From Synechocystis sp. PCC 6803 substr. PCC-P (lineage in GTDB: Bacteria; Cyanobacteriota; Cyanobacteriia; Cyanobacteriales; Microcystaceae), in the NCBI RefSeq assembly GCF_000284455.1, contig NC_017039.1, positions 960,001-992,000 on the forward strand: a DNA stretch of 32,000 bases. The letters run 5' to 3'. Shown piece after piece: positions 1 to 32,000 of the stretch. How positions within the stretch are numbered: the first letter of the stretch is position 1; each line of letters opens with the position of its first letter. The position numbers and the translations under genes are program-made. Below the pieces are notes generated by a model. It did not search any database. It was given only the letters and a program-made list of their open reading frames with translations, and had not been told where the DNA came from.

Positions 1-284
1 GGACCTACGGTGGAGGCTTTGCCTTCCCCGACCTTGGTAAAGAAGGTAACGTTCTTGGCATCTTTGCTGGTGTTCAACCCTATGTTTCCGGTTTCACCAA
101 CAATACTTTGGGAACCACCTTTGTAACCACTGCTAACCCTCTGCAAGTTGAATTGTTCTACAAATATCAACTCACCGACAACCTTTCTATAACTCCTGGT
201 GTGATCTGGATCTCCAAGCCTGAACAGACCACCAACGCCACCGACGCCTTCATCGGCACCGTCCGTGGTACCTTCACTTTCTAA
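1..284 (+). CDS. 3' end of an OprB-type cyanobacterial outer-membrane porin; the gene starts upstream of the window
   Basis: Frame 3 is open from the window edge to TAA at 282-284. The translation ends ...NLSITPGVIWISKPEQTTNATDAFIGTVRGTFTF*, with an alternating beta-strand pattern and the terminal aromatic residue typical of OM beta-barrels. A hairpin terminator follows. From memory this is slr1841 of PCC 6803. Confidence 0.7.
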   Translation, partial: TYGGGFAFPDLGKEGNVLGIFAGVQPYVSGFTNNTLGTTFVTTANPLQVELFYKYQLTDNLSITPGVIWISKPEQTTNATDAFIGTVRGTFTF

Positions 285-340
285 GCCTGAGTCCGTCTTC
301 TTAAGACACTTGTTTGAAAGTTAAACTCTAATAACTCTTT

Positions 341-364
341 AACCCCGCCTCTGGTGGGGTTTTT
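341..364 (+). terminator. Rho-independent terminator of the porin gene
   Basis: Stem CCCCGCC (343-349) pairs with GGTGGGG (353-359), including one G-U pair. A T5 run follows at 360-364. Confidence 0.7.
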
Positions 365-410
365 CGTTGTAAGATGCAGGCAGATTTCCCTTCTTGGTGG
401 GCCCTTACCT

Positions 411-1349
411 ATGAAAATTGCCAGTAATATTACAGAGCTAATTGGTCGTACTCCTCTGGTTCGCCTCAATCGCATTCCCCTATTGGAGGGATGTGGGGCC
501 AAGATTGTAGTCAAGTTGGAGGGGATGAATCCAGCGGCTTCGGTAAAGGACCGCATTGGCATTAATATGATTAACCGGGCAGAACAAGAGGGATTAATTG
601 AACCAGGGAAGACTCTGCTGATTGAGCCCACTTCTGGTAATACGGGCATTGCCCTTGCCATGGTGGCCGCAGCCAAGGGTTACCAATTAATTTTGACGAT
701 GCCTGAAACCATGAGCCAAGAACGGCGGGCGATGTTAAAAGCCTATGGAGCAAAACTAGAACTGACCCCGGGGAGTGAAGGGATGGGGGGATGTATTAGA
801 AGAGCCCAAGAATTGGCTGAGAGTTTGCCAAATGCCTATATGTTGCAACAGTTTGATAATCCGGCTAATCCTCAAATTCATCAACAGACTACGGCATTGG
901 AAATTTGGCAAGATACCGATGGAGCCATTGATTTCCTCGTGGCGGGGGTTGGCACTGGTGGGACTATTACCGGGGTGGCTTCTGTGTTAAAAGAAAAAAA
1001 ACCTAGCTTTCAGGCGATCGCCGTAGAACCCCAAAATAGCCCAGTCTTATCAGGGGGTAAGCCGGGGCCGCATAAAATTCAAGGTATTGGGGCGGGCTTT
1101 ATTCCCGAAGTGTTAGATGTAAACCTGATTGACGAAGTGATTGCCGTGACCGATGAAGAGGCGATCGCCTACGGTCGTAGATTAGCCAGGGAAGAAGGAA
1201 TATTATCGGGGATTTCCACTGGAGCAGCTCTGGCGGCGGCCATCAAAGTGGCAAAAAGACCTGCCAATAAAGATAAATTGATTGTCATGATCCAACCCAG
1301 TTTTGGGGAAAGATACCTCAGCACCCCCCTATTTCAGGATTTGGAGTAA
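411..1349 (+). CDS. cysK: Cysteine synthase A / O-acetylserine sulfhydrylase
   Basis: The ORF is open from 354, but that start codon lies inside the upstream terminator hairpin. The first ATG at 411 gives [20 protein letters not shown]. Hallmark motifs are NPAASVKDR (PLP lysine), [10 protein letters not shown] and [10 protein letters not shown]. Confidence 0.93.
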
Positions 1350-1455
1350 GAACTGAGAAAGAAATTTTTCCTGAAAACTTTGCCAGAAAAAGAAAACTTT
1401 CGGGAATTGTGAGTTATTTTAAAGCGTAAGTGGCCACACAATACGAGCATTCCCC

Positions 1456-2985
1456 ATGGTAACGCTACTCGAAAATCCCTTCCGCACTGGACTCCGTCAA
1501 GAACGCACTCCAGAACCCCTCATTTTGACCATTTTTGGTGCATCCGGGGACCTTACCCAACGGAAATTGGTGCCAGCCATCTACCAAATGAAACGAGAGC
1601 GCCGCTTGCCTCCAGAGTTAACGGTGGTCGGTTTTGCGAGAAGGGACTGGAGCCACGACCATTTTCGTGAGCAGATGCGTAAGGGCATCGAAGAATTTTC
1701 CACCGGCATTGGCAGTGAAGACCTGTGGAATGAGTTTGCCCAGGGTTTATTCTACTGCTCTGGCAATATGGATGACCCAGAAAGCTATCTCAAATTGAAA
1801 AACTTCCTGGGGGAATTGGATGAAAAACGTAACACCAGAGGCAATCGAGTCTTTTATTTAGCTGTTTCCCCCAACTTCTTTCCCCCGGGTATTAAACAAT
1901 TGGGGGCAGCGGGTATGCTGAGTGACCCGGTTAAAAGTCGCATTGTGATCGAAAAGCCCTTTGGTCGGGATTTGAGTTCAGCCCAAAGCTTGAACCGGGT
2001 AGTGCAGAGTGTCTGCAAAGAAAATCAGGTGTATCGCATCGATCATTACCTGGGCAAAGAAACGGTGCAAAATCTGATGGTGTTCCGCTTTGCCAACGCT
2101 ATTTTTGAGCCACTGTGGAACCGTCAGTTTGTTGATCATGTGCAAATTACCGTAGCAGAAACGGTAGGGGTAGAAGAACGAGCCGGTTATTACGAATCCG
2201 CCGGGGCTTTACGAGATATGGTGCAGAATCACCTCATGCAACTGTTTTGTCTCACCGCCATGGACCCCCCCAATGCCATTGACGCGGACAGCATTCGCAA
2301 CGAAAAGGTTAAAGTGTTGCAGGCTACCCGTTTAGCGGATATTAATAATTTGGAAAATGCCGGTATCCGGGGCCAATATAAAGCTGGTTGGATGGGAGGC
2401 AAACCAGTGCCGGGTTATCGAGAAGAACCGGGGGTAGATCCAAGTTCCACCACTCCTACCTTTGCGGCCCTCAAACTGATGGTGGATAACTGGCGTTGGC
2501 AGGGGGTGCCCTTCTATCTACGCACGGGTAAGCGCATGCCTAAAAAAGTGAGTGAAATCGCAATTCAATTCCGGCAAGTACCTCTGTTAATTTTTCAATC
2601 GGTGGCCCACCAAGCTAATCCCAATGTGTTGAGTCTAAGAATTCAGCCCAACGAAGGCATTTCCCTGCGTTTTGAGGCAAAAATGCCCGGTTCAGAACTG
2701 CGTACCCGCACTGTAGATATGGATTTTAGTTATGGTTCATCCTTTGGAGTGGCCGCAGCGGATGCCTATCACCGCCTTTTATTAGATTGTATGTTGGGAG
2801 ACCAAACCCTGTTCACAAGAGCCGACGAGGTAGAAGAAGCTTGGCGAGTAGTAACTCCGGTGTTGTCGGCTTGGGATGCCCCCAGTGATCCTCTTTCCAT
2901 GCCCTTGTACGAAGCTGGAACCTGGGAACCAGCGGAGGCAGAATGGTTAATTAATAAAGATGGCCGTCGCTGGCGCCGACTTTAG
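1456..2985 (+). CDS. zwf: Glucose-6-phosphate 1-dehydrogenase
   Basis: 509 aa. It has the NADP-binding motif [13 protein letters not shown] and the G6PD active-site signature RIDHYLGKE. Confidence 0.97.
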
Positions 2986-3142
2986 ACTGCAACGGTCATC
3001 GAAAGCGATCAAAAAAATCTGTATCAATTTCGTAAACTGTTCTGGGTTTTAAGCCTATTTCTAAGTAAATGGCGATCGCCAGCCAAGATTAGCAAAGACA
3101 GTTTAAAATCGTGAAGAAAAGTTAAGAGCCTTGTCTCCCCCT

Positions 3143-6055
3143 ATGCCCGAACAAAATAGCATCCGTATTCGAGGCGCTAGACAACATAACCTAAAAAATG
3201 TGAATCTAGACCTGCCCCGCGATCGCCTGATTGTGTTTACGGGGGTGTCGGGGTCAGGCAAATCTTCCCTAGCTTTTGACACTATCTTTGCAGAGGGACA
3301 ACGGCGTTATGTGGAATCCCTCAGTGCTTACGCCCGACAGTTTTTGGGGCAGTTGGATAAGCCTGATGTGGACAGCATCGAAGGGTTGAGTCCGGCTATT
3401 TCCATCGATCAGAAATCCACTTCCCACAATCCCCGCTCCACCGTGGGTACGGTAACGGAAATTTACGACTACCTCCGTCTGTTATTTGGCAGGGCTGGCA
3501 GTCCCCATTGTCCCCACTGCCAACGGAATATTGCCCCCCAAACCATTGACCAAATGTGTGATCGGGTGATGGAGTTACCGGACAGAACTAAGTTTCAAAT
3601 TCTTGCTCCGGTGGTAAAGGGCAAAAAAGGGACCCATGTGCAACTACTTTCTAGCTTAGTTTCCCAAGGCTTTGTGCGGGTAAGAATTAACGGCGAAGTG
3701 CGAGAATTAAGTGACAATATTGAATTAAAAAAGAACCAAGCCCACACCATTGAAATAGTTATTGATCGCCTGATCAAAAAAGAAGGTTTACAGGAACGAT
3801 TGGTAGACTCACTCAGTACTTGTTTGAAGCAAGCAGAAGGCACCGCCATTATTGACATTTTGGACAAGCCAACGCTGGCAGTGTTAGATGGAGGTAAAAA
3901 AGACGACAAAGAAGCATTAAAAGCGGCAGAAAACGGCCAGGCTTACCATGCAGAGTTACCCAAGGAAATTATCTTTTCAGAAAACTTTGCCTGTCCAGAA
4001 CATGGGGCGGTGATGGATGAACTTTCCCCCCGCTTATTTTCTTTCAACTCCCCCTACGGTGCTTGTCCCGATTGCCATGGAATTGGCTTTGTGCGGTCTT
4101 TTTGCCCAGATTTGGTCATTCCTGATCCCGAAAAACCAGTGTATGTGGCGATCGCCCCCTGGTCAGAAAAAGATAATTCCTATTACTTGTCGTTACTGTA
4201 CAGTTTAGGACAGCATTTTGATTTTCAGTTACAAACTCCCTGGAAAAAGCTAACCAAAGAGCAAAAGGAAATAATTTTATACGGCACAGAAGAAGAAATT
4301 TGGTTTGAAGGGGAATCCCGTTACCGCAATAAACAAGGTTATTATCGTCGTTTTGCTGGAGCATTAAATATCCTGCAAAAAAATTATGATGAAACCAATT
4401 CCGATGCCATTAAGCAAAAGTTAGAAAAATATATTATTAATCAACCCTGTCACACCTGTGGCGGCAAAAGGTTAAAGCCAGAAGCATTAGCAGTAAAACT
4501 AGGGCAGTACAACATTAACAATTTAACCAGTGTGCCCATCCGCCAGACCCTGGAACGGATTGAAAATCTAGAGTTGACTTCCCGGCAAGCCATGATTGGG
4601 GAATTGGCGTTAAAGGAAATCAAAGCCCGTTTGCAATTTCTCCTGGACGTAGGTTTGGATTATCTGACCCTCGACCGGGCCGCCATGACTCTATCTGGCG
4701 GAGAAGCCCAACGGATTCGCCTGGCCACCCAAATTGGTTCCGGTCTCACCGGAGTTTTATACGTTTTGGATGAACCAAGCATTGGTTTGCATCAACGGGA
4801 CAACAATCGCCTGTTGGCCACTCTGACTAAGTTAAGGGATCTGGGCAATACGTTAATTGTGGTGGAGCATGATGAAGATACTATCCGCCACGCCGATTAT
4901 ATTGTTGACATTGGTCCGAAGGCGGGCATCCATGGTGGAGAAATTGTCTGTCAGGGGGATTTTCAGACTCTACTAAAAAATCAAAGGTCTCTTACTGGGG
5001 CTTACCTATCCGGTCGGGAGGCGATCGCCACTCCGGAGGAACGGAGAAATGGCAACGGAGCCAAGTTAACCCTCCAAGGTTGTTGCCATAATAATTTGCG
5101 TAATATTGATGTGACCATTCCCCTGGGCAAACTGGTGTGTGTTACAGGGGTATCCGGTTCCGGCAAGTCCACCCTAGTCAATGAATTGCTCCATCCGGCT
5201 CTGCAACATTATCTTTCTCGCCAAGTAGCTTTTCCCAAGAATTTAGGGGAAATCACCGGCCTCCAGGCGATCGATAAAGTCATTGTCATTGACCAATCCC
5301 CCATTGGCCGCACTCCCCGCTCCAACCCCGCCACCTATACAGGTATTTTTGACTCCATTCGAGAAATTTTCACCCAAACCATTGAAGCTAAAGCTAGGGG
5401 TTATAAGCCGGGACAATTTTCTTTCAACGTCAAAGGGGGACGCTGTGAAGCCTGCGCTGGTCAGGGAGTTAACGTGATTGAAATGAATTTTTTGCCCGAT
5501 GTGTATGTGCAATGTGATGTGTGCAAAGGAGCCAGATATAACCGGGAAACGTTGCAGGTGAAGTATAAAGGTCATTCCATTGCCGATGTGTTGGCCATGA
5601 CCACCGAGGAAGCCCTGACAGTGTTTGAGAATATTCCCAGGGCAGTAAATCGCCTGCAAACCTTGGTAGATGTGGGTTTGGGTTACATCAAACTGGGTCA
5701 ACCGGCCCCCACTTTATCCGGGGGAGAAGCCCAACGGGTCAAACTAGCTTCCGAGTTATCTCGCCGGGCCACGGGCAAAACTTTGTATTTAATTGATGAA
5801 CCCACCACCGGGCTATCTTTTTATGATGTCCACCATTTGCTCAACGTTTTGCAAAGACTAGTGGATAAAGGCAATTCTGTTTTAGTCATTGAACATAACC
5901 TGGATGTAATCCGCTGTAGCGATTGGATTATTGATCTGGGCCCCGAAGGTGGCGATCGGGGTGGAAAAATTATGGTTGCAGGAACCCCGGAAACAGTGGC
6001 GCAACATCCAAGTTCTTACACAGGGAAATATTTAGCGAAGGTATTGCAATCTTAA
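3143..6055 (+). CDS. uvrA: Excinuclease ABC subunit A
   Basis: Two ABC modules are present, with Walker A motifs GVSGSGKSS and GVSGSGKST and the signature LSGGEAQR twice. Several CxxC zinc clusters occur (CPHC, CPDCHG, CHTCGG, CEACAG, CDVCKG). The ORF opens at TTG 3131, but I chose ATG 3143 (MPEQNSIRIRGARQHNLKN). Confidence 0.97.
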   Translation: MPEQNSIRIRGARQHNLKNVNLDLPRDRLIVFTGVSGSGKSSLAFDTIFAEGQRRYVESLSAYARQFLGQLDKPDVDSIEGLSPAISIDQKSTSHNPRSTVGTVTEIYDYLRLLFGRAGSPHCPHCQRNIAPQTIDQMCDRVMELPDRTKFQILAPVVKGKKGTHVQLLSSLVSQGFVRVRINGEVRELSDNIELKKNQAHTIEIVIDRLIKKEGLQERLVDSLSTCLKQAEGTAIIDILDKPTLAVLDGGKKDDKEALKAAENGQAYHAELPKEIIFSENFACPEHGAVMDELSPRLFSFNSPYGACPDCHGIGFVRSFCPDLVIPDPEKPVYVAIAPWSEKDNSYYLSLLYSLGQHFDFQLQTPWKKLTKEQKEIILYGTEEEIWFEGESRYRNKQGYYRRFAGALNILQKNYDETNSDAIKQKLEKYIINQPCHTCGGKRLKPEALAVKLGQYNINNLTSVPIRQTLERIENLELTSRQAMIGELALKEIKARLQFLLDVGLDYLTLDRAAMTLSGGEAQRIRLATQIGSGLTGVLYVLDEPSIGLHQRDNNRLLATLTKLRDLGNTLIVVEHDEDTIRHADYIVDIGPKAGIHGGEIVCQGDFQTLLKNQRSLTGAYLSGREAIATPEERRNGNGAKLTLQGCCHNNLRNIDVTIPLGKLVCVTGVSGSGKSTLVNELLHPALQHYLSRQVAFPKNLGEITGLQAIDKVIVIDQSPIGRTPRSNPATYTGIFDSIREIFTQTIEAKARGYKPGQFSFNVKGGRCEACAGQGVNVIEMNFLPDVYVQCDVCKGARYNRETLQVKYKGHSIADVLAMTTEEALTVFENIPRAVNRLQTLVDVGLGYIKLGQPAPTLSGGEAQRVKLASELSRRATGKTLYLIDEPTTGLSFYDVHHLLNVLQRLVDKGNSVLVIEHNLDVIRCSDWIIDLGPEGGDRGGKIMVAGTPETVAQHPSSYTGKYLAKVLQS

Positions 6056-6192
6056 ATGTGAGAAAAACTTAAATATATTTTCACTATTTAATCTAAAGTC
6101 ACTGTTGACCGGGTCGCACCGGACAGATCAACTTCACCAAACCGCAAAACCTGTGACTTCGTGTGCAACGGTTTTTTATTTGACAGTTTAGG

Positions 6193-7728
6193 TCAAGATG
6201 CGTCTCGTGGTTCTTTCAAGTTCAACGCACGGATTAAACCATCATGCACTTTATAAAGGTCAGATTCAATAAACCCTTGTGATGGATAAAAACAGCGATA
6301 GCGCCAAGTGGTAGACGCTCCAATCTTAAAGCCGACCACTGAGTTGTCAAAAAGAAAACGGAGATCGTCCAGAATTCCAGTTTGCGTAAATTCAACCCCC
6401 AGTGCCCTTAGCTGCGATTCCAATTCGGCACGAGTGAATTGAGTTGATGCATGGTTTTGAATTGCAGAAAGTAACTTTACAATATGCGAGTACTGGATAA
6501 ACCATTCATCGAGTAGTTCCTGACGAAGCCATTCAGAATATCCTGGTTCGGCTGTGTAAATTGCTTCAACGGGCAGATGATCGAAATTAGCTGGGGTTTC
6601 TTCGAAAGGATCATTAACGCTTTCCTTCACAGCATCAATTGTACGGCTCAAGAAACAAATCATATCTCTTGGGCGCATCATGGTTCGTTTCAAGAGGTAG
6701 TTGGAAGGTTTTGAGCGCTGCCGCATCTCGTTTTTGTCAAATAATCCATCTAAATCCTCCACCGCATCCACGTCGTTTTTTTGTGCAAAATAAGAAAGGC
6801 GACGCAACAAGAGCTTAAAAAGGTCGTCACGATCCCACTTAAGCAGAGCGCCACAGTCTTCACGTAGTTTGTTAGAGTCGTTCAGTGGCAGTACGGAAAA
6901 GATATCCTCACGGAGGAAAATGATAGGTCGAACCACGCCATTATACTTTGCTGTTAGAGAGTCAGATGCGGACACTAGGCCAGCAAGGACTTTCCGCGAT
7001 ACATCGAGAGAGACATTATCCCAGGCCTCATCGACCCGATCAAAGCAGATAACTGTTCGATATTCACAAGGTTGAATTTTCGCAAGTGCGGCTTCCAGAT
7101 AAGCAATTATATTGCTAACGTTCTGGGCTAATGCAGTGCGGATGTCATTGTCTGCCGAAACTTCTTCAAAAGACAACTCACCGCCAGAAACTTCCACGGA
7201 GTCAAAGCTGCCATCTTCCAGGTCCAACCCTGCTCTTGGTAACTTTACCTTCGAAAGTCCGAGTAACTTCCGCCCAATTAATTGGTAAACCGATGGCAGA
7301 GGATGATCGAACAGTTTCTCAAGCAGGGTTTGGGCTTTTGCAATTGGTTGAGGGACTGTAACACCGTCCTTGGCGCAACGAGAGGCGTAAGCCTTGATAA
7401 CTTCGACTAAAATCACGAATCGCCAAGAGTGCTTATATGCGAGTGATTCGGCCGTTTCACTATTACTTAGTAGAGAATGTACTTTCCAGTTGTAATCCTC
7501 AAACGAAAGAGAAACAAGTATATCTTTATCACTAAGATACTGATGAGGGTTCTCTTTCAGATATCTGAAAACCGCAGTCTTGCCTGCTCCCTTTCTTCCC
7601 AGTACCAAAAATGATGACTTATTTGTGAGTACTGAATTCAAAACACCGTTATCATAGAAGTAATTGACGAGCTCGTCGTCTCGCTCAGCAGAAACCTTGC
7701 CAACATTTATCCATTTAAGAACGCTCAT
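6193..7728 (-). CDS. Orphan 511-aa P-loop NTPase of unknown function; from memory this is sll1717
   Basis: This is a long uninterrupted ORF. Walker A GRKGAGKT is at aa 44-51 (nt 7576-7599) and a Walker-B-like VICFDRVDEAW is at aa 226-236. An acidic low-complexity loop (LDLEDGSFDSVEVSGGELSFEEVSADND) lies between them. An MRPRDMICFL arginine motif sits at aa 351-360. The last ~130 aa contain no motif I recognise. Confidence 0.85.
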   Translation of the reverse strand: MSVLKWINVGKVSAERDDELVNYFYDNGVLNSVLTNKSSFLVLGRKGAGKTAVFRYLKENPHQYLSDKDILVSLSFEDYNWKVHSLLSNSETAESLAYKHSWRFVILVEVIKAYASRCAKDGVTVPQPIAKAQTLLEKLFDHPLPSVYQLIGRKLLGLSKVKLPRAGLDLEDGSFDSVEVSGGELSFEEVSADNDIRTALAQNVSNIIAYLEAALAKIQPCEYRTVICFDRVDEAWDNVSLDVSRKVLAGLVSASDSLTAKYNGVVRPIIFLREDIFSVLPLNDSNKLREDCGALLKWDRDDLFKLLLRRLSYFAQKNDVDAVEDLDGLFDKNEMRQRSKPSNYLLKRTMMRPRDMICFLSRTIDAVKESVNDPFEETPANFDHLPVEAIYTAEPGYSEWLRQELLDEWFIQYSHIVKLLSAIQNHASTQFTRAELESQLRALGVEFTQTGILDDLRFLFDNSVVGFKIGASTTWRYRCFYPSQGFIESDLYKVHDGLIRALNLKEPRDAS

Positions 7729-7796
7729 GTACTTCGATTGTCCTCAGAAGGTAGTCAAATAACTAACGACCATGCAGCAGGTGCGATATGCTCACT

Positions 7797-8680
7797 CCTC
7801 TTAGAAAGTGTTTGAAAAGTTTTAAGCAAGCCTTTGAAGCATGAGATGAACCATGGCAACATAGAGCATTGTCTCACTGGTAGTAGGTAAATATTCATAA
7901 TCCTTGCTTAAACGACGATAGCGGCCAAACCAAGCAAAGGTGCGCTCGACTACCCAACGGCGGGGTAGGACTTCAAAGCCTTTTTGTCCCTGCTTTTTGC
8001 TGACGACATTCAAATTCCAACCAAAAGTATGCTCCACCCAATAGATAAAATCCTTTCCGCCAAAGGTGCTATCAGTCCATATAACTTGCAGGCACTGCCA
8101 AAGGGGAGCAAACCAGGTAGCAAGTAGAATCAGACCCTGATGGTCGGAGCGATGGGCACCATGGACGACAACATCGAGAAGTAATCCCATGGTATCCACG
8201 AGGATTGTACGTTTACGACCATTGACCTTTTTTCCGCCGTCATAGCCAGTTTCTTGGCCAGTTCCAGCCTTTTTAAGTGACTGTGAATCTAAACAACCGG
8301 CACTAGGGTGAGTATTTCTTCCAGCTTTGAGCCGAACTTTCTCACGGAAGATACGGTTTAATTTTTTCCAGGTACCATCTTCGTGCCATTGCTGGAAATA
8401 ACCATAGACCGTTCGCCATTTAGGAAAATCATGGGGCAGAAGTCGCCAGGCACACCCCGTTCTGAACATGTAAAAAATAGCATTGAGTATCTCCCGCAGA
8501 CTAGTTTTCCGTTTTCTTCCCCCAGTTTTTGCTTTGGGTAAATGAGGTTCTACCAATTGCCACTGGCTATCAGTGATGTCCGTGCTGTAAAATTCCCGGA
8601 TTATCATTAATTATGGTGAAAATTTTATTCTTTTCACCATTTTCCATTCTTCACCCTACTTTTCAAACACGCTCTAAGAG
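7797..8680 (-). mobile_element. IS5-family insertion sequence, single-ORF type resembling the IS1031 group; from memory an ISY523 copy
   Basis: Terminal inverted repeats are CTCTTAGAAAGTGTTTGAAAAGT (7797-7819) and ACTTTTCAAACACGCTCTAAGAG (8658-8680), matching at 21 of 23 positions. The true ends are probably GAAAGTG (7803) and CGCTC (8675), giving 873 bp, flanked by TTA on the left and TAA on the right. The exact ends and the target duplication remain ambiguous. Confidence 0.85.
7822..8607 (-). CDS. IS5-family DDE transposase
   Basis: 261 aa. The N-terminus has ITDSQWQLVEPHLP, the HTH region typical of IS5-family transposases. DDE contexts are CLDSQSLK, IWTDSTFGG and VVERTFAWFGRYRRLSKDYE. 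It is a single ORF with no frameshift. Confidence 0.92.
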   Translation of the reverse strand: MIIREFYSTDITDSQWQLVEPHLPKAKTGGRKRKTSLREILNAIFYMFRTGCAWRLLPHDFPKWRTVYGYFQQWHEDGTWKKLNRIFREKVRLKAGRNTHPSAGCLDSQSLKKAGTGQETGYDGGKKVNGRKRTILVDTMGLLLDVVVHGAHRSDHQGLILLATWFAPLWQCLQVIWTDSTFGGKDFIYWVEHTFGWNLNVVSKKQGQKGFEVLPRRWVVERTFAWFGRYRRLSKDYEYLPTTSETMLYVAMVHLMLQRLA

Positions 8681-8741
8681 CTTAGCAGTAGGAAAGATTT
8701 TTGAGTCACCATAAGGGTATTGCGGCCATTGACTGCTGTGA

Positions 8742-9155
8742 TTAATCCCTTAATAGTGCCCGAAATCCTGCCTGCTGAAAATGGATATCGGCAGTCAGTA
8801 CATCAGTGATTCCTCGATCCTGCATCACGATGAATGATATGCAGTCCACTAAACCCCATTCCTTGTCTTCTCGTTGCTTAAACAAATTAAATGCTGATTT
8901 GTATAGACTGTTAGTTAATAGAACGACTTCAACACTGGGATCAGTTTCCAGGGATTCTAAAAGTTGGATTGCCGCTTTTCTATATCTTTGCTTAGAAAGC
9001 GCATTGCCTATCTCTAGCAAGATACCTTGGGTTGTTACTAGACGAATTTTGTTAGCCTCAATTTGATTAGCAAGCTGAATAGCCCGTACATGATTTTGAT
9101 CAGTGATGGAAGATAATGCGATCGCAAAAGATGTATCTAAAAAAACTTCAGTCAT
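8742..9155 (-). CDS. vapC: PIN-domain toxin (VapC-like ribonuclease)
   Basis: Starting at ATG 9155 gives MTEVFLDTSFAIAL, the canonical PIN N-terminus with the first catalytic Asp. Further acidic positions lie in LLEIGN, LVDCISF and VLTADIHF. The start overlaps the upstream stop as ATGACTGA. The 157-aa ORF in the track is over-extended at its 5' end. Confidence 0.85.
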   Translation of the reverse strand: MTEVFLDTSFAIALSSITDQNHVRAIQLANQIEANKIRLVTTQGILLEIGNALSKQRYRKAAIQLLESLETDPSVEVVLLTNSLYKSAFNLFKQREDKEWGLVDCISFIVMQDRGITDVLTADIHFQQAGFRALLRD

Positions 9156-9387
9156 TGTCAGAAAGAGTTTCCCCATACAAATATTGATCAATTTTCTCTG
9201 ACCAATCAGGTTCACCCTGTAATTTTAAAGACTGAGCAGTTTGAAGAAACGTTTTAGGTGCTTTTACTTCATTTGGTAGAACACTTTCAACAACAATTCG
9301 CACCCTCGTACCTGCGGCAAGGTTTAAGGGAACTTCCAATTGAAGAGCTGTGCCGTCAAATACGGCTTCGAGTTCTTGAAGCATCAT
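9148..9387 (-). CDS. vapB: VapB-type antitoxin with a small beta-barrel (DUF104/AF2212-like) N-terminus
   Basis: 79 aa starting at ATGATG (9387/9384). The stretch AVFDGTALQLEVPLNLAAGTRVRIVVE resembles the short antitoxin fold found upstream of many PIN toxins. It has an acidic C-terminal tail and overlaps vapC by 8 nt. The upstream 55 codons of the 134-aa track ORF cover a promoter-like region and are probably not coding. Confidence 0.65.
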   Translation of the reverse strand: MMLQELEAVFDGTALQLEVPLNLAAGTRVRIVVESVLPNEVKAPKTFLQTAQSLKLQGEPDWSEKIDQYLYGETLSDND

Positions 9388-9412
9388 TTTATAAAAGCTG
9401 TGGACTTTTTTC

Positions 9413-9443
9413 AGTATAGCCTGACCTTCTTTTGTATTATCAA
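9413..9443 (-). promoter_or_regulatory. Putative sigma-70-type promoter of vapBC
   Basis: On the minus strand, TTGATA (9443-9438) is followed after 19 nt by TATACT (9418-9413), about 25 nt upstream of the vapB ATG. The call rests on motif matching only. Confidence 0.25.
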
Positions 9444-9567
9444 GACTTGAACGCTGAGTTGAAATCAAGCTCAATAGATACTGCTTTCTCAATTTCTTCC
9501 CAGTAAATATCTTCCAGGATGCCCTGTTTGTTCTTAATTCTCTGAGCATCAACAGCCCTTAGTTGGC

Positions 9568-9726
9568 TTAAGTTAATGTGGCGATCGCCATCTCGATGAT
9601 TGCTTCAACGGGATAATCAATTTCCGTGGCACGAGCAGTTAGGGCATCTTGAATCCGATCTGGTAAACACCTTAAAATAATTTCTGCATCAGCGGACGAA
9701 ATTTGCTCCGAAAATTTCACTTGCAC
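9568..9726 (-). CDS. Possible 52-aa small protein with a GTG start, function unknown
   Basis: I translated this by hand; it is absent from the ORF track because it is shorter than 60 aa and has a non-ATG start. The product is VQVKFSEQISSADAEIILRCLPDRIQDALTARATEIDYPVEAIIEMAIATLT*, predicted helical. It begins 4 nt after the stop of the upstream 75-aa ORF. Confidence 0.3.
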   Translation of the reverse strand: MQVKFSEQISSADAEIILRCLPDRIQDALTARATEIDYPVEAIIEMAIATLT

Positions 9727-9729
9727 GGC

Positions 9730-9957
9730 CTAGGACTCCATAGGAATTTGGACATTGCACGGCGGCTCAGTTGTCCTTAAAATAATCGCCTCCAGTTCCA
9801 ATAATAACCTAGGGTTTTTTGAGTAAGGTATAAGGAATAACGTTTGAAGACTATCGGTTGAACCCAAGTTAGGTAAATATAATCTTTGCCGGATAGCTTC
9901 ATTACTCTGCAAGCAGGTTTTTATTATTCCTAATTGCTCTTGTATCGGTCTAGGCAT
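9730..9957 (-). CDS. Hypothetical 75-aa ORF; possibly a gene remnant or non-coding
   Basis: The call rests on the ORF alone. I see no recognisable motif and no convincing ribosome-binding site. Confidence 0.2.
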   Translation of the reverse strand: MPRPIQEQLGIIKTCLQSNEAIRQRLYLPNLGSTDSLQTLFLIPYSKNPRLLLELEAIILRTTEPPCNVQIPMES

Positions 9958-10016
9958 TGAACACCTGAAAGCATGCCATTGATGGAGCTACTCCGATCTT
10001 TTAAATATTTTTGTAT

Positions 10017-11123
10017 CTAGCTAGGGGCGGCCGTGGCCATAATAGTAGCTAGGGCCTGGGTTAATTTTTGGTTATCTGCCATTGTCCGCACTGCCACTCG
10101 GAAAAAATCCTCACCTAATTCGGGAAAACTAAGACAATCTCGGATCAAAATTTGGCATTTAGTTAATAGTTCTTCTTGAAGTTCTGGAGCAGGTATGGTC
10201 GTTTTTACGAGCAAAAAATTGGTCTGACTCGGCAAGGGAAATAGCCCTGGTAAACTCGCTAAATCTTGCTGCAATGCGCTACGGGCAGGGGGTAACCATT
10301 GCCAAACCAGTTGACGAAATTCCTCGGCTTCCAAACTGGCGATCGCCGCCGCTTCGGCCAACACATTCACAGGCCAGGGGTCCCGCCAAGCTTGCCATTG
10401 AGCTAAAAGATCTGGGTGGGCTAGGGCATAACCTAAGCGTAATCCGGGCAAACGATAAAACTTGGTCAGAGAGCGGAGAATAATTAAATTGGGATGTTTC
10501 TCCAAATCCCCCACCAGACTTTGCTCTTCTCCCGGGGGCAGAAAATCCATAAAAGCTTCGTCCAACAACACCCATTGATAGTGGGGCAGGAGGGCAAGAA
10601 TTTCCTCCCGAGCTAGTAGAGTGCCGGAGGGATTATGGGGATTATTGAGAATTAAACCGTGGTGTGAGGACTGGACGGCTGAAGTATTGGCAATTTCCGA
10701 TGGCGATCGCAATTTTCGCCAAGGCCATGGTTGATCAACCTGCCAGGGAATAGTTTTAAGCTCGGCTCCGGCTCCCCGCCAACTGCGGCCATAGTCCCCA
10801 AAGGCCGGGCCCACCACATAGGTACAATCCAAACTAGCAAAAGTGCGCCCCGCTAGGGTTAACAATTCCGCGGAACCGTTGCCCGGCAACACCCAATCCA
10901 TCGACAACTGATGATGATCGGCGATCGCCTGACGAAGATGAATATATTGGGGGTCGGGATAGTGGCGCAGGGCCGGCAAAGCTGACTCAATGGCGGCCAG
11001 GACAGAGGCGGGGGGGCCCAAAGGATTAATACTGGCGGAAAAATCTAGTAAAGAAAAAGCTGGACAGCCTGCCATCTGCGCTGCCCAACCCAAATTACCA
11101 CCGTGGTGGGGTCGCTCAAACAA
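10017..11123 (-). CDS. cobD: PLP-dependent aminotransferase-fold enzyme, most like L-threonine-O-3-phosphate decarboxylase CobD; historically annotated as hisC-like
   Basis: The N-terminal HGGN and LDFSASINPLGPP motifs are typical of CobD. SLTKFYRLPGLRLGY contains the PLP lysine. Only a TTG start (11123) is available ahead of these motifs. Confidence 0.75.
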   Translation of the reverse strand: MFERPHHGGNLGWAAQMAGCPAFSLLDFSASINPLGPPASVLAAIESALPALRHYPDPQYIHLRQAIADHHQLSMDWVLPGNGSAELLTLAGRTFASLDCTYVVGPAFGDYGRSWRGAGAELKTIPWQVDQPWPWRKLRSPSEIANTSAVQSSHHGLILNNPHNPSGTLLAREEILALLPHYQWVLLDEAFMDFLPPGEEQSLVGDLEKHPNLIILRSLTKFYRLPGLRLGYALAHPDLLAQWQAWRDPWPVNVLAEAAAIASLEAEEFRQLVWQWLPPARSALQQDLASLPGLFPLPSQTNFLLVKTTIPAPELQEELLTKCQILIRDCLSFPELGEDFFRVAVRTMADNQKLTQALATIMATAAPS

Positions 11124-11136
11124 AGGTCAGTGGCAA

Positions 11137-11439
11137 TTATTTTTTCTCAGGAGCAACTTTATCTTTGAACATTTTGCCTGCGGAGAAAGCCGGCACCTTA
11201 GTGGCTGGAATGAGCATTTTATCCCCAGTTTTGGGGTTACGGCCCTCCCGTTCCTTACGTTCCCTGGCTTCAAAGGAACCAAAGCCCACTAGGGTTACTT
11301 TTTCCCCTTCGGCCACCACTTCCATGATGCAATCAATGGCGGCTGAAATTACCGCATCTACCTCCTTTTTAGTGATGCTTTCCCCCAGTTGCTCTTTCGC
11401 TTTGTCCGTGACCGCATGGACTAATTCGCCTTTATTCAT
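11137..11439 (-). CDS. hupB: DNA-binding protein HU
   Basis: 100 aa from ATG 11439, preceded by AAGGAG. The product begins MNKGELVHAVTDKA. The stretch GFGSFEARERKEREGRNPKTGDKMLIPATKVPAFSAGK is the HU/IHF beta-arm signature. The 135-aa track ORF is over-extended. Confidence 0.93.
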   Translation of the reverse strand: MNKGELVHAVTDKAKEQLGESITKKEVDAVISAAIDCIMEVVAEGEKVTLVGFGSFEARERKEREGRNPKTGDKMLIPATKVPAFSAGKMFKDKVAPEKK

Positions 11440-11714
11440 CTGAAAAAATCTCCTTGAGAGTGAGTTTGTTGGAATAGACTCATTTTTTAGGCATTTTCTC
11501 CCCATAACAGGGTCATCGGGAGGCTCCACAGCCCGGATAGACACAGAAATTTGGCATTAAAAACCCCTGAAATCCCCGCAGACTGGCTGTTTCACTGCCT
11601 TATTCTATGCACAAAGTGTGGAAGTAGGATCACTTTTCCCCACGAATTTTTGCAGTTTTGCGGGATTTTGTCACAATCCTTTACGAAAACTTGGATTTTA
11701 CCCGGACTTAAAAG

Positions 11715-12569
11715 TTAACCTAACTCAAAGGATGTAACTCCGTAAATTTTATCTAGGGCGATGGAGGGGGCTTGCCCAGTGTACATTCGAGCAGTTTCAA
11801 AAACTACCTGCAGGCTATATTTCGTTGCTAGAGTGATCGCCGCTTGGTTGGGTTCTGGCACATCTAGGTAAATGGTATTTTCCGCTGTAGGAATTGCTTT
11901 TAGAGCTAAAAAGATAATTTCCGCTACCTCTGGAGTATCAGCAAACAGAGGGCCAATTTTGTAACCTACTCGGCAGGGGCGTAGAACGCCATAACCCCGT
12001 AAAATCCCATCTTCTTGGTAGGCGATCGCCTGGTGCCCCGATTGATGACACCATGTTCGTAAAAATTCTTCCCTGGGGGCAGGAAAGCATTGATCGTCAT
12101 AGGCCAATACATCTTCCCAGGCCATGGCATCTTCTAGAGGGACCAGATGGGGGGATGGGGACGATAGGCCGCCGGTAACACCCTGGTAACGAATATTGCG
12201 GTAAGCCAGATGAAAACCGGATTTTTGATAATTTGCCTGTTGGGCCAAAACTCCGTCCAAACCGATATTGCAGCCTTGTAAATAGTCCAAAGCCCTTTGC
12301 CAAATTTGCCAGCCGTAACCCTGACCTCGATACTCCGGTTTGACAATGTAAAAGCCGATAAAACCAAATTCTTGGTTGTATTTCACCGCCGAAATGGTGG
12401 CAATTGGTTCCCCGTCCAATAAACCCACGAAAAATCCCTGGCGATCGCCTTGGTAAAAACAGTCAGCATCTTGGTGACCGGGATTCCAACCCTCCGCAGC
12501 CGCCCAATCCACCGCCAAAGCAATCTCCGCTGCAGTCATCGTTCTGATCAAGTATTTCTGCTCAGTCAT
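11715..12569 (-). CDS. GNAT-family N-acetyltransferase with a two-lobed architecture
   Basis: The acetyl-CoA binding motif YRGQGYGWQIWQRAL is present. The C-terminal half resembles the second lobe of YitI-type GNATs. The start is ATG 12569, or GTG 12572. Confidence 0.75.
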   Translation of the reverse strand: MTEQKYLIRTMTAAEIALAVDWAAAEGWNPGHQDADCFYQGDRQGFFVGLLDGEPIATISAVKYNQEFGFIGFYIVKPEYRGQGYGWQIWQRALDYLQGCNIGLDGVLAQQANYQKSGFHLAYRNIRYQGVTGGLSSPSPHLVPLEDAMAWEDVLAYDDQCFPAPREEFLRTWCHQSGHQAIAYQEDGILRGYGVLRPCRVGYKIGPLFADTPEVAEIIFLALKAIPTAENTIYLDVPEPNQAAITLATKYSLQVVFETARMYTGQAPSIALDKIYGVTSFELG

Positions 12570-12739
12570 CACCTTTAGTCACTATTAACTTCAACGTTTG
12601 CTGACTTGGTAAAGGGAATTGTAACCAATGCCGAAACCGCCCCAATGCTAGCATTAACCTGGATTGCCATAGATTTTAGTCAATTAAAAACCTCGAATCT
12701 TAACAATCATTAACTTACTCACCCTGGGAGAAACTGCGG

Positions 12740-14209
12740 ATGGTATCGATCGCCGAACGGACAAAATTAAACCTGCCCCCCATTGCTGGTAAAGAAGCGG
12801 AAATATTAGCCGTTGTTAATGAAAATAAACCGGTGTTTTTACACCAAACCAATTTGCAGTTGGAGAATTTGCAATCGGCCTGTGCCTGCGCCCTGCATAT
12901 GCACCAACCCACCATTCCCGCCGGGCAAGATGGGGCGTTGATTTCCAATCTGCAGTACATGTTTGAGCATCCTGGGGAGGGGGATAACCACAACGCCGAT
13001 CCCTTTGCTTGGTGTTACCGTCGGTTGGGGGAAATTATTCCCCGTTTAGTGGCGGAAGGTTGCAATCCCCGCATCATGTTGGACTATTCTGGCAATTTGC
13101 TCTGGGCGTTCCAGCAAATGAGCCGCAACGACATTCTTGATGACCTGAAACGGTTAGCCTGTGATGCCCAATATCAGCCCTATGTGGAATGGTTGGGAAC
13201 CATGTGGAGCCATGCGGTGGCCCCTTCCACCCCCATCCCCGATTTGAAGCTACATATGTTAGCGTGGCAACAACACTTTGCTGATATTTTTGGTCTGGAA
13301 GCATTACAACGGGTGAAAGGTTTCTCGCCCCCGGAAATGCATTTACCCAACCATCCTGATACTTTGTTTGAGTATGTTAAAGCCCTAAAAGAATGCGGTT
13401 ACCGTTGGTTGATGGTGCAGGAACATTCCGTGGAAAACCTCGATGGTAGTGGCCTTTCCGGTGATCAAAAATATGTTCCCAACCGCTTAGTGGCCCGCAA
13501 CTCCCGGGGAGAAACGGTGAGCATTGTCGCTCTCATTAAAACCCAAGGTTCCGACACCAAGTTAGTGGCCCAAATGCAGCCCTATTACGAGGCCTTAGGG
13601 CGGGGTAAACAACCTGTGGGCAATCACCACATTCCTGCCTGTGTCACCCAAATTGCCGATGGGGAAAATGGCGGCGTCATGATGAACGAATTTCCCCCTG
13701 CCTACGAGCAAGCGACTCGCAAAATGGCGGAAAATGGCGGTAAATCCGGCACAGTGGCCATTAATGGCACGGAATATTTAGAACTACTGGAAGCGGCCGG
13801 CGTGCAAGAGTCCGATTTCCCCGCGATCCAAGCCATTCAACAACACAAAATTTGGCAACGGGTTAATCCCGATTCCCCCAGCCATGAACAGGTGGAAAAG
13901 GCGATCGCCGAATTGAAAGCCACGGACCACCAATTTGGGATGGATGGAGCTTCTTGGACTAATGATCTCAGTTGGGTACAGGGCTATGAAAATGTGCTCG
14001 AACCAATGAACCAACTCAGCGCCAAATTCCACCAAAAATTCGATCGCTTAGTGGCGGAAGATCCCAGCGTTACCCAACGGGAGGATTATCAAAACGCTCT
14101 GCTATATCTGTTATTAGTGGAAACTAGTTGCTTCCGTTATTGGGGCCAAGGCACCTGGACTGATTATGCCCGGGAATTGTACCGTCGGGGGGAAGAAGCT
14201 TTAGCTTAA
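12740..14209 (+). CDS. Glycoside hydrolase family 57-like protein
   Basis: 489 aa. It has the N-terminal ALHMHQP motif and an ADGENGGV region as seen in GH57 alpha-glucan enzymes. Substrate specificity cannot be inferred. Confidence 0.7.
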   Translation: MVSIAERTKLNLPPIAGKEAEILAVVNENKPVFLHQTNLQLENLQSACACALHMHQPTIPAGQDGALISNLQYMFEHPGEGDNHNADPFAWCYRRLGEIIPRLVAEGCNPRIMLDYSGNLLWAFQQMSRNDILDDLKRLACDAQYQPYVEWLGTMWSHAVAPSTPIPDLKLHMLAWQQHFADIFGLEALQRVKGFSPPEMHLPNHPDTLFEYVKALKECGYRWLMVQEHSVENLDGSGLSGDQKYVPNRLVARNSRGETVSIVALIKTQGSDTKLVAQMQPYYEALGRGKQPVGNHHIPACVTQIADGENGGVMMNEFPPAYEQATRKMAENGGKSGTVAINGTEYLELLEAAGVQESDFPAIQAIQQHKIWQRVNPDSPSHEQVEKAIAELKATDHQFGMDGASWTNDLSWVQGYENVLEPMNQLSAKFHQKFDRLVAEDPSVTQREDYQNALLYLLLVETSCFRYWGQGTWTDYARELYRRGEEALA

Positions 14210-14307
14210 TTTTTCCGGTTTACTGGGGACAATAAGCTTGGACATAGTTAGGTAAAATTTGACCAACTTTGCAGTCTCCCGGTAAATCATCAATCCCATT
14301 GCCTGCC

Positions 14308-15744
14308 ATGGCTGATCGCCAATCGTTGGAAGAAGCTCTCCGCCGAATTTGGGGCTATGACCACTTTCGCTATCCCCAGGGAGAAGTAATTGATTGCCTA
14401 TTGGCCAGGCGGGATTGTCTGGTGGTACTACCCACTGGAGGAGGGAAATCTATTTGCTTTCAATTGCCGGCATTATTGGGGGAGGGATTAACCCTGGTGG
14501 TTTCACCGTTGGTGGCCCTCATGGAAGACCAGGTACAAAGTTTACGTAGGCAAAATCTGCCCGCCGCCTGTCTCCATAGCCAATTGAGTCGCCCCGAAAG
14601 AAAACAGGTGTTGTACCAATTGGGGCAACAGCAACTAAAGCTCCTTTACCTTTCGCCGGAAACCCTGCTGAGTGAGCCAGTCTGGAATTTGCTCCGGCAA
14701 CCCCAGGTCAAATTGCAAGGAATCATGCTCGATGAAGCCCATTGTTTGGTGCAGTGGGGAGATAGTTTTCGTCCTGCCTACCGCCGTTTGGGAGCCCTGC
14801 GTCGGGGATTAGGCAGAGACAAGGGCCAGATTCCCCTGGCCGCCTTCACCGCCACAGCCGATCGCCAGCAACAGAATTTGATCGTAGAAGGATTGAATTT
14901 GCGATCGCCGGAGTGTTTTCAGGTCAGCCCCCATCGCCCCCAACTACATCTGAAAGTCAAAATGGTGCTGAGTGAATATTGCCGCCGGCAACAATTACGG
15001 CGTTTTTTGCTCAAGCATCTCCAGGAAAGCGGTTTGATTTACGTCCGTACCCGCACCATGGCCATCAACTTAGCCCAATGGTTGCAGGAACGGGGCTTTG
15101 ACAGCGAAGCTTACCATGGCGGTTTGGGCCCCCACCAACGACGACAGTTGGAACAAAAATGGTTAACGGGGCAAATTTCTTCGGTGGTTTGCACCAATGC
15201 CTTTGGCCTGGGCATAGACAAGCCCGATACCCGTTGGGTGTTACATTACCAAGCCCCCCTGATGTTGATGGATTATCTCCAGGAAGTGGGACGGGCCGGA
15301 CGAGATTTGCAACCGGCAGAATGTCTCACCTTAGTTAGTGAACCCACCGGTTGGTTGGACTCTGGCGATCGCCAATTGCGTCAGTATTTTTTGAGTCAAG
15401 CCAGCAAATATCTACAACGAGCCGAGGTCTTGAGTCAACAAATTCCATCCCAGGGCAACCTAGGGCAACTAAAAGCCCATTTTCCCGATTTGGAAATGGC
15501 TCTGGCGTGGCTCCACCGTCGGGGTAATTTAGAGTGGTTAGATCCATTTAACTACCGCATTAACCCCGGCCATTACCAGGCCAATCCCCTGGAGGAATTG
15601 AAAAGCCAGTATCGCCTGATGACCCAATACCTGACCACTTCCCGTTGTCGTTGGCAAACGATTTTGGTTGCCTTTGGTGACAATTCTCCGGCGGCGAGGC
15701 GACCCTGTGGCACCTGTGATAATTGTTTAGTTGGACGCTGCTAA
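14308..15744 (+). CDS. recQ: ATP-dependent DNA helicase RecQ, short form without an HRDC domain
   Basis: Motifs are PTGGGKS (Walker A), the DEAH box in MLDEAHCLVQWG, FTATA, AFGLGIDKPDTRWVLHY and QEVGRAGRD. A C-terminal Cys cluster reads CRWQ...CGTCDNC. I prefer ATG 14308 (MADRQSLEEALRRIWGYDHFR) over TTG 14269. Confidence 0.9.
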   Translation: MADRQSLEEALRRIWGYDHFRYPQGEVIDCLLARRDCLVVLPTGGGKSICFQLPALLGEGLTLVVSPLVALMEDQVQSLRRQNLPAACLHSQLSRPERKQVLYQLGQQQLKLLYLSPETLLSEPVWNLLRQPQVKLQGIMLDEAHCLVQWGDSFRPAYRRLGALRRGLGRDKGQIPLAAFTATADRQQQNLIVEGLNLRSPECFQVSPHRPQLHLKVKMVLSEYCRRQQLRRFLLKHLQESGLIYVRTRTMAINLAQWLQERGFDSEAYHGGLGPHQRRQLEQKWLTGQISSVVCTNAFGLGIDKPDTRWVLHYQAPLMLMDYLQEVGRAGRDLQPAECLTLVSEPTGWLDSGDRQLRQYFLSQASKYLQRAEVLSQQIPSQGNLGQLKAHFPDLEMALAWLHRRGNLEWLDPFNYRINPGHYQANPLEELKSQYRLMTQYLTTSRCRWQTILVAFGDNSPAARRPCGTCDNCLVGRC

Positions 15745-15891
15745 TTTTCAGGAGCCTAGGGGATGGTTGGTAACTGGGATTAATGATTTAGATATAAAAT
15801 CTAATACTGATCCAGGTAATATGCAACGAACGTGGTCCTATTTTACGGACCATCGACATTTATATATTCTCTGTAAACAGCCTTAAATTTA

Positions 15892-16000
15892 GAGAGTGTT
15901 TGAAAAGCCCCCCTGGCTCCCCAAGTTTGGGGGAAGTTAAGTAAAAGTCACCCATTATTGGGGGATTTAGGGGGCAAAATAAAACTTTTCAAACAGATTC
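15892..16000. mobile_element. MITE-like non-autonomous element related to the IS at 7797-8680
   Basis: The 109-bp element is bounded by GAGAGTGTTTGAAAAGC (15892-15908) and ACTTTTCAAACAGATTC (15984-16000). These match the left and right IS ends at 15/17 and 14/17 positions. It is flanked by a direct TTA duplication (15889-15891 and 16001-16003). It has no coding capacity and contains an internal CCCCAAGTTTGGGG hairpin. Confidence 0.7.
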
Positions 16001-16033
16001 TTAGACATTTATTCATCTTTTTTTCCCTGCACC

Positions 16034-16903
16034 ATGGTTAATCAGCCCCTAGTAAGCATTATCATCCCCGCCTACCGGGCCGAAAACACCATTGCTTTTA
16101 CCGTTCGTAGTGTGTTGGCCCAGACCTATGACCATTGGCAGGTAGCGATCGGTGTGGATGACCAGGTGGATTACCTGCAACTATTGGCTGAACAGGGTAT
16201 TAATGACCCCAGGCTAAAGCAAGTTTTTACCGGGGGCATTGGTAGTGGGGAGGCGATCGCCAGGAATAAGGCGGTGAGTATTTGTGATGGGGACATTCTG
16301 GCCAACTTAGATGCGGACGATGCCTTTGCATCCGATCGTCTGGAAAAGTTAGTACCCCTAGCAGAAAAATATGGCGTGGCGATCGATAACACGGGGGTTT
16401 ATAACAGTGAATTGGTGTTGTATAAGCAACCCTTTCCCCAACGACAAGCACTGAACTTTGCCACAGCGGCGGATATTCTTAGTCCCCGCATTCCCTTTTT
16501 TCCAGTTTTTCAACGGCAATTGTTGGGAGATGGCTGGACGAAAGTGCCCTTTGCGGCGGATGTACTTTTCAATTTAGAGCTATTGAGTCGCACGGAAAAA
16601 GTAGCTATTCACCCCGAGCCCCTCTATCGTTACTATAAACGGGACAATTCCATTACCCAATCCGCCAATGCTTTTGAAACTGCGGAAAAAGCCTATCTAA
16701 CTATTTTGTCTCTGTTAGACGAAGGCGCTTTGACTTTAACCGATGCAATTCGTCAAGCGGCCCGGCAAGAGTTTAGTGAAAATCTAGCTTTAAATAAAGT
16801 TTTTCGTCGTTACATGGAAGAAGGTCGTTGCCAAAATCTAGAACAATTTTTAGATATGACAAATAATGGGCAGAAAATTGAGTTTGTTTCTAACCTTAAC
16901 TAA
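16034..16903 (+). CDS. Family 2 glycosyltransferase
   Basis: It has the typical GT-A N-terminus (VSIIIPAYRAENTI) and a DADD metal-binding motif. Confidence 0.85.
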   Translation: MVNQPLVSIIIPAYRAENTIAFTVRSVLAQTYDHWQVAIGVDDQVDYLQLLAEQGINDPRLKQVFTGGIGSGEAIARNKAVSICDGDILANLDADDAFASDRLEKLVPLAEKYGVAIDNTGVYNSELVLYKQPFPQRQALNFATAADILSPRIPFFPVFQRQLLGDGWTKVPFAADVLFNLELLSRTEKVAIHPEPLYRYYKRDNSITQSANAFETAEKAYLTILSLLDEGALTLTDAIRQAARQEFSENLALNKVFRRYMEEGRCQNLEQFLDMTNNGQKIEFVSNLN

Positions 16904-16960
16904 GTTAATTGCTCTATGATCATCGCCCTATTTTTTGTAATTAATCAGTAGCGAGAAAAT

Positions 16961-18097
16961 TTGTCTCAGTCTATCTCTGCCCAATCTGGTTATACCCTGC
17001 CCGTGTTTGCCTGTGCGTCGGCGATCGCCGCTGTGGAAACCTTGCTCACTAGTAACTGTCCAGATTCGGTCACGCTGGAACTATTGGAACCGGCTAGAAC
17101 GGCGGAAATTGCCATTGAACAGGGGGCTTTGCTCGGTCATCACAGAGCCTTGGCCATCACCCGCAGCGAACCGGGCAATAACTTGGATTTAACTCGCCAT
17201 ACCCCCGTTTGGGCGGAAGTGGAATTTACCCCAGGGGAAGGAAAACTGATTATTCAAGGGGGAGAAGGCATTGGCAAACAGCTTGATAGGGAAGGCCAAG
17301 CCGCCATTTACAGCTATGCCCAACGATTATTAAGACACCATTTGCAGCCGTACATAAGTGGAGATCAAACTCTGATGGTTTCCTTAATTTTGCCCCTTGG
17401 TCGAACCTTAGCCACTCGCACATCCAATGCAGCTTTTGGGGTGGTGGAAGGTCTATCTTTGTTAGGCACCAGCGGCATTGCCCAACCCCTCAGTGCTCCG
17501 GAGCAACTGGCAGAGTTTCAACAGCATTTGACTAGTGCGGCTCAACAACATCAATGCTTAGTATTTTGCCTGGGAGAAAACGGTTTAGACTTAGCTCGAC
17601 AGTGGGGAGTACCCCTAGACCAAATGGTAAAAACGGCCAATTGGTTAGGCTCCCTTTTTGTGGCGGCGGCGGCCGTGGGGGTACAGGAAATCTTGCTCTT
17701 GGGTTACCACGGCAAATTGATCAAACTAGCCGGGGGCATTTTCCACACCCATCACCATTTAGCCGATGGCCGTTTGGAAATTCTCACTGCCCAAGCTGTA
17801 CAAGCAGGTTTACCCTATCCCCTGGTACAGGAACTTGGCCAAGCACCCACCACGGAAGCAGGGTTAAAGCTATTACGCCACTGGCAAACGGAGCAAAATT
17901 GTCCTTGGGTTAGCAAAATTTACCAAGCCATGGCGGACACCGTCGATCGCCGTTCGGAGGAATATGTTTATAAAGTCAGTCAACATCAATTAAAAGTGGG
18001 CAGTTTACTATTTGATGGCGATCGCCAACCGGTGGCAATTAGTACTCAAGGTCAGGCCATGGCTGATAAATTGGGGATGACCATACCAGAAACTTAG
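16961..18097 (+). CDS. cbiD: Cobalt-precorrin-5B (C1)-methyltransferase CbiD
   Basis: 378 aa. It has the N-terminal SGYTLPVFA motif, and its glycine-rich GTSGI and GGIFHTHH regions are consistent with CbiD. The ORF opens at TTG 16961, with no early in-frame ATG. Confidence 0.85.
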   Translation: MSQSISAQSGYTLPVFACASAIAAVETLLTSNCPDSVTLELLEPARTAEIAIEQGALLGHHRALAITRSEPGNNLDLTRHTPVWAEVEFTPGEGKLIIQGGEGIGKQLDREGQAAIYSYAQRLLRHHLQPYISGDQTLMVSLILPLGRTLATRTSNAAFGVVEGLSLLGTSGIAQPLSAPEQLAEFQQHLTSAAQQHQCLVFCLGENGLDLARQWGVPLDQMVKTANWLGSLFVAAAAVGVQEILLLGYHGKLIKLAGGIFHTHHHLADGRLEILTAQAVQAGLPYPLVQELGQAPTTEAGLKLLRHWQTEQNCPWVSKIYQAMADTVDRRSEEYVYKVSQHQLKVGSLLFDGDRQPVAISTQGQAMADKLGMTIPET

Positions 18098-18186
18098 CTT
18101 CCTGCTTAAAGAAAACCCCACAATTCCGGGGAGGCACAGCCTAGGGGATAATGGGAAAGTTGCCATTTGGAGGGAGACAGTAGACC

Positions 18187-19122
18187 ATGCGCATTTTAAT
18201 TATGGGAGGAACCCGTTTTATCGGTATCCATCTCTGCCGGGTGCTGGTGGCCCAAGGTCATGAAGTGGTCCTATTCAATCGGGGAAATCGTCCTGACCCC
18301 GTCAATGGCGTGGCCCAAATCCATGGCGATCGCCGGGTCGCTGAACAGTTGCGCGAAAAACTAGAAAAGGAAGAATTTGACGTAATTTTTGACAACAACG
18401 GTCGGGAGTTGAGCGATACCCAGCCCCTGGTGGACTTGTACAATGGCCGAGTACAGCAATTCGTTTACATGAGTTCCGCTGGGGTTTACCAAGCATCATC
18501 CCAAATGCCCCACCGGGAGACCGATGCGGTGGATCCCCAGAGTCGCCACAAAGGCAAATTTGAAACGGAACGCTATCTAGCCCAGAGCGGCATTCCCTGG
18601 ACTGCCATCCGCCCCACCTATATTTACGGTCCCCACAATTACAATGCCCTCGAATCCTGGTTTTTTGACCGTTTAGTGAGGGGTCGAGCCATTCCCATCC
18701 CCGGTAATGGTCAATACATCACCCAACTGGGCCATGTGGAAGATTTGGCGATCGCCATGGCCAAAACCATTGTTACCCCAGCAGCGATCGGGCAGATTTA
18801 TAACATCTCCGGCGATCGATACGTCACCATGAATGGTCTAGCTCAAGCCTGTGCCACCGCGGCGGGTCTTGATCCCCAGGGCGTTAAATTAGTCCACTAT
18901 GACCCCAAGGATTTTGACTTTGGTAAACGCAAAGCTTTTCCCCTGCGTCAACAACACTTTTTTGCCGATATTCAAAAAGCCCAAGACCATTTAGATTGGC
19001 ATCCCAATTATGGTTTAGTAGAAGGCTTAAAAAATAGCTTTCAACTGGATTATCTGCCGTCCGGTAAAGGGGAGGAAAAAGGAGATTTTGACCTAGACGA
19101 GCAAATCCTGGCATTCAGTTAA
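18187..19122 (+). CDS. NAD(P)-dependent epimerase/dehydratase-fold protein, CSP41-like
   Basis: It has the Rossmann motif ILIMGGTRFIG and the length and layout of an extended SDR. From memory it is homologous to the chloroplast RNA-binding protein CSP41 (slr1540). Confidence 0.8.
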   Translation: MRILIMGGTRFIGIHLCRVLVAQGHEVVLFNRGNRPDPVNGVAQIHGDRRVAEQLREKLEKEEFDVIFDNNGRELSDTQPLVDLYNGRVQQFVYMSSAGVYQASSQMPHRETDAVDPQSRHKGKFETERYLAQSGIPWTAIRPTYIYGPHNYNALESWFFDRLVRGRAIPIPGNGQYITQLGHVEDLAIAMAKTIVTPAAIGQIYNISGDRYVTMNGLAQACATAAGLDPQGVKLVHYDPKDFDFGKRKAFPLRQQHFFADIQKAQDHLDWHPNYGLVEGLKNSFQLDYLPSGKGEEKGDFDLDEQILAFS

Positions 19123-19195
19123 TTTAGGGTATTAAATACCAATGTTCACAAAATTTTGAGAAGTTAACTATTAGTGAATACCACGGAGGAACATA

Positions 19196-19828
19196 ATGGC
19201 CACCACTGCCGATGAAGTTTGGGCCCTACTGGGGGAGTTGATTGAATCCCAGAAAGAAACTGATCGCCGTATGCAAGAGACCGATCGCCGTATGAAATTA
19301 ACGGATCTTCAAATGCAGGAGACCGATCGTCGTATGCAAGAGACCGATCGACTTATCAAAGAAAACGGTCGCTTTATCAAAGAACTGGGGAAACAAATTG
19401 GTGGGTTAGGGAAAAAATTTGGTAGTTTTACCGAAGGCTTGGCCTTGCCTTCCATGGAGCGCATTCTGCAGGAGCGTTTTGGCATGGAAGTTATTAGTCC
19501 TAGTGTCAGGGCCAGCAAAGGAGGGCAACACCTAGAAATTGACGTTCTAGCCTATGCCAACAGTGACATTAATACCGCTTACGTGGTGGAAGTAAAAAGC
19601 CATCCCAGGGAAGAGTCCATTACCCAACTAAAAAATTTGCTCCAGAAGTTTCGTACCTTCTTTCCTGAACACAAAGATAAAAAGTTGTATGGCATTCTGG
19701 CGGCGGTGGATTGGTCAGATGACTTAAAGCAACAGGCGTTACGGGAGGGTTTATATGTGGCCAGCATCCACGATGAAGTTTTTGAGTTGGCAGAGACTCC
19801 ACCTGATTTTGAGCCTAAACTCTGGTAA
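19196..19828 (+). CDS. Hypothetical protein with an N-terminal heptad-repeat helix and a C-terminal PD-(D/E)xK-like nuclease core
   Basis: GGAGGA lies 5 nt upstream of the ATG. The N-terminus carries ETDRRMQ-type heptads. The C-terminus has GQHLEIDVLAYANSDINTAYVVEVKS, in which D..(n)..E-V-K fits the restriction-endonuclease-fold motif. Confidence 0.8.
   Translation: MATTADEVWALLGELIESQKETDRRMQETDRRMKLTDLQMQETDRRMQETDRLIKENGRFIKELGKQIGGLGKKFGSFTEGLALPSMERILQERFGMEVISPSVRASKGGQHLEIDVLAYANSDINTAYVVEVKSHPREESITQLKNLLQKFRTFFPEHKDKKLYGILAAVDWSDDLKQQALREGLYVASIHDEVFELAETPPDFEPKLW
19256..19381 (+). repeat. Six tandem 21-bp in-frame repeats, consensus GAGACCGATCGCCGTATGCAA
   Basis: The units occupy 19256-19276, 19277-19297, 19298-19318, 19319-19339, 19340-19360 and 19361-19381. 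Units 1, 2 and 4 are near-identical, while 3, 5 and 6 are progressively diverged. They encode ETDRRMQ, ETDRRMK, LTDLQMQ, ETDRRMQ, ETDRLIK and ENGRFIK. Confidence 0.9.
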
Positions 19829-19939
19829 AGATTTAACGGATCAACCGGTTTTTTTGGGGGTTATTCAAGTAACCCTTAGTAAGCTAATTATTCTCTACTT
19901 GCCCAATTTATTTAGATTATTTGAACTCACTAAATTTCT

Positions 19940-20425
19940 ATGACTGCTCTACGCATCGGCAACGGCTACGATATCCACCGCCTCGTAGGCGATCGCCCCT
20001 TGATTTTGGGGGGAGTTACCATTGCCCACCATTTAGGACTGGATGGCCACAGCGATGCCGACGTGCTGACCCACGCTTTAATGGATGCTCTCCTAGGGGC
20101 ATTGAGTTTGGGGGACATTGGCCACTACTTCCCTCCCAGCGATGCCCGGTGGCAGGGGGCCGATAGCCTCAAACTTTTGGCTCAGGTGCATCAATTAATC
20201 CTTGAACGGGGTTGGCGAATCAATAATCTGGATAATGTGATTGTGGCAGAACAACCCAAACTTAAACCCCACATCCAGGCCATGAAGGAAAATTTAGCCA
20301 AAGTTTTGACTATTGATCCAGATTTAATTGGCATTAAAGCTACCACCAACGAGCGTTTGGGCCCCACGGGAAGGGAGGAAGGCATTGCCGCCTACAGCGT
20401 GGCTTTGTTAATCAAAGAAGGGTAA
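19940..20425 (+). CDS. ispF: 2-C-methyl-D-erythritol 2,4-cyclodiphosphate synthase
   Basis: 161 aa. Motifs are [21 protein letters not shown] and [16 protein letters not shown]. Confidence 0.95.
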
Positions 20426-20581
20426 ACACCGGACCATGGGATAGAAGATTCTTGTCCTATCCATGCCACTGGTAAAGGTTGTTACGGTTTGCCTGTTGCA
20501 AAATGTGAGAAGAGCAGTCTAATCTGCCCTGTGAATTTTGACCGCATTTTTGCTTGGCCGCTGACCAGTTTAGAAGTCTTT

Positions 20582-21949
20582 ATGAATCTTGCCCTGCCTA
20601 GCCAGTATCAATTCTTACCCCGTTTTTTTCGCCTAGCCACCATTGCTGTCCTTTCCAATATGATGGTGCCCTTAGCTGGGTTAGTGGACACCGCTTTTTT
20701 GGGCCATCTAGAAGACATTGATTATTTAGCAGGGGTGATCCTCGGCTCGATTTTGTTTGATTACCTCTACCGGGTCCTAAAATTTTTACGCACCAGCACC
20801 ACCGCTCTCACGGCCCAAGCTGTGGGGGAAGAAGACCAGGCGGAGGTATGGGTGGCGGGACTAAGAAGTGCCTTGGTAGCCCTATTGTTGGGTTTGGGCA
20901 TTTTAGCCTTGCAATATCCCTTGCAAAAATTCGGTTTTGCCCTGTTAACTGGGGCTCCAGGGGTGGAGCAGTCGGGTATGGACTATTTTTACGGCCGGAT
21001 TTGGGGGGCTCCGGCGGTGCTGCTCAATTTTGTCATCTTGGGCTGGCTATTGGGACAAGAACGCAATGGTTTAGTTTTGCTCATTTCCCTGGTGGCTAAT
21101 TTTTCCAACGTTGGTCTGGACTATTTGATGATTAACCGTTGGGGGTGGGCTAGTGCGGGGGCCGGTTGGGCCACTGCCAGTAGTCAGTATTTAGCTCTGG
21201 CCCTAGGTTTGATCTCCATTGTGGTTCTAGCCCAAGGGGAAAAAGAGAAGGGAGAGTTTAAAGCGGCGATCGCCAAATTATCGGACTGGGGAGCGTTGCG
21301 GGCCACCATTGCTCTGAAAGGGAACATCTTGATCCGTTTTGTGATTTTAATCACCACCTATTCTTTGTTTACTAATATCAGTTCCAGCTTTGGCACGGAA
21401 GTCTTGGCCCAAAACGGTCTGCTGTTACAAATTGCCCTGCTTAGCCAATTCACCATCCAAGGGGTGGGCATGACCAGCCAAACCCTGACTGGTAATTTCA
21501 AGAGTAAAGGGGAATATCAATTGTTATTGCCGGTTTTACTCACCGCCATCGTCACCACCCTATTAATGGCCCTGGGCTTTGCCGCTGTGGCGATCGCCTT
21601 CCCCGAAACCCTATTCGGACTGTTAACCAACCATGCAGAAATCAACGACAGCGTCCGTCAATACACCATCTGGCTGATTCCCCTGTTGGAGAGCACCGCC
21701 CTGGCCTTTATGCTGGAAGCCTATTTCATCGGGCTTAAAGCGTCCCAACCCCTTAGGAACGGAGTGCTGTTTGCCTTCTTCGGGATCTATTTACCCTGCC
21801 TTGGGCTAGCCATCTGGCAACAGAGCAATAATCTGCTGTGGTTCTCCCTGGTCTCCTACATGTTGGGCCTAGTGGTTTATCTGGGCTGGCAATTACTTAC
21901 CCGATTTTCACCGCAAACTCTAGCTCTGGAAAGCAAACAACCTAGCTAG
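20582..21949 (+). CDS. dinF: MATE-family efflux transporter, DinF-like
   Basis: About 12 hydrophobic segments are present. The N-terminus is MATE-like (LAGLVDTAFLGHL). I prefer ATG 20582 (MNLALPSQYQFL) over the upstream alternative start. Its TAG stop overlaps the convergent crtR stop within CTAG at 21946-21949. Confidence 0.85.
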   Translation: MNLALPSQYQFLPRFFRLATIAVLSNMMVPLAGLVDTAFLGHLEDIDYLAGVILGSILFDYLYRVLKFLRTSTTALTAQAVGEEDQAEVWVAGLRSALVALLLGLGILALQYPLQKFGFALLTGAPGVEQSGMDYFYGRIWGAPAVLLNFVILGWLLGQERNGLVLLISLVANFSNVGLDYLMINRWGWASAGAGWATASSQYLALALGLISIVVLAQGEKEKGEFKAAIAKLSDWGALRATIALKGNILIRFVILITTYSLFTNISSSFGTEVLAQNGLLLQIALLSQFTIQGVGMTSQTLTGNFKSKGEYQLLLPVLLTAIVTTLLMALGFAAVAIAFPETLFGLLTNHAEINDSVRQYTIWLIPLLESTALAFMLEAYFIGLKASQPLRNGVLFAFFGIYLPCLGLAIWQQSNNLLWFSLVSYMLGLVVYLGWQLLTRFSPQTLALESKQPS

Positions 21950-22860
21950 GGCTTGTCAGATGATTGAGAATTATTATGGCCGTGAAAACGAATACCAAGG
22001 AAAACATCATAGAGGAAGCTCCAGAAATTTTTCCCTTCCAGTAATCCCAGGGATTGATCACAACCCTTCTCATCCAAAATGGGCTTGGTGATGTGATAGG
22101 TGTTTTGGTACTGATACCAAGGAATAGAAGGCCAAAGGTGGTGGATCAGGTGGTAATTTTGCCCGAAAATGAGCCAATTTAAAATGGGGCTGGGATAAAC
22201 CCTGGCATTTTTCCAACGGTTGCGTTCTTGGAAAGGTCGATGGGGCAGGTAATCAAAAAACAGTCCCAGGGCAATGCCAACAATTAAAGCAGGCACAAAC
22301 CAGTAATTCATCACAAAGCCGATAAAGCCGTAATGAATGCCGAGAAAAACGATCGTGAACAACACAAGCCGACTTAAGAACCACTCTAGTAGCTCATATT
22401 TGCGCCATAACCGCCGTTTAAAGAAAAAGATCTCATGGTAGAAGAACCGGGCGGCAATGAGGAAGAGGGGACCGCCGGTGGAAACAAAATGGTCTGGGTC
22501 ATTTTCAGGGTCATTGACGTTGGCGTGGTGTTGGAGATGAACCCGGGTAAAGACGGGAAAAGCAAAGCCCAACATTAAGGCACTACCGTGGCCAAGCACT
22601 GCATTAATAATGGTGTTCCGATGGGCCGCATTGTGGGATGCATCATGGATCACTGTGCCTGACAGGTGCAGCGCCAGCACCGAACAACTAAAACAAAGCC
22701 AGTGGGGCAGCCCCCATTGCCAGTAGCCAAAAACGTTAGCGAGCATTAAGAGAATAGCTATCCCGAACATGGCCACGTTGGGATTGAAGCCGCCGTCCGC
22801 CTGTAAAAACTCTTTTGGGACAGCTTGGGAAACGGTTTGCAGCGGTTGGGTCGCCTGCAT
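21946..22860 (-). CDS. crtR: Beta-carotene hydroxylase, desaturase-like di-iron type
   Basis: Three histidine boxes are present: HDASHNAAH, HLQHH and HLIHH. It also has a membrane-spanning segment pattern. The start is uncertain. The ORF is open to 22941, and I chose ATG 22860 (MQATQPLQTV). Confidence 0.88.
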   Translation of the reverse strand: MQATQPLQTVSQAVPKEFLQADGGFNPNVAMFGIAILLMLANVFGYWQWGLPHWLCFSCSVLALHLSGTVIHDASHNAAHRNTIINAVLGHGSALMLGFAFPVFTRVHLQHHANVNDPENDPDHFVSTGGPLFLIAARFFYHEIFFFKRRLWRKYELLEWFLSRLVLFTIVFLGIHYGFIGFVMNYWFVPALIVGIALGLFFDYLPHRPFQERNRWKNARVYPSPILNWLIFGQNYHLIHHLWPSIPWYQYQNTYHITKPILDEKGCDQSLGLLEGKNFWSFLYDVFLGIRFHGHNNSQSSDKP

Positions 22861-23156
22861 TACTATGACGGACTCCTGGCACACGAAATGGGACGCACTT
22901 CTGGTCAGTTTATAGCAAAAATGCTGGGGAAAGGAAGACAACTAGGGAAAAAGAACAGGACATCAAATGGTCATTCCCCAGACCCTGGCGTCTTTGCCAG
23001 AGTAATCTCCCTGGCGCGGATGTTACACAAATGTAACGAAAAATATTTTCCCTCTCAGAATTTAGGCAAAGTGCCCAAACCCATCCTAGGCAAGCAATTC
23101 GTCCACCAACAAAAAGCTCTTTTGGTCAACAGACTTGACAAAAATCTTAACAATAC

Positions 23157-23184
23157 GTTACATTTATTTACATAAGGTTACAAA
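23157..23184 (+). promoter_or_regulatory. HLR1-type element (RpaB-binding direct repeats) upstream of hliB
   Basis: Three 8-nt units are separated by 2-nt spacers, giving a 10-bp period: GTTACATT (23157-64), TTTACATA (23167-74) and GTTACAAA (23177-84). They match the published HLR1 consensus (G/T)TTACA(T/A)(T/A). The element lies 39 nt upstream of the hliB ATG. Confidence 0.7.
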
Positions 23185-23222
23185 ATAAAAACCTCAAATA
23201 CCCAATCAAGGAGATCAACACT

Positions 23223-23435
23223 ATGACTAGCCGCGGATTTCGCCTCGACCAAGACAACCGTCTCAACAACTTCGCCATTGAACCCCCTGTGTACGTTGAC
23301 AGCAGTGTTCAAGCCGGTTGGACTGAATACGCCGAAAAAATGAATGGTCGTTTTGCCATGATTGGCTTTGTTTCTCTCTTGGCAATGGAAGTAATTACTG
23401 GCCACGGCATTGTGGGTTGGTTGCTCTCTCTCTAA
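23223..23435 (+). CDS. hliB: High-light-inducible protein (one-helix CAB-like protein)
   Basis: 70 aa. The chlorophyll-binding motif [13 protein letters not shown] lies in a single TM helix. AAGGAG is upstream. Assignment to hliB rests on the lilA gene downstream. Confidence 0.88.
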
Positions 23436-23543
23436 TTGGCTGGGTGCATAACCAAGCAATCTACTGAACCAGGGCCTAGCTCCATGAACTACCAAAGGAC
23501 TGCCCTTGGCACCGTGAAAATCGAACAAATAAGAGGTAAAACT

Positions 23544-23795
23544 ATGAACGCCGACACTGATATTTATCAAAACAAAGATCTATTTGCCCCCGTTGTCTTC
23601 CGCAAAGACTTCAACCAATTTGCCCCCATCAACGGGAACCAAGCCTGGTCTTTATTTTTCACCGCCGGGCAAGAAGATAAGCAACTGGGCAACAGCCCTG
23701 AATTCGGTCGCTTTTTCACCAATACTCTCTTCGCCATTGGGGCTGCCACTTTCATCTGGGGTTACTTCTTCAGCCGTTGGGCTGACTTTCTCTAA
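23544..23795 (+). CDS. lilA: Small membrane protein co-transcribed with hliB (LilA/slr1544-like)
   Basis: 83 aa from ATG 23544, preceded by AAGAGG. A C-terminal TM helix reads FTNTLFAIGAATFIWGYFF. The identification is from memory of the ssr2595-slr1544 operon. Confidence 0.65.
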   Translation: MNADTDIYQNKDLFAPVVFRKDFNQFAPINGNQAWSLFFTAGQEDKQLGNSPEFGRFFTNTLFAIGAATFIWGYFFSRWADFL

Positions 23796-23853
23796 AGCCT
23801 TGGTTTACCGTAAGCAGAGCCAAGCCACGGTACCACTTGCCATAGCACCACTG

Positions 23854-23883
23854 ACACCCTTGGTACCGGGTGTTATTTTTTTT
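23854..23883 (+). terminator. Rho-independent terminator of hliB-lilA
   Basis: Stem ACACCC (23854-59) pairs with GGGTGT (23868-73). It is followed by the T-rich run TATTTTTTTT. Confidence 0.7.
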
Positions 23884-24058
23884 GCAATATGATCATGTTC
23901 TGTCGAAGTTTTGTCGAAATTTAGGGATAAAAAACGGGGAAAGTGGAGAGAAAAGTCGTTGTGCCTAGGCAAAAGTTTTAATTTTTTTAGCAAACACCTG
24001 TGATTCTAGAAACTCTTACGGTATCCTTACGTCAACTAGCCTATGTGAGGAGTCAGCC

Positions 24059-24730
24059 GTGTTGGGTAAATCCATGAATCAAGCCGTCAATACCAACTGG
24101 GCGATCGAGAGTGGCGGAGGCAAACTAAGTGCCCTGCCCCCGGAGTCGTTAACCAATGTTGACCTGATTTTGCTCTGTCAGCAAAAGACCCGTCCCGATA
24201 GTACCGCTTTTAATGAGTTGCTCCGGCGTTACCAGTCCCATGTGGATAAAATTCTTTATCACTTGGCCCCCGACTGGCAGGACCGGGCGGACTTGGCCCA
24301 GGAGGTTTGGATTCGGGTTTACCGTAACATCCATCGCTTAAACGAACCGGTCAAATTTAAGGGTTGGCTCAGCCGCATTGCCACTAACCTCTTCTACGAC
24401 GAGTTACGCAAGCGCAAACGGGTTAGTCATCCCATTTCCCTTGACGCTCCCCGGCGCATGGATGACGGCGAAATTGACTGGGACATTGAATCTGATTACC
24501 CCAGTCCCGATGAAACTTTATCCACTGCTGAATTTTATGAATGTTTGCGTTCGGCCATTAAGGACCTACCTGAAGCTTTCCGCACCACCATTATCCTGCG
24601 GGAAATTGACGGTTTAGCCTACGAAGAAATTGCCGAAATCACCGGGGTTTCCCTCGGGACGGTTAAATCTCGCATTGCCCGGGCCCGGGCGAAGTTGCAA
24701 ACTTTTTTACAGCCCTATTTGGCTTCCTAA
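24059..24730 (+). CDS. sigG: ECF (group 4) sigma factor
   Basis: Region 2 is DLAQEVWIRVYRN and region 4 HTH is YEEIAEITGVSLGTVKSRIARARAKL. GAGGAG lies 6 nt upstream of GTG 24059. ATG 24074 is an alternative start. Confidence 0.9.
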   Translation: MLGKSMNQAVNTNWAIESGGGKLSALPPESLTNVDLILLCQQKTRPDSTAFNELLRRYQSHVDKILYHLAPDWQDRADLAQEVWIRVYRNIHRLNEPVKFKGWLSRIATNLFYDELRKRKRVSHPISLDAPRRMDDGEIDWDIESDYPSPDETLSTAEFYECLRSAIKDLPEAFRTTIILREIDGLAYEEIAEITGVSLGTVKSRIARARAKLQTFLQPYLAS

Positions 24731-24912
24731 GCCCACCCTAAACATTGAATCCTAGCTTCCGCCACCAGCAATGGTTTTTATTATTGGTGTTAGTCCCATC
24801 ACCCTTGGTCTAGGGAGTGTCCAACTTTGTGAGGAGTGAATCGGCCAGAGTTAATAACAAACAGCTAATTCACTATTACTTGTCGGTGGAGATTCCCCCG
24901 AAGAGGTTTACT

Positions 24913-25455
24913 ATGAATTCAAAATTTGACTTTGATTGTCCACGGCAGCCTTGGGATGGAGCTGAACCTGGAAATGAGGATTTATTGTTTGATGAAAAAT
25001 TTGAGCTGTTGAGTGCTTACATTGACGGGGAGGTTACCCCCCAAGAGAAGAAACAGGTACAAGGCTGGATTGATAGCGACCCAGAGTTTAAGCAGACCTA
25101 TCTGGGGTTGATTCGTTTGCAAAACGCTTTGCCCCAAGTGCCAGTGCCGCCGGCTATTGACGCCGATGTGTTGGCCCAGAGGGTATTTGCCAAACTAGAG
25201 CAGGAAAATCGTTGGCGTGGTATTTGGTTCTGGGGTAGTGTGACTGCCGCCGCTGTGGTGGTGGCCGCCTACTCTAGTATTCTGGGTAAACCCTTGGTTC
25301 CTTCTCTGAATCAGGCTAATTTGGACCCGGCGATCGTAGCCATGGATGAAGATCCTTTGATGGTTGCCATCCACGAGCCGATGTTTGAAGTGTTAACCAA
25401 AGTGGACCCTGGCCATGGGCCCGAAAATGAGGGAGCGGAACAAGGGCTGCATTAA
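24913..25455 (+). CDS. sapG: Membrane-anchored anti-sigma factor
   Basis: It lies directly downstream of the ECF sigma gene. The N-terminal anti-sigma-like helix is FELLSAYIDGEVTPQEKKQVQGWIDSDPEFKQTY. A single TM segment reads GIWFWGSVTAAAVVVAAYSSIL. I chose ATG 24913, and the track ORF extends 32 codons further upstream. Confidence 0.75.
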   Translation: MNSKFDFDCPRQPWDGAEPGNEDLLFDEKFELLSAYIDGEVTPQEKKQVQGWIDSDPEFKQTYLGLIRLQNALPQVPVPPAIDADVLAQRVFAKLEQENRWRGIWFWGSVTAAAVVVAAYSSILGKPLVPSLNQANLDPAIVAMDEDPLMVAIHEPMFEVLTKVDPGHGPENEGAEQGLH

Positions 25456-25478
25456 TTTGATTGTTGCTTTGCCCCTGG

Positions 25479-26477
25479 ATGATTAATTTGGTTGAATTTA
25501 ATCTGTTTTTAGATTTACTTGGTAGTGCCCTGTTGCTATCTCTGCCGTGGCTCCTGTTGGGAATTATCATTTCTAGTACTTTCCTAATTTGGACCGATGA
25601 GCAGAAATGGGTGGCTAATTTCCCCCGCAATCGTTTGCTCAGTAGTTTGGTGGGAAGCGCCCTCGGTTTTCTGCTGCCTCTGGGGGCTTTTGGTAGTGTG
25701 CCCTTAGTGAGGCGTTTACTTTTACAGGGAGCTCCCATTCCTTTGGCTGTTAGTTTTTTAGTGGCAGCACCCACCTTGAATATTTTTGCCATTGTCAGGG
25801 TCTTATCTTCCCGTCAATCTCAGTACGGTCTAATTTTTCTTTGTATTTCTTGCAGTTGGTTGATGGCGATCGTGATGGGGTTAGTTTTTAGTACCTATCG
25901 ACTGGCCCGTCAACAGGCAGAGGACGAGGGGGAAACGGCCCTGTTAAACATTCCCCTATTACGGTCAGGGGCTTTGATTATACTCCAATCTTCGATGGAG
26001 GCGTCCCCAAGGCAGGGAGGGTTGGTTTTTGCCAGTGGAGTTAATCCTGTGGCAGATTTTTCCTGGCGGCAAAAGTTACATCTTTTTGGTCGTAACATCA
26101 TTGAGGAATTTCAGGAATTTGGTGGGGTGCTAGTCATCGGGACGGCGATCGCCTGTGGCATTGTCTTTTTCCTTCCCCAGGCGTGGTTACTACAATGGGC
26201 TGGATTGGGGCCGGTACGGCAAACTGTACTAATGATGGGTTGGTCGTTCATTTTACCCCTGGGAAATTTTAGTAACCCAGATTTATTGGCACCCCTGGGG
26301 GAACAACTCTGGCGAGGGTCCATGGTTGCTTTTTTATTATGGGGAAGTTTGTTTAATTTACAGACCATTGGACTCTGGTTAGTAACCCTGAGACTGCGGC
26401 CCTTGAGCTACTTAGTGGTGTTAGTGGGCTTATCAGTCTTTCTTTTTGCCATGGTGACTAATTACTACTTAAGTTAG
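25479..26477 (+). CDS. Polytopic membrane permease (COG0701/ArsP-like predicted permease)
   Basis: It contains multiple hydrophobic helices, including GFLLPLGAFGSVPLVRRLLLQGAP, typical of this permease family. The start is ATG 25479, or TTG 25461. Confidence 0.7.
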   Translation: MINLVEFNLFLDLLGSALLLSLPWLLLGIIISSTFLIWTDEQKWVANFPRNRLLSSLVGSALGFLLPLGAFGSVPLVRRLLLQGAPIPLAVSFLVAAPTLNIFAIVRVLSSRQSQYGLIFLCISCSWLMAIVMGLVFSTYRLARQQAEDEGETALLNIPLLRSGALIILQSSMEASPRQGGLVFASGVNPVADFSWRQKLHLFGRNIIEEFQEFGGVLVIGTAIACGIVFFLPQAWLLQWAGLGPVRQTVLMMGWSFILPLGNFSNPDLLAPLGEQLWRGSMVAFLLWGSLFNLQTIGLWLVTLRLRPLSYLVVLVGLSVFLFAMVTNYYLS

Positions 26478-26551
26478 GCTCCATTATGGAAAAAATTTGT
26501 CCCCTGGTGGTGCTTAATTGGGGCGATCGCCGTGATATTATTACAGGTAAC

Positions 26552-26632
26552 GCGGATGTGGCGGAATTGGTATACGCGCACGTTTGAGGGGCGTGTGGCT
26601 TTGCCTTGCGAGTTCGAGTCTCGCCATCCGCA
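26552..26632 (+). tRNA. trnL: tRNA-Leu(GAG), type II with a long variable arm; CCA is not encoded
   Basis: I folded it by hand. The acceptor stem is GCGGATG/CATCCGC with discriminator A. The D arm is GCG-GAATTGGTATA-CGC. The anticodon stem is CACGT/GCGTG with loop TTGAGGG, giving anticodon GAG and G37. The variable arm is 12 nt and the T arm is GCGAG-TTCGAGT-CTCGC. Confidence 0.88.
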
Positions 26633-26664
26633 TTTTTGCCAATAACTAGAGTGCAACAGAAATG

Positions 26665-26697
26665 ACCCCGCCTTTTCGCAAAATTGGCGGGGTTTTT
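26665..26697 (+). terminator. Rho-independent terminator downstream of tRNA-Leu
   Basis: A perfect 8-bp stem pairs ACCCCGCC (26665-72) with GGCGGGGT (26686-93). A T5 run ends at 26697. Confidence 0.75.
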
Positions 26698-26746
26698 CGC
26701 AGAACTATTCAGTTCACAAACAAAAACAACACAATTTCCCCGCTCG

Positions 26747-27988
26747 TTAATGCTGGGGAGAAACCAGATTCTCTAGCCACTGTAATTGTTGGGGTAGGCA
26801 GATGGTCTGTAGGTCATATTTAGCCTGGACTAGGCGGCGGGCGTTGATTCCTAGCCTTTGTCTCTCCTCTTTGTCTTCTAATAACTGGCAGATAGTTGTG
26901 GCGATGGCTGAGTAGTCGAAGAAGTCCACTAACCGTCCCGTTTCGCCATCGGTGATCACCTCCCGCACTGGGGCTGTATTACTAGCGGCGATCGCACAGC
27001 CACAGGCCATGGATTCCAGTAAGCTCCAGGACAGCACAAAGGGATAACTGAGGTAAACGTGGACAGTGGAGATTTGTAGCAGATTAATGAAATAGTTGTA
27101 GGGAATGGTGCCGAGAAAATACAGACGACTTAACTGTTCTGGCGTTAGTTTTGGTTTAACCTCGTCGAGAAAAATGTCCCGCCAAGGGCGATCGCCTGGG
27201 GGCTTGGCTCCATAACTCACCCCATTGCCGCCCACAATTAAAACCTTGGCATGGGGACGATTAGTGAGAATTTCCGGCAGGGAACGCATAAAACTGTGGT
27301 AGCCCCGGTAGGGTTCCAGGTTGCGATTGACAAAGGTAATGATCTCGTCGCTGCGGTTGAGGGTGATTTGATTATTAAAAGTTAAGTTGGCATCGGCGTT
27401 GGGACGCAGAATATCGGTGTCAATGCCGTCGTGGACAACTGTCAGCTTGGAGCGGAAAGGTTCGGGAAAGGAATCCGCTTGCCATTGGGTAGGCGCCAGG
27501 CCACCGTCGGCAATGTCAAAATGGAGATAATGGTTGATATTTTTCCAGCGAATGCGACAGACCTCTGTTTCGTCAACGTTGGCAAATTCCGGATCAAAGG
27601 TGGTGTCATAGCCGGACGCATGGTAGAAAAATTCGCAGTAAATGCCCAATTTCGTTTCTGGCCACACATCTTTGACAAATAAACTTTCGCCCCAACCAGG
27701 GTTAGCAATAACAACGTCGGGATTAAATCCTTGGGCTTTTAACTTTCGGGCTTGATGAAAAACGGATTCTGCCCGGATGGTTTTAGTTTCAAAGTCCACC
27801 AACCAAGGGTGAATGTTTGGGGTACTGCCCCGATTGGGAAAATAGTTGATCAACTTTACCCCTTGCCATTGGGGAGATGCATTTTTTTGCATGATCATGG
27901 CCACCACCTGATGCCCTTGGGCTACCAAAGCAGGGGCGAGGTGTTTAAATTGCCCAGGAAAATTTTGGTGAAGAAAGAGAACGTTCAT
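26747..27988 (-). CDS. Family 4 (GT-B) glycosyltransferase
   Basis: 413 aa. The N-terminus is MNVLFLHQNFPGQFKHL, and the C-terminal GT1/GT4-type region is ESMACGCAIAASNTAPVREVITDGETGRLVDF. Confidence 0.85.
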   Translation of the reverse strand: MNVLFLHQNFPGQFKHLAPALVAQGHQVVAMIMQKNASPQWQGVKLINYFPNRGSTPNIHPWLVDFETKTIRAESVFHQARKLKAQGFNPDVVIANPGWGESLFVKDVWPETKLGIYCEFFYHASGYDTTFDPEFANVDETEVCRIRWKNINHYLHFDIADGGLAPTQWQADSFPEPFRSKLTVVHDGIDTDILRPNADANLTFNNQITLNRSDEIITFVNRNLEPYRGYHSFMRSLPEILTNRPHAKVLIVGGNGVSYGAKPPGDRPWRDIFLDEVKPKLTPEQLSRLYFLGTIPYNYFINLLQISTVHVYLSYPFVLSWSLLESMACGCAIAASNTAPVREVITDGETGRLVDFFDYSAIATTICQLLEDKEERQRLGINARRLVQAKYDLQTICLPQQLQWLENLVSPQH

Positions 27989-27994
27989 TATTGC

Positions 27995-28201
27995 TTATTT
28001 TTTGCCGGCCGCAGGATCGTTCTCCCCTAGTTCTACATCCACTACTTCAGTGCTATCCACATCTTGGGTTTGTAACTCTTCTTTGAAACCGCGCAGGGTT
28101 TTGCCCAACGCTCCCCCCAATTCTGGAATTCTCTTGGGACCAAAAATGATGATTACTACCCCTAAAATCAGCAGAATTTCTGGCCAACCTAATCCAAACA
28201 T
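27995..28201 (-). CDS. tatA: Twin-arginine translocase subunit TatA/E
   Basis: 68 aa from ATG 28201, with AGGAG 6 nt upstream. MFGLGWPEILLILGVVIIIFGPKRIPELG is the TatA TM helix plus hinge signature. The stop lies 6 nt before the GT4 start. Confidence 0.9.
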   Translation of the reverse strand: MFGLGWPEILLILGVVIIIFGPKRIPELGGALGKTLRGFKEELQTQDVDSTEVVDVELGENDPAAGKK

Positions 28202-28326
28202 TTTTTGCTCCTGGAGGGTCACAACGTCCTCCCATCATACTCTGAAGGTTTACCCAAATTGAGTTTGAGTTGTTTTGAGTAAACTGTTCGAGGCTATGGC
28301 CCCAGGGACCCAGGGCATGGAGAAAA

Positions 28327-29760
28327 TTAATTCCCGCTTTGTAGTTTCTGCACCAAATCGTTAAATGGTTGCCAATTATCATCTTCGGCGATCGCCTGCC
28401 AAACGGTTTCAATGCGGGGCCGGAGTAGATCGGTAAGGGGGTTGGCTTGCTCAAGCACAGTGGGCACTGCCGCCAAGGATTCCGGAGGCAATTGCTTTAA
28501 CACCTGTTGGTATATCGATCGCCAAGTTGACCAATCTGCCCCTAGTAAATCGACATTTTCCAAAATCAAATCGGCATTGTCTCGCCAACTAGGGCTGAAA
28601 TTAAGCCGCAATTGGGCAAAAAAGTCCGGGTAACTCCATTGGCTTTGGGCTAAACATTGCAGGGTCTGACCCACTAATTTTTCCCATAACTCCGGGTCTA
28701 GGCGATCGCCAAGGGTGGAGGAAATACCAAGGCGGCGGGCTATTAAGGTGATGTAGTAGCCTAAATAAATTTTTTCGTAGTCTTCCAATGCCTCTGTCAT
28801 CGCTTTGCTGGGAATGACGGAACTTAGGGATACTTGTAGGCGTTCCAAATTCCAGCGACAGACAGCGGGTTGATTACCAAAGCGGTAGCGACCACCATAG
28901 TCAAAATAGGCGGCAATAAAATTTAAATCGTAGGTGGGCACAAAACCATAGGGGCCGTAATCAAAGCTTTCCCCGGTGATGGACATATTGTCCGTGTTTA
29001 AAACCCCATGGCAAAATCCCGCCGCCATCCATTGGGCCACCAACTTGGCCACCCGCTCCACCAAAACTCGGAAAAAAGCAATATGGGCTGAATCATCGGA
29101 GTTGGAGCCAGAAACCTCTGGATAGTAGGTTACAATTACGTGATCCAGTAGTTGTGCAATCTGTTCCGTTTGGTGATGGTAATGGAGTCGCTCAAAAGTA
29201 CCAAAACGAATGTGGGAACGGCTAAAGCGGATCATTACCGACGCCCTAGTAGGGGAAGGCTCATCCCCCCGCCACAAGGAATCCCCCGTTTCCACTAAAC
29301 TCAGACAACGAGAAGTTTTTACCCCCAAACGATGCAACGCCTCAGCGGCCAACACTTCCCTTACCCCACCTTTGAGGGTTAGGCGGCCATCACCGCCCCG
29401 GGAATAGGGAGTCTGGCCAGAGCCTTTGGTGCCAAAATCGAATAATTCCCCGTTTACTCCCCGCACTTGGCCGTAGAGAAAACCCCGACCGTCACCCAAA
29501 TTAGGATTATATTCACCGAATTGGTAACCGTGGTAACGCAGAGCTAAAAATGGCCTTACCCCATGGAATAAACCGAAAGCTTCAACGAAATTATCATCCT
29601 TAACCTGACTTGGCTCCAGACCCAACATGGGCAACAGGCGATCGTTACGGAATCTCAGTTTATGCTCAGGAAAAGTCGCTGCTGACACTGGGTCAAAAAA
29701 TTCATTGCCCAAGGATTCTAAAGCAGGTTCGTAGGTCAAATTCAGAAAGGGATTAGTCAC
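28327..29760 (-). CDS. selO: SelO/YdiU-family protein adenylyltransferase (pseudokinase fold)
   Basis: 477 aa. LGDGRGFLYGQV, VREVLAAEALHRLGVKTSRCL and HGVLNTDNMSITGESFDYGPYGF are typical SelO motifs. Confidence 0.85.
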   Translation of the reverse strand: MTNPFLNLTYEPALESLGNEFFDPVSAATFPEHKLRFRNDRLLPMLGLEPSQVKDDNFVEAFGLFHGVRPFLALRYHGYQFGEYNPNLGDGRGFLYGQVRGVNGELFDFGTKGSGQTPYSRGGDGRLTLKGGVREVLAAEALHRLGVKTSRCLSLVETGDSLWRGDEPSPTRASVMIRFSRSHIRFGTFERLHYHHQTEQIAQLLDHVIVTYYPEVSGSNSDDSAHIAFFRVLVERVAKLVAQWMAAGFCHGVLNTDNMSITGESFDYGPYGFVPTYDLNFIAAYFDYGGRYRFGNQPAVCRWNLERLQVSLSSVIPSKAMTEALEDYEKIYLGYYITLIARRLGISSTLGDRLDPELWEKLVGQTLQCLAQSQWSYPDFFAQLRLNFSPSWRDNADLILENVDLLGADWSTWRSIYQQVLKQLPPESLAAVPTVLEQANPLTDLLRPRIETVWQAIAEDDNWQPFNDLVQKLQSGN

Positions 29761-29971
29761 AAAAAACTCAGATTATAAAAACAATATGCCCTGGTCCGGA
29801 AGCGTTAATTACAGAGGGAATGCTAGAACTGTCTAGGTTAGTTGCTTATTCTATTCCCACTCAAAAGCCGCCATGGATAACGTGCCATGGCCGGAGCTTT
29901 AGCGGGGAGATTTAGGGAACAAACTGGAACTTTGCAAACAGGTTTTTAAAGGGAGCAAAAAAGCAAGTTCC

Positions 29972-31858
29972 TTATACCACTAGGGTGCCAGGAGCTTGAA
30001 CCTGGCCCAATAGGTGATGTAGTTCTTCCCCTTCAATGACCTCTTTTTCAAGAATTTTTTCGGCGATCGCCTCTAGTAAATCTCGATTGTGCTCCAGAAT
30101 TGCCAAAGCTTGGTTATGGCCCTGCTCAACGATTTCTTTGACCTCTAGGTCAATTTCTTTGGCAGTGTCGTCACTGACCATGCGCCGGGGATTACCCATG
30201 CCCTGCCCCAGAAAGTTATTTTGCTGACCTTTATCGTAGGCGAGGGGGCCCAAAACCTTACTCATGCCATAGGTGGTGACCATCTGTTCTGCTAAGTCCG
30301 TGGCCCGTTGTAAATCATTGGCCGCGCCAGTGGTGATGCTGTCAAAAACAATTTCTTCGGCGGCCCTTCCCCCCAGCAGAGTGGCAATTTGGTCCCGTAG
30401 CTCAGACTCGTTTAACAAAAAGCGGTCTTCTGTGGGCATCTGTAGGGTATAACCCAGGGCGGCCATCCCCCGGGGCACAATGGAAATTTTCGCCACCTGA
30501 CCACCGCCGGGCATCACTGCTCCCACTAGTGCGTGGCCCACTTCATGGTAGGCAACAATTTTTTTCTCCTTATCCGACAGCACCCGACTTTTCTTCTCCA
30601 AGCCAGCCACCACCCGTTCGATCGCCTCGCGGAAATCGGCTTCGGTAACGCTATCTTGCTTATTCCTAGCGGCTAGCAGTGCCGCTTCGTTGACTAAGTT
30701 AGCCAAGTCAGCCCCGGCAAAACCAGGGGTACGGGTGGCAATATTTTTTAATTCCACCTCTTTGTCCAATTTAATTTTCTTGGCATAAATTTCTAAAATT
30801 TTCAGCCTGCCCGCCAAATCTGGCCGGTCCACCAATACCTGGCGATCGAAACGGCCAGGACGCAGTAAAGCTGGATCCAAGGTTTCCGGGCGGTTAGTGG
30901 CCGCCAATACAATCACCGTTGCCCCCGCCGCACTGAACCCATCCATTTCCGTCAGCAGTTGGTTGAGGGTTTGTTCTCGCTCATCGTTACCACCCATAAA
31001 AGCGCCGCTGGCCCGGGATTTACCAATGGCATCCAATTCGTCAATGAAGACAATGCAAGGGGCTTGTTTTTTGGCTTGCTCAAATAAATCCCGCACCCTG
31101 GCGGCCCCTGCGCCCACAAATAACTCCACAAATTCAGAACCAGAAATGATGAAAAATGGCACCCCTGCTTCCCCCGCCGCCGCTTTAGCCAGTAGGGTTT
31201 TGCCTGTGCCGGGAGGCCCGACTAGCAATACGCCTTTAGGAATTTTTGCTCCCAGGGCGGTGTAACGTTGGGGAAATTTGAGAAAATCCACCACTTCGCT
31301 CAATTCCGTTTTGGCTTCTTCCACCCCGGCCACGTCGTCAAAGGTGACTTTAGTGGAGTCCCCTTCCACATAAACTTTCGCTTTACTTTTAGTGAAGGCC
31401 AAAGCCCCACCGGGAGCACCGTTATTATTGCGGTTCAAGAAAAATGACCAAATACCAACAAAAATCAGCGGAGGGATAACCCAACTCAAAAGGGTGCCAA
31501 ACCAAGAATTTTTCGCTGGGGGAGCGGCCGCAAACTCAATGCCCTTGGCCTCCAAGCGCTTGGGTAACTCCAGATCAAAAATGGGAGTAGTTCTTAAAAT
31601 TTGCCCCTCGGCGGCTTTTTCTTTCCCCTCATCCTCTGCTTCCGGTTTGAGTTGATAGCGAATCTCGTTTTGTCCTACGTAAACGCTGGCTACCTTGTCC
31701 CCTTCCACCTGGTCAATGAAAAGACTGTAGGGCACCTGGGGCGGTTGGGAGCGAAATAATGCCGGGGCAAGCAAGTTCACTAACAGATAAATGGTGGAGC
31801 CCCACAGCAGGACGCTAGCAAGGCGACGTTGCCATTGGGGTTGGGGTTTGATGGCCAT
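29972..31858 (-). CDS. ftsH: ATP-dependent zinc metalloprotease FtsH
   Basis: 628 aa with two N-terminal TM segments. The AAA Walker A is [13 protein letters not shown] and Walker B is IVFIDELDA. The SRH region is present, as is the zinc motif HEVGHAL. Confidence 0.97.
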
Positions 31859-32000
31859 GGGTTGGGAGAAGAGTAACTGAACAAGAAAAATCTGGCGATC
31901 GGGTTGATCGGCCTTTCCCCATCATATCCCTAAGGCAAGGCGATATTTTTGGGCTATGGTTTTCAGTCTAGGGCTTGGGGATTGGAGTCCTAACAAATAC

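Follow-up and report, generated by a model that had tools for sequence, protein, structure and literature searches.

Sll1717 of Synechocystis sp. PCC 6803 as a candidate single-gene defence ATPase in the protein family of the anti-phage system DS-41

Synechocystis is the most used cyanobacterial model, and its gene sll1717 has been annotated as 'hypothetical protein' since 1996; our literature search found no mention of it. Here we asked what this solitary P-loop ATPase is built to do, starting from the 32,000-nucleotide stretch of the PCC-P substrain genome that carries it (the window). The initial annotation had described an uncharacterised ATPase that might act in defence as a single gene, and the word uncharacterised holds for Sll1717 itself but no longer for its family, one member of which has been validated since 2025/26. 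Taken together, the evidence below makes a one-gene virus-defence switch the most likely reading. More fully stated, Sll1717 is probably an immune-type NTPase that stands alone and arrived by horizontal transfer, its AAA+ core, lid and winged-helix-like domain forming a minimal nucleotide switch of the ORC/Cdc6 or STAND kind with no fused effector.

The sll1717 gene and its surroundings

We found that the clean 511-codon reading frame described initially is real and lies on the minus strand, where ORF translation places the start ATG at 7728 and the stop at 6193-6195, and the plus strand of the same interval carries many stop codons (Table 1). The protein is an exact match to BAA17453.1, Sll1717 of Synechocystis PCC 6803. 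When the motifs were read from the translation, GRKGAGKT, VICFDRVDEAW and the arginine motif MRPRDMICFL (aa 351-360) were located as first reported, and the acidic loop was likewise recovered, with a net charge of -6 over residues 160-198 and an AlphaFold pLDDT below 50 for residues 165-182.

Table 1. Coordinates of sll1717, its protein features and the adjoining elements within the window
Feature	Residues (aa)	Positions	Strand	Basis or remark
sll1717 CDS		6193-7728	minus	511 aa, P-loop ATPase of the Sll1717 family
Conserved N-terminal segment	1-40	7609-7728	minus	W6, G10, A14, E15, R16, D17 ... G28, V29
Walker A GRKGAGKT	44-51	7576-7599	minus	sequence
Helical insertion of ~145 aa, strand 2 to Walker B strand	79-222	7063-7494	minus	AlphaFold
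Acidic disordered loop inside the helical insertion	165-182	7183-7236	minus	pLDDT
Walker B region VICFDRVDEAW	226-236	7021-7053	minus	sequence
Sensor-1 and putative arginine/lysine-finger region	273-293	6850-6912	minus	R273-E-D ... N-K287-L-R289-E-D-C-G
Helical lid domain	300-375	6604-6831	minus	modelled helices 300-317, 341-348, 353-371
Sensor-2-like motif in the lid		6664-6678	minus	M-R-P353-R354-D
C-terminal winged-helix-like domain	388-511	6196-6567	minus	motif V-H495-D-G-L
IS5-family element		7798-8680	minus	context; directly upstream of sll1717
IS5 terminal inverted repeats, 23 nt		7798-7820 and 8658-8680		
IS5 transposase		7822-8607		Pfam DDE_Tnp_1/DUF4096, NF033580
sll1715 (PIN) and sll1714, predicted toxin-antitoxin pair		8742-9552	minus	context

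Next, we examined conservation within the Sll1717 subfamily (alignment A1, n = 41 sequences) and across the whole family (alignment A5, n = 50 sequences). The N-terminal columns listed in Table 1 are invariant in the subfamily, and A14 is invariant family-wide, as are G44, G47, G49 and K50 of the Walker A motif. D230 and D233 of the Walker B region, together with R310, P353 and R354 of the lid, are found in 50 of 50 family members, whilst R273 and D275 are each kept in 44/50, K287 in 45/50 and H495 in 43/50, and R289 is invariant within the subfamily. For the residues of aa 273-293 we infer putative sensor-1 and finger roles from AAA+ topology. Sll1717 itself contains the full family-invariant catalytic motif set (K50, D230, D233, R310 and P353-R354) and retains every residue that is invariant in the 41 homologues. 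The insertion and the lid are the two least conserved large regions, leaving out the short 376-387 linker. In agreement with the initial annotation, searches of Pfam, NCBIfam and PADLOC returned no nuclease, TIR, SIR2 or protease module, and no membrane segment is predicted, since the highest 19-residue Kyte-Doolittle hydropathy is only 1.19.

The small islet of an insertion sequence and a toxin-antitoxin pair that had been noted beside the gene was confirmed as an IS5-family element and the sll1715/sll1714 genes. The PIN gene sll1715 occupies 8742-9215 (PIN domain, E 2.7e-11), and the two genes are a predicted type II toxin-antitoxin pair (PMC4963859), the antitoxin ORF of which matches no family. 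The G+C content of sll1717 is 44.1% versus 47.8% in its surroundings, and uvrA adjoins it in convergent orientation. A gap of 70 nt separates the IS5 element from the sll1717 ATG, and a consensus scan of this gap found no promoter, so the expression of sll1717 is uncertain. An IS helper ATPase of the IstB, TniB or MuB type was rejected, as the IS5 terminal repeats exclude sll1717 and its homologues have no conserved transposase neighbour.

Family membership and the relation to DS-41

Sll1717 belongs to the NCBIfam family NF047389 (251.2 bits, E 2.2e-74, cutoff 75); the alignment takes in aa 10-502 and covers positions 2-454 of the 454-position model. The family carries the name 'P-loop ATPase, Sll1717 family', which the initial annotation had given correctly, and is named after this very protein. 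It is large, comprising 1863 clusters at 50% identity with E-values up to 1e-3, and it is horizontally spread over many phyla without a recognisable effector.

The same family contains DS-41 ('AAA2', WP_033812887.1), a single-gene 502-aa E. coli anti-phage system reported with DefensePredictor in Science in 2026. It protects E. coli against T4 and several BASEL phages, with plating reduced by 5.3 logs for T4, 5 for Bas1, 4.7 for Candy, 3.6 for Bas63, 2.7 for Bas3 and 2.5 for Bas69, and HHblits ties it to Avs1B with a probability of 98.1 (PMC13092281). Anti-phage activity is established for this one family member; a literature search for follow-up work on DS-41 found nothing past the DefensePredictor paper. 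A 502-aa protein that is 99% identical to DS-41 (P0271) scores 97.6 bits on NF047389, above the cutoff of 75, and reaches 414 bits on NF053860, the model of DS-41. The partial DS-41 sequence given in the publication has 92.2 bits on NF047389; NCBI also labels close DS-41 relatives 'P-loop ATPase, Sll1717 family'. Sll1717, in turn, falls below the cutoff of the DS-41 equivalog model NF053860 (49.6 bits, E 2.8e-13, versus 370), and its identity to DS-41 in the family alignment is about 14-16%. The profile-profile comparison of the two subfamilies with hhalign gave E 4.6e-5 over 187 columns, at a probability of only 68.5%, and direct BLASTP of Sll1717 against DS-41 yielded nothing beyond short marginal segments, so the homology is seen through profiles only. 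Judged by these scores, Sll1717 belongs to a distant subfamily, separate from that of DS-41, of one protein family; this remoteness counts against the defence reading, and the two subfamilies may differ in function.

Upon comparing the two proteins, we observe that both exceed the NF047389 cutoff as single genes of ~500 aa, that both combine an N-terminal segment, Walker A, a long insertion, Walker B, a P-R lid and a C-terminal winged-helix-like region, and that neither has an effector domain. The DS-41 clade differs in carrying Trp for the sensor-1 Arg and Asp for the conserved C-terminal His, and phage protection has been shown experimentally for DS-41, whereas Sll1717 is known here from its sequence and model. 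The tie to an experimentally validated anti-phage family provides a testable function for sll1717. A search for fusion partners also identified distant members above the NF047389 cutoff that carry conflict-associated domains, namely PF20706 GT4-conflict (P0210) and PF19960 EAD7 (P0229), both described as effector or adaptor modules of counter-invader systems (PMC8195603).

Predicted fold and comparison with known systems

The AlphaFold model of Sll1717 (pLDDT 85.1, pTM 0.83) shows a predicted ORC/Cdc6- or STAND-like AAA+ core, the insertion, the lid and a C-terminal winged-helix-like domain. These parts fill all 511 aa in the model, and no further domain was found with Pfam, NCBIfam or PADLOC. 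The best whole-chain Foldseek match is the archaeal AAA+ protein SSO1545 (PDB 2fna; E 1.6e-5, target-normalised TM 0.56), with Cdc6 and Orc1 at E 3e-5 to 6e-5 and ORC4 also matched; across these ORC/Cdc6-type whole-chain matches E-values run from 1.6e-5 to 1e-4, yet TM scores are only 0.3-0.56. Further matches are BrxC (E 1.2e-3), RdrA and the plant NLRs ZAR1 and Sr35. This whole-chain search is in line with the ORC/Cdc6- or STAND-like resemblance first suggested from the arginine motif. The C-terminal ~130 aa, which the initial annotation could not place, turned out to be strongly conserved and are modelled as a winged-helix-like domain; modelled separately (pLDDT 74), nearly all of its top Foldseek matches are winged-helix folds, but weak ones at E 0.1-1, including PadR, ArsR/SmtB, MarR, Fur, STIV F93 and the C-termini of 2fna and 2qen. 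This domain is net acidic (charge -5), with a charge of -3 on the would-be recognition helices. Sequence searches of solved structures with Sll1717 or with a 50-sequence profile found no relative, the matches being P-loop-level or spurious (phenylalanine ammonia-lyase, ABC ATPases), and Foldseek against viral structures (BFVD) gave no match below E 1e-3.

When placed beside known systems, Sll1717 shares with STAND NTPases (Avs/AVAST, bacterial NACHT, the NB-ARC of NLRs) the modelled order of nucleotide-binding domain, helical lid and winged helix, and by eye its motifs follow one another much as in NB-ARC: hhhhD..DE.W, next a strand that ends in Arg, next a P-containing lid motif, and last V-H-D-G-L in the winged helix. 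It differs in having neither an N-terminal effector domain nor a C-terminal repeat sensor (TPR, LRR or WD40), and in the helical insertion of ~145 aa that separates its two Walker motifs. STAND-type Pfam models stay under their gathering scores (AAA_16 at 19 bits versus 32.6, ATPase_2 at 15.2 versus 33.2), as do the Pfam nSTAND models. As a side observation, V-H495-D-G-L resembles, by eye only, the winged-helix His motif of the MHD type. With ORC/Cdc6 and the archaeal 'Arch_ATPase' proteins (SSO1545, 2fna; PAB2304, 2qen) Sll1717 shares, in its model, an AAA+ core and a putative winged helix at the C-terminus, and its insertion occupies the position of the initiator-specific motif. It differs from them in the acidic charge of this domain and in being sporadic and mobile, not present as one copy per genome beside the origin; the corresponding models score below cutoff (TIGR02928 at 11.2 bits versus 181.3; PF24389 at 21.2 versus 27, over the P-loop region only).

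BrxC/PglY, the ATPase of the BREX defence system, works in a six-gene operon. It resembles Sll1717 in its ORC-like AAA+ fold (Foldseek E 1.2e-3 to 3e-3, query-normalised TM 0.33-0.35), and no BREX genes were found near Sll1717 in the window or among the neighbours of its homologues. The sole PADLOC v2 model match is PDC-M28C (E 3.9e-9), which covers aa 200-351, from Walker B to the lid, and is partial, with 146 out of 480 model positions covered. The PDC-M28 candidate system comprises several genes, and none of its partners occurs in the window or among the conserved neighbours. The P-R motif and the wide gap between Walker A and B had suggested a KAP-family P-loop NTPase (PifA-like), a type that often has membrane helices inserted between these motifs. 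This was rejected, with no PF07693 among Pfam matches at E up to 1 and no hydrophobic segment.

Distribution, rival explanations and a possible mechanism

We then investigated where homologues occur. Proteins 57-80% identical to Sll1717 are found in Planctomycetota, Chlorobiota, Bacteroidota, Verrucomicrobiota and Pseudomonadota; the closest relatives are non-cyanobacterial and the phylogeny is out of step with the hosts. The distribution is sporadic and mobile: a copy is present in 6 of 5426 complete E. coli genomes, four of the six being split by IS1, and the E. coli and Salmonella copies (61% identical to Sll1717) lie at the ttcA integration hotspot, with an integrase remnant adjoining the E. 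coli copy. Another homologue lies in an Erwinia lambdoid prophage, with early genes on one side and Dam, Dcm and integrase on the other, and one on a Klebsiella IncF plasmid adjoins pifC and a P-loop NTPase, a sister plasmid carrying a 24%-identical family member at the same site. An Acaryochloris plasmid carries no more than a fragment, which spans 52% of the length at 74% identity. In IMG/VR, a copy is present on 10 contigs; on one of these, which is putatively viral and encodes a 79% identical homologue (L066), the two neighbouring ORFs have no convincing phage match. A tblastn search of 50,697 sequenced phage genomes found no homologue; the gene is thus not common in phages, a result that counts against the defence reading.

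The description of the gene as an orphan without a partner held, since neighbour clustering found no conserved adjacent gene across 38 homologous loci. When about 930 ORFs taken from 54 loci were clustered all against all, this yielded only lepA, in five related Rhodobacterales genomes, and synteny inside the distant Krumholzibacteriia/Latescibacteria clade, and the co-directional downstream ORFs of homologues show no mutual similarity by relaxed BLAST; the organisation is that of a single gene. The suggestion of a defence-type neighbourhood was borne out in part: prophage, plasmid and hotspot copies are mobile sites, whereas many loci are housekeeping surroundings (uvrA, gyrB, dnaN, lepA, secA, ffh) and not classical defence islands. 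These housekeeping flanks count against defence, as do the few defence families among 145 neighbours, with counts of 2-4 each, and the ~60% identity across phyla, which is unusually high for an immune sensor. On the other side, the possibility of a single-gene defence protein, raised from the outset, is favoured by the presence of DS-41 in the same family, the conflict-domain fusions and the prophage, plasmid and hotspot copies.

The housekeeping flanks could also indicate a chromosomally encoded helper in DNA repair or replication that works with UvrA, GyrB or DnaN, as uvrA adjoins the gene both in the window and in an unrelated Sphingomonas genome (L023), gyrB at a further locus (L006) and dnaN at another (L027). 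We regard this as very improbable: uvrA is convergent in the window versus co-directional in Sphingomonas, neighbours are unrelated at most loci, the spread is as sporadic as the E. coli count with its IS1-split copies, the phylogeny is discordant with the hosts, and insertion next to conserved core genes would explain the pattern better than an operon would. The mobile sites and the fold, with initiator-clade AAA+ proteins carrying a C-terminal winged helix (Cdc6, Orc1, ORC4) as best matches, could also suit a non-defence role in serving the mobile element, either as an ORC/Cdc6-like initiator or loader or as a maintenance or addiction factor of integrative elements or plasmids that binds DNA through the winged helix and the AAA+ core insertion. 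Copies beside an integrase remnant, close to RepB on IncF plasmids and inside a prophage are in line with such a role. Its probability is nonetheless low, as most copies are solitary without other element genes nearby, the prophage (Phage_rep_O with DnaB) and the plasmids (RepB) have initiators of their own, the acidic winged helix and recognition helices are unlike the origin-binding type, the TIGR02928 and PF24389 scores are far under their cutoffs, and DS-41 cloned alone gives phage resistance.

It is also unlikely that sll1717 is a silent or decaying passenger of a mobile islet, its promoter cut off by IS5 and the gene now functionless in Synechocystis. The 70-nt gap in which the consensus scan found no promoter, the IS1 disruption of four of six E. 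coli copies, which indicates that the gene is readily lost, and the Acaryochloris fragment would fit this explanation, but the ORF is full-length and intact, all residues invariant in 41 homologues are retained, and expression by read-through from the co-directional transposase gene or from a non-consensus promoter is possible. Moreover, this explanation bears on present activity and not on what the protein is built for.

If Sll1717 is a defence switch, as we favour, its cycle may run as follows. At rest, the winged-helix domain would pack against the nucleotide-bound ATPase core. A phage trigger, whether protein or nucleic acid, would be sensed by the variable surfaces, which are those of the helical insertion, of the lid and of winged-helix helices 2-3, upon which Sll1717 would exchange or bind ATP and oligomerise via the arginine/lysine finger. 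The assembled ATPase itself would then block infection: it may sequester or remodel a component of phage replication or structure, engage a host factor encoded elsewhere, or set off an abortive response. Defence by Sll1717, its trigger and its output are here inferred by us, and on this reading the small set of defence systems known from Synechocystis gains a single-gene candidate on the chromosome.

A bolder and rather doubtful proposal is that no self-sufficient immune NTPase is smaller than the Sll1717-type proteins, each a bare NOD-like switch (ATPase, lid, winged helix) that lacks an effector domain and whose ATP-driven oligomer is itself the effector. Were this so, the oligomer would trap or remodel phage DNA or a conserved replication or structural component of the phage, and infection would stop while the cell survives; the hypertrophied helical insertion would be the sensing or output surface, and the ~60% cross-phylum identity would reflect a highly conserved target and not an arms race. 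The extreme conservation of the Sll1717 subfamily and its high-confidence model make it well suited to biochemistry and cryo-EM.

Family membership and relation to DS-41

We found that sll1717 is a single unbroken reading frame running from an ATG at 7728 to a stop codon at 6193-6195, with the plus strand closed in its frame, and that its product is identical to BAA17453.1, the Sll1717 protein of Synechocystis sp. PCC 6803. The initial annotation, made by a model from the sequence alone, had described a 511-codon P-loop ATPase; ORF and translation on the minus strand bear this out, and the Walker A GRKGAGKT (aa 44-51), Walker-B-like VICFDRVDEAW (aa 226-236) and MRPRDMICFL (aa 351-360) motifs that it listed are all present. 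So are the acidic loop between the Walker motifs (net charge -6 over residues 160-198) and the lack of a transmembrane module, the maximum 19-residue hydropathy being 1.19, with no membrane segment predicted. The family name that it gave, 'P-loop ATPase, Sll1717 family', also proved correct, as Sll1717 matches the NCBIfam model of that name, NF047389, end to end at 251.2 bits (cutoff 75). Against Pfam we observed sub-threshold P-loop matches only, with 21 bits for ORC-CDC6-like (cutoff 27) and 19 bits for AAA_16 (cutoff 32.6).

The same family holds DS-41, which makes the annotation's guess at a defence function a sound one. DS-41, named 'AAA2' in the DefensePredictor study (Science 2026, PMC13092281), is one 502-aa E. 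coli gene (WP_033812887.1) that, cloned alone, reduced plating by log10 values of 5.3 for T4, 5 for Bas1, 4.7 for Candy, 3.6 for Bas63, 2.7 for Bas3, 2.5 for Bas69, 2.3 for Bas19 and 1.4 for Bas25; no mechanism is given there. The key family test was the reverse comparison, in which a DS-41 copy is scored on the Sll1717-family model: P0271, a full-length copy 99% identical to DS-41, obtained 97.6 bits on NF047389, above the cutoff, and 414 on the DS-41 model, while the published partial DS-41 sequence obtained 92.2 bits on NF047389. Because DS-41 passes this cutoff and NCBI labels its close relatives 'P-loop ATPase, Sll1717 family', Sll1717 and the validated defence protein belong, as judged by profile, to one curated family. 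They are assigned on sequence to different subfamilies within it, with ~15% identity, only short marginal segments in direct BLASTP, a weaker full-length match of Sll1717 to the DS-41 model (NF053860, 'DS41_1_antiphage'; 49.6 bits against a cutoff of 370) and a profile-profile alignment of the two subfamilies (E 4.6e-5, probability 68.5%) that begins at Walker B and stops where the C-terminal domain starts. The family comprises 1863 clusters (50% identity) at E <=1e-3 and 514 at E <=1e-10, nearly all of 470-530 aa. Since it is already curated and one member, DS-41, is experimentally anti-phage, sll1717 represents no new class; we found no paper mentioning sll1717 in the literature searched. 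The interest of Sll1717 lies in how an effector-less ATPase of this type works, and in its being a cyanobacterial namesake without a dedicated study.

Predicted fold and conserved residues

The AlphaFold2 model of Sll1717, which draws on 41 homologues, is a confident one (pLDDT 85.1, pTM 0.83), with residues 165-182 disordered. Foldseek searches of the PDB place it in the ORC/STAND-like fold class, the matches being the archaeal AAA+ protein SSO1545 (2fna; E 1.6e-5, target-normalised TM 0.56), Cdc6 (1fnn; E 3.3e-5), Orc1/Cdc6 on DNA (2qby; E 6e-5), ORC4 and also Orc1 and Cdc6 subunits (E 2e-4 to 4e-3), the BREX ATPase BrxC (E 1.2e-3), RdrA (E 3.1e-2) and the plant NLRs ZAR1 and Sr35 (E 3.7e-2 to 0.13). 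A sequence search found no solved structure of any relative, and no similar fold was found in the viral structure library. Modelled alone (pLDDT 74), the C-terminal domain matched almost only winged-helix proteins (PadR, ArsR/SmtB, MarR, Fur, STIV F93), among them the C-terminal domains of 2fna and 2qen; because these matches reach only E 0.1-1, the model is consistent with a winged helix, an assignment that is not statistically secure.

Features of the window (nucleotide positions) and segments of the Sll1717 AlphaFold2 model (aa)
Feature	Position	Strand	Remark
uvrA	3131-6055	+	tail-to-tail with sll1717
sll1717	6193-7728	-	511-aa P-loop ATPase
IS5-family element, complete	7798-8680	-	23-nt terminal inverted repeats; upstream of sll1717, same strand
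IS5-family transposase	7822-8607	-	inside the element
sll1715	8742-9215	-	PIN-domain match
sll1714	9148-9552	-	ORF overlapping sll1715; presumed antitoxin
75-aa ORF	9730-9957	-
489-aa ORF	12740-14209	+
RecQ-like helicase	14269-15744	+	short; DEAD, Helicase_C, RecQ_Zn_bind
tRNA-Leu(GAG)	26552-26632	+
Conserved N-terminal segment	aa 1-40
Strand 1, P-loop and helix 1	aa 41-59
Strand 2	aa 69-75
All-helical insertion	aa 79-222		~145 residues, with disordered acidic loop
Walker B strand	aa 224-230
Strand 4			R273 at its end
Helix with N-K287-L-R289-E-D-C-G			followed by strand 5
Helical lid	aa 300-375		R310 and P353-R354 motif
C-terminal domain	aa 388-511		four helices and beta-hairpin

Across the 41 sequences of the Sll1717 subfamily, drawn from many phyla, mean column identity is 67% and high along the entire chain, with variable patches in the insertion (aa 109-135 and 206-230), the lid (310-331), the linker (375-390) and winged-helix helices 2-3 (431-459). 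Family-wide, A14, G44, G47, G49, K50, D230, D233, R310, P353 and R354 are invariant in 50 members, DS-41 clade included, K287 and W298 are nearly so, and R273, D275 and H495 are retained in 43-44 of the 50. Given this conservation, Sll1717 retains in full the set of residues with which an AAA+/STAND-type switch binds and hydrolyses nucleotide.

A V-H-D-G-L motif (KVHDGLIRAL, aa 493-502, window 6223-6252) in the winged-helix-like domain occurs in 43/50 members, whereas the DS-41 clade has Asp in place of H495. NB-ARC and other STAND NTPases carry the motif series kinase-2, RNBS-B, GLPL and MHD. By eye, and as a lead only, the Sll1717 order of hhhhD..DE.W, a strand ending in Arg, a P-containing lid motif and V-H-D-G-L is like this series, the last motif resembling the nucleotide-contacting MHD of NLR winged-helix domains. 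Because the domain carries a net charge of -5 and its would-be recognition helices -3, an intramolecular STAND-type winged helix fits better than an origin-binding one.

Distribution, neighbours and fusions of homologues

The closest relatives of Sll1717 are planctomycetal (Aureliella and Crateriforma, 77-80% identity), followed at 56-62% by Chlorobiaceae, Salmonella, Bacteroidia, Flavobacterium, Opitutaceae, Castellaniella, Janthinobacterium and Erwinia; the sole cyanobacterial relatives found are in a Cyanobium MAG (54%) and, as a fragment, on an Acaryochloris plasmid. With the nearest relatives planctomycetal, the others scattered over phyla and scarcely any cyanobacterial, this distribution indicates horizontal transfer.

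The distribution is also sporadic and mobile. In Erwinia a lambdoid prophage carries the homologue, within an accessory region flanked by the early-left genes on one side and by Dam, Dcm and integrase on the other. The Klebsiella homologue resides on the IncF plasmid pKGB1a (L060), where it adjoins pifC and a P-loop NTPase of 735 aa in what looks like a PifA-type phage-exclusion locus, and on the sister plasmid pKp_SB61170_1 (L061) the same site, adjoining RepB and a tyrosine recombinase, is occupied by another family member; the alleles of these related IncFIB/IncFII plasmids are 59% and 24% identical to Sll1717, respectively. Homologues in E. coli (L065:9001-11087, NZ_AP022177.1), with a degraded integrase alongside, and Salmonella (L001) sit at ttcA, which we take to be the Rac prophage attachment site. 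Among complete E. coli genomes 6/5426 carry the gene, 4/6 copies being split by IS1. Relatives occur on ten IMG/VR contigs, and in none of 50,697 sequenced phages.

When all ORFs of 54 loci were clustered, no neighbour family was common to the main Sll1717 subfamily except lepA, which five related Rhodobacterales-type genomes have upstream because they share an insertion site. The downstream ORFs that run in the same direction do not resemble one another, and no partner gene emerges. Raw tallies of 145 flanking proteins (two genes each side) include type I restriction-modification, MADS mad3 and mad8, type IV restriction, ParE, AbiEii-like AAA_21, Mu-like prophage genes and one IS, and many are core genes (uvrA, gyrB, dnaN, secA, RNase II-type). 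Separately, a distant clade at 25-28% identity, mostly from Krumholzibacteriia and Latescibacteria MAGs (L042-L055), has a conserved multi-gene neighbourhood, with the same flanking clusters in seven to nine loci, which could reflect vertical synteny within a single lineage or else a genuine system of several genes.

A few longer members pass the NF047389 cutoff. P0210 (964 aa) ends in a PF20706 'GT4-conflict' glycosyltransferase (427 bits), and P0229 (697 aa) carries two PF19960 EAD7 domains right after the P-loop helix; both domains were defined as effector/adaptor modules of prokaryotic counter-invader systems (PMC8195603). These fusions therefore support a putative role of the ATPase core as a sensor/switch, sometimes wired to conflict-system outputs.

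The islet in Synechocystis and the role of Sll1717

The placement of the gene in a small accessory islet beside an IS and a toxin-antitoxin pair, proposed in the initial annotation, is right, given these neighbours and a G+C content of 44.1% against 47.8% for the window. The pair, sll1715 and sll1714, is a predicted type II system, with sll1714 re-annotated to a shorter ORF (PMC4963859). Neither sll1714 nor the 75-aa ORF matches a family in Pfam, NCBIfam or PADLOC. Housekeeping genes lie on both sides, zwf and a cysteine-synthase-like gene upstream of uvrA, and a class I/II aminotransferase, HU and a GNAT acetyltransferase beyond sll1714.

Of the readings considered, the one with the best support makes Sll1717 an immune-type NTPase of DS-41's family, encoded by one horizontally acquired gene and forming a bare ORC/STAND-like nucleotide switch to which no effector is fused; that it protects its host we infer. 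A trigger would induce nucleotide-dependent oligomerisation, with either the ATPase assembly or an unlinked factor of the host as the output. An accessory role in repair or replication, a weaker alternative, is suggested by core neighbours: uvrA adjoins a family gene both in Synechocystis and in an unrelated Sphingomonas (L023:777-3782), gyrB in Xylophilus (L006:7174-9654) and dnaN in Rhodoblastus (L027:8733-9941); this adjacency likely represents insertion next to conserved core genes. Weaker, too, is the view that Sll1717 serves a mobile element outside defence, as an initiator or maintenance factor. The IS5 insertion upstream suggests, again less strongly, a silenced passenger in the Synechocystis genome: in the region 7729-7820 the element ends just 70 nt from the start codon, and a consensus scan of the gap between them found no sigma-70-type promoter. 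The gene may therefore be silent, or its transcription may come from read-through of the transposase gene.

Elsewhere in the window, the 489-aa ORF has no match in Pfam, NCBIfam or PADLOC, and the RecQ-like helicase directly downstream scores 314 bits on the PADLOC model PsyrT and 362 bits on DpdF; it may be an ordinary recQ gene or, with the 489-aa ORF, a PsyrTA-like two-gene module. The tRNA-Leu(GAG) is the sole Rfam or ARAGORN match in the window.
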